A stretch of 31,843 nucleotides of DNA from Nitrososphaeraceae archaeon (GTDB taxonomy: Archaea > Thermoproteota > Nitrososphaeria > Nitrososphaerales > Nitrososphaeraceae): positions 1-31,843 of the forward strand of contig JAREAI010000001.1 in the NCBI GenBank assembly GCA_029240435.1. The letters run 5' to 3'. The number at the start of each line of letters is the position of its first letter. Position 1 is the first letter of the stretch. Made by a program: the position numbers and the translations under genes. Below are positions 1-31,843 of the stretch, piece by piece. The notes under the pieces are model-generated. The model was not told the origin of the DNA. It did not search any database and was given only the letters and a program-made list of their open reading frames with translations.

Positions 1-458
1 CGCCACTTTTAGTACTCATACTAACGAACATAATAGATAATTGCATCATTATATTAAATGTTTATGAAGACCATAGAATAATACTATGTTATAAATAGTG
101 TTATCAAACAGTCTTAAATATGAATTTTTTATCGTTATATGCTTAGATGAATTCACTTAATCTATCTCAGTGGCAAATTATAATAAGAAAACTCACACAA
201 TTATAATAATATCCACTACCAATATATTTATAAAATTATCTTCCTAAAAAACCCACTTTAGAAAAGGTCATATTCGTTTGATATCTGTTTTTGTAGTGAC
301 ATTGGAAAATATCTATGCTTTAAACCACTATAACACTATTGAGATCCTTTACAGTTATAATATCTTTGAAATTACAATATGGCGTTTAGAGAACATTGGC
401 AGATTGGATAAAGTTACTAGTGGCAATTTTCTTCCTATAATTGCATTCCTTCATCTTA

Positions 459-1223
459 CTATCGAAACAAATCCTTCTCTTTTCTCCTTACCAGGTTGGA
501 AATAGAGGCTTTGTCTTCTGCGTCATATATACAACCCCTTACTATGGCGACTGGGATGCGATCTGATTTACCCATTACAAGCTCGGCAGCAGATGCTATT
601 TCATCTACTGTCGCAATTTCTGTCACCTTCAATTTCTTTCCATACATATCAATAGTGCCTACATAACTCTTTATTGGTTTTATTCCTGCTATACCTACTG
701 CAACATTGGTTTGTCCCTCTCTAAATGGCCTACCAAAGGTATCTGTTATTACAACTGCTACGTTTTTTGTTGTTTGCTTTTTAATGGAATGTCTAATTTT
801 CCTTGCAGATTCATCCGCATCAATTGGTAATAAAACCACATGGTTGTCACTGTCTTCAACATTGCTCTGATCTATTCCTGCATTTGCACAGACAAAACCT
901 TGTCTGGTTTCTACTATTATTACTCCTCTATCTTCTCTTATTAGCTCTTTTGATTCGCTTAAAATCATTTCAACAATTCTCGCATCTTTGCAATTCTTTC
1001 TTGCTAACTGGATAGATTTATCGGAGGGATTGATCAAATTGAGGTCCACTATTCGTCCCTCAGATTTTGAAATAATTTTTTGTGCAATAACTATGATATC
1101 TCTGTCATATAGATTTTCATGAGCTTGACATATGGATTCTAAAATTATCAAATCTAATTTATCCTCTGGTTTTATCGCTGCAGGAATATGAATTGGAATA
1201 ATTTCTATTTTAGCATGAACCAT
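459..1223 (-). CDS. cofE: coenzyme F420-0:L-glutamate ligase
   Basis: 254 aa with CofE motifs KIISKSEG, GFVCANAGIDQSN, VVITDTFGRPFREGQ, DEIASAAELVMGK. Confidence 0.95.
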   Translation of the reverse strand: MVHAKIEIIPIHIPAAIKPEDKLDLIILESICQAHENLYDRDIIVIAQKIISKSEGRIVDLNLINPSDKSIQLARKNCKDARIVEMILSESKELIREDRGVIIVETRQGFVCANAGIDQSNVEDSDNHVVLLPIDADESARKIRHSIKKQTTKNVAVVITDTFGRPFREGQTNVAVGIAGIKPIKSYVGTIDMYGKKLKVTEIATVDEIASAAELVMGKSDRIPVAIVRGCIYDAEDKASISNLVRRKEKDLFR

Positions 1224-1259
1224 TAAAGCAAGATAAACGTTGACGATATAAAAAATTGA

Positions 1260-1919
1260 TTACCTATCATTGCGCTGTGCAATAACTGCATTTCCAAATT
1301 TCTTTTCTAATAAGTTAAGTAATAACATTAGATCACGTATCTCTATAACTGCATCTGATTTCTCCTTAACCGTATCTACAGGACAGAATCCTATTGTGAA
1401 TGCCGCTAGTGAAAACAGCTTCAAATCATTTGCACCATCTACTACCACTACAGTATCTTCCTTTTTAAAACCCCATTCCTTTATTGTTGGTATCACTACA
1501 GCTGCCTTATCTGATGTGACGTGAACATTTATACCATCTATCTTACCGTTCCTGAATATCAACTCATTTGAAAATATTTTATCTAGCCCAAGTTCGTCTT
1601 TTAGTCTATCAGTTATTATGGTGAAACCTCCAGAGACAGCAATCATTTTCCAGCCAGCCTTTTTTAGAGATGAACAAAGCTCTTTGGCGCCGGGCATTAT
1701 TTCTAAATTTTCGCCTATTCTTTTAGCGTCCTCAAAAGCAATTCCCTTTAGTGCATTGACACGTTGAACAAGACCTTCTTCCCATTTGATCTCTCCACGA
1801 ATACCTTGTTTTGTAATATCCCATATTTGCTTCTCCTTCTCCGGACCCATCATTTGTGCTAAAACTGGAAGATATTCAGCGTTGAGCAGAACACCTTCCA
1901 CATCAAAAATGATTAGCAT
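1260..1919 (-). CDS. serB: phosphoserine phosphatase (HAD family)
   Basis: HAD motif I FDVEGVL, VSGGF, DGANDL; 219 aa. Confidence 0.88.
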   Translation of the reverse strand: MLIIFDVEGVLLNAEYLPVLAQMMGPEKEKQIWDITKQGIRGEIKWEEGLVQRVNALKGIAFEDAKRIGENLEIMPGAKELCSSLKKAGWKMIAVSGGFTIITDRLKDELGLDKIFSNELIFRNGKIDGINVHVTSDKAAVVIPTIKEWGFKKEDTVVVVDGANDLKLFSLAAFTIGFCPVDTVKEKSDAVIEIRDLMLLLNLLEKKFGNAVIAQRNDR

Positions 1920-2472
1920 TGTAGTGTGATTATATAAGCCTCTCCAACCAACATATATTAAGGTTCTCCAATTTATCGATAAAATAAAAATAAAAAATTA
2001 ATTGATATTTTTTAAATATTTTAATTATGAAAAGTCACTAGTCGGTATATCATTTCATAAAATGATGATTTATAGAAAAAACAGCGACACATTTTATCAA
2101 TATTGATTTTTTTTCGTGTAATTGACGCCATGACAAAATCAATAAAAAGCTTTCATTTTGATCTCAACAGAGCTTAATGAGTATGAGTATCAAGGTCACC
2201 TAAGAATGTTAGACGGTTACTAGATTAAACGATATTATAGGTGGTTAATATTAAATTGCTTATTATCTTATTAGTTTCTTTGAAATGGACTGAAATAATC
2301 GCTCATAAAGAGCAACTGGTTTTGATTTTTCAAATGACATTTGGATAGTCAAAGATTTGCCGAGACTTATCCTTTTTTGTGTGTGATCTCTCTAATATAA
2401 CTAAATATTCAAAATGCTTCAAAATTAAGGTATTGATGAAACTACGAATGACAATATAAAATTCTCATTCTA

Positions 2473-2546
2473 AGAGAGTTCGCTGAAACAACCTGGGAAC
2501 CCTGAAAGGAAAGCATCTCCCCGTCCTATGATCTGTCGCCGCCTCT
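2473..2546 (-). ncRNA. candidate structured non-coding RNA (unassigned)
   Basis: 74-nt island with 40/74 G+C in AT-rich intergenic DNA; ends pair (AGAG/CUCU) and inner stems GACAG/UUGUU, GGGGA/UUCCC, CCU-uuc-AGG form on the minus strand with G-U pairs. Confidence 0.3.
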
Positions 2547-2640
2547 GTAATTAAGCAAATTTCTAAAAATCTTGGAAGGATGCAAAACAGATTTAGTCAT
2601 CAGGAAGGATCTTATATGACTATTGCATTCTTTTATTATC

Positions 2641-2928
2641 ATGAGTGAGAGCTTCGAAACTAAATATTTAGTACCTGTTAAAGTGGTTGAAAAATCCATT
2701 AAATTAACTGACGAAGCGAAAACAGAATTGCAAAGTATTGGTATGATGGATGACAAAGGTAAACTCAAGCTGAAGGGGGTTAGTCCTAAAATGCTTAAAC
2801 GTATGAAGTTAGAAGCTGTAGATTGCCCTGTCCTAAAAACAGAAGTAGGATTTATCCAATGTTACGTGTGTAAGAACTTCCATAGTAGAGTTTCAGGGAA
2901 GGTGTACTGCAAAGGAGAACCACTATAA
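2641..2928 (+). CDS. small hypothetical protein with C-terminal Cys cluster (possible metal binding), directly upstream of proS
   Basis: ORF 2623-2928, ATG at 2641 (MSESFETKY) preferred; motif DCP...CYVC...YC. Confidence 0.75.
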   Translation: MSESFETKYLVPVKVVEKSIKLTDEAKTELQSIGMMDDKGKLKLKGVSPKMLKRMKLEAVDCPVLKTEVGFIQCYVCKNFHSRVSGKVYCKGEPL

Positions 2929-2968
2929 AATCACCAAAACTTCATAAAGCCAATCCTTCTGCGTGTGA

Positions 2969-4426
2969 ATGTTGAATTCTGTGAAGGAGACTGGAATCAC
3001 AGTTAAAAAAAATGAAAATTTTAGTGAATGGTATTCGCAAGTAGTGCTAAAAACCGGTCTTGCGGACTATGCTCCTGTAAAAGGATTCATAGCTCTTCCT
3101 CCATATGGTTATGCTATCTGGGAATCTATTAGAGATATATTAGACAGTAAGTTCAAGGAAACAGGACATCAGAATGGCTTTTTGCCTGTGTTAATTCCAG
3201 AGAGTCTTCTTATAAGAGAAGAAGATCACTTTGCAGGATTTACGCCAGAAGTATTTTGGGTAACGAAAGCCGGAGATAATAGCCTGTCAGAGAAGCTTGC
3301 TTTACGCCCTACTTCAGAAACTCTTGCATACTCAATATTTGCTAAGTGGGTGACAAGCTACAGAGATCTACCATTAAAAATCAATTATTGGAATACTGCA
3401 TTACGTGCAGAAATAAAAGGAACAAAACCTTTCGTGAGGACTTCAGAGTTTCTCTGGCAGGAAGGACATACAGTCCATGCTAGTCGCAAAGAAGCAGAAG
3501 ATGAAGTTATGACAATTTTGGCTATTTACAACGAATTGATTCAAAATCATTTAGCGATTCCAACTCTAACTGGATTGAAAAGTGATAAAGAAAAGTTTGT
3601 TGGTGCAGAATATACTGCCACATTGGAAGCAATGATGTCTGATGGGAAGGCATTACAGATGGGTACTTCTCATTATTTAGGACAAAGGTTTTCCAAACCT
3701 TTTGAAATAAAATATCTTGGAAAGGACACACAAGATCATTTTGCTTGGCAGACATCTTGGGGAGCATCTTGGCGGCTAATTGGAGCATTGATAATGGTTC
3801 ACGGCGATGACAAAGGCCTTATTATTCCTCCTAAGGTTGCACCTGTTCAAGTGATCATAATTCCAATATACAAAGATAAAGATGAAGAGATGGTAAAATC
3901 ATCCGCCGATAAGCTACATATTGAATTAAAAAAATCAGGAATCCGAGCTCATGTTGATAAAAGGGATGAGTATACTTCTGGATGGAAATTCAATGAATGG
4001 GAAATGAAAGGTGTACCTCTCCGAATAAATATAGGACCGAGAGATATTGAAAAACGTCAAGTAGAGCTTGTTAGACGGGATATGAAGAATAAAATCCTTG
4101 TAGAGCGGGGCCAACTAACTGAACACGTGACCTCTCTGTTAAATCAAATTCAAAGCAATCTGCTAAATAGAGCCAAGAAACTTCTCGAAGATAATATTAC
4201 TAAAGCCACAAATTATGATACATTAAAATTGACTGTTCAGAATAAAGGTGGGTTTGTCTTAGCTGGATGGTGCGCGAGTAGACAATGTGAAGATAAAATA
4301 AAAGAAGAGACAGGAGCAGATATTCGGGTTATTCCATTTGAAGGACAGGAAGAATCTAATTCAACGATTTGTATATATTGTCATCAGCCAGCAAAGAAAA
4401 TTGCAGTCTTTGCTAGAGCTTACTAA
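2969..4426 (+). CDS. proS: proline--tRNA ligase, archaeal/eukaryotic type
   Basis: LRPTSET, RTSEFLWQEGHT, QTSWGASWRLIG, C-terminal Zn-binding Cys residues, ends FARAY. Confidence 0.98.
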   Translation: MLNSVKETGITVKKNENFSEWYSQVVLKTGLADYAPVKGFIALPPYGYAIWESIRDILDSKFKETGHQNGFLPVLIPESLLIREEDHFAGFTPEVFWVTKAGDNSLSEKLALRPTSETLAYSIFAKWVTSYRDLPLKINYWNTALRAEIKGTKPFVRTSEFLWQEGHTVHASRKEAEDEVMTILAIYNELIQNHLAIPTLTGLKSDKEKFVGAEYTATLEAMMSDGKALQMGTSHYLGQRFSKPFEIKYLGKDTQDHFAWQTSWGASWRLIGALIMVHGDDKGLIIPPKVAPVQVIIIPIYKDKDEEMVKSSADKLHIELKKSGIRAHVDKRDEYTSGWKFNEWEMKGVPLRINIGPRDIEKRQVELVRRDMKNKILVERGQLTEHVTSLLNQIQSNLLNRAKKLLEDNITKATNYDTLKLTVQNKGGFVLAGWCASRQCEDKIKEETGADIRVIPFEGQEESNSTICIYCHQPAKKIAVFARAY

Positions 4427-5467
4427 TGTGACAAATTTAATAATGACTCTCTGGTTGCTTTGCGATTTCTTTATGTTCATCCTACCGTAGAAAAGTACTA
4501 TTGAAATTTATTTTCACATTGATGCTTGGATAATAGAGTATAAACCATTCCCATTATACATACGTCAGAATTTGCAGTATAAAACAATCAGATTATAGAA
4601 TCCTTCTACCGAAAACAGAAGGGGGATATATCTGATGTTCATATAAACTTGATTTTTGTAGTTGTCAAATAATATATCCTTATGTCATTTTTGAGTTTTT
4701 AATATACTAAATTTGTTTAACATTAACCAGGAGATGGACATATTGATAATGTCATGAAGCTTGTTTGTGCTGTGTCTATAAATCCAAAGGTTTCTTTTTT
4801 GCTTGTCATTGTCAAAACAATTATCACAAGTTATTTCACTTGAGTCTTAAAACTCCCATTAAATGGAGTTATAATGGTGATTTTGTACTTAAAAATGTAT
4901 GAAACTACAAGTTTAAGAAGACAATTATTATCCTCGGCTCATTAGATTCAACGGTCTAACACACTTAAGAAGCAACATTTACTACTATCCAAACAACGAT
5001 AACAATTTTAGAACAGCATTTTGAAATTATTTTTATGTATGTTATTTGAGGACACCTAAACTTTTTGTTTTACGTTATTATGATAAATACGCTAGAAAGA
5101 GAAACTTTATGTATTATTACGCTGATACTTGACATTCTAAACTTGACGAAGCTGCTGCAGTCCGAACAAATTGCTTTCGATAGTAATTATAAACATATAT
5201 ATCCATTATGGCCAATTTGAAAAAAGTGTATCACTATAGAGAGATATTGGAGAAATAGAAAGATAATACTTTTTTACTGTTTTTTATATGACGATAAACC
5301 AAGACAACGATACATAACTCATAAATAAACCAAAATAACTATGCAGGTCATGTCAAGCTTGTCCTACACAAATTCATATATGCTCTTAGATTGCGTTAAC
5401 TCAGATACAATTATCAGTCTATTGACTAACTCCTAGATATAACGACGTATCTATCGAGGTAGTTTAA

Positions 5468-6106
5468 TTGGTTAATATCGACGAAATCTTTGCATTCTAT
5501 GATGACTTTGGATACTTAGGCATACTACTAATAAGTTTTGTTGGAAGCATTATAGTTTTCATTCCCATACCATATTTTCCTGTACTTGTCACCGCAGCTT
5601 TTAACAAACAATTAGATCCTCATATTTTAGCTCTTTCTAGTGCAATCGGAGCGGTCATAGCAAAAATGATAATATTTTACGTGAGTTATTATGGCCGAAA
5701 CATCCTGAGCACTACGACAAAGAGAAGAATACTTCCTCTTCAAAGGCTGCTCAGAAAGTATGGTTGGCCAGGAGCCTTTGCAGCCGCCCTTACTCCTATA
5801 CCGGATGATCTAATCTATATTCCTCTTGGACTTGCAAAGTATAATCCTTGGAAATTCGCAATTGCAACCTTCCTTGGAAAATTTGTTCTGAATGAAATAA
5901 TTGTATTAGGGGCGGTTTTTTTAGGAAGACCGTTCATTGAAAACCTTGGTTCAGAATCTACCGATCCTGGATATTTGCTTGCTGGAGCTGTTGCAAGTGC
6001 TATAGTGCTGGGAATAATGATATACCTTTATGTAAAAATTGATTGGGCAAAGATAATTGGAAAATGGTTTCCTTGGACACTTGAAGATGATCCTAACGAA
6101 AAATAA
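5468..6106 (+). CDS. DedA/VTT (SNARE-associated Golgi) family membrane protein
   Basis: Hydrophobic 212 aa; FIPIPY, GAVIAKMIIFYVSYYG, ALTPIPDDLIYIPLGLAKY. Confidence 0.85.
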   Translation: MVNIDEIFAFYDDFGYLGILLISFVGSIIVFIPIPYFPVLVTAAFNKQLDPHILALSSAIGAVIAKMIIFYVSYYGRNILSTTTKRRILPLQRLLRKYGWPGAFAAALTPIPDDLIYIPLGLAKYNPWKFAIATFLGKFVLNEIIVLGAVFLGRPFIENLGSESTDPGYLLAGAVASAIVLGIMIYLYVKIDWAKIIGKWFPWTLEDDPNEK

Positions 6107-6547
6107 TCAGCATTCCGTGATACTCGATCTACATTCGTAATTTATTCTCAAATAAAGTAATCTATGGGTTTATATATAATCAGAAAGTTTGGAATCCAAC
6201 ACACAAACTGCTCTGGTCGTCCTACTGTGAATCTTATCATTTTACTTTATTATCTTCTATTAAATGCATATAAAATGTTGAATCAAACACCAGTATTTGT
6301 CACTAATTTAGCAGATTGCTTTGTGTATCGTGTTACTTGTAGGGAGACTATTAGCTTCATTAGATTGATTGAGTAAATAGATGAGAATCAATGATATAAT
6401 GAAATCTAAATTGCTCAATTATCTGTATTAGATTAGAACAAATATTGATTTAGCATCTATTAAATGATTGTATATATTAGACATCAGCTCTAAGCCTTTT
6501 AACAACACTACTTAAAAGTATTTTTTATTTTTGTTTTGTATCTCGTA

Positions 6548-8308
6548 ATGGATAAAGCCATTCACTTTAACAGTAAAATTTCAATTCTTCTAACTTTGAT
6601 ATTGATAGCTTTGTCGACTGTCGTTGCTATCGCTATATATGGAGAGGCTAATAGTATGCCTGGCGTTAAAATTACCTCTCATTACCAAGATCAACAAGTT
6701 CCAATCGGTGAACTTAATGTTTCAGGAATTTCGACGGATAATGCGACCACCGCTTGTCAGGTTTATTTGGATTGGAATGATTTAAAACCATTTCAAGCTG
6801 CTACAGCAACAGGTCCAGGAGGAGTAAATGATTATTCTACCTGGTCTTTTCTATACTCCAAAGATTATCATATGATAAAAGAGGGAAATAATGAACTTAC
6901 TGCAAAACTATCATGTGGAGACATTCCAGTTTCTACAAAATATTATTCTCTAAATGTTACTGGAATAACTGCAGACACAGAAGATCCATTATCGTATGCG
7001 AGCGGTGATTCTGTAGACCCTAAAAAGGTGGCTGCAGATCGAAATAATGACTCGTTACAAGTTGAACCAAAAAATCCTCCTATTTCTATATTGTCAGATT
7101 ATCTTGACTCAAGTATCGAGCCAGCGATCTCAAGTGCAGGGTCAGAGCAAGCAAATGCAAACAATACCAAATCATATCTCCTTCCTGCTCCTTCGTTTGT
7201 TGAAAATAGTGAGTCGAACTTTGGCAATGCAACCTCGCTTGAAGGAAGAGGACAACTAAAATTAATTCCGCCCGTAGCTAACGCCGGCAGCGATTTGATA
7301 GTTAATGAAGGTTCAAGTATTAGTCTTAATGCCTCTGAAAGTAACGATCCTGATGGTATTATCTTATCTTATATTTGGAAACAAAATCCTCATCCACTGA
7401 TAACTCTAGGAGACGCAGAAACAAAAATTTGGACATTTACCGTTCCGAGTGTATCTTCTGACACTACGTTTACGTTCGAATTGACAGTCAGTGATAATAA
7501 CGGTTTAACAGCGACTGACTCTACAAATGTTCTAGTGAGAGATGTATCTACTAGCAATCCTTCTTTCTCATCCAATAATAATGCCCCAATTGCTAATGCG
7601 GGCCCAGATTTAGAAGTAAATGAAAGTATGTCTCTAACCCTTTCAGGTAGCGCCAGTAGTGATCCAGATATTGGCGACAGCTTAAATTATTCGTGGAAAC
7701 AGACTGCAGGCAATCCAGTGTTAGATACATCAGCGGGAGCCGATAAAGAGGTATTGACATTTACTTCTCCCGTTGTGTCTGCGGATACCATCTTTACATT
7801 TGAATTGATAGTTACAGACAGGCATGGTATTATGGATACAGATGTAATGAATGTGCTTGTCAGAGATATACCTTCTTCGTCTGCCTCGAACAACACAATT
7901 ACCTCTCCCTCCAATAGTGAAAATCAAGCTTCAAAAATGATGGTACAAATAGAAGTGGCTGAGGATCCAATCAGCCTCGGAGATGAGCAGACTGTAACAG
8001 TTACCGTAAATGATGCAATATCAGATGAAACAATACAATACGCTGATATTGATGGTATGGTGACATATCCTTCTGGCGACACGAAGGAATTTGATGATGA
8101 TGATGATGGGATTGTTTCATATGCTTGGGAACTTGATGAAGATTCTGACCCCGGCACATTTGCCGTTGCTGTTAATGCATCTGCAGCCGGTTATGAAGAA
8201 ATATCCGAATCAATAAATTTTGAAGCAGTAGGAGGAGAAGAAGAAGAAGGAGAAGGAGAAGGAGAAGGAGAAGACAAGCAAAATAATGAGGAAGGGGAAG
8301 ATGATTAA
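6548..8308 (+). CDS. secreted/surface protein with two PKD/REJ-like Ig-fold repeats and acidic tail
   Basis: N-terminal hydrophobic signal/anchor (ISILLTLILIALSTVVAIAIY); two ~93-aa repeats starting PPVANAGSD and APIANAGPD with SxDPD, YxWKQ, FTFELxVxD; E/G/D-rich C-terminus. ATG 6548 chosen over the ORF-track start at 6536. Confidence 0.85.
   Translation: MDKAIHFNSKISILLTLILIALSTVVAIAIYGEANSMPGVKITSHYQDQQVPIGELNVSGISTDNATTACQVYLDWNDLKPFQAATATGPGGVNDYSTWSFLYSKDYHMIKEGNNELTAKLSCGDIPVSTKYYSLNVTGITADTEDPLSYASGDSVDPKKVAADRNNDSLQVEPKNPPISILSDYLDSSIEPAISSAGSEQANANNTKSYLLPAPSFVENSESNFGNATSLEGRGQLKLIPPVANAGSDLIVNEGSSISLNASESNDPDGIILSYIWKQNPHPLITLGDAETKIWTFTVPSVSSDTTFTFELTVSDNNGLTATDSTNVLVRDVSTSNPSFSSNNNAPIANAGPDLEVNESMSLTLSGSASSDPDIGDSLNYSWKQTAGNPVLDTSAGADKEVLTFTSPVVSADTIFTFELIVTDRHGIMDTDVMNVLVRDIPSSSASNNTITSPSNSENQASKMMVQIEVAEDPISLGDEQTVTVTVNDAISDETIQYADIDGMVTYPSGDTKEFDDDDDGIVSYAWELDEDSDPGTFAVAVNASAAGYEEISESINFEAVGGEEEEGEGEGEGEDKQNNEEGEDD
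7268..7867 (+). repeat. two intragenic PKD-like domain repeats (about 7268-7543 and 7583-7867)
   Basis: Direct alignment of the translated repeats: ANAG.D..VNE...L.....S.DPD...Y.WKQ...TFT.P.VS.DT.FTFEL.V.D..G...D..NVLVRD. Confidence 0.85.
8246..8269 (+). repeat. (GAAGGA)4 coding microsatellite (Glu-Gly repeat)
   Basis: gaaggagaaggagaaggagaagga following a GAA run in the acidic tail. Confidence 0.9.
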
Positions 8309-8567
8309 TAGAAGCACCTTCGTTATTTTGAATATATTATAGACAAAAATTATTGATAGTATGATGACAGATAGGCATATCCCCTATCAAAATATTTGTC
8401 ATATGGTTTGTATTATTCCTATATGGGGAGAATAGTTAAGATAAATGAATATCTCTATTTAGTATAGAAAAGGCTCAATGAATGAAAAAACACTCTCTCA
8501 TATTCTCTTTATCTGAGTTTATTGATTTAACATAGAATTTTTTCCGTTTCTTATTATCAATTAAGTT

Positions 8568-8843
8568 CTAGCTAATAGGATTTCTTGAATATCTAAATTT
8601 TAGAAAAAGAAGTACAACATTTAATGACACTCCTACTGTATTTCCTCCAACGATCACAACATCATTTATACCTAATCCGTATATTACCCATAATGACAGC
8701 CCAACGATTAAGGACAATATCAGCCAGACAGACACATCGTCCATTTTCTTAGTTTTGACGCCCTTGATTATTTGCGGTACTGTACTCGAAAGGGCAAATA
8801 TGCTAGCCAATATTCCTATTGCAGATATTAAAAAATCAAACAT
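8568..8843 (-). CDS. SemiSWEET / PQ-loop (MtN3) family transporter
   Basis: 91 aa, three hydrophobic helices, VPQIIKGVKTKKMDDVS, LWVIYG, GN. Confidence 0.88.
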   Translation of the reverse strand: MFDFLISAIGILASIFALSSTVPQIIKGVKTKKMDDVSVWLILSLIVGLSLWVIYGLGINDVVIVGGNTVGVSLNVVLLFLKFRYSRNPIS

Positions 8844-8990
8844 AAATGTGTAAATTACTTATAGGTGCATTTGATTGTTTATAGATATATTTTAAATGAC
8901 GTATCGGCTAATTGTTACATTGTATGAATAGATCGCTTACTCTATTACCGATCGAAAACCAAATATTTGCTATTCAAAGTTGACGTATCT

Positions 8991-9653
8991 ATGTCATATG
9001 ACAATTGCAAAGATGATGATTCGTTGAATATTCCAAATCAGGAGTTCTATTACAGACATACTGAACTTGTTGCAAAAGAGTTAGTTGGAAAAAAACTTGT
9101 TCGTATTATTCGTGAATCAAAGGATAAAATATACAGATTGTCAGGCTTAATAGTTGAAACAGAAGCATATGGTTTCGATGAAGATCCGGCAAGTCATGCC
9201 TATAGAGGAGTTACTCCTAGAAATACGCCAATGTTTGGAGAAGCTGGTCATGCTTATGTTTATTTCACTTATGGCAATTATTATTGTGTAAACGTATCTG
9301 CAAGATCTTCTGAAGTTAAAGCGGGTGCAGTTCTTATTAGGGCGTTACAACCATTGGAAGGTATCAATATTATGAAGATCTTGCGTAATACTGATGACGA
9401 ATTGTCATTGTCTTCAGGACCAGGAAAACTTACGCAAGCACTAAGGATTGACAAATCTCTAAATGGACAAGACATGACAAATGCAAGAACTCAACTTCAT
9501 ATAGAATATGGAATAAATCCTCAAAGAATAATTTCTTCTTCGAGAATAGGCATAAGAGAAGCTAGAGAGAAAAAATGGCGATTCATTTTAGCACGCAAGG
9601 ATGATAATGGTGATCTAGTTAGCAGATATGTATCTAGAAAGAAGATAGACTAA
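8991..9653 (+). CDS. mpg: DNA-3-methyladenine glycosylase (AAG/Mpg family)
   Basis: IVETEAY, DPASHAY, MFGEAGHAYVYFTYG, GAVLIRA, GPGKLTQAL, RIGI; start uncertain (TTG 8967 or ATG 8991). Confidence 0.93.
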   Translation: MSYDNCKDDDSLNIPNQEFYYRHTELVAKELVGKKLVRIIRESKDKIYRLSGLIVETEAYGFDEDPASHAYRGVTPRNTPMFGEAGHAYVYFTYGNYYCVNVSARSSEVKAGAVLIRALQPLEGINIMKILRNTDDELSLSSGPGKLTQALRIDKSLNGQDMTNARTQLHIEYGINPQRIISSSRIGIREAREKKWRFILARKDDNGDLVSRYVSRKKID

Positions 9654-9865
9654 TAATAACAATAGGCAGTACAATAAAATTTCTTTAATATGACCTTAAT
9701 GGACAAATGTTTATAGTTTAACCCAAACTATTTCTAGCTATCAGTCACATACTTTAAAAATAAAAAGTTGGTAATACTATCTATAACGAATTAGTATTAG
9801 TTCATGATAAGATTATTTTTAATTTATTTGGATGATAAATCATCTAATCAATTGTTATTATCGTT

Positions 9866-9897
9866 GTATATGTATGTATATGTATGTATATATACAT
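9866..9897. repeat. low-complexity (GTATATGTAT)n repeat ending in a 14-bp palindrome
   Basis: gtatatgtat x2 plus gtatat; palindrome ATGTATATATACAT at 9884-9897. Confidence 0.8.
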
Positions 9898-10121
9898 ATT
9901 ATATTTATAACTCTATAAAAAAGTATTGCACCCGGTATAGTCGAAAAAATTCATAGTCGATCGATATGACTAAACGATAATATATCAACTTAAGGTCAAG
10001 TGATAATCATTTTCTATTCAGAAACATCTAAAAATTACACTTCATTACGCTGAAACCATATCATGATCTCTAATTGTATTATTCCACTACAGATAAATTT
10101 ACGAGTAGTGATGAGGTGTAT

Positions 10122-11411
10122 ATGTCTTCCCAACTCAGTAGCAATATCAAGATAGTATATGTTCTTCTTGATGGTGTTGGTGACCTTCCGCATCATTCCT
10201 TGAATGATTTGACACCCCTTGAGGCAGCCTATACACCTTGCATGGACTCACTTACGAGAAACGGATGTATGGGGCAAGTGATTAGTGTAGGAAAGGGAAT
10301 AGCTCCACAGTCTGATATAGCGGTATTTAATATGCTAGGCTATAGTTTCAAGGATGGCAGTTATGTTGGCAGGGGTATAATAGAATCAATTGGCTGCAAT
10401 ATAGATTTCAAAGAAGGCGACCTAGCAATGCGAGGAAACTTCGCCACAGTTGATGATAATTTACAAATTATCGACAGAAGGGCTGGAAGGATTATCAGTA
10501 AGGAAGAAGCTGCATCAATTTGCAAAACATTGACTGAAAAAATTCATTTTAGCGACATAAGTGCGTCAGTTGTCATAGAGCCAACCATTGCTCATAGAGT
10601 AACTATCCGTTTTAGACATGAGAAGATAAAGTTATCTGAAAAGATATCAAATACAGATCCGGCTTATGACAGAATTAACGGGATGGGAATAGCCAAAGCT
10701 ACAATAGCTAAACCTCATATTGGTATATCGGAACCCCAAGAAAACACAGTAGCAGCAAAAACATCAGCAAAATTGGTCAATGAATTTACAGATCTGGCTG
10801 CTAAATTACTGAGGAATCATCCCATCAATAATGCCCGTTCCAAAATAGGAAAGAAACCTATTAATGCTGTACTTGCTCGGGATTCTGGAAACAGATATCC
10901 AGACTTAGAACCAATAGATAGAAAATATGGCATCAATGTAGCATGTATTGTAGATATGCCTGTAGAAATTGGAATCTCTAAAGTCTTAGGAATGAGAGCC
11001 TTTAATGCTGGTGACGTCACCGACTATGAACAAAAAGCAATAGTCGCAGCAGAGAACCTGGAGAAGTTTAATGTTATCTATGTTCACATAAAAGGACCTG
11101 ACGAATATGGACATGATGGCGATGCAAAAGGAAAAAAGACGAATATTGAAGATATCGATAGGAGGTTCTTTTCAACACTTACAAAAAACTTAAAAGTTAA
11201 AGATTCGACCATAATTATTTCTGCCGACCACTCCACGCCATGTGTGAAAAAAGGACATAGCGACGACCCAGTTCCTCTACTGGTATCAGGAAACAAGATC
11301 AAAAGAGATAATAGTCAAAGATTTACCGAAAAATATGCGATGAAAGGCAGTATGGGATTACTTATGGGTGCTGATGTCCTTTCGACTGCAATGCGAATGA
11401 TAACCCATTGA
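10122..11411 (+). CDS. apgM: 2,3-bisphosphoglycerate-independent phosphoglycerate mutase, archaeal type
   Basis: LDGVGD, TPLEAAYTP, PQSD, KGPDEYGHDG, ADHSTP, HSDDPVP; ATG 10122 preceded by GAGGTG. Confidence 0.95.
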   Translation: MSSQLSSNIKIVYVLLDGVGDLPHHSLNDLTPLEAAYTPCMDSLTRNGCMGQVISVGKGIAPQSDIAVFNMLGYSFKDGSYVGRGIIESIGCNIDFKEGDLAMRGNFATVDDNLQIIDRRAGRIISKEEAASICKTLTEKIHFSDISASVVIEPTIAHRVTIRFRHEKIKLSEKISNTDPAYDRINGMGIAKATIAKPHIGISEPQENTVAAKTSAKLVNEFTDLAAKLLRNHPINNARSKIGKKPINAVLARDSGNRYPDLEPIDRKYGINVACIVDMPVEIGISKVLGMRAFNAGDVTDYEQKAIVAAENLEKFNVIYVHIKGPDEYGHDGDAKGKKTNIEDIDRRFFSTLTKNLKVKDSTIIISADHSTPCVKKGHSDDPVPLLVSGNKIKRDNSQRFTEKYAMKGSMGLLMGADVLSTAMRMITH

Positions 11412-11429
11412 TAATTTTATCGGTAAATT

Positions 11430-11837
11430 TCATATGCTAGCGCCAATAAGGCTACCTTTGCATTGCTCACAAACTTGTTCGTCTATATTCGACTCTATGC
11501 GGTGATGGACATCACATATAATAAGTGTGTAGCGCATATAATTAAATAATTCAATTAATTTGGCCATAGTGTTAGGAGTATATGCTTTGTTCGTTGACAG
11601 ATCTCTTGCAATATCGTCAACCATGTGCATAACTTCGTGTAAAGAGCCAAGTTTAGAGATAAGTTCAACGTCACCCCTTGTCCCTCTCAAATAGTTACTT
11701 ACTGCAGCTTGAGTGATGCCTAATACATTAGCAACAACTTCTTCCTTTAAGTCATACTCTTTGATAAGTTTCTTAGCTAAAATAGCCCTGATCGCCGGGA
11801 TCAAAGATTTAGCCTCAATTTCAGAAGGTAGAAGCAT
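11430..11837 (-). CDS. archaeal HTH transcriptional regulator with C-terminal Cys/His cluster
   Basis: MLLPSEIE...IPAIRA..AK.L, HTH VANVLGITQAAVSNY, C..H...C..C tail; ORF track starts at 11861. Confidence 0.85.
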   Translation of the reverse strand: MLLPSEIEAKSLIPAIRAILAKKLIKEYDLKEEVVANVLGITQAAVSNYLRGTRGDVELISKLGSLHEVMHMVDDIARDLSTNKAYTPNTMAKLIELFNYMRYTLIICDVHHRIESNIDEQVCEQCKGSLIGASI

Positions 11838-12086
11838 TATATTAGACAGTACAAATTCCATCGAATTCTTATATAAAGCTTCTTTGCAAGCAGAATGAGT
11901 GGTATGTTTCTTTAAATAAAATAAGACATTCTACTATACCATAAAGACATGATTGTTGTTTTTAATGAATATGACGGTAGCTTCTATCTAATCAGAATCT
12001 ACAATTTGAAAGAACTTTACAACATACTGTGTAGTCTTATAGAATATAGAGGTTGGCTACACATAAGTACCACACAGCTACTAGAT

Positions 12087-12109
12087 GAAGAAGAGCGATC
12101 GTCTTCTTC
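12087..12109. promoter_or_regulatory. inverted repeat, candidate operator between the divergent HTH regulator and LLM genes
   Basis: GAAGAAGA-gcgatcg-TCTTCTTC, upstream of a TATA-like CTTAAATA near 12127. Confidence 0.4.
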
Positions 12110-12211
12110 TAAATGAACAGGACAAACTTAAATAGGTGCTAACTTTGTTTCTTATTTTAAGATGAGTAATCGATTTCCTATATTCTTTCAACTATTAACT
12201 TCCTATGGAGG

Positions 12212-13312
12212 ATGCAAAATTTTGAAATGAGAACGAAATTTGGTTTTACGCAGGGTCTGAATGTTGCCAGACTGGGGCTAGACGAAACTCAGGTTATTAC
12301 TGCTTGCCAGATAGCTGACAGGATGGATTATGATTCAATTTGGGCAATGGATCATTCAAACGTTCCACAGTGGAAAAATGCTGTTGTTAATGATGCATGG
12401 CTTATGCTTGCGGCCATTGGAGCTCTTACCCAGAACGTCGAACTTGGCACATGTGTAACAGATGCTATCAGAAGACATCCATCTTCAATTGCGCTTTCGA
12501 CTATTACTTTAGATAGAATTACAAAAGGCAGGGCTGTTCTTGGAATCGGAGCAGGAGAAGCACAGAATGTAGTGGATTTTGGAATAGAATTTAGCAAGCC
12601 AGTAACTAAATTCCAGGAACAATTAGAAGTAATAGAAAGACTTTTTGAATCTGACCCAGATAACCATGTCAATTACGATGGCATCTATTACAAATTAATT
12701 AATGCATGCCTTCAGACTAAAAGTATTCGTAAACCACGACCACCCGTATATATTGCTGCAGGAGCACCAAAGACACTTGAATTATGTGCAAAATATGGTG
12801 ATGGATGGATTCCGATAGGTTATACACCAGAATTATTCAGCTCTCATGCCAATGTGATTAAAGAACATGCAAAAAAGAACGGACGAGATCTGTCTAACTT
12901 CCAATTTGCGAATGACGTAGACATTTATTTTACAGATGACGGAGAAGAGGCTTGGAATAAGATGAAAAACGCAGTAAAAGTTAGTCTATACAAGCCAGAG
13001 TTGTTAAAAGTTCATAATATACCTCAAGACTCAGAATTTGACTTTAGAAGATACTTTACAGAATATGCCATGAATAAGCCAGAACTTATGCAACAGATGA
13101 AGAGAGCTGCATTGAAAATACCTGATAGCGTTGCAAGAACAGCAATAGGCATAGGGAAACCAGATGATGTAATAGAAATGCTTGAACGCTTCATTAAAGC
13201 CGGCACAAATCATTTTATTATTAGGTACTGGGGCGAAGGTTACTTTAAGAACATCGAAATGTTTGGTAACAAGGTTATTCCATATTTCAGAGACCAGGAA
13301 AAAACTAATTAA
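12212..13312 (+). CDS. LLM-class (luciferase-like) oxidoreductase, probably F420-dependent
   Basis: DSIWAMDH, ELGTCVT..RRHP, GRAVLGIGAGE, PPVYIAAGAPKTLELCAKYGDGWIP; F420 use inferred from family and from cofE in the window. Confidence 0.88.
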   Translation: MQNFEMRTKFGFTQGLNVARLGLDETQVITACQIADRMDYDSIWAMDHSNVPQWKNAVVNDAWLMLAAIGALTQNVELGTCVTDAIRRHPSSIALSTITLDRITKGRAVLGIGAGEAQNVVDFGIEFSKPVTKFQEQLEVIERLFESDPDNHVNYDGIYYKLINACLQTKSIRKPRPPVYIAAGAPKTLELCAKYGDGWIPIGYTPELFSSHANVIKEHAKKNGRDLSNFQFANDVDIYFTDDGEEAWNKMKNAVKVSLYKPELLKVHNIPQDSEFDFRRYFTEYAMNKPELMQQMKRAALKIPDSVARTAIGIGKPDDVIEMLERFIKAGTNHFIIRYWGEGYFKNIEMFGNKVIPYFRDQEKTN

Positions 13313-14374
13313 TCAAGCATTCATATAACTATCAAGAGAAATAATAGACGAACCATAATTACCTTTTTCTTCTCTTTTCATATCTTTATTTAAAAGTGGT
13401 TCAGCATCGAAACCGAGCTTTCTCAATGTCTTAGCAAAATCTATCGCGAATCCATGAAATGTGTAGATCTTTTTTGGAGTAGATTTTTTAACAACTTGGA
13501 CAAGATCCTTATAATCACAATGGTCGCTCATAGGTAAAGCATAGTCAAGTCCCATCATGAATTTGTAGTTTGTATCAACGGCCCATCCGCTAAATCCTAT
13601 TGTAATAGCCCCATATCTCTCTTTCATGCGTTTTATAAAACCGTTTCTCCCATGAAATAATGGCGTAATCATGATCCATGGCTTGTTTTTTAAAAGAAGG
13701 TTTTGGTCTTCTGCCGTTGAATGTTTCATTGTACTCTTCAACCGTACACCCAATTTGGAATAAATAGAGTTCATGTTATATACAGAATCATGTACATATA
13801 ACGGATCCCAATGGCCAAAAAGCTCCGTTAATAGTTGGGCTTTACCCAAAGGATAACCCATTAGAAGGACAGGAATTCCTTTATCATACATCCTTGAAAT
13901 GATCTTGTTGGCATTATGTACGACTTCGCGCAAATCAGGGAATACATATTGCGGTCTGCCAAAAGTTGATTCTATTATTAATGTGTGGACCTGCGGAATT
14001 AGAGCTGGTCTCATAAATGCTCTTTCTTTAATTGAGATATCTCCTGTATAATAAATCTCATCATGGTTTACTAACAATCCTCTTGAACCTAAAATATGTC
14101 CTGTGTCGATTAGCTTAAATCGGTCATCCTCTTCTTCTTGTGAATCGCTTAATCTATATCCCCGTGCTTCAGCAATCAACGAAGTTTCCCTTGATACCAG
14201 AGTCTTACTTTTTACTAAATCATGTTTGCCGCACTTTTTATGTAAATGATCAGTATGCGCGTGAGAAACAAAAGTCATATCACAGTAAGTCTGTCTATTA
14301 GGATCAAGCAATATTTTTTTACCATCGCTGTAAATAACGATACCGCATTGAGAAAAACAAATTTTAGCAGTCAA
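13313..14374 (-). CDS. MBL-fold metallo-hydrolase, beta-CASP/RNA-processing exonuclease-like
   Basis: VSHAHTDH, GHILGS, YYTGD, IIESTFG, MSDHCDY, FHG. Confidence 0.88.
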   Translation of the reverse strand: MTAKICFSQCGIVIYSDGKKILLDPNRQTYCDMTFVSHAHTDHLHKKCGKHDLVKSKTLVSRETSLIAEARGYRLSDSQEEEDDRFKLIDTGHILGSRGLLVNHDEIYYTGDISIKERAFMRPALIPQVHTLIIESTFGRPQYVFPDLREVVHNANKIISRMYDKGIPVLLMGYPLGKAQLLTELFGHWDPLYVHDSVYNMNSIYSKLGVRLKSTMKHSTAEDQNLLLKNKPWIMITPLFHGRNGFIKRMKERYGAITIGFSGWAVDTNYKFMMGLDYALPMSDHCDYKDLVQVVKKSTPKKIYTFHGFAIDFAKTLRKLGFDAEPLLNKDMKREEKGNYGSSIISLDSYMNA

Positions 14375-14509
14375 TTGGTTAGTTTTAAATTGTTGTTATA
14401 ACTTGTATTTTAACATTCTTGGGACAATATAAGATTGATATCAGGAAAATTAGTAGAGGAACGTTTTGCCTTTCTGTTAGGTATTTATCTTTAAGTATCG
14501 ACAAAAATA

Positions 14510-15133
14510 TTGTTGATAAAGCTTGGGATACTGATCTCCGGCAGAGGAAGTAATATGGCTGCGATTCTTTCTGCAATAAAATCAGGAAATATAAAAAACA
14601 TCAAGCCTGCAGTAGTAATCTCTAATAGAACTGATGCAGAAGGACTAAAAGTTGCCTCCGAAAATTTTGGAATTGCTACAGAAATTGTTCTGAGCCAAGG
14701 TTTGAAAGGATGGGATTATGACAAGAAAGTTATTTCAGTGTTAAAAAAATATGATGTAAGATCAGAGTATGGTCTCGTTTGCCTAGCAGGCTTTATGCGG
14801 CTTATTAGTGCTGAATTCATAAAAGAATATCCTATGCGAATACTAAATATCCATCCAGCATTGTTACCTTCATTTCCCGGTCTTCATGCACAGAAACAAG
14901 CAATAGAATATGGTGTCAAAGTATCAGGGTGCACTGTACATTTTGTAGATCAAGGACTCGATTCGGGACCTATTGTACTTCAGAGGGTAGTAGAAGTAAT
15001 GGACTCAGATACAGAAGAAGAACTCTCAGCAAGGATATTGAGAAAAGAACATGAATTATATCCTGAAGCAGTAAGGCTGTTTGCAGAAGACAAAATAAAA
15101 ATTATGGGTCGAAAGGTAATACTTCGAAGATAA
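14510..15133 (+). CDS. purN: phosphoribosylglycinamide formyltransferase
   Basis: ISGRGSN, LAGFMR, NIHPALLPSFPG, SGCTVHFVD..LDSGPI. Confidence 0.97.
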   Translation: MLIKLGILISGRGSNMAAILSAIKSGNIKNIKPAVVISNRTDAEGLKVASENFGIATEIVLSQGLKGWDYDKKVISVLKKYDVRSEYGLVCLAGFMRLISAEFIKEYPMRILNIHPALLPSFPGLHAQKQAIEYGVKVSGCTVHFVDQGLDSGPIVLQRVVEVMDSDTEEELSARILRKEHELYPEAVRLFAEDKIKIMGRKVILRR

Positions 15134-15235
15134 TTTAACTTCGATATGTTGAACTTTTAAAATATGAAATTTATAAAAGAAAATGTATCCATGACTAGTA
15201 ACGCAAAATAGTGTCTACTGCTTTCTCTTGATTAG

Positions 15236-16102
15236 TTGACTGGAAAAATAATTGACGGTTTAGCGGTGGCGGATGATGTTAAAAAACAGGTAAAAAAAGC
15301 AGTTGACAAATTGAAAAGTCAAGGCATTCTAGCCAGCCTTGCTACTATTCTTGTGGGAGATGATCCATCATCTGCTACATACATAAAAAATAAGCAAAAA
15401 GCTGCCGAAGAGGTAGGGATTATTACATGCGATCATAAATTGACATCGTCAGTCAGTCAGCGAGAATTAATGGACCTTGTCAATTTGTTAAACGAAGATG
15501 AAAAGATTCACGGAATTTTAGTTCAACTGCCTCTTCCTTCCAATATCGACAAATTTGCTATAACTAACACTATTAATCCCGCTAAAGATGTTGATGGACT
15601 TACACCATTCAATGCAGGTCTATTGTTAAGTGGTTCTGCCTATCTAAAACCATGTACTCCAGCGGGAATCATTCAGATGTTAGACTTTTACAATATTGAT
15701 GTATCGGGAATGGATGCCATTATAGTTAATCGTAGCAATCTCGTGGGAAAACCTCTTGCTATGCTATTGTTGGAACGAAATGCCACGGTAACAATATGTC
15801 ATTCTAAAACGAAAGATCTTAAGGGTAAATTATGGCAGGCTGATGTAGTAATTACAGCAGTTGGCAACCGGGAAATCTTTACTCTCACTTCAGATATGAT
15901 AAAACCAGGTGCCATAGTAATAGATGTTGGAATTACAAGATACGAGAGAAAAATAACGGGTGATGTAGACTTTGAAGAGGTCAGGAAAAAGGCATCCTGG
16001 ATTACTCCAGTACCAGGTGGGGTTGGACCTATGACAGTATCCATGCTATTGAAAAATACTGTTTCCGCCGCATCTAAGACAAAAGCGAGTGATAATATCT
16101 GA
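15236..16102 (+). CDS. folD: methylenetetrahydrofolate dehydrogenase/cyclohydrolase
   Basis: GILVQLPLP, KDVDG, PCTPAGI, RSNLVGKP, DVG, ITPVPGGVGPMT. Confidence 0.97.
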   Translation: MTGKIIDGLAVADDVKKQVKKAVDKLKSQGILASLATILVGDDPSSATYIKNKQKAAEEVGIITCDHKLTSSVSQRELMDLVNLLNEDEKIHGILVQLPLPSNIDKFAITNTINPAKDVDGLTPFNAGLLLSGSAYLKPCTPAGIIQMLDFYNIDVSGMDAIIVNRSNLVGKPLAMLLLERNATVTICHSKTKDLKGKLWQADVVITAVGNREIFTLTSDMIKPGAIVIDVGITRYERKITGDVDFEEVRKKASWITPVPGGVGPMTVSMLLKNTVSAASKTKASDNI

Positions 16103-16683
16103 TTTCAAAAAAATCTGAAGCTAAAAATAAAATTAGACAGTCCATCCTACAGAAACGTAATACATTATCAGAGAGAGAAATTCATGCAAGAAGTATATTA
16201 ATTCAACAACGGGTAATCAGCCTTCCAACTTTTAAATCTGCAAAGGTGATTGGAGCATATTATCCAAAAGGATCTGAGGTTAACACTCTGAATATATTAA
16301 GCAAAGTTTTAGAAGGGAAAAAGATTCTGGCATTGCCTGCAATTGTAGGAGATAAGATTTTCTTTTACAAGATATCAGATATGAAGGATTTTGGAGATCA
16401 ACCAATTTTAAATAAATTTGGAATAAAAGAACCATCACCATCCCCTGCAGAACTTATAGATGATATCGATATGATTATTGTTCCGGGCATTGCCTTTGAT
16501 AAAGATGGGTATAGGCTAGGATATGGAAGGGGTTATTACGATAGATACCTTCAAGATAAAAAATGTGTCTTCTCGCTCGGTTTAGCATTTGAAATTCAGC
16601 TATTAGATAATAATCTTCCCCGTGAGCACTTTGATCAAAAAGTTAACGCTGTGGCTACTGAAGAAAAAATTATGCTTTGCTAA
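16102..16683 (+). CDS. 5-formyltetrahydrofolate cyclo-ligase; start probably non-AUG (ATT at 16102)
   Basis: IVPGIAFDKDGYRLGYGRGYYDRYL; the frame stays open upstream of the track start (16246) through KNKIRQSILQKR to a TAA at 16093-16095 with no ATG/GTG/TTG; start position uncertain. Confidence 0.9.
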   Translation: MSKKSEAKNKIRQSILQKRNTLSEREIHARSILIQQRVISLPTFKSAKVIGAYYPKGSEVNTLNILSKVLEGKKILALPAIVGDKIFFYKISDMKDFGDQPILNKFGIKEPSPSPAELIDDIDMIIVPGIAFDKDGYRLGYGRGYYDRYLQDKKCVFSLGLAFEIQLLDNNLPREHFDQKVNAVATEEKIMLC

Positions 16684-17966
16684 TGTCTCAATGCCTTCAT
16701 TGCAATATCTTTTCTATAATATTGACTATTATCTCCCCAACTTATTTTATGAACTGCAGAATATGCATTATTTCTTGCCTGTTCAATGCCATTACCTAGT
16801 GCAGTAACTCCTAGGACTCTTCCACCATCTGTTATGATTCTATTCTGCGAATCGCGTTTTGTACCCCCATGAAATATCATGACATTTTCGCTAAAGTCGG
16901 AACTAATGCCTTGTATTATATCACCTGTATGATAATTTCCTGGATACCCCCTAGCAGCCATGATAACACATGCAGCAAACTGTTCTTTCCATTTTAACGG
17001 TGGCATTGAATCTAATTTTCCTTCATATGCTGCCTCTAAATATTCAAGTAAATCAGAATTCATTCTCATCATTATAGGCTGACATTCTGGATCTCCCATT
17101 CTCACATTGAACTCTAGTACTGAAGGCTCGTTTGATTCTTTGTCAATCATGATCCCAGCGTAGAGAAACCCTTTAAAGATATTATTTTCATTTCTCATTG
17201 CAGAGACGGTTGGTAACATTATTCTTTTGATTATTTTTTCAGTCAAATCATCGTCGATTATTATGTTAGGCGAATAGCTTCCCATTCCACCCGTATTCTC
17301 TCCTTTATCATTATCAAATATTCGTTTATGATCCTGACTAGAAGCTAATGGTAGAATTGTCTTGCCATCGCACAGAGCTATAAATGATGCTTCCTCGCCT
17401 AATAAACGCTCTTCGATGACAACGCGATTACCAGCTGCTCCAAACTTTCCTTTAGTCATAATTGTATCAATGGCTTCTATTGCTTCATTGGCATTGTCGC
17501 ATAATATTACACCCTTACCTGAGGCTAATCCATCTGCTTTTACGACTAGTTTTGAGTTCTGTTTGTTAACATAATCTTTGGCTTTATCAGTGTCTGAAAA
17601 TGTACAATAATCAGCAGTCGGAATTTTATGTTTCTTCATTAATTTTTTAGCAAAATCTTTGCTCGATTCTAATTGAGCAGCCTTTCTAGTAGGACCGAAA
17701 ATCGTTAGGCCTTCTCTTTGAAAAGAATCTACTATTCCTTCAGCAAGTGGCCCTTCGCTACCTACAATAGTAAAGCATTTGTGCTCCTTTGCAAATAATG
17801 ATAATTTGTCAAATTCCATAGGTTGTAAATCAATATTCTCATAAGTTCCACCGTTGCCAGGCGCAAAATATATTTTTCTTACGTCCGGACTTTGCGATAG
17901 TTTCCATCCAAGAGCGTGTTCTCTTCCGCCAGAACCAATAATTAAAATATTTCTTTCATCCGCCAA
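16680..17966 (-). CDS. purD: phosphoribosylamine--glycine ligase
   Basis: IIGSGGREHAL, VVKADGLASGKGV, QDHKR, NTGGMG, EFNVRMGDPE, GGRVL. Confidence 0.98.
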   Translation of the reverse strand: MADERNILIIGSGGREHALGWKLSQSPDVRKIYFAPGNGGTYENIDLQPMEFDKLSLFAKEHKCFTIVGSEGPLAEGIVDSFQREGLTIFGPTRKAAQLESSKDFAKKLMKKHKIPTADYCTFSDTDKAKDYVNKQNSKLVVKADGLASGKGVILCDNANEAIEAIDTIMTKGKFGAAGNRVVIEERLLGEEASFIALCDGKTILPLASSQDHKRIFDNDKGENTGGMGSYSPNIIIDDDLTEKIIKRIMLPTVSAMRNENNIFKGFLYAGIMIDKESNEPSVLEFNVRMGDPECQPIMMRMNSDLLEYLEAAYEGKLDSMPPLKWKEQFAACVIMAARGYPGNYHTGDIIQGISSDFSENVMIFHGGTKRDSQNRIITDGGRVLGVTALGNGIEQARNNAYSAVHKISWGDNSQYYRKDIAMKALRH

Positions 17967-18077
17967 TGAAGGAATATTAAATCATTTCAATATAATGATT
18001 ACTTGAATGGCTTGAGATAGAAAGGTTCCCTAGTTTTCTTCTAGTCCCCTTTTATTCCATATCGATAATCTTCTAAT

Positions 18078-18584
18078 ATGGACACGAATATTCCAGATCA
18101 AACAAAAAGAGGATTGGCAGCTGCAAGCGAAGAGACGAGATTAAGAGTTGCAAGAAAAGGAGGAATTGCTCCACACAACTTAAGAGGCCTTGCCGCCGCA
18201 GACTCTGAGACTAGATCGAGGGTAGCAAAGGCAGGTGGAGATGCAAGAGCTCAAGACAAAGAAGGCCTAAGACATGCCGGAAAAAAGGGAGGTGAAGCAG
18301 TAAAAGCTGAATATGGAATAGAATTTTACCATTCAATAGGAGAGAAAGGCGGAGAGTCGGTAAAGGAGAAATACGGAATAGATTTCTATCGTGAAATTGG
18401 TGAAAAAGGTGGTGGGATTGTTAAGGAGAAATATGGACCAAAATTCTACCGTGAAATAGGAAAGCGTGGTGGTGAAACTATAAAACAGTCACATGTTGCT
18501 GAATTATATAGCGCAATAGACAGGAAGGCAGATGAACCAAACGCAGAAGAAACAACTACTAATAATGATATTTCACTCGTTTAA
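18078..18584 (+). CDS. KGG/Em(LEA5)/GsiB-like repeat general stress protein
   Basis: Two GLAAA..ETR.RVA(R/K).GG repeats and about 3.5 20-aa G(E/K)KGG..VK.(E/K)YG..FY..I repeats; very hydrophilic. Confidence 0.85.
   Translation: MDTNIPDQTKRGLAAASEETRLRVARKGGIAPHNLRGLAAADSETRSRVAKAGGDARAQDKEGLRHAGKKGGEAVKAEYGIEFYHSIGEKGGESVKEKYGIDFYREIGEKGGGIVKEKYGPKFYREIGKRGGETIKQSHVAELYSAIDRKADEPNAEETTTNNDISLV
18279..18476 (+). repeat. 60-bp tandem coding repeats (units begin at 18279, 18339, 18399 and partial 18459)
   Basis: Degenerate 60-nt units each encoding G.KGG..VK..YG..FY..I. Confidence 0.85.
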
Positions 18585-18899
18585 CAATTTGTTCGCATTA
18601 TCTGATATCACTGCTTTGAAAAATCTAATATATTCTGAGTCATCAAATTCAATAGTTACAAATTTCTTCTCAAATGCAGCCTGCGTAAGACTTTTTAGAT
18701 GGTAGCAAGGCTCAGCATTAGAAAGTGCCTGAAAATAATAATTCTTGCATGAACAAAATTCTAGTTCTGGATCGAGCCAATGCTCGCTGTCCTTACCCAC
18801 TACAGTCCATAGCATCCTGCCACTAGGTTGAAACAAATGCAGTTTCACACCTCCGAAATTTACTATGTCATCAATACGTTCAGATTGAATTTTTTTCAT
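18573..18899 (-). CDS. SWIM zinc-finger protein
   Basis: CSCKNYY...PCYH (CxC-xn-CxH); ATG 18899 (MKKIQ) preferred over 18941. Confidence 0.8.
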   Translation of the reverse strand: MKKIQSERIDDIVNFGGVKLHLFQPSGRMLWTVVGKDSEHWLDPELEFCSCKNYYFQALSNAEPCYHLKSLTQAAFEKKFVTIEFDDSEYIRFFKAVISDNANKLLNE

Positions 18900-19400
18900 A
18901 TTGGTAACATAAATAAGGCTAATAATATAAAAACTTCTCATAAATATCTATAGACATATAATAAATAAAGAAACTAGAACGTTTTTTTCTGTTATGTTGA
19001 TCGTAAAAATTTAAAGCTGAAAACTTTATAGTTAGCGTTACTTATAATTCTAAAGAATTATTAGTTAATCAGAGACCTATAGTCGGGCCTTATAGAATAT
19101 TAAAAAAGTAATTTTTCGTTGGATAGATATTTAGACAGAATTTATTATGACTTTTTCTCAAATAAAAAATATTAGAAAACCCATAAGCAATTATTATATA
19201 TTTGGTCAAGGAATAGTTTTCGCACTACGAGCATTTTGAAAATATAATGCAGAATTAATAATGAGATGCTCTTTATTAATCATTAGTGTTTTGAAAGTAT
19301 AGAGCGAAGACTATAGCTTCTATCGATAATGATTCTAATTGACTTTTTGTTATTGACTATAACTGCAGAAATGAAGATGAGGATTACTATTAGTATTGCT

Positions 19401-19418
19401 ATTATTATTATTATTATT
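19401..19418. repeat. (ATT)6 microsatellite
   Basis: attattattattattatt just beyond the 3' end of the HiPIP-like pair. Confidence 0.85.
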
Positions 19419-19441
19419 TTAGGAGAAGGTAGCAGAAAGAG

Positions 19442-19759
19442 TCATGTTTTTTGTGGAACACTTCTCGTATCATGAATTTTGTCATAGTTTGGTTCATATC
19501 CGTTACAACAACCATGCGGTGCTATTACTCCAGATTTCTTTCCAGAGACATCAGGTCCTTCATGATCTACTATCATGCATTTTCCTCCAGCTGCATCTAT
19601 CCAGTATATACAGTTGTAACAAAAATATCCTTCCTCGTGATTAGAATCTTTGAATTCGTCGCGCTCCACATAAGCTGCGTTCAATTTACTCTGCTTTTGG
19701 AATTTTGTCACACTGCCAATCATATCTTTTGCTTTTTCAAATACATTCTTGTCAGACAT
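19442..19759 (-). CDS. HiPIP-like 4Fe-4S protein, paralog B
   Basis: CYNC-x10-C-x23-C with C.IV...G.I.P.G.C..Y; ATG 19759 lies 4 nt after the upstream paralog's stop. Confidence 0.7.
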   Translation of the reverse strand: MSDKNVFEKAKDMIGSVTKFQKQSKLNAAYVERDEFKDSNHEEGYFCYNCIYWIDAAGGKCMIVDHEGPDVSGKKSGVIAPHGCCNGYEPNYDKIHDTRSVPQKT

Positions 19760-19763
19760 CGAT

Positions 19764-20051
19764 CTAGTGAACCTCCTTTTCATTTGGCGTCCATAAAGAG
19801 CATATCGCATGAGGAGCAATTACACCTGATACATTACCCTTTATGTCCTGCCCTTCATCTGTGACAATCGCGCAATGGTGTGGCTTCATAAAATAGTCAC
19901 AATTATAGCAAAAATATCCTTTATGGGTATCAGCATTCGCAAAATGACCTATTTCTAAATATCCTGACACAACCTTTGTTAATTTTTTATGCTTTATTGC
20001 ATCTTGGTCAATATTCTGACTGGATGTAAAGCCTTGTGGATTTATTGTCAT
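19764..20051 (-). CDS. HiPIP-like 4Fe-4S protein, paralog A
   Basis: CYNC-x8-C-x23-C with CAIV...GVIAPHAIC..W; AGGTGA SD-like motif upstream of the ATG. Confidence 0.72.
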   Translation of the reverse strand: MTINPQGFTSSQNIDQDAIKHKKLTKVVSGYLEIGHFANADTHKGYFCYNCDYFMKPHHCAIVTDEGQDIKGNVSGVIAPHAICSLWTPNEKEVH

Positions 20052-20474
20052 AACCTAATTCACCTAGTACAGTCAATAGGATTACAAATTATAAATATGA
20101 TTTGAGAATTTTGTTCATAAAAACAATACTACGATCTGGTATGTTCGCCCTATTATAATACAAAGATAATGCCCCGGCTGGTTGTGGTATCTAACACACA
20201 AAATGTGCAAATAAGCTAAAATGTCTAGACAGTCAATATATTTCTTCTAGATGATTTGTTTCTGTAAGTCAGTCACTCGCAAAGAAAATAACGCAAAACC
20301 TCCTTAAAACACAAATATCGTAATTATTGCCTTAAATCCATTAGGATTTAAGAGTACTATAAAATAAATGCAACTTATTCTGATATTTATTAGTCATTTA
20401 TAGTCATATCAAAAACGAGCGGTTAGTAAACCCTAACACATTAAATATTTGATTGATTCCAATAAGTCGATAGT

Positions 20475-21245
20475 GTGGTAAGTATTAGCTCCATACATTC
20501 AAAGGCTGCTTTGCTAATTGACGAAGACACAAAAAGACGAAGATATATGGTAATATCAGATTTACACATAGGATTTGAATCTCAAATATATACTAGAGGA
20601 ATTACTTTTGATGAAAAGGTATTTTTTGACGAAATGATTCAAGAATTATCTTATCTTATTAAATCTAACAGAGTAGAAGCTGTCATTTTACTTGGTGATT
20701 TGAAAAGCACAGTCGGGGGGTCAATCAGTAAACAAGAGTGGCAAAAAATCCCTCGGTTTTTCAAACTCCTCTCTGAGATTACAGATATTTATTTCGTGCC
20801 CGGTAATCATGACAGCAACATAAGGTTCTTAATGCCAGAAAATATAAACATCATGAGCAGCAAAGGAATGGTTCTGGATGATACGCTTCTAGTTCACGGC
20901 CATACCATGCCGACGATTGCTAGGTCATATATAAAAAAAATCATTATGGGACATATTCATCCTGTATTTCTTAGACATAATAGCGTAATTAATGGACAGC
21001 GAGTCTGGATATATCTTAAAATAATAAAAGAGGCAATATTTCCTACAACTCAAGGAACTCTTGACCTAGTCATACTTCCTGCCTTTAACAGATACCTTTA
21101 CGCAATTAATGAAAGACGCTATACAAAATCAATTTCTCCAATAATCGCCAAAGCCATAAAGTCAAATGCAGTTCAACAGGCTCTAGTCGTTTCATTGGAT
21201 GGTTCCATAGTTGGTGATATTGAGACTTTACTAAAAATAATTTAA
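20475..21245 (+). CDS. calcineurin-like metallophosphoesterase
   Basis: SDLHIG, LLGDLK, PGNHD, HGH, MGHIHP, PAFN. Confidence 0.9.
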   Translation: MVSISSIHSKAALLIDEDTKRRRYMVISDLHIGFESQIYTRGITFDEKVFFDEMIQELSYLIKSNRVEAVILLGDLKSTVGGSISKQEWQKIPRFFKLLSEITDIYFVPGNHDSNIRFLMPENINIMSSKGMVLDDTLLVHGHTMPTIARSYIKKIIMGHIHPVFLRHNSVINGQRVWIYLKIIKEAIFPTTQGTLDLVILPAFNRYLYAINERRYTKSISPIIAKAIKSNAVQQALVVSLDGSIVGDIETLLKII

Positions 21246-21293
21246 CTTTAAATTATATCTCATATTTCAGAGAGGTGGATACCTCTTATTTGC

Positions 21294-24200
21294 TTATAAT
21301 ACGACATAAGATTTTAGTGAAGCCAAAGTAGGAGAATTTGTTTTTAACCACTCCAGTGTTTTGATAAAAGAAGAAGCAGATTCGATTGTAGTCAGAACAG
21401 GTATGCCTAATTCTACTGCCTTTCTCCTTATTTGGTATTCATCATAGAGCATTCCTACATATTTTTCAATCGTAGAGGTAGAAGGAATGTTCACTATAAA
21501 GTTAATTTTTCGTTCAAATAAGAGATCCGAAATGTTTGGTTTTCGATCTGGCTCGCTTATCTTATAAACTTGTTGAACGTTCTTGAATTTGTTATTTTCA
21601 ATAAACTCTGCTGTATGCTCAGTTGCCATAATATTATATCCCATAGCTGATATTAGCGATATTAATGGCAGCAATTTCTCCTTGTTTTTCTGTCCTCCAA
21701 TTGTAATTAGAGCTGAGCCAGATAAAGGAAGTGAATAACCAGCGGCTAGATAGGCTTTCGATAAAGCATCGTAAAAGCTTTCTCCAAAGCATGCGACTTC
21801 TCCGGTTGATTGCATCTCTACACTTAATACAATATCCGCACCTTCAAGTTGCATAAAAGAAAATTGTGGGACTTTGATTCCAAAACCTTTAGCCATCAAC
21901 CAAAGATCTTTGGCATTTATGGGAAGTCGATTCCCTGTCATTGCCCGGGCGGCCAGATCAATCAAATTTATTCCTACAAACTTTGAAACAAAGGGCATTG
22001 ACCTAGAAGCTCTAACATTTGCTTCAATTACTGATACCTCGTCATCCTTTATTAGATATTGTATGTTAAATGGTCCCTTTATTCGTAAAGCCTTACCTAT
22101 TCTTGTTGTATAATCTATAATCGTTTCAATAGTTTTCCTGTCAAGTCTCCAAGGAGGAATGCACATTATTGCATCACCTGAATGAATGCCAGCGTTATCG
22201 ATATGTTCTATTAAAGAGCCTATTACTACTTCGTTTCCGTCAGCCACTGCGTCGACTTCGACTTCTGAGGCGTCCTGTAAGAATTTACTTATTACGATAG
22301 GGTGGTCGGGACTAACATTTGTTGCATCAGTTAAAAATTGCTCTAATTGTTCTTCGCCCCATACGACTTTCATCGCTGCACCACTTAAAACGTAAGAAGG
22401 TCTCACAAGGACAGGATATCCTACTTTATCAGCAAATTCTTTTACTTCTTCTACTTCTGTGAATTTTTTCCAAGCCGGCTGTCTGATATTGAGTGAATCT
22501 AAGAGTTTACCAAACTTTTCTCTGTCTTCTGCTCTATCAACATCCTCACTGCTTGTTCCAATAATGTTAACGCCATATTTAGCAAGGTATGGATTGAGGT
22601 TATTTGCTGTCTGACCTCCTACGCAAGTAACAATTCCGCTTGGATTCTCTTTTTCGTAGATATCCATTACTCGCTCAAACGTCAATTCTTCAAAATACAA
22701 CCTGTCAGAGACGTCATAATCCGTAGAGACAGTTTCGGGATTACAATTTATTATAGAAACTTCTTTAATGCCATTCTTTTTCAATGCCCATACCATATTG
22801 ACTGTTCCCCAGTCGAACTCTACACTGCTGCCAATCCTATATGGGCCAGCGCCGAGAACTATTGCACTTCTTTTACTGTTCTCAATTAGTATATCATCGA
22901 CCTCCCCGCCATATGTCATATACAGATAATTTGTTTTGGCAGGCCATTCTGCAGATAATGTGTCGATTTGCTTTACCACTGGTTTTATTCCGAATTTCTG
23001 TCTTATCTCTCTGCATTTAGACTCATCTAGTCCTAAACATCTTCCAAGCTGCCTGTCGGAATAACCAATCTTCTTGGCTTTTTTAATTAAATCTAGATCA
23101 AGATTCGAATTTCGCAATTTTTCTTCCATATCTACAATGTTCTTAATTTTTATCAAAAACCATGGATCAATAGCGGATAGTTGGTTTATTCTATCAATTG
23201 TCATCCCGGCCCGAATAGCTCTAACAATGGTAAAGATTATTTCGTCATTTGGATGTAATAATGCCTGTTCTAATGCCTCACTGTTTTGAGTCAAATCAGC
23301 AACCGAATTATTGGCATTGGCTACTAATCCATCCATGCCAATGTCGCACATTCTGATTGCTTTCTGGATTACTTCTTCTAAATTCCGACCTATTGCCATT
23401 ACCTCACCCACTGATTTCATTGCACTTCCGAGCTTACGTTTTACAAATTCAAATTTTCTAAAGTCCCATCTTGGCATCTTTAATACGATGTAGTCAAGTG
23501 AAGGTTCAAAACAAGCCGTAGTGGCTTTTGTGATTTTGTTAATAAGTTCTGGAAGAGCGTATCCAAGGCCAATTTTTGCTGCCATGTATGCCAGAGGATA
23601 GCCTGTTGCTTTACTTGCAAGAGCAGATGATCTAGACAATCTTGCGTTAATTTCTATGGCACAATATTCCTCTGATTCTGGATTTAGACCAAATTGGATA
23701 TTGCATTCTCCAACGATAGCACAATAGGAGGTTGCACGAATTGCAGCGGATCGCAGCATCTGATACTCAAAATTATTAAGCGTTTGGGAAGGTGCGACAA
23801 CTATATTGTCGCCTGTATGTACACGCATTGATAAAATATTTTCCATATTGCAAACTATAACACTACTACCCTTTGAATCTCGCATTACTTCATATTCGAT
23901 TTGTTTCCAATGACCTACATATTTTTCAATTAGAACCTGATGGACTATACTAAGAGAAAGTCCTCGGTGGACTATTTCTTCCAACTCATATTCGTTGTAT
24001 GCAACGCCACCTCCTCTTCCGCCGAGAGTATATGCAACTCGAATAATCACAGGATAGCCAATCTGCTGACCAATCTTTAACGCTTCATTTACCGTGTAAG
24101 CGGGTGCACTCTCAAGTACAGGGACATCACTTTTTAACATGGCATCTTTAAATAATTGCCTATTTTCGGTAATCTCTATTCCATTGATTTGCGTCCCTAA

Positions 24201-24567
24201 AACTCTTATTCCATATTTTTCTATTATTTTGTCTTTATAGAGTGCTACGCCACAGTTCAGGGCCGTTTGTCCGCCAAAAGCTAACATAATAGAATCAGGT
24301 CTTTCTGCCTCAATTACTTCCTCGACAAATTTAGGAGTAATCGGTAAAAGATAAACCTTATCAGCGAATCTTGTATCAGTCTGAATAGTAGCAATATTAG
24401 GATTTATAAGAACACTCTTGATTCCGTCTTCCTTAAGTGCCTTTAAGCATTGAGAACCGGAGTAGTCAAAATAGCGGTCATTATAATTGACTTTCGCCTG
24501 CTTCTCCGATCTTAATAGCTCCACTACCTAATACGACAACTTTCTTTATTGTTTCATCTTTTGGCAA
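21294..24567 (-). CDS. carB: carbamoyl-phosphate synthase large subunit, split gene: join(24567..24493, 24470..21294), 1083 aa after removal of 22 nt
   Basis: Exon 1 from TTG 24567 (SD GAGGAGG at 24578-24572) reads MPKDETIKKVVVLGSGAIKIGEAGE; exon 2 reads FDYSGSQCLKALKE and continues with all CarB motifs to the C-terminal MGS domain. The track's ATG 24524 N-terminus (MELLRSEKQAKVNYNDRY) is an out-of-frame artefact. Confidence 0.95.
24471..24492 (-). other. 22-nt bulge-helix-bulge intron in carB mRNA (predicted)
   Basis: AGUCAAUUAUAAUGACCGCUAU; central helix GGCG/CGCU, bulges AA|A and AU|U, intron stem GUCA/UGAC; canonical cut sites give an exact in-frame join. Confidence 0.85.
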
Positions 24568-25789
24568 TTTTCCTCCTCTTCCTAGTCTTTATATTATGCT
24601 TAGTTAAAATTGTGGCTGTTTTTTTTACTTTATCAAATCCACTGAACTCATTTATTAATTCTTTGAATCTATTAAAAACAAACAGGCAGTCATTAGGACC
24701 TGGTGATGCTTCTGGATGAAACTGAACGGCTATGATTGGTTTTGACTCATGTTCTATACCTTCTATAGTATTATCGTCAATATTAGAAAACCATATTCTG
24801 AATCCTGTTCTATCAAGGTTTTTAGGCTCAATTCCATAGCCATGGTTCTGACTTGTTATATACGTTTGATTGTTTCTTAAATCTATGCAAGGTTTATTCT
24901 GTCCACGATGTCCGAATTTTAATTTATAAGTGTCAGCCCCTCCAGCTAAAGCGAGGATTTGATTTCCTAAACAGATGCCCAATGTGGGTATCGATTTCTC
25001 AATCAATTCAGTAGCTGTCTTGACTGTAGCTTTGCAGAGTTTGGGGTCTCCAGGACCATTGCTTATCACAACACCCTGTGGTTGATATGATTTTATTTTT
25101 TCGTATGGTGTATCCCATGGAAGGCGGATCACCCTGTAACCCATTCTAACAATATTACGTATTATGCTATATTTAGTACCGGTATCCAATAAGACTATAC
25201 ATTCATTATTATTATTAGTGCCATACTCACATGGTTGATTAACTGATACTTCTGGCATAAAGTTTTGGCCTTCATAATGCTCACTTTTTGCCAATTTTGA
25301 TAATCTTTCATCGTCAATAGAGCCTTTAGAAACTGAAAGAGCTCCATTCATTACACCCTTAACCCTTAACTTTTTTGTAAGCTCCCGTGTGTCGATTCCA
25401 AAGATTCCAGGTATTCCTTCCTCATATAACCATTCATCAAGAGTCTTAATGCAACTCCAATGACTAGCAATACGAGATAGATCATGAATCAATAAACCTT
25501 TAATCTGAATTTTATCAGATTCAAAGTATTTTGGCAAGCCAAATTCATCTTTTATATCGTAACTAGGAACACCGTAATTTCCAATAAGTGGATAAGTCAT
25601 ACATAATATCTGACCTCTATAGGAAGGATCCGTGATTGCTTCCGTGTAACCTACCATGCCTGTATTAAACACTATTTCTCCAGCAATCTCGTCACAAGGA
25701 TGGCCGAACCCTACGCCTGTAAATAGACTACCATCTTCCAGTATTAATTTTGCATTATATGCAGTATATTTCGATTCAAGAGTATGAAT
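24554..25789 (-). CDS. carA: carbamoyl-phosphate synthase small subunit; start probably ATT at 25789
   Basis: AKLILEDG, GEIVFNTGMVGY.E..TDPSY.GQI, SNGPGDP, GICLG.Q, HRGQN, QFHPEA; conserved N-terminus lies upstream of the track start (25672); exact start uncertain. Confidence 0.95.
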   Translation of the reverse strand: MHTLESKYTAYNAKLILEDGSLFTGVGFGHPCDEIAGEIVFNTGMVGYTEAITDPSYRGQILCMTYPLIGNYGVPSYDIKDEFGLPKYFESDKIQIKGLLIHDLSRIASHWSCIKTLDEWLYEEGIPGIFGIDTRELTKKLRVKGVMNGALSVSKGSIDDERLSKLAKSEHYEGQNFMPEVSVNQPCEYGTNNNNECIVLLDTGTKYSIIRNIVRMGYRVIRLPWDTPYEKIKSYQPQGVVISNGPGDPKLCKATVKTATELIEKSIPTLGICLGNQILALAGGADTYKLKFGHRGQNKPCIDLRNNQTYITSQNHGYGIEPKNLDRTGFRIWFSNIDDNTIEGIEHESKPIIAVQFHPEASPGPNDCLFVFNRFKELINEFSGFDKVKKTATILTKHNIKTRKRRKIAKR

Positions 25790-25908
25790 TTTAAACCCTT
25801 GAAATCTGCTTCAAATAGGGAATTTAAGTTTTTGCTCTGATATGATGGCTGTGTTAATTTAACTATAAACCTATAGCTGCGAATACATTCTCAAATTCTA
25901 CTATGGTC

Positions 25909-26660
25909 ATGTTTGAAAGTAAGAAGACATCCGCAGAGACTGTGATGTATTCATTATACTTATACTTTCTAGGATTGAGTTTCAGGAACATCTCTAAAGC
26001 AGTAGAACCATTCAAAGAAAAGAGGAGTCATGTGACTGTGTGCAATTGGGTATAGCGATTCCATCCTGACATTTATCACTGAAAAATATCACAATGATTA
26101 CTATCTCCATTATCAAAAAGTAACTATGTTTCTATTTGGAATTCGATGAAATTCATTAACCAAAGAAGATATTTCAAAAAAAGTGAAGAGAAGAGTTTTT
26201 AGAATTTGTCATTAATATTTGTCATTAAAGACAAAGAAACACTGAATATAAAGAATGAAATGAACATATCTATGTACATGATTATTGATTTTGCAGTTCA
26301 ACTGCTGCAATCAAAAGACTATGATCTTTAATATTCATCATATTCACTATATTCATCATACTATTACTCAGAAAGAAAAAAGATATTTTCTATAAGAGAA
26401 GTTTCTTTAAAAAATGGCTAATAGATATGAGAATAGAAAAGATATCAAAACATCTATACATATACACACACAGATGCCTTATGGTGATGCTATACATATA
26501 TTATAGATACTAAATATGAAACATCATTTACATTCATCTTATCAAAGAGAAAAAGAACCATTATTGATAGAACATCTCTCCAATACATAAAGAGCGTAGA
26601 ACCGAAAGTTATGAGTATTGTGATTATGGTTATTACTATCTATACAGAAAGGAAAAAGAT
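25909..26660 (+). mobile_element. degraded IS6-family transposase relic
   Basis: ATG 25909: MFESKKTSAETVMYSLYLYFLGLSFRNISKAVEPFKEKRSHVTVCNWV*RF (HTH part); later broken fragments KHHLHSSY (26519-26542), IIDRT, QYIK (26581), RRTESY (26595-26612) match the C-terminus of archaeal IS6 transposases as I recall it. Confidence 0.75.
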
Positions 26661-26799
26661 GTATACTAGTAGAGAGAGCACACAAATGAATGAATGATAC
26701 ATATGGTAAGGCAGCTTATCGATTTTCAAGCAACATGGTGAAAAAGATCAACAAAAAGAAAAGTTATAAAAACTAGAACAATTTAGTGGATCACAGAAA

Positions 26800-26835
26800 T
26801 GAACAAGTTCATGAACTAGTTCATGAACGCGTTCA
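26800..26835. repeat. three tandem 12-bp palindromes TGAAC-nn-GTTCA
   Basis: TGAACaaGTTCA TGAACtaGTTCA TGAACgcGTTCA. Confidence 0.9.
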
Positions 26836-27124
26836 CACTTTTTTACCATCCTTTTTTGACAGGCTAATTCTAGACTAACCAATATAGGAAAACGTTACCA
26901 AATAACAGAACAACAATACATAAATTAGTTAGATTCAAAGTTACAGATCAAGAAAGTATAATAATGTTTAGAATATTAGGTGGGTTTATTTATTATCAGA
27001 CTATAATGGTTCAGTGGGATGCAAGTTAAGTAGAAAGGAGGATGCATAGATAAGTAATTAAATATTTTACTAGAATAAGTTGATTATTTAAAGCGCTATT
27101 TCATTCTATCTACCATTGTTTTAT

Positions 27125-27240
27125 AGAACAGAAAGCTTTTTGATGATAACTATTTCTTCTTATAAGAAATAGAGAGACAGAGTACGTAGAACAAGTAATT
27201 CATTGGTTCAATCTGTTTGTTGATTTTCATAATGAGATGA
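27125..27240 (+). mobile_element. second IS6-like transposase C-terminal fragment
   Basis: RTESF-(frameshift)-DDNYF ... VEQVIHWFNLFVDFHNEM, resembling the DRTESFDDY...W.NLFVD.HN tail. Confidence 0.6.
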
Positions 27241-27359
27241 CTTTTGAAAAAATGGTTAAATGAACAGAGATCTAGAAAGACACAAATGTTTATTCCTCAT
27301 ATCAATCAAATTTCCTCCTCGAATGTCTTAATTTAATGTTTATTATAACTGAAAAATTT

Positions 27360-28087
27360 CTAAAATTCTACTGTCTTGCGATACAGCTCAAATCTTTTTT
27401 GAATCTCTTCCTTAGTAATAGAGAGTAATCTCTTCACTCCAAAATCCTCAACAGCGAATGCTCCCATAACATTTCCGTGAACTACTGCTTCCTTGAAAGT
27501 CCTGACTCTGAGACTATCTTGCTGAGCAAGATAACCAATAAATCCGCCGGCAAAAGCGTCTCCTGCTCCAGTCGGACATCATTAATGACTACTCCGTTAA
27601 CTTTGCTCATCATTTTGATTACATCATCCCGTTTATTTAAAATCCAATATTCTATCGTATCACAAACAGTCAGTTTGGGATGTGGAAAATATTCCAGTAA
27701 TTTGATGTTTTGAATAGGATCGTTATTAGCAAGATAAATATATTGTGATTTGCGATATTCATCGGGTATGGTAGGTTCGAAATGTGCTATTACATTTAAT
27801 TCTGTTTTATTAGTAGTACGATGAGAAAGGTCATAGTCAAACGTAGAATCGTAATGGAATGTCTTGTCTTGTAGGTTAGTGATAATTCCTTTTGTATCTA
27901 ATCTGTTGTCTAGAATCTCTCTATAATGAGACGGAAAATCGAAACCTATAACTCCAACTATCGAAGTACGTGTATAGAAGCTAGATGAAAGAGATGCAAA
28001 GGTAGCAGCCCCTCCCATAATTTTTGTTTGAGTTTTAAAAGGCGTACGTGTGGTATCTAATGCAATGGTTCCAAAGACTGTTAACAT
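27360..28087 (-). pseudogene. PfkB-family carbohydrate/nucleoside kinase broken by an internal deletion and frameshift
   Basis: Frame 1 reads MLTVFGTIALD...GGAATFA...VVIND up to 27578; another frame resumes at 27575 with PTGAGDAFAGGFIGYLA...KTVEF* (stop 27362-27360); the intervening segment is absent. Confidence 0.85.
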
Positions 28088-28187
28088 ATCTTAAAGTCAA
28101 GATTTTGTTACTCAGTAAATAAACCTTAATTCTCTTCATTATATCTATGATCAAAATATATATCAAAATAAGCGCGCAATTGAAGTA

Positions 28188-28748
28188 ATGCGACTTATTG
28201 TAGCAATAACTGGCAGTTCGGGAGTTATTTATGGAATTAAGACACTTGAGGTACTTAGAGATCTTAAACTAGAATCTTACTTAATCATGAGTGAATGGGG
28301 AAAGAGAAATATTATGATAGAAACTGATAAAAGTATTGACTATGTAAAATCTCTTGCATCCAAGTTTTACAGCAACGACAATATGGCTGCTGCTATTTCA
28401 AGCGGATCGTTTAGAACAGACGGAATGGTGATCATTCCGTGTAGCATGAAAACATTATCAAGTATCGCAAATGGCTATGAAGACAGTCTTATATCAAGAG
28501 CTGCAGGAGTATGTATAAAAGAATCACGAAAATTAGTAATTGTACCAAGGGAAACACCTCTTTCTAGAATACATCTTGAAAATATGCTTAAGCTATCTCA
28601 AACAGGCGTGATCATATTACCTGCAATGCCTGGCTTTTACTACAAACCAAAGACTATGGATGATATGATAACTCATATTGTAGGAAAGATGCTAGATCAA
28701 TTCGGTATTGAACATAATATTTTTAGAAGATGGACAGAACATTATTAG
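28188..28748 (+). CDS. ubiX: flavin prenyltransferase
   Basis: AITGSSG, ISSGSF, IPCSMKTL, SRAAGV.IKE.RKLVIVPRETP, PAMPGFY. Confidence 0.95.
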   Translation: MRLIVAITGSSGVIYGIKTLEVLRDLKLESYLIMSEWGKRNIMIETDKSIDYVKSLASKFYSNDNMAAAISSGSFRTDGMVIIPCSMKTLSSIANGYEDSLISRAAGVCIKESRKLVIVPRETPLSRIHLENMLKLSQTGVIILPAMPGFYYKPKTMDDMITHIVGKMLDQFGIEHNIFRRWTEHY

Positions 28749-29005
28749 CGAGAGTCAGCCGTTTTATTCTTATTCATCTTATCAGCCATTTTCTTTGCTA
28801 TTTTAAATGAAAATCCCATCCCCACAAAAAAGACAATAGAACTAATAACAATTTGGCTAGCAATATCTGTAGTATAACTTCTTACTAACAGCAGAGCTAT
28901 AACACCTGGTATCGCCATTACCATTGCTACTATTGTACTTGCAGTATAGTAGGTTAACTTCGGGACGGAATACTTGTCTGAATTTTTACCAGTACCACCA
29001 CTCAA
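28745..29005 (-). CDS. small two-helix membrane protein
   Basis: 86 aa with two hydrophobic segments and a basic tail. Confidence 0.7.
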   Translation of the reverse strand: MSGGTGKNSDKYSVPKLTYYTASTIVAMVMAIPGVIALLLVRSYTTDIASQIVISSIVFFVGMGFSFKIAKKMADKMNKNKTADSR

Positions 29006-29207
29006 TATTTAGACATATCTCAATGAGACCATATAAATTATATTTGGTGCTTAATATGACCTGTATTTTAGGCCTTTTTATATCTAAAAAAGAAATTGCA
29101 AACTAGCGCATTATACACAGGTAAATTAAATAAAATCGAGTAACAAACGATAATGTATTGTGGTGGATATCGTCATTAAAATATATATTTTCCTGTAGGT
29201 AGAGGAT

Positions 29208-29496
29208 ATGACAAATCTACTGGTTAAGAAATTATTGATGAATACATAATTTTTACCTAAATTAGAAACTATGATTAGAACATTGTTGAATCGGATTTTA
29301 GTGAGAAGCATAAATTCTTCCAAGAACAATATGAAGCAATTGATGAAATTATAGACAAAGTAGCAGATGGCATTAAGGATTCTCCTTATTCTTATTGATA
29401 GAATAGGCTATGGTTTTTACTATGAACAGAGTCAAAAAGTCAACTCGGAACTAATTCGCTCTATTGGATGATCATATGAAAAAGATTATGTAGTTT
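29208..29496 (+). pseudogene. dps: Dps/ferritin-like pseudogene
   Basis: DEYIIFT*IRNYD*NIVESDFSEKHKFFQEQYEAIDEIIDKVADGI aligns with the Dps pattern K..NYHWNV.G..F...H..F.E.Y......D..AERI; stops at 29258-29260 and 29276-29278, frameshift near 29237; 3' limit approximate. Confidence 0.75.
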
Positions 29497-29597
29497 AACC
29501 ATAATCTTTACTTATTAATATCCTCTTCAGGCGCGGCTATTGTTTTATCTTTGATATCTCTAGGTGGAATCCATTAACAGCAAATTGAATCTAGATA

Positions 29598-30176
29598 CTA
29601 TAGCTTACGCATTGTATCATTTTCCCATAACTGCATCCTATCTAACTTAGATTTCCTTTTTGCCTCTTGCAACATATTGTAGACGTTAGCATGCGATCTT
29701 CCCTTCGACAGCATAGTTACTGCTTCAGTCGCAAGTTTGATTTCTTCGAAAGTTCCAATGATTGCGACAGTATGACCATAGACAGAGATATAAGTTTCGC
29801 TGAGATCTTCGATCGTTTTCCTAGATTTACCGGCTTCTCCAATGATCCTTCCTTTGATTCTACTTAATGAATTAGGGGATTTACCCGCATAATCTCTCAA
29901 ATCGATTAACTGCAAAACTTCTTCTTCCCCTAGCAATCTATATGCGCGCTCAGGGGAGAAACCTTTGCCAATAGCAGAGACAATCTCTACCGCTTTAAAC
30001 GGTTCCATTTCTTCAACGGGCTTTGAACCAGCAGAAATTATGGTATCTCCGTATTCACTGTCCACTTCAATTGTAACGCTACATTTTTCCTCAATTTGTC
30101 CTTTCACCTTGCCGTTTTTTCCAATAATGACGCCTATTCTATCCTTTGGAATTTTTATTACTTGTTGAAAGATCAA
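29598..30176 (-). CDS. KH-domain RNA-binding protein (Dim2/Pno1-like)
   Basis: RIGVIIGKNG, AIGKGFSPERA, KGRIIGEAGKSR; overlaps the rio1 stop. Confidence 0.92.
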   Translation of the reverse strand: MIFQQVIKIPKDRIGVIIGKNGKVKGQIEEKCSVTIEVDSEYGDTIISAGSKPVEEMEPFKAVEIVSAIGKGFSPERAYRLLGEEEVLQLIDLRDYAGKSPNSLSRIKGRIIGEAGKSRKTIEDLSETYISVYGHTVAIIGTFEEIKLATEAVTMLSKGRSHANVYNMLQEAKRKSKLDRMQLWENDTMRKL

Positions 30177-31012
30177 TTATTTATCTCCCCTATGACTCTT
30201 TTTATTGCTAATTCGTTTGTTAGGATTTTAACGCCATGTTTTGCAAAAAAATTGTTTATATTAACTATATCGCGTGTCAAGAATTGTTTTGAATTAGGAT
30301 GTTTGATATCTACCGATGATCCGAAGTCAAATAATATGATTCGGGCATGATCGACATCTTTGAATATGTTATATGCAGACAAATCCGCATGTACTAGATT
30401 TGCTTTATTGTAAAGTTTTGTTGTCTCCTCGATGACGTCGTCATAATCTTCAGATGTGACTGGATCTGCATCTACCAAATTTAAATAAGGATTACCTTCA
30501 GAATCACCCATAAATTCCATCGCTAAAACGTTTCGACGAACTTGATAGGGACTAGGAACGCTTACCCCAGCCTCATAAGCAGTCTTCAAATTTCGGAATT
30601 CTTTTTTAGCCCAAGTTGCAATTAAATTCTGAGAACCTTGTTTAATATTTGAAAATCGCGGGTCACCCGCTATATATTGCAATCTCTTTTTAAATTCAGC
30701 GCTTACAGTAAGATATATTTTTATTGCAAGAAATTTATCATTATTATCTAACGCCAAATAGAGCTTAGATTCTTTTCCTGAAGCAAAAGGGCTTCTCAGA
30801 TACTTAAAAACTCCGTCGCTAATCATACTATTTAGAACCATAAGAGTACGCATATCAAAGACATCGTCAAAAACTCTTCTGTCTTCAGATGTCTTTATTA
30901 GCAATCGATTTTCACGTTCATGTCTTAGGTATCGTCGGTCTGCTCTGTCCATAGCTGTATTCTGCGCATAGTCGGCTCTATTTTTTTCCAATTCTTCTTC
31001 TTTTCCCAACAA
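30173..31012 (-). CDS. rio1: RIO1 serine/threonine kinase
   Basis: SGKES, AIKIY, GDPRF, WAKKEFRNL, MEF, VHADLS.YNI, DFG. Confidence 0.93.
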   Translation of the reverse strand: MLGKEEELEKNRADYAQNTAMDRADRRYLRHERENRLLIKTSEDRRVFDDVFDMRTLMVLNSMISDGVFKYLRSPFASGKESKLYLALDNNDKFLAIKIYLTVSAEFKKRLQYIAGDPRFSNIKQGSQNLIATWAKKEFRNLKTAYEAGVSVPSPYQVRRNVLAMEFMGDSEGNPYLNLVDADPVTSEDYDDVIEETTKLYNKANLVHADLSAYNIFKDVDHARIILFDFGSSVDIKHPNSKQFLTRDIVNINNFFAKHGVKILTNELAIKRVIGEINN

Positions 31013-31044
31013 ATCAAATATGTTTTTACTTATTTAACTATTAG

Positions 31045-31353
31045 TCAATATTTATGCTGAAACTTAAAAATCATCAAGAAAGGTATACCACATATCCTCT
31101 TTATGCTTATTTCTTTTGCTAATCTTAGCTTAATAGCCTGATCTACAATTCTTTCTCCAACTAGATTGGCTATAGAACACGTTTGAAGAAGGTTCTTAGC
31201 CTTGCTTTCTTCAATTATTTCTTGCTGAAAATATTCCTTGGTTAGATCTACTACAATATCCCCGTGTTCTAATTTGGTTCCAACTAGCTCAATATCGCAT
31301 ATATTAACCATAGTTGAGCCTTGGTATTTCATCGTTCTAAGTGCATAATTCAT
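31045..31353 (-). CDS. DUF424-family archaeal protein
   Basis: VNICD.ELVG, LTKEYF, SIANLVGERIV..AI, I.GIPF; usual neighbour of rio1. Confidence 0.75.
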   Translation of the reverse strand: MNYALRTMKYQGSTMVNICDIELVGTKLEHGDIVVDLTKEYFQQEIIEESKAKNLLQTCSIANLVGERIVDQAIKLRLAKEISIKRICGIPFLMIFKFQHKY

Positions 31354-31461
31354 TGTGAAGCGCTCTGCAACAATATGTATAAAAAAATATTTGCATCCAT
31401 CAATATATGCATAGATAATATTTCATTTACTTGTCGTTGTGCTATATTATAATACATTTCG

Positions 31462-31842
31462 CTATGAACCGTAAGTTTCTGTCTTAATATCAAACGATCC
31501 ATCCGTCCTTTTATTTCTGTTTGTGGCAAATCCCAAAGGAGCCAACAAATGAATGACTGAATCAATGGTTCCCTGATATCCACAAATATGAAAGAACGAG
31601 TTTTTAGGAGTAATTCTCTCTCCTACAATTCTCTCTAACTTCGAAATTCCCTCATTATTCCTTATGAGTAACGACTCTGCTCTACCATTGTTTCCATTCC
31701 ATCCTGTTGATAGAGGATGATCGGGTCTGCTAACGGTGGGTATATATTTAAAGTTCCAATTATGCTGAGTTTTTGTCTGTAAACTTTCTAAAAGATCTCT
31801 GTAACCTAACTCTGCAGCATATCTTGCTCCGTGTAGTAAGAT
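31462..31842 (-). CDS. ferredoxin--NADP reductase-type FAD/NAD(P)-binding oxidoreductase, 3' part (runs off the window)
   Basis: Not in the ORF track; hand translation gives ILLHGARYAAELGYR...YIPTVSRP...FHICGYQGTI...KTETYGS* (stop 31464-31462). Confidence 0.85.
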   Translation of the reverse strand: MLLHGARYAAELGYRDLLESLQTKTQHNWNFKYIPTVSRPDHPLSTGWNGNNGRAESLLIRNNEGISKLERIVGERITPKNSFFHICGYQGTIDSVIHLLAPLGFATNRNKRTDGSFDIKTETYGS

Positions 31843-31843
31843 T

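Follow-up and report, generated by a model that had tools for sequence, protein, structure and literature searches.

Two adjacent genes for small paralogous proteins

In the window, the whole 31,843-nt stretch of DNA that was analysed, two small ORFs, here called A and B, lie one directly after the other on the minus strand, and a preliminary description had already pointed to them as a tandem pair related to iron-sulfur proteins of the high-potential type (HiPIPs). The features of the locus are as follows, in the direction of transcription.

20088..20095, minus strand: archaeal TATA-box-like sequence TTTATAAT, a putative promoter element
20060..20065, minus strand: AGGTGA, Shine-Dalgarno-like, 8 nt ahead of the start codon of ORF A, putative function
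19303..20057, minus strand: transcribed unit comprising A and B together, from metatranscriptome contigs; its 3' tail measures about 90-140 nt
19764..20051, minus strand: ORF A, A-type HiPIP-like protein of 95 aa, covered by RNA contigs (from the sequence, ATG at 20049-20051 and TAG stop at 19764-19766)
19771..19776, minus strand: GGAGGT, Shine-Dalgarno-like, putatively for ORF B, inside the terminal codons of ORF A, 11 nt ahead of B's start codon
19760..19763, minus strand: spacer of 4 nt separating the A stop codon (TAG) from the B start codon (ATG), from the sequence
19442..19759, minus strand: ORF B, B-type HiPIP-like protein of 105 aa, covered by RNA contigs (from the sequence, ATG at 19757-19759, giving the conserved start MSDKN, and TGA stop at 19442-19444)
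18078-18584: LEA_5/KGG protein gene near the pair

The earlier reading of two small paralogous ORFs 4 nt apart was confirmed by the 19760-19763 spacer and by the similarity of the two products (37% identity in BLASTP, E 9e-22). A longer reading of ORF B from a TTG start at 19819 was rejected, since it overlaps A and differs from the conserved start. Both ORFs are real genes, as seen from their median dN/dS values against orthologues (0.12 for A and 0.11 for B), from the A-then-B order, which is kept in 74 of 81 loci and recurs in a distant lineage, and from metatranscriptome contigs that span both of them. Each paralogue forms about 200 clusters at 90% identity; together with the dN/dS values and the invariant cysteines described below, these cluster counts place the pattern in A and B far beyond chance. 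A 100% identical locus is present in the MAG contig DASQRW010000046.1.

Single metatranscriptome contigs ran over both ORFs (19303-20057 in X15 and 19352-20050 in X17), and the A+B transcript was readily assembled from six small, independent soil metatranscriptomes, in which RNA contig coverage was absent at 18926-19267 and at 20066-20635. The 5' ends of the RNA contigs (20050-20057) lie about 30 nt downstream of the TATA-box-like sequence. Since the Shine-Dalgarno-like sequence of B is located inside A, 11 nt before the ATG of B, the arrangement fits translational coupling, and A and B would be cytoplasmic proteins made from one bicistronic message with coupled translation.

As to their location, neither a twin-arginine motif nor a genuine hydrophobic N-terminus was found in A, B or any of 354 family members; hydrophobic N-termini in 3 of the 354 sit upstream of the conserved start and therefore look like over-extended gene calls. 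The statement that neither protein carries an export signal of the Tat or Sec type was thus borne out, also across the 354 members, and the lack of a Tat signal in A and B indicates a cytoplasmic location.

Relationship to the HiPIP superfamily

The cysteine and aromatic pattern of the pair had been taken as the signature of the Pfam HiPIP family (PF01355), a claim of which one part stood, namely profile homology to HiPIPs of solved structure, and another did not: B stays under the Pfam gathering threshold of 22 bits, A alone has no Pfam match, and the characteristic Trp is missing from both. B scored 15.8 bits against this model over its full length and 16.7 bits over the domain (E 0.017), which was its sole Pfam match as well as the sole HiPIP match in a six-frame scan of the 3.07-Mb assembly. 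Across 401 Thermoproteota genomes no HiPIP match exceeded the Pfam cut-off, and sub-threshold matches (E <=0.1) were common in six-frame scans, occurring in 50 of the 401. Within the family itself the Pfam HiPIP model was the commonest weak match, reached by 14 of the 46 domain sequences with E 1.5e-4 at best, the model of the HiPIP-type iron oxidase Iro matched 7 of the 46, and language-model neighbours of the family carry the name of the PROSITE HiPIP profile.

Comparison of profiles with PDB sequences gave graded results. A family profile, A1, found nothing, and the 46-sequence profile A2 reached only three chains, all of them HiPIPs and all sub-significant, with the four Cys aligned to those of 3h31 across an 11-residue gap; these matches stayed below significance because the 11 columns of an insertion were treated as match states. 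When 1.84 billion proteins were searched with the family profile (168 matches), two relatives with a short loop between the third and fourth cysteine were found, P0368 (E 2e-6) and P0389 (E 5e-5). The long repeat proteins P0292 and P0382 in the same match list were discarded as low-complexity matches to the insertion region. The family and the short-loop domains were aligned by hhalign at 97.8% (E 9.4e-13), and a profile of the short-loop domains matched PioC (6xyv, E 7.9e-6) and 3h31 (E 0.003), while a profile built from A, B and four short-loop domains matched both again (E 3.2e-5 for 6xyv and 1.7e-4 for 3h31) and also reached 1hlq with the conserved G-Y aligned. All four Cys align with the ligand Cys of 3h31 and of PioC, in which the cluster is held by Cys22, 25, 34 and 47 (PMC7462912). 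Significance for solved HiPIPs was reached only with the short-loop relatives, so that the link is transitive and passes through two bridging proteins; a search of 5.8 billion proteins found no further relatives of P0368.

A structure prediction from a 32-sequence full-length alignment was set aside (pLDDT 49), and the AF2 model that was used (pLDDT 74.3, pTM 0.64) has almost no regular secondary structure. Foldseek of this model against 350,542 PDB chains returned four matches, all HiPIPs and all weak (E 0.35-7, TM 0.25-0.48). VIA-align against 48,161 chains likewise returned four at Z >=2, again all HiPIPs and weak (Z 2.2-3.0), among which PioC was aligned over 51 of 54 residues. For family members, the models in the ESM Atlas resembled the AF2 model (TM 0.7), and among the labelled Atlas clusters those nearest to it were HiPIPs (TM about 0.5). 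The idea of a cytoplasmic HiPIP-like pair therefore held up, on the profile matches to PioC and 3h31 (E about 3e-5 and 2e-4), on the hhalign result and on PDB matches of the model that are weak and solely HiPIPs, and remote homology supports placing A and B in the HiPIP superfamily, as divergent proteins that carry no signal peptide.

The predicted ligands are C48, C51, C60 and C84 in A (C-x2-C-x8-C-x23-C) and C47, C50, C61 and C85 in B (C-x2-C-x10-C-x23-C), in exact agreement with the spacings noted earlier, including the extra Cys of B (C84) next to the fourth ligand (C85). The four Cys are invariant across 46 diverse domain sequences. The K..K....Y segment that had been noticed ahead of them is likewise present and invariant (K22, K25 and Y30 in B numbering). 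It had also been remarked that the loop between Cys3 and Cys4 is longer than in classical HiPIPs, which proved correct: the 23 residues of this loop in A and B, compared with about 12-13 in the classical proteins, result from one conserved 11-residue insertion, which is missing in classical HiPIPs and in the short-loop relatives in the alignments. The positions are taken from alignment gaps.

19830..19862, minus strand: insertion of A between Cys3 and Cys4, residues 64-74, TDEGQDIKGNV
19535..19567, minus strand: insertion of B between Cys3 and Cys4, residues 65-75, DHEGPDVSGKK

Within the insertion G, D and G are invariant, and once it is taken out the Cys spacing of A (C-x2-C-x8-C-x12-C) is identical to that in PioC and Iro (PMC7462912, PMC10654088). 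Seven to eight aromatic positions around the Cys are conserved. The redox couple expected of a HiPIP is [4Fe-4S]3+/2+ with a midpoint of +50 to +500 mV. In HiPIPs the cluster is shielded by a Trp (or Tyr) at Cys4-1 together with an aromatic residue at Cys4+2/+3, and this Trp is considered to matter for their high potential (PMC7462912). The position Cys4+3 is aromatic throughout (W in 144/144 A-type and Y/W in 129/129 B-type sequences; Trp in A and Tyr in B of the window). Cys4-1 is Ile in A and Cys (C84) in B of the window, and across the family it is I/L/V/M in the A-type and Cys in 120 of 129 B-type sequences, with Y or W in 8; as neither A nor B has the Trp at this position, a high potential should not be taken for granted. 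The N-terminus of B is a hydrophilic helix with one 11-mer of the EKAKDMIGSV type, an amphipathic repeat that B-type proteins carry in 0-3 copies. This N-terminus is similar to LEA/CsbD-type repeats. We regard a HiPIP-type fold with an Fe-S cluster as probable for A and B.

Host, gene neighbourhood and candidate functions

Among the 401 Thermoproteota genomes the family was present only in Nitrososphaeraceae, and the occurrence of an archaeal amoA in the same assembly identifies the host as a Nitrososphaeraceae ammonia oxidiser. The family is unnamed and is labelled 'hypothetical protein' throughout the sources compared. No neighbours beyond the A/B pair itself are conserved in the 81 loci and the paralogous loci of this genome, and no conserved redox-enzyme gene was found in the 81 loci or beside the paralogues. 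Neighbours specific to individual clades include a wHTH gene, a helical-repeat protein (directly downstream of the pair in 27 loci), TruD, an aminomutase, a cupredoxin, DsbA and EamA, and a Mn-catalase lies within 6 kb of the pair in Nitrosocosmicus-like contigs. A C-terminal C2H2 finger is present in 72 of 201 A-type sequences, and an N-terminal winged-helix-like domain in the relatives P0299 and P0301; these nucleic-acid-binding fusions occur in paralogues and relatives, not in the pair of the window. No [NiFe] large subunit was detected in this assembly, which is 85% complete. The pair and its flanks matched neither defence-system models nor Rfam families, searches of IMG/VR viral contigs with the family profile or P0368 as query gave no relatives, and tblastn against phage genomes gave matches at chance level only.

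The best overall explanation, to which we assign a probability of roughly 0.55, is that the cytoplasmic HiPIP-like A/B pair serves as a redox module for sensing or signalling. Each core would wrap one cubane [4Fe-4S] cluster via the four invariant Cys, as predicted by homology, and an envelope unusually rich in aromatic residues would shield this cluster, with Tyr at Cys1-17 and Phe at Cys1-11, then Tyr/Phe and Phe directly ahead of Cys1 and Tyr behind it, Tyr and Phe/Trp following Cys2, and Trp/Tyr at Cys4+3. The acidic 11-residue loop (E-G-x-D-x-x-G) between Cys3 and Cys4 would probably form an extra surface element, and B would add an N-terminal amphipathic helix of the 11-mer-repeat type and a Cys in place of the shielding Trp. 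A and B would most likely associate into a heterodimer with two clusters; this suggestion of the preliminary description gained support from the conserved order of A before B, from RNA that covers both genes and from two-domain proteins in which such domains are naturally fused (A and B domains are joined in single chains in P0368 and P0389), and we regard such a heterodimer as rather likely. The favoured module would be oxygen-tolerant, transfer one electron and report on redox state, O2/ROS, NO or iron, with the C2H2 zinc-finger and winged-helix fusions of A-type relatives as its nucleic-acid-binding outputs. A pair that is cytoplasmic in an aerobe and has no adjacent redox enzyme argues for sensing or signalling rather than for a respiratory carrier, and the fusions in relatives are a hint in the same direction. 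Taken by itself, a sensing or regulatory role for A and B is a tentative assignment.

The nearest competitor, which we consider possible and rather doubtful, is a soluble cytoplasmic electron carrier, i.e., a two-cluster HiPIP-type shuttle that would move single electrons between cytoplasmic or membrane-associated oxidoreductases in ammonia oxidisers of soil, possibly docking on the membrane through the amphipathic N-terminal helix of B. The evidence for HiPIP homology applies equally to such a carrier, all HiPIPs that have been characterised serve in electron transfer (PMC7462912), the ease with which the transcript was put together from six small metatranscriptomes of soil is what an abundant protein would give, and the B-type 11-mer amphipathic repeat in 0-3 copies would suit the docking. 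However, no redox-enzyme neighbour is conserved in the 81 loci or beside the paralogues, no [NiFe] hydrogenase was found in this 85% complete genome assembly, a high-potential couple would have no obvious partner in the reducing cytoplasm, and the domain fusions lead to nucleic-acid-binding modules and none to redox domains. The same fusions enter into the weighing of structural zinc or another mononuclear metal bound by the four Cys, which would make A and B small zinc-finger-like adaptors or nucleic-acid-binding proteins whose likeness to HiPIPs would go no further than the Cys pattern: many A-type paralogues carry a genuine zinc finger in the same chain, the metal is not readable from sequence alone, the direct Pfam HiPIP score is sub-threshold, many small Cys proteins give similarly weak HiPIP matches, and weak matches to GATA-type and eL34 zinc knuckles appear in the profile lists. 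Nevertheless, those zinc-finger matches have E values of 0.3-4 versus 1e-4 to 1e-5 for HiPIPs, all fold matches, with their weak scores, are HiPIPs, only one C-x2-C knuckle is present with Cys3 and Cys4 isolated, and the seven to eight conserved aromatics around the Cys are as expected for a buried cubane, which together render zinc improbable.

Still less probable, to our judgement, is a store, carrier or scaffold for iron-sulfur clusters, or a protein of stress or dormancy, in place of a redox-active module. Hydrophilic stress-type genes (LEA_5/KGG, helical-repeat, Mn-catalase) lie near some of the loci and the N-terminus of B is LEA/CsbD-like, but those neighbours are not conserved family-wide, in the HiPIP fold the cluster is buried and its transfer to other proteins is not known, and none of the Pfam and NCBIfam searches linked A and B to A-type carriers, Nfu or Isc/Suf scaffolds.

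The sensing reading can also be put in a stronger form, in which A and B would be a stand-alone sensor of an unrecognised archaeal class of HiPIP-fold Fe-S redox sensors for oxidants (O2/ROS), NO or iron status. Such a sensor would use an oxygen-stable cytoplasmic cubane within the heterodimer, and the C2H2 and winged-helix fusions would be its nucleic-acid-binding versions. Nitric oxide is an intermediate of archaeal ammonia oxidation. We judge this form unlikely; if true, it would mean that soil ammonia-oxidising archaea have a lineage-specific redox signalling system whose fold has hitherto been seen solely in electron carriers that bacteria export.

Nitrification in soil is driven by ammonia-oxidising archaea, about whose electron-transfer and regulatory proteins little has been learned; the general view is that copper proteins take the place in them of the haem or HiPIP of bacteria. 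The present work defines a conserved, expressed family with a HiPIP scaffold in a new setting, namely in the cytoplasm and divided over an obligate A/B pair, with a loop insertion that is conserved and with changes in the shell of the cluster. If a cubane is bound, the HiPIP fold extends to the archaeal cytoplasm, the pair offers a natural experiment on how potential is tuned by the shielding Trp and by loop insertion, and soil nitrifiers gain a candidate redox/NO sensor or a missing cytoplasmic carrier.

Comparison with known systems

Unlike zinc ribbons and rubredoxins, which have two knuckles, A and B have one C-x2-C and single Cys3 and Cys4 residues, and Pfam and NCBIfam scans of the A/B family returned no zinc-ribbon or rubredoxin families. 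A model for a possible mechanism is offered by the WhiB-like (Wbl) proteins of actinobacteria, small cytoplasmic four-Cys [4Fe-4S] proteins of aerobes that serve in redox- and NO-responsive regulation; they are helical and bind a sigma factor, and most of them lack a DNA-binding domain. The analogy is functional only, as the searches found no relation in sequence or fold between them and A/B.

The short-loop relatives P0368 (176 aa) and P0389 (174 aa), from metagenome contigs, carry the domain twice, each copy with four Cys and with the K-x-x-K...G-Y leader, and a Cys-Cys doublet as in B-type proteins is present in the second copy. In contrast to A and B, the two domains are fused and lack the insertion, so that the C3-C4 loop has 11-12 residues as in PioC, and both proteins are singletons; the contigs that encode them also carry ankyrin, ZZ, VWA and TFIIS-type genes and look like giant-virus or eukaryote-associated DNA, not like that of archaea.

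Bacterial HiPIPs have a twin-arginine signal peptide and are periplasmic (PMC7462912). A and B differ from them in having no Tat signal, in the 11-residue insertion, in the replacement of the Trp at Cys4-1, in scores below the Pfam cut-off and in extra aromatics around Cys1; they are moreover encoded as a pair (A-then-B in 74/81 loci), and their hosts are archaea without cytochrome c or photosynthetic reaction centres, the usual partners of HiPIPs. On the other hand, like PioC of Rhodopseudomonas palustris TIE-1 (6xyv), the Rhodothermus marinus protein (3h31), that of Rhodoferax fermentans (1hlq) and Iro of Acidithiobacillus ferrooxidans, A and B are small and, in the model, almost without regular secondary structure, with four aligned Cys, the conserved Tyr of the N-terminal G-Y motif and aromatic residues at Cys2+3 and Cys4+3, and with PioC and Iro in particular they share the C-x2-C-x8-C spacing, seen in A, and the C-x12-C spacing that appears once the insertion is removed.

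Gene pair and its transcript

A and B are adjacent small paralogous genes on the minus strand, and the following features of their locus were read from the sequence.

Features of the A-B locus
20049-20051 (ATG) to 19764-19766 (TAG), minus strand: ORF A, 95 aa
19757-19759 (ATG) to 19442-19444 (TGA), minus strand: ORF B, 105 aa
Between ORF A and ORF B, minus strand: spacer of 4 bases
Within the last codons of A, 11 nt upstream of the B start, minus strand: GGAGGT
8 nt upstream of the A start, minus strand: AGGTGA
20088-20095, minus strand: TATA-like TTTATAAT box

The two products share 37% identity (E 9e-22), and their Cys spacings, C-x2-C-x8-C-x23-C in A (C48, C51, C60, C84) and C-x2-C-x10-C-x23-C in B (C47, C50, C61, C85, with an additional C84), agree exactly with those claimed in the preliminary description. 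Its claim that export signals are absent was also borne out: neither A nor B has a hydrophobic or twin-arginine N-terminus, nor has any of 354 relatives save three over-extended gene calls. Lacking a Tat signal, A and B stay cytoplasmic. The N-terminus of B is a hydrophilic segment, with 0-3 copies of an 11-mer (D/E-K-A-x-D-x-x-G-N-V) across B types.

In public data each paralogue forms about 200 clusters at 90% identity, all named ones annotated 'hypothetical protein', and median dN/dS against orthologues was 0.12 for A and 0.11 for B. An A-type gene was followed at near-constant distance by a same-strand B-type gene in 74 of 81 Nitrososphaeraceae loci; in a distant lineage a B-like gene lies 1-25 nt beyond an A-like gene, in the same order as in the window, an assignment borne out by subtype HMMs. 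At the RNA level, 63-80% of sampled locus words were present in six soil metatranscriptomes and contigs covered the locus in four of those six runs, a single contig spanning both ORFs in two of them (19303-20057 and 19352-20050). No metatranscriptome contig covered the flanks 18926-19267 and 20066-20635; coverage of both ORFs with bare flanks argues against DNA carry-over. Such coverage is consistent with a single bicistronic mRNA whose 5' end lies some 30 nt downstream of the TATA-like box. A and B are thus genuine, expressed, paired and co-transcribed genes.

Several other features were observed in and around the locus. The A-B transcript has an (ATT)n-rich low-complexity stretch (19368-19429) in its 3' untranslated tail. 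This stretch is overlapped by a probably spurious ORF of the opposite strand (19329-19475; 48 aa, hydrophobic). In a complete genome of the window's family (G120:C1:1439518-1439810), B appears to be divided between two frames (profile positions 3-57 and 53-98) and follows an intact A; a frameshift or pseudogene is possible. Elsewhere in the window, a LEA_5/KGG-repeat stress-type protein gene (18078-18584, plus strand) converges with a 12-nt overlap on the gene of a 122-aa protein (18573-18941, minus strand). This protein has a SWIM-like motif, C-x-C...C-x-H, and matches DUF5844 weakly; contigs from the soil metatranscriptomes cover both genes. In carB, the N-terminal motif is spread over two frames at the start of the gene (24455-24567, minus strand): one reads ...GSGAIKIGEAGE up to a stop, and the other takes up the motif at FDYSGSQ beyond a 22-nt insert, which leaves the listed carB ORF with an internal GTG as its start.

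Organism and distribution

The window assembly (3.07 Mb, 403 contigs, 85% complete) contains archaeal amoA, and at that completeness no [NiFe] hydrogenase was found in it. Besides A and B it carries a further, diverged pair (57% identical to A and 73% to B) together with a near-copy of it, as well as a lone A-type gene that ends in a C2H2 finger of zf-met type and has no B gene after it (contig C379, 11795-12072; L006). An A-B locus of 100% identity occurs in a MAG from soil that bears the label Nitrososphaeraceae archaeon, and the best 80 loci in a species-representative genome collection were all of Nitrososphaeraceae type (Nitrosocosmicus, Nitrososphaera or loosely labelled MAGs). Among 200 other genomes of the class, the domain was carried by 10 of 14 from the window's own family and by none of 186 from the other families, including none of 114 from the largest one. 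In a survey of 401 genomes of the phylum with the A2 profile, built from 46 domain sequences, the window assembly and both other genomes of its family were positive and the remaining 398 were not. Searched with the family profile, 1.84 billion representative proteins yielded only 168 matches, showing that the family is small.

Relationship to HiPIPs

The preliminary description had called the pair HiPIP-like, on a Cys and aromatic pattern taken as the signature of HiPIPs (PF01355). B matched a single Pfam model, HiPIP, and its 15.8 bits fell short of the cut-off of 22; A alone had no Pfam match. In six-frame scans of 401 Thermoproteota genomes, weak HiPIP matches (E <= 0.1) occurred in 50 and none exceeded the Pfam cut-off; since weak matches are common, the direct match of B alone proves little. 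Across the family, HiPIP was the commonest weak Pfam match (14 of 46 domain sequences, best E 1.5e-4), and the model of Iro, the HiPIP-type iron oxidase, was matched by 7 of the 46. The 46-sequence profile reached three PDB chains at E <= 10, all HiPIPs, the best being Rhodothermus marinus HiPIP (3h31), where HMMER aligned the four Cys and opened a single 11-residue gap. In the six-frame Pfam scans, the genomes of one Thermoproteota family (f21, e.g. L031-L050) gave sub-threshold HiPIP matches (14-20 bits) in 29 of 32 cases, mostly at model positions ~29-50 in ORFs of 50-80 aa; these ORFs could represent a further small Cys-protein family that has escaped recognition.

Two rare metagenomic relatives with short loops bridge the two families. 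P0368 (176 aa; L025 429-959) and P0389 (174 aa; L028 3051-3575) were found by the family profile at E 2e-6 and 5e-5, and bear the domain twice per chain with a Cys3-Cys4 loop of 11-12 residues. Aligned by hhalign, the family matched these four domains with 97.8% probability (E 9.4e-13) and the same 11-residue gap as with 3h31. The four-domain profile in turn matched the Rhodopseudomonas palustris HiPIP PioC (6xyv) at E 7.9e-6 and 3h31 at E 0.003; with A and B added, the values were 3.2e-5 and 1.7e-4, followed by Rhodoferax fermentans HiPIP (1hlq) at E 0.23, where the invariant G-Y of the family aligned to G-Y of 1hlq, and then by noise (E > 2). These profile statistics support A and B as probable HiPIP members at superfamily level. 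The P0368 contigs, with ankyrin, ZZ, VIT/VWA and TFIIS-type genes, look giant-virus or eukaryote-associated, and no further relatives of P0368 were found among 5.8 billion proteins.

The AlphaFold model (second run, 46-sequence domain alignment; pLDDT 74.3, pTM 0.64) has almost no regular secondary structure, as has been described for PioC (PMC7462912). Foldseek against 350,542 PDB chains returned four matches (E 0.35-7, TM 0.25-0.48) and the independent VIA-align against 48,161 representative chains returned four at Z >= 2 (Z 2.2-3.0; PioC aligned across 51 of its 54 residues), all of them HiPIPs; the scores are low in absolute terms, though the matches are specific in direction. ESM Atlas models of family members resembled the AlphaFold model at TM ~0.7, the nearest Pfam-labelled clusters were HiPIP (TM ~0.5), and the clusters that a language model places next to A, to B and to a distant member carry automatic names taken from the PROSITE HiPIP profile. 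Other ESM Atlas neighbours include phage (Uroviricota) clusters at TM ~0.5, one HiPIP-profile-labelled and two of prohead-protease/SppA type, and a haloarchaeal-type NosL+HiPIP fusion cluster.

Possible roles and comparison with classical HiPIPs

A and B form a conserved, co-transcribed, signal-less and HiPIP-homologous pair with four invariant Cys. Each chain would bind one cubane cluster, and conserved gene order, translational coupling and natural fusions suggest that A and B assemble as a heterodimer. C2H2 fingers are unusual in archaea, and one of zf-met type is present at the C-terminus of 72 of 201 A-type sequences; two relatives, P0299 and P0301, bear an N-terminal winged-helix-like domain. 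P0299 (L029 6001-6597, GCA_030041295.1) and P0301 join this domain, a weak TrmB/MarR match, to an A-like domain, and in one archaeal MAG such a fusion is the sole copy of the domain.

No conserved redox-enzyme neighbour of the pair was found in the loci surveyed, and this, together with the C2H2 and winged-helix fusions, tilts the balance slightly toward sensing. We therefore tentatively favour a module that senses redox state, oxidants, NO or iron, with a probability of about 0.35. A soluble carrier is an only slightly less probable alternative, placed second because such fusions are expected of a sensor domain rather than a carrier and a redox enzyme is not conserved nearby. It is improbable that the four Cys make up a structural zinc site, and a storage or stress role seems more improbable still. 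As a sensing module or otherwise, the pair is a solid lead in an environmentally important group, although the fold class itself is not new; among the papers searched, none dealt with HiPIPs in Nitrososphaera or in ammonia-oxidising archaea.

The closest known family to A and B is HiPIP. Without its insertion A reads C-x2-C-x8-C-x12-C, the exact spacing of PioC (Cys22, 25, 34, 47; PMC7462912) and Iro (Cys24, 27, 36, 49; PMC10654088). A and B differ from HiPIPs in four features, namely Pfam threshold, loop length, Cys4-1 Trp and Tat signal, and hence are not HiPIP proper. The longer C3-C4 loop noticed earlier proved to be a conserved acidic 11-residue insertion (E-G-x-D-x-x-G; G, D, G invariant). 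Classical HiPIPs carry a Trp at Cys4-1, to which, along with an aromatic at Cys4+2/+3, the hydrophobic shell that underlies the high potential is attributed (PMC7462912). A-type sequences have I/L/V/M instead, and 120 of 129 B-type sequences have Cys (8 have Y or W), so that a high potential cannot be assumed; Cys4+3 is W/Y throughout. Unlike classical HiPIPs, A and B also have additional invariant aromatics around Cys1 and Cys2, B has the extra hydrophilic segment of 11-mer repeats, and the domain occurs as an A/B pair (74/81 loci) or, in the short-loop relatives, as an A-B fusion.

Follow-up and report, generated by a model that had tools for sequence, protein, structure and literature searches.

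The gene for the carbamoyl-phosphate synthase large subunit (carB) of a soil ammonia-oxidising archaeon of the Nitrososphaeraceae is interrupted by 22 nt that are, with high probability, a bulge-helix-bulge (BHB) type intron of the carB pre-mRNA, cut by the tRNA-splicing endonuclease with the exons joined by RtcB. Pointing to this are the insert and its fold, its conservation and covariation in relatives, its untranslatability, the enzyme genes of the host, and an RNA molecule from a soil metatranscriptome (run X1) that carries the exact joint. That the insert was a real mRNA intron in a core metabolic gene had been proposed in a first-pass annotation of the window (the whole 31,843-nt stretch of DNA analysed here), and the last four of these lines of evidence support the proposal.

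carB is divided between GEAGE and FDYSG

From position 24567 onward, the minus strand reads TTG CCA AAA GAT ... GGA GAA GCA GGC GAA, followed by the insert AGTCAATTATAATGACCGCTAT (24492-24471, 22 nt, minus strand) and then by TTT GAC TAC TCC GGT TCT CAA, which divides carB between GEAGE and FDYSG. Translation straight through from TTG 24567 gave a peptide of 28 aa ended by a TAA within the insert, and an in silico splice joining 24493 to 24470 gave a CarB of 1083 aa with zero internal stops. Re-reading thus returned exactly the gene sequence and insert given in the first-pass annotation, together with its unspliced peptide and its restored frame; its alternative start, ATG 24524, had to be corrected, as the codon there is GTG. 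In the ORF list, the sole open frame for a gene caller is the 1076-aa one that begins at this GTG. CarB also contains an internal repeat, VLGAGPYRIGSSVEFDWG, which is uninterrupted and is the counterpart of VLGSGAIKIGEAGE↓FDYSG (arrows mark the joint or cut); the comparison puts the joint between E and F without loss of any residue. The parts of the locus are as follows.

24554-25672, minus strand: carA (carbamoyl-phosphate synthase small subunit), from Pfam PF00988 and PF00117 and the ORF list
24572-24576, minus strand: Shine-Dalgarno-like GGAGG, 4 nt 5' of the carB TTG, read from the sequence and kept in relatives
24493-24567, minus strand: carB exon 1, TTG start plus 24 codons, (M)PKDETIKKVVVLGSGAIKIGEAGE, from translation
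24471-24492, minus strand: carB intron, 22 nt, AGUCAAUUAUAAUGACCGCUAU, absent from the RNA contig and with homologous inserts in relatives
21294-24470, minus strand: carB exon 2, 1058 codons plus stop, starting FDYSGSQCLK, from translation and Pfam (CPSase_L_D1, D2, D3, MGS)

carA lies directly upstream and shares its last 14 nt with the beginning of carB. The predicted junction peptide of the spliced product is IGEAGEFDYSGSQCLK. About 1.4 kb 5' of carA, the AT-rich segment 26056-27476 has no ORF of at least 50 aa, a GC content of 0.28-0.30 (0.34-0.40 nearby) and, as repeats, short imperfect tandem ones only. Rfam gave zero family matches at the insert site, in 26056-27476 or elsewhere in the window, and no tRNA genes were found in the window.

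The RNA around the insert folds as a relaxed BHB

A segment of 67 nt around the insert had an MFE of -18.3 kcal/mol (z = -2.86; 3 of 200 shuffles were equally good), and its MFE fold contained an 8-bp exon-exon helix (24511-24504 paired with 24462-24455), the 4-bp GGCG/CGCU helix, the AAA bulge and the GUCA/UGAC hairpin. The 38-nt core hairpin by itself was not significant (z = -1.29); significance is drawn from comparative and RNA data. The elements below were traced in the MFE fold, in RNAalifold and in A1, an ungapped alignment of 32 distinct sequences of the 22-nt length class.

24500-24511, minus strand: exon-exon helix, 5' strand, GAUCGGAG, then A, then AGC (MFE, A1, RNAalifold)
24495-24498, minus strand: central 4-bp helix, 5' strand GGCG (exon 1), paired with 24473-24476, RNAalifold in agreement
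24492-24494, minus strand: 5' bulge A-A↓A with the 5' splice site after 24493, unpaired in MFE and RNAalifold; the RNA contig match stops at 24493
24477-24491, minus strand: inner intron hairpin, GUCA (24491-24488), loop AUUAUAA, UGAC (24480-24477), from covariation
24473-24476, minus strand: central 4-bp helix, 3' strand CGCU (intron) (MFE, A1, RNAalifold)
24468-24472, minus strand: relaxed 3' bulge A-U↓U-U-U with the 3' splice site after 24471; the RNA contig restarts at 24470
24455-24467, minus strand: exon-exon helix, 3' strand, G.CU.CUCCGGUU (MFE, A1, RNAalifold)

The first-pass annotation had drawn these elements as a strict 3-4-3 BHB. Its central helix, AAA bulge, GUCA/UGAC stem, AUUAUAA loop and 8-bp exon helix all reappeared, but its second bulge did not, since 4 nt are unpaired on the 3' side in the MFE fold and 5 in RNAalifold (32 relatives); the helix beside this bulge is weak, its pair 24499/24468 being standard in only 18 of the 32 sequences. 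The motif is therefore a relaxed BHB. It has the 4-bp central helix, the 3-nt 5' bulge and the further helix, and its cuts are symmetric, 2 nt 3' of each central-helix strand (GGCG-AA↓ and CGCU-AU↓), and it lacks the strict second 3-nt bulge closed by an adjacent helix that belongs to the canonical hBHBh' form.

Inserts occupy the same codon boundary in relatives

Exon 2, used as a protein query, located carB in all 41 related genomes, and the junction was inspected in 30 fetched loci. An insert stood at the identical codon boundary in 26 of these 30, as the first-pass annotation had expected of relatives; the intron stem covaried, and the central helix was conserved as GGCG/CGC(U/C/A). The other four loci, the most distant, read GEAGEFDYSG without interruption. 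Within the window's genus, all 7 genomes carry the insert.

Scanning a single genome of each species for a sequence pattern yielded at least 119 stretches. With chance matches removed, at least 122 contigs carried a carB insert, and 110 of the copies among the matches listed were distinct when flanks were included. Most of the comparative set thus comes from a pattern that presets GGCGA, the initial G of the inner helix and the CG of the central helix, so that at those positions the independent evidence is only that of the 26 protein-retrieved loci, all of which show them. Matches of 15 nt in Halobacteria and of 30-41 nt in Rhodococcus, Rickettsiales, WS1 and an alphaproteobacterium lay in unrelated proteins and were left out as chance. 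Named sources among the matches listed were Nitrososphaera, Nitrosocosmicus, Nitrosopolaris, Nitrosopumilus, Nitrosarchaeum, Cenarchaeum, Nitrosotenuis, Nitrosotalea and Nitrosopelagicus, as well as one Nitrosomirales MAG and one DPANN genome (Iainarchaeum). In the Iainarchaeum MAG the insert has 39 nt and lies at the same boundary, GQAGE↓FDYSG (L134:5858-5916); it folds with a GGCG/CGCC central helix, an AAA bulge and an extra internal hairpin, and otherwise like the others.

Insert length ranged from 18 to 39 nt over the 110 distinct copies, with 43, 40 and 27 copies in the three mod-3 classes. None of the 110 was both in frame and stop-free, and in 92 of them a stop in the exon-1 frame fell inside or overlapped the insert. 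Two database entries call for separate mention. A 2.5-kb contig (L079) of a 'Heimdallarchaeota' MAG has a carB insert and a flanking protein identical to the Nitrosopumilaceae type, and is probably mis-binned. One Nitrosocosmicus-like genome (G311, genus g2) has two insert-bearing sites (C44:116-161 and C102:3235-3280) whose sequences differ at a single base, so that one copy loses an inner-helix pair; the two copies could reflect a duplication, a mixture of strains or contamination.

The intron helices covary and the paired exon codons are constrained

Pairs were counted from both ends of the insert inward, an anchored register that makes alignment unnecessary. In this register, the inner helix had a mean of 5.05 contiguous pairs (minimum 3), against 0-2 contiguous pairs in registers slid by 1-3 nt. 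In A1, 93.5% of cells held standard pairs, compared with 17-48% for slid partners; 97.7% of cells were paired in the central helix and 92.7% in the inner helix, where double (compensatory) changes occurred in 5 of the 6 pairs. The covariation score of A1 was 0.236 versus 0.152 after shuffling, and 0 of 500 shuffles scored as high. RNAalifold, which is independent of the drawn structure, recovered the same helices. The stems themselves differ by lineage (GCCAG in Nitrososphaera, GCUAGAU in Nitrosocosmicus, GUCGC in Nitrosopumilaceae).

The outermost pair of the central helix (n = 110) was G-C in 55 copies, G-U in 40 and G-A in 15. Across relatives, the 5' bulge read AA↓A in 84 copies, AG↓A in 22 and AA↓U in 4, and the 3' bulge AA↓U in 76, AU↓U in 21, AG↓U in 12 and GU↓U in 1. 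The exon-exon helix changed as well: in three A1 sequences the pair 24510/24456 is switched from A-U to G-C, one partner changing with an Ile-to-Val replacement and the other within a synonymous Gly codon.

In insert-bearing genomes, third codon positions with a partner in the exon helices were near-invariant; in 16 relatives that lack the insert, they were free. The paired-site codons with versus without the insert were ATC in 86/94 vs 8/16, GGA in 87/94 vs 4/16, GAA in 84/94 vs 8/16 and TAC in 91/94 vs 4/16, counts that are confounded by relatedness and base composition. Unpaired third positions were variable both with and without the insert. Within a single genus (g40), all 7 insert-bearing genomes read GGCGAG...TTTGACTACTCCGG with GAC TAC TCC kept, and all 24 insert-less genomes have GAT, mostly followed by TAT TCT; judged from sequence comparison, this within-genus contrast would be hard to explain by anything other than constraint linked to the insert.

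Exon 1 is coding and exon 2 depends on it

Codon differences in exon 1 between relatives were synonymous in 90% of cases and lay mostly at third positions (6.78 vs 1.23 and 0.06). The exon 1 frame was open in 95 of 95 sequences, the other two frames in 24 and 40. This pattern of substitution clearly points to a coding exon 1 under strong purifying selection in its own frame. The exon-2 frame, in turn, meets a stop inside the insert in 66 of 110 genomes, and only 8 of 110 have a start codon after such a stop; exon 2 is thus incapable of separate initiation. In most relatives, the reading frame of GTG 24524 is closed.

An RNA contig reads across the joint

A near-identical sequence was present in 18 soil metatranscriptomes, and three RNA runs and one probable DNA run were compared to 24000-25000. 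The X1 run contained a contig of 240 nt (word depth 9.2) that matched 24720-24493 over 228 nt with 0 mismatches. Past 24493 it continued with 12 nt, GGAGTAGTCAAA on the plus strand, whose reverse complement TTTGACTACTCC equals 24470-24459, the first bases of exon 2; this 12-mer occurs once in the window, and the genomic bases that adjoin 24493, TTATAATTGACT, are unlike the continuation. The contig therefore reads GGCGAA↓TTTGACTACTCC, which is the predicted joint without the 22 nt and which includes the GGCGAA↓TTTGAC junction that the first-pass annotation had proposed looking for, the support for spliced RNA being this single assembled contig with its 12-nt overhang beyond the joint. Because shifting both cuts by one base in either direction would alter the product, the two cut positions, after 24493 and after 24471, are fixed.

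The X3 run, also of RNA, gave an unspliced contig through 24380-24515 that includes the intron. It differs from the window at two positions (24432 C>T and 24465 G>A) and may be either the precursor transcript of a sister strain or carried-over DNA. In the probable DNA run, X19, the site was covered at a depth of 47-77, with no joint or loose end reported. A search for further spliced RNA, using a 59-aa spliced N-terminal query against a protein collection, returned 1520 short fragments, none above 90% identity. Two contigs that were inspected, L165 and L166, are insert-less Nitrosopumilaceae DNA, and the search added no RNA evidence to that of X1. In L166, from a marine metagenome, a one-base frameshift close to a CAAAAC run splits the insert-less carB into two overlapping calls (1740-1830); it is most likely an error of sequencing or assembly in which the intron is not involved.

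The host encodes a candidate splicing machinery

The genome contains two EndA-domain genes on different contigs, encoding proteins of 183 and 241 aa with 32% identity over 87 residues. Both proteins match the N-terminal and catalytic domains (Pfam PF02778 and PF01974), and the His motif is present only in the shorter one (DHAPYLV; the longer has KPAKYVV). The (alpha-beta)2 form of EndA is conserved in Thaumarchaeota (Kaneta et al., PMC5829648), and relaxed BHB motifs are cut only by the (alpha-beta)2 and epsilon2 types (PMC5829648). The two divergent genes would fit an (alpha-beta)2 endonuclease of the relaxed-motif type. RtcB is encoded by one gene; by gene content, the host thus has both a putative relaxed-motif-capable endonuclease and the ligase, and EndA and RtcB are the presumed acting enzymes. 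ARAGORN found only 20 tRNA genes in the whole genome (85% complete), with three doubtful short introns; many tRNA genes may lie outside the assembly, or may escape ARAGORN through non-canonical introns beyond its model.

These elements suggest the following pathway. carA and carB would be transcribed together, and the pre-mRNA would fold at the boundary of exon 1 and exon 2 into the exon-exon helix, the GGCG/CGCU helix with its 5' bulge, the inner hairpin and the relaxed 3' bulge. A two-subunit alpha/beta EndA would cut 2 nt 3' of each central-helix strand, after 24493 and 24471, and RtcB would join the exons, so that GEAGE-FDYSG is restored and with it the full-length CarB of 1083 aa. Unspliced carB RNA would yield only the 28-aa peptide, and the spliced mRNA is presumably the translated form.

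Other explanations of the insert

The joint in X1 could have come from the DNA of a co-occurring strain with a precise intron loss instead of from spliced RNA. RNA libraries can contain DNA, and precise loss is natural: 101 of 301 surveyed genomes have a contiguous carB, and five of these are genomes of genus g15 in the same family (see below). Such a source is nevertheless quite improbable, given that the contig matches the window without a difference over 228 nt and that all seven members of the window's genus bear the insert; X19, at its depth, also reported neither joint nor loose end. If the joint did derive from insert-less DNA, splicing would be unproven, though the comparative evidence would still imply it. 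The RNA molecule lacking the 22 nt also bears on the idea that CarB is made from unspliced mRNA by ribosomal bypass or frameshift over the insert, as in phage T4 gene 60. A hairpin does follow immediately on the last codon of exon 1, and X3 did contain the unspliced form, but there are no matching take-off and landing codons (GAA before the insert, AU↓UUU GAC at its far end), the inserts fall in all mod-3 classes over the 18-39 nt range with freely varying sequences, and a covarying central helix with symmetric bulges is a requirement of EndA and not of hopping. We regard bypass as very improbable.

Least credible of all is that the gene is a pseudogene or an assembly artefact, or that CarB lacks its N-terminus and starts from GTG 24524 or later. 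The open 1076-aa frame is available to gene callers, but the same insert recurs in well over 100 independent assemblies, complete genomes included, which answers the concern over assembly error that the first-pass annotation had itself raised. Exon 1 is under strong purifying selection, the insert carries exon-2 frame stops that are seldom followed by a start, and the GTG frame is mostly closed elsewhere. A late start would also discard the 25 residues of exon 1, which include a conserved GSGxIxIGxAxE loop that is intact in the internal repeat. A self-splicing group I or II intron was rejected: the insert has only 18-39 nt and no Rfam match, and a ribozyme core takes hundreds of nt.

Distribution suggests an old intron with repeated loss

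An order-level survey of an even sample of 301 genomes scored the insert pattern against the contiguous form; 145 genomes had the insert pattern and 101 the contiguous form. Counts by family were as follows.

Family f1 (the window's family; Nitrososphaeraceae by named contigs): insert 62/73; contiguous 5/73, all genus g15
Family f4: insert 7/9; contiguous 0/9
Family f7: insert 0/13; contiguous 11/13
Family f9: insert 0/11; contiguous 7/11
Family f10: insert 28/74; contiguous 19/74
Family f12: insert 0/10; contiguous 9/10
Family f13: insert 43/73; contiguous 30/73
Family f15: insert 0/15; contiguous 14/15

In the Nitrososphaera-like genus g15, the insert is kept in 17 of 23 sampled genomes, and the five genomes without it (G138, G145, G151, G178 and G184) still have GGCGAG at the junction, which looks like recent precise intron loss within the genus. 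Judging by these distributions, the intron appears to be old and common to Nitrososphaeraceae, Nitrosopumilaceae and Nitrosomirales-like lineages, and vertical inheritance of an old intron with repeated precise loss would be the simplest reading. The carB mini-intron is probably what is left, in degenerate form, of an intron that was once mobile. In a more speculative version, which we consider rather unlikely, its vertically inherited sequence goes back to a mobile BHB intron that homed into the ultra-conserved coding site GEAGE↓FDYSG; homing would account for the identical position in Nitrososphaerales and DPANN archaea. Retention of the intron may also have been selected, tying CarB synthesis, and with it arginine and pyrimidine supply, to tRNA-splicing activity.

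Discussion

We found no published description of a carB intron in the full-text literature, much subscription literature lying outside the reach of the search; the first-pass annotation had likewise known of none. The closest precedent is the cbf5 pre-mRNA intron of Crenarchaeota (Watanabe 2002; Yoshinari 2006; Yokobori 2009, PMC2738675). Schwarz et al. (2020, PMC7714728) give it as the only archaeal mRNA case besides their own 5' UTR example, and a 2025 paper on EndA structure cites only the cbf5 work for protein-coding genes (PMC12397907). The predicted introns in other protein genes that are cited in the cbf5 paper concern the virus SIRV1 and Sulfolobus genomes, not carB (PMC2738675). Among the published cases found, carB would thus be the second gene after cbf5 with an endonuclease-spliced intron inside an archaeal coding sequence. 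Both introns are short, relaxed and BHB-type, lie in coding sequence, occur in hosts with a hetero-oligomeric EndA, show a patchy distribution with gains or losses, and have been mistaken for frameshifts by gene callers and annotators. The two differ in that cbf5 encodes an RNA-modification enzyme and carB a metabolic one, in that the hosts are Crenarchaeota for cbf5 and, for carB, mesophilic ammonia oxidisers of the Nitrososphaerales and at least one DPANN genome, and in position, the carB intron lying 25 codons from the start. Cenarchaeum and Nitrosopumilus have no cbf5 intron (Yokobori 2009, PMC2738675). EndA cleavage has been demonstrated for cbf5, and we infer it for carB.

The BHB intron in the 5' UTR of Haloferax volcanii HVO_1309 (PMC7714728) is likewise a target of the splicing endonuclease that lies in an mRNA instead of a tRNA or rRNA. 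It lies in an untranslated leader and leaves the frame intact, whereas the carB intron breaks the coding sequence, so that its removal is required for a functional protein. With archaeal tRNA and rRNA BHB introns the carB intron shares bulges on opposite strands around a 4-bp helix, cuts 2 nt into each bulge and, presumably, the same enzymes, EndA and RtcB. Its host RNA, in contrast, is a messenger whose exon helices are made of codons, and synonymous sites are thereby frozen. Splicing of HAC1/XBP1 by IRE1 and tRNA ligase or RtcB (PMC5333776) is similar in its very short intron (26 nt in XBP1; PMC5333776), removal of that intron from an mRNA that otherwise looks mature, protein endonuclease, sealing by a tRNA ligase and change of frame, but it uses IRE1 and a twin stem-loop motif and is regulated by stress; the likeness is one of analogy, not homology.

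In insert-bearing genomes, gene callers give carB a wrong or truncated N-terminus or a pseudogene call, and such miscalls can distort reconstructions of arginine and pyrimidine synthesis. Insert-bearing and insert-less species, which sometimes belong to one genus, offer a natural system for studying intron loss, the constraint of RNA structure on codon choice, and a possible limit that splicing sets on expression. If the homing proposal were true, endonuclease-spliced introns could invade archaeal protein-coding genes and persist in them across phyla. On our preferred reading, that the carB insert is an intron spliced by EndA and RtcB, mRNA splicing by the tRNA machinery would be more than a crenarchaeal curiosity and would extend to a core metabolic gene of ammonia-oxidising archaea, organisms of global importance.

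What the first reader, a model, noticed from the sequence alone, without database searches (positions are those of the whole stretch)
24471..24567. Splicing as a possible on/off switch for carbamoyl-phosphate synthesis
SEEN: the intron is phase 0, only 75 nt into the CDS, non-multiple-of-three, and carries its own in-frame stop in the loop (24483-24481). The carB start overlaps the carA stop by 14 nt. Unspliced mRNA therefore gives CarA plus a dead 28-aa peptide. KNOWN: CPS supplies arginine and pyrimidine synthesis; eukaryotic HAC1/XBP1 use a small frameshifting intron, joined by tRNA ligase, as a regulatory switch. INFERENCE: CarB output could be tied to EndA/RtcB activity, and ribosomes on exon 1 could compete with BHB folding. 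That would be a post-transcriptional control of nitrogen assimilation. It could equally be a neutral, constitutively spliced insertion.
Basis: inference. Interest (0 to 1): 0.7.

Follow-up and report, generated by a model that had tools for sequence, protein, structure and literature searches.

The report
Spliced tRNA-type mini-intron in carB
The only carbamoyl-phosphate synthase large-subunit gene of this soil ammonia-oxidising archaeon is broken by a real 22-base tRNA-type intron that must be cut out of the mRNA, but the evidence points to routine splicing with a built-in stop codon as a fail-safe, not to a nitrogen-sensing switch.

Summary
Observation confirmed. On the minus strand, carB starts at TTG 24567 and overlaps the carA stop by 14 nt. 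It runs 25 codons and is then interrupted by 22 nt (24492-24471) holding an in-frame TAA (24483-24481). It resumes at 24470 with FDYSG.

The region folds as a canonical bulge-helix-bulge (BHB) motif, and its predicted cuts remove exactly these 22 nt. The same insertion sits at the same codon junction in nearly all Nitrososphaeraceae and many other families of the order. The inner helix co-varies, and synonymous sites are frozen only in intron-bearing genes.

In a cultured relative, RNA-seq contigs from three studies carry the exact junction; about 84-100% is spliced by k-mer depth. The genome encodes two EndA subunits and RtcB.

The switch reading is not supported. Length (17-52 nt) and phase vary freely, the loop is not conserved, and the intron has been precisely lost within at least eight genera.

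One part survives. All 111 distinct introns kill the unspliced reading frame, and 38 of 38 multiple-of-three introns carry a frame-0 stop. So unspliced mRNA is translated often enough to be selected against.

The scan noted this carB intron before in at least 18 other genomes. I found no published report.

The parts
24554..25789 (-). carA (glutamine amidotransferase small subunit of carbamoyl-phosphate synthase). The first canonical start is GTG 25672. The conserved N-terminal peptide lies upstream of it, so the real start is probably the in-frame ATT at 25789-25787.
   Evidence: Pfam GATase and CPSase_sm_chain match. With the GTG start, the CPSase_sm_chain match begins only at profile position 26. 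The frame is open to 25810. The upstream peptide and the ATT are conserved across the order.
24572..24576 (-). Shine-Dalgarno-like GGAGG, 4 nt upstream of the carB TTG start
   Evidence: Read directly from the sequence.
24493..24567 (-). carB exon 1: 25 codons from the TTG start, overlapping the last 14 nt of carA
   Evidence: It shares 20/25 identities with residues 1-25 of an intronless CarB.
24471..24492 (-). 22-nt BHB intron. Parts in order: A (third base of bulge 1), GUCA (5' strand of h'), loop AUUAUAA, UGAC (3' strand of h'), CGCU (3' strand of H), AU (first two bases of bulge 2).
   Evidence: Fold. Orthologous insertions in relatives. Covariation. Exact excision of the orthologous intron in RNA of a relative.
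24481..24483 (-). Frame-0 TAA stop in the hairpin loop (a second frame-0 stop, TGA, follows at 24480-24478). It ends translation of unspliced mRNA after 28 aa.
   Evidence: Frame-0 stops occur in 101/111 distinct introns and in 38/38 multiple-of-three introns.
24455..24511 (-). Whole hBHBh' splicing motif.
- Outer helix h: 24511-24499 pairs with 24468-24455 (exon 1 with exon 2).
- Central helix H: 24498-24495 pairs with 24476-24473.
- Bulge 1: 24494-24492, cut after 24493.
- Inner helix h': 24491-24488 pairs with 24480-24477.
- Bulge 2: 24472-24470(69), cut after 24471.
   Evidence: MFE; 91.9% of cells paired against 20-48% when the partners are slid. RNAalifold finds the same helices; exon synonymous sites are fixed only in intron-bearing genes.
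21294..24470 (-). carB exon 2 (1058 codons plus stop)
   Evidence: Pfam CPSase_L_D1/D2/D3 and MGS domains. It is the only carB in the genome.

Best explanation
This is a genuine archaeal bulge-helix-bulge (tRNA-type) intron inside the coding sequence of the single-copy carB gene.

Mechanism:
1. carA and carB are transcribed together (inferred).
2. Exon-1 bases -19 to -7 pair with exon-2 bases +3 to +16. The last GGCG of exon 1 pairs with CGCU near the intron's 3' end. An intron hairpin forms the inner helix.
3. This presents two 3-nt bulges, 4 bp apart, to the two-subunit splicing endonuclease EndA (inferred here).
4. EndA cuts after the second base of each bulge, and RtcB joins the exons (inferred here).
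5. The junction GAA|TTT restores the invariant motif IGEAGE-FDYSG.

Exact excision at these positions is shown in the RNA of a cultured relative.

Splicing is most likely constitutive housekeeping rather than a nitrogen-responsive switch. The element behaves as an old, dispensable and possibly once-mobile intron. It persists because losing it needs a precise deletion.

Because archaeal ribosomes can load before splicing, a fraction of pre-mRNA is translated. Selection has therefore kept a stop codon in frame 0 of the intron, so that unspliced RNA yields only a short peptide and not a 1,080-aa defective CarB.
For: Structure:
- The MFE fold has canonical BHB topology, and its predicted cuts equal the 22-nt removal.
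- On 103 distinct sequences, 91.9% of cells pair against 19.8-48% for slid partners. The covariation score is 0.272 against 0.174 in shuffles (0/500 reach it).
- The inner helix swaps UA 54 / CG 44, CG 73 / UA 22, and AU 56 / GC 34.
- One exon-intron pair in H shows the compensatory change CG to UA.
- Bulge 1 is AAA/AGA/AAU and bulge 2 is AAU/AUU/AGU in 122 of 123 sequences.

Exon constraint (intron-bearing vs intronless genes):
- Gly GGC 119/123 vs 9/33.
- Gly GGA 116/123 vs 7/33.
- Tyr TAC 119/123 vs 13/33.
- Ile ATC 109/123 vs 9/33.

RNA:
- In L117 the joint 1467->1501 ('skips 33', no positional ambiguity) is in contigs of 3 RNA-seq runs from 3 studies.
- Spliced vs unspliced depth is 1331 vs 252.5, 1869 vs 155.2, and 274.8 vs 0.

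Machinery and copy number:
- Two EndA-family genes and one RtcB are present in this genome.
- There is only one carB.

Against a dedicated switch:
- Lengths are 17-52 nt and mod-3 classes are 38/45/28.
- The loops are unconserved.
- Intronless and intron-bearing species sit in the same genus for g15, g27, g31, g40, g44, g58, g69 and g72.
- No Rfam element lies in or upstream of carAB.

Fail-safe stop:
- 38/38 multiple-of-three introns have a frame-0 stop, against 2/38 and 9/38 in the other frames. A shuffled intron has one with P about 0.31, and 0/2000 shuffles give all 38.
- 101/111 of all introns have a frame-0 stop, against 25 and 23 in the other frames.
- The unspliced ORF always ends within 24 codons of exon 1.
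Against: - Splicing was shown in a relative (same family, about 80% CarB identity), not in this organism.
- The spliced fractions come from contig k-mer depth, not read counts. The one raw-read run gave no reads over the junction.
- Culture conditions of the runs are unknown to me, so condition-dependent splicing is not excluded.
- An unspliced share of 8-16% in two studies is sizeable. It could reflect regulated or slow splicing, or genomic DNA carry-over.
- Retention across most ammonia-oxidising lineages, together with universal 'unspliced = dead' design, is also what a useful gate would look like.
- The sequences compared are phylogenetically related, so the statistics overstate independence.
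Confidence: 0.72

Rival explanations
1. Regulatory on/off switch. The share of carB mRNA that gets spliced is actively modulated, through EndA/RtcB activity or through carA-coupled ribosomes melting the BHB. CarB output, and hence arginine and pyrimidine synthesis, is thereby gated after transcription, in the manner of HAC1/XBP1.
For: - Every intron makes unspliced mRNA non-productive: 111/111, with strong frame-0 stop enrichment.
- A measurable unspliced pool of 8-16% is seen in two of three studies.
- The BHB lies 56-112 nt from a start codon that overlaps the carA stop, so translation and folding must compete.
- The intron is retained across most families of the order.
Against: - Precise loss occurred in at least eight genera that keep the same metabolism.
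- Length and phase vary freely, and the loop has no conserved sensor sequence.
- The RNA is mostly spliced in all three studies.
- An intron of the same kind at the same site occurs in an unrelated family of the phylum (G566). Earlier scan notes, which I did not test, report it in DPANN archaea too. A shared physiological role is hard to argue for across such different organisms.
- No dedicated stress-activated nuclease such as Ire1 is implied; EndA and RtcB are housekeeping enzymes.
Confidence: 0.12
2. Passive kinetic throttle. Splicing is unregulated but slow relative to ribosome loading, so the intron lowers or delays CarB synthesis relative to CarA by a fixed factor. This stoichiometric tuning would be the reason the intron is retained.
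For: - An unspliced pool of 8-16% by k-mer depth.
- The start codon overlaps the carA stop, so it is translationally coupled.
- Early frame-0 stops release ribosomes on the BHB even in introns that would frameshift anyway (63/73, derived).
- carA itself seems to use a weak non-canonical start, which hints at tuned expression of the operon.
Against: - A reduction of 10-20% is small and easily obtained by other means.
- The repeated losses argue against an important dosage role.
- No protein-level data are available.
Confidence: 0.1
3. Not an intron: a pseudogene, an assembly error, or a programmed +1 frameshift or readthrough site.
For: In this window alone, a +1 shift between 24527 and 24484 would also give an open frame.
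Against: - It is the single carB of the genome.
- The same insertion is present in complete genomes and more than 120 distinct sequences, with covariation.
- A third of the introns are multiples of three with in-frame stops, which a frameshift cannot bypass.
- The RNA shows the exact deletion.
- A frameshift product would split the invariant GEAGE-FDYSG motif.
Confidence: 0.02

Closest known systems
BHB intron in cbf5 (pseudouridine synthase) pre-mRNA of Crenarchaeota (Watanabe 2002; Yoshinari 2006; Yokobori 2009, PMC2738675)
   Same: - A short intron (16-44 bp in cbf5; 17-52 nt here) in a protein-coding gene, flanked by a BHB motif.
- It interrupts a catalytically essential conserved motif.
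- It is cut by the hetero-oligomeric (alpha-beta)2 splicing endonuclease typical of this superphylum (PMC5829648).
- Its distribution is patchy, with gains and losses.
- It is often mis-annotated.
   Different: - A different gene (core nitrogen/pyrimidine metabolism) and a different lineage. cbf5 of Cenarchaeum and Nitrosopumilus has no intron (PMC2738675).
- The BHB here is near-canonical rather than relaxed.
- Some cbf5 introns are multiples of three and are described as not changing the reading frame. I could not check in PMC2738675 whether they contain in-frame stops. Here every multiple-of-three intron carries a frame-0 stop.
- PMC7714728 (2020) still lists cbf5 as the only coding-region case.
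BHB intron in the 5' UTR of Haloferax volcanii HVO_1309 (PMC7714728)
   Same: An mRNA substrate of the tRNA splicing endonuclease. Removal appears to be needed for efficient expression. Its function is unknown.
   Different: It lies in the untranslated leader, so it does not interrupt the reading frame or create a truncated product.
HAC1/XBP1 unconventional cytoplasmic splicing in eukaryotes
   Same: A small non-spliceosomal intron whose removal changes what is translated. The exons are joined by an RtcB-type or tRNA ligase. The unspliced message is non-productive.
   Different: HAC1/XBP1 use a dedicated stress-activated nuclease (Ire1) that recognises twin stem-loops, and splicing is demonstrably condition-dependent. 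Here the nuclease is housekeeping EndA acting on a BHB. No condition-dependence is shown, and the intron is dispensable in sister species.
Archaeal tRNA and rRNA BHB introns
   Same: The same motif geometry (3-nt bulges, 4-bp central helix, cuts after the second bulge base) and the same enzymes.
   Different: The host is an mRNA that is being translated, so ribosomes and the endonuclease compete for the same RNA. The flanking helix is built from codons, which constrains synonymous sites.

Membership tests
Archaeal BHB (tRNA-type) intron | Two 3-nt bulges on opposite strands separated by a 4-bp helix, flanked by helices (hBHBh') | tested here: met
   - One search gives this fold for the window.
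- in H, three pairs are 100% paired and the fourth is 79% paired.
- Bulge 1 is 3 nt in all sequences. Bulge 2 is 3-4 nt.
- The inner helix is 94% paired with 4 of 5 pairs co-varying. The outer helix is 90% paired.
Archaeal BHB (tRNA-type) intron | Cleavage at symmetric positions in the two bulges, followed by exact exon ligation | tested here: met
   in the orthologous intron of L117, the RNA junction 1467->1501 falls after the second base of each predicted bulge (AG|A and AA|U). It is seen in three studies. It was not tested in the window's own organism.
Archaeal BHB (tRNA-type) intron | Splicing endonuclease EndA and ligase RtcB encoded by the host | tested here: met
   two PF01974 genes (contigs C27 and C252), consistent with the two-subunit type; one RtcB (C286, 582 bits).
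Archaeal BHB (tRNA-type) intron | Cut by purified EndA in vitro, and excised intron released (often as a circle) | not testable with these tools
   Needs a cleavage assay or circRNA-seq.
Regulated unconventional mRNA splicing (HAC1/XBP1 type) | The spliced fraction changes with a physiological signal | not testable with these tools
   Only one lay of reads was allowed. It gave unspliced shares of 16%, 8% and 0% in three studies of unknown conditions, from contig depth only.
Regulated unconventional mRNA splicing (HAC1/XBP1 type) | Intron features needed for the switch are conserved among relatives that share the physiology | tested here: not met
   - Non-3n length is not conserved: 38 of 111 are multiples of three.
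- The intron is absent from sister species in at least eight genera.
- The loop sequence is not conserved.
- Only the 'unspliced = truncated' property is conserved.
Mobile intron with homing endonuclease | An endonuclease gene inside or beside the intron | tested here: not met
   The intron is too short to encode one. The neighbours are a metallophosphoesterase downstream and carA upstream, and no homing-endonuclease domain was found in the ORFs scanned. Earlier scan notes report such neighbours in DPANN lineages; I did not test that.

The most novel reading that the evidence does not exclude
Splicing of the carB intron is rate-limiting and modulated, for example by carA-coupled ribosomes that melt the exon-exon helix or by EndA/RtcB availability. 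Ammonia-oxidising archaea would then gate carbamoyl-phosphate synthesis after transcription. That would make it an archaeal counterpart of HAC1/XBP1, and the conserved frame-0 stop would be the 'off' state.
Probability: 0.12. Interest if true: 0.85.

Novelty: new member of a known kind. Interest (0 to 1): 0.6.

Why it matters
Until now only cbf5 of Crenarchaeota was accepted as an archaeal protein-coding gene that needs tRNA-type splicing (PMC7714728, PMC2738675). Here an essential gene of arginine and pyrimidine synthesis needs it, in the globally abundant ammonia-oxidising archaea, and RNA evidence comes from a culture.

Three consequences follow.
- Annotation: standard gene callers give a truncated carB here (ORF from GTG 24524) plus an orphan 28-aa ORF, so automatic annotation probably mis-calls carB across these genomes.
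- Evolution: codons flanking the intron are constrained by RNA structure, and the intron is lost precisely and repeatedly.
- Mechanism: the universal frame-0 stop implies that ribosomes do translate unspliced archaeal mRNA. This gives a natural system, with cultured strains and public RNA-seq, in which to study the race between translation and splicing in a cell without a nucleus.

Tried and rejected
- Programmed +1 frameshift, pseudogene and assembly artefact were rejected.
- Second carB copy: none. The other hit in the genome has 27% identity to carB, so it is not a second carB.
- tRNA genes in the window: none.
- Rfam scan of 24000-27500: only a chance-level miRNA hit at E = 0.25, so no known riboswitch or leader.
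- Homing endonuclease beside carAB: none.
- The raw-read RNA run X24 laid reads only at the two ends of the stretch and none over the junction, so no read-level spliced/unspliced ratio could be obtained.
- I chose a cultured relative rather than the window itself for the single RNA search, so expression of this MAG's own gene was not examined.
- Eight literature searches found no paper on a carB intron. The Cenarchaeum genome paper (PMC1643844) is not held.
- Pairing of exon-1 base -7 with exon-2 base +3 is only 51% conserved. RNAalifold prefers G(-6) with Y(+3), which pairs in 100% of sequences. The 3' bulge may therefore be 3 to 5 nt, and I could not decide between the two registers.

Full report
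**1. What is in the sequence**

All features lie on the minus strand.
- The carA ORF ends at 24554.
- A TTG at 24567-24565 opens a frame that reads 25 codons (…VVVLGSGAIKIGEAGE). A GGAGG lies 4 nt upstream of the TTG.
- The frame then continues S-Q-L-stop, with the TAA at 24483-24481.
- The +1 frame is open from 24527 and reads …FDYSGSQCLKALKEDG… from 24470 down to the stop at 21294.
- Removing the 22 nt at 24492-24471 joins GAA to TTT and gives IGEAGE-FDYSG.
- Exon 1 matches residues 1-25 of an intronless relative's CarB with 20/25 identities and no gap, ending exactly at the junction.
- Exon 2 carries the CPSase_L D1/D2/D3 and MGS domains.
- The start overlaps carA by 14 nt.

**2. The fold**

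The minimum-energy fold of 24530-24440 has the topology of a canonical archaeal hBHBh' motif (-23.6 kcal/mol, z = -2.0).
- Outer helix h: exon 1 (24511-24499) pairs with exon 2 (24468-24455).
- Central helix H: a 4-bp helix, GGCG/CGCU.
- Bulge 1: AAA, on the 5' strand.
- Inner helix h': GUCA/UGAC, with a 7-nt loop.
- Bulge 2: AUU(U), on the 3' strand.

By established knowledge of the motif (Marck & Grosjean 2003; EndA-RNA structures), cleavage falls after the second base of each bulge. Those cuts excise exactly 24492-24471.

**3. Relatives**

The genome is a 3.07-Mb, 85%-complete assembly with one carB. Named loci place it in Nitrososphaeraceae, the soil ammonia oxidisers.

An insertion sits at the same codon junction in:
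- all 24 family members first examined;
- 110 of the 116 family genomes that matched the pattern, out of 141 searched; the 25 that did not match include introns longer than the 30-nt gap allowed, as four fetched non-matching genomes with 32-40-nt introns showed;
- many other families of the order, including Nitrosopumilaceae such as Nitrosotenuis, and a Nitrosomirales genome.

Outside the order, genomes sampled across the phylum were intronless with one exception. G566 has a 19-nt insertion with its own canonical BHB at the same site.

Within the order the distribution is patchy. Species with and without the intron share a genus label in g15, g27, g31, g40, g44, g58, g69 and g72. The intronless genes have a scar-free GAR|TTY junction, which is what precise loss would leave.

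**4. Is the structure under selection?**

From 173 loci I obtained 124 distinct intron-bearing junctions and 33 distinct intronless ones; 123 and 33 had enough flank to score.

On a MAFFT alignment of 103 distinct sequences, my named structure gave these results:
- 91.9% of cells are paired, against 19.8-48% when the partners are slid.
- The covariation score is 0.272, against 0.174 ± 0.004 in shuffles (0/500 reach it).
- 153 cells show double changes, against 55 expected.
- The inner helix swaps freely: UA 54 / CG 44, CG 73 / UA 22, AU 56 / GC 34.
- One exon-intron pair of H changes CG to UA in two sequences.

RNAalifold found the same helices on its own.

Bulges are AAA/AGA/AAU and AAU/AUU/AGU in 122 of 123 sequences; the remaining one has GUU as bulge 2.

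The exon strands of the motif are frozen at synonymous sites only when the intron is present:

| Codon | Intron-bearing | Intronless |
|---|---|---|
| Gly GGC | 119/123 | 9/33 |
| Gly GGA | 116/123 | 7/33 |
| Tyr TAC | 119/123 | 13/33 |
| Ile ATC | 109/123 | 9/33 |
| Ser TCY | 121/123 | 11/33 |

This is direct evidence that the RNA structure, not only the protein, is selected.

**5. Is it spliced?**

I spent the single run search on a complete 2.5-Mb genome of the same family (G169, locus L117). Its genus g15 corresponds to Nitrososphaera by the named loci. Its carB has a 33-nt intron at L117:1468-1500.

Twenty RNA-seq runs from five studies hold the gene. On L117:1251-1750, a joint 1467->1501 ('skips 33, ends AG..AA', no positional ambiguity) is present in the contigs of three RNA runs from three studies.

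| Run | Spliced depth | Unspliced depth | Unspliced share |
|---|---|---|---|
| X1 | 1331 | 252.5 | about 16% |
| X2 | 1869 | 155.2 | about 8% |
| X15 | 274.8 | 0 | 0% |

The cuts fall after the second base of each predicted bulge.

Caveats:
- These are contig k-mer depths, not read counts.
- Contigs drop rare variants.
- The unspliced signal may include DNA carry-over.
- The raw-read run gave nothing over the junction.
- The organism is a relative, not the window's own.

The window's genome encodes two EndA-family proteins and one RtcB. Two EndA genes fit the (alpha-beta)2 endonuclease reported for this superphylum (PMC5829648).

**6. The switch hypothesis**

The second is observed.
- 111 distinct introns range from 17 to 52 nt.
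- The mod-3 classes are 38 (0), 45 (1) and 28 (2), so non-3n length is not selected.
- Presence is patchy within genera.
- The loop has no conserved sequence, so there is nothing aptamer-like.
- No Rfam element lies in or upstream of the operon.

The first outcome is approached: 84-100% is spliced.

A similar intron at the same site in an unrelated family fits a selfish or historical origin at a highly conserved DNA target better than a physiological role tied to ammonia oxidisers. Earlier scan notes report it in DPANN archaea beside homing-endonuclease genes, which I did not test. No endonuclease gene lies beside carAB here.

**7. What does survive**

One property is universal. In all 111 introns the unspliced reading frame ends within 24 codons of exon 1.

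| Set of introns | Frame 0 stop | Frame +1 stop | Frame +2 stop |
|---|---|---|---|
| Multiple of three (38) | 38 | 2 | 9 |
| All (111) | 101 | 25 | 23 |

A shuffled intron has a frame-0 stop with P of about 0.31, and none of 2000 shuffles gave all 38. The stops lie at different codons, in the stem or the loop, in different lineages.

Relatedness inflates these numbers, but the frame specificity is a within-sequence control. I read it as selection for early termination on pre-mRNA. Some unspliced carB mRNA is translated, which is plausible given the coupled start 75 nt upstream. A 1,080-aa CarB with an insertion in its ATP-site motif is worse than a 28-aa peptide. This is inference. It fits a fail-safe, a passive throttle or a true switch equally well, and only condition-resolved ratios can separate them.

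**8. Novelty**

In the held literature the only coding-region BHB intron is cbf5 of Crenarchaeota. PMC7714728 says so explicitly in 2020. PMC2738675 notes that other cases were only 'predicted' and that thaumarchaeal cbf5 is intronless. A 5'-UTR case exists in Haloferax. Eight searches found nothing on carB.

The scan itself has noted this carB intron in at least 18 other genomes, one with RNA evidence. I reproduced the core claims independently here.

No claim in this report rests on the genomes flagged unpublished (G272, G283, G413).

**9. Verdict**

- It is a real, spliced, anciently conserved BHB mini-intron in carB (confidence about 0.97).
- Splicing is most likely constitutive, with a selected frame-0 stop as a fail-safe (about 0.72 for the combined statement).
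- A dedicated regulatory switch is possible but unsupported (about 0.12).

Noticed in passing
window 25672-25813 (minus strand): carA has no in-frame ATG/GTG/TTG upstream of its conserved N-terminal peptide (K-I-[PH]-T-L…Y-x-G-Y-x-A-K-L-x-L-E-D-G). An in-frame ATT (25789-25787) is nearly invariant across the order and is directly preceded by a stop in several relatives. carA therefore probably starts at a non-canonical ATT. Gene callers would pick GTG 25672 and lose about 39 residues.
   Followed up: partly
L017, L019, L117, L119 (relatives, genera g15 and g4), at the position equivalent to window 24567-24565: The codon that is the TTG/ATG start of carB in most relatives is TCG in these genomes. 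No canonical start lies in the exon-1 frame except a GTG inside VLVLGSG. A conserved ATA six codons downstream might serve. The real start of carB exon 1 in these genomes is unexplained.
   Followed up: partly
G566:C70:1903-1947 (another family of the phylum): A 19-nt insertion with its own canonical BHB (GCGG/CCGC central helix, GGCC/GGCC hairpin) sits at the same carB codon junction, in a lineage whose sampled relatives are intronless. This suggests independent gain or horizontal spread.
   Followed up: no
window 25813-27480: About 1.6 kb upstream of carA has no ORF of 90 aa or more on either strand, and Rfam finds nothing there.
   Followed up: partly
G311:C44:109-179 and G311:C102:3228-3298: One relative's assembly holds two copies of the carB intron region that differ by one base in the hairpin. 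This may be strain heterogeneity in the MAG or a duplication.
   Followed up: no
L117:1319-1675 in run X24: The only raw-read RNA run laid reads solely at the two ends of the 500-nt stretch and none in the middle, unlike the contig runs. It looks like a filter artefact rather than biology.
   Followed up: no
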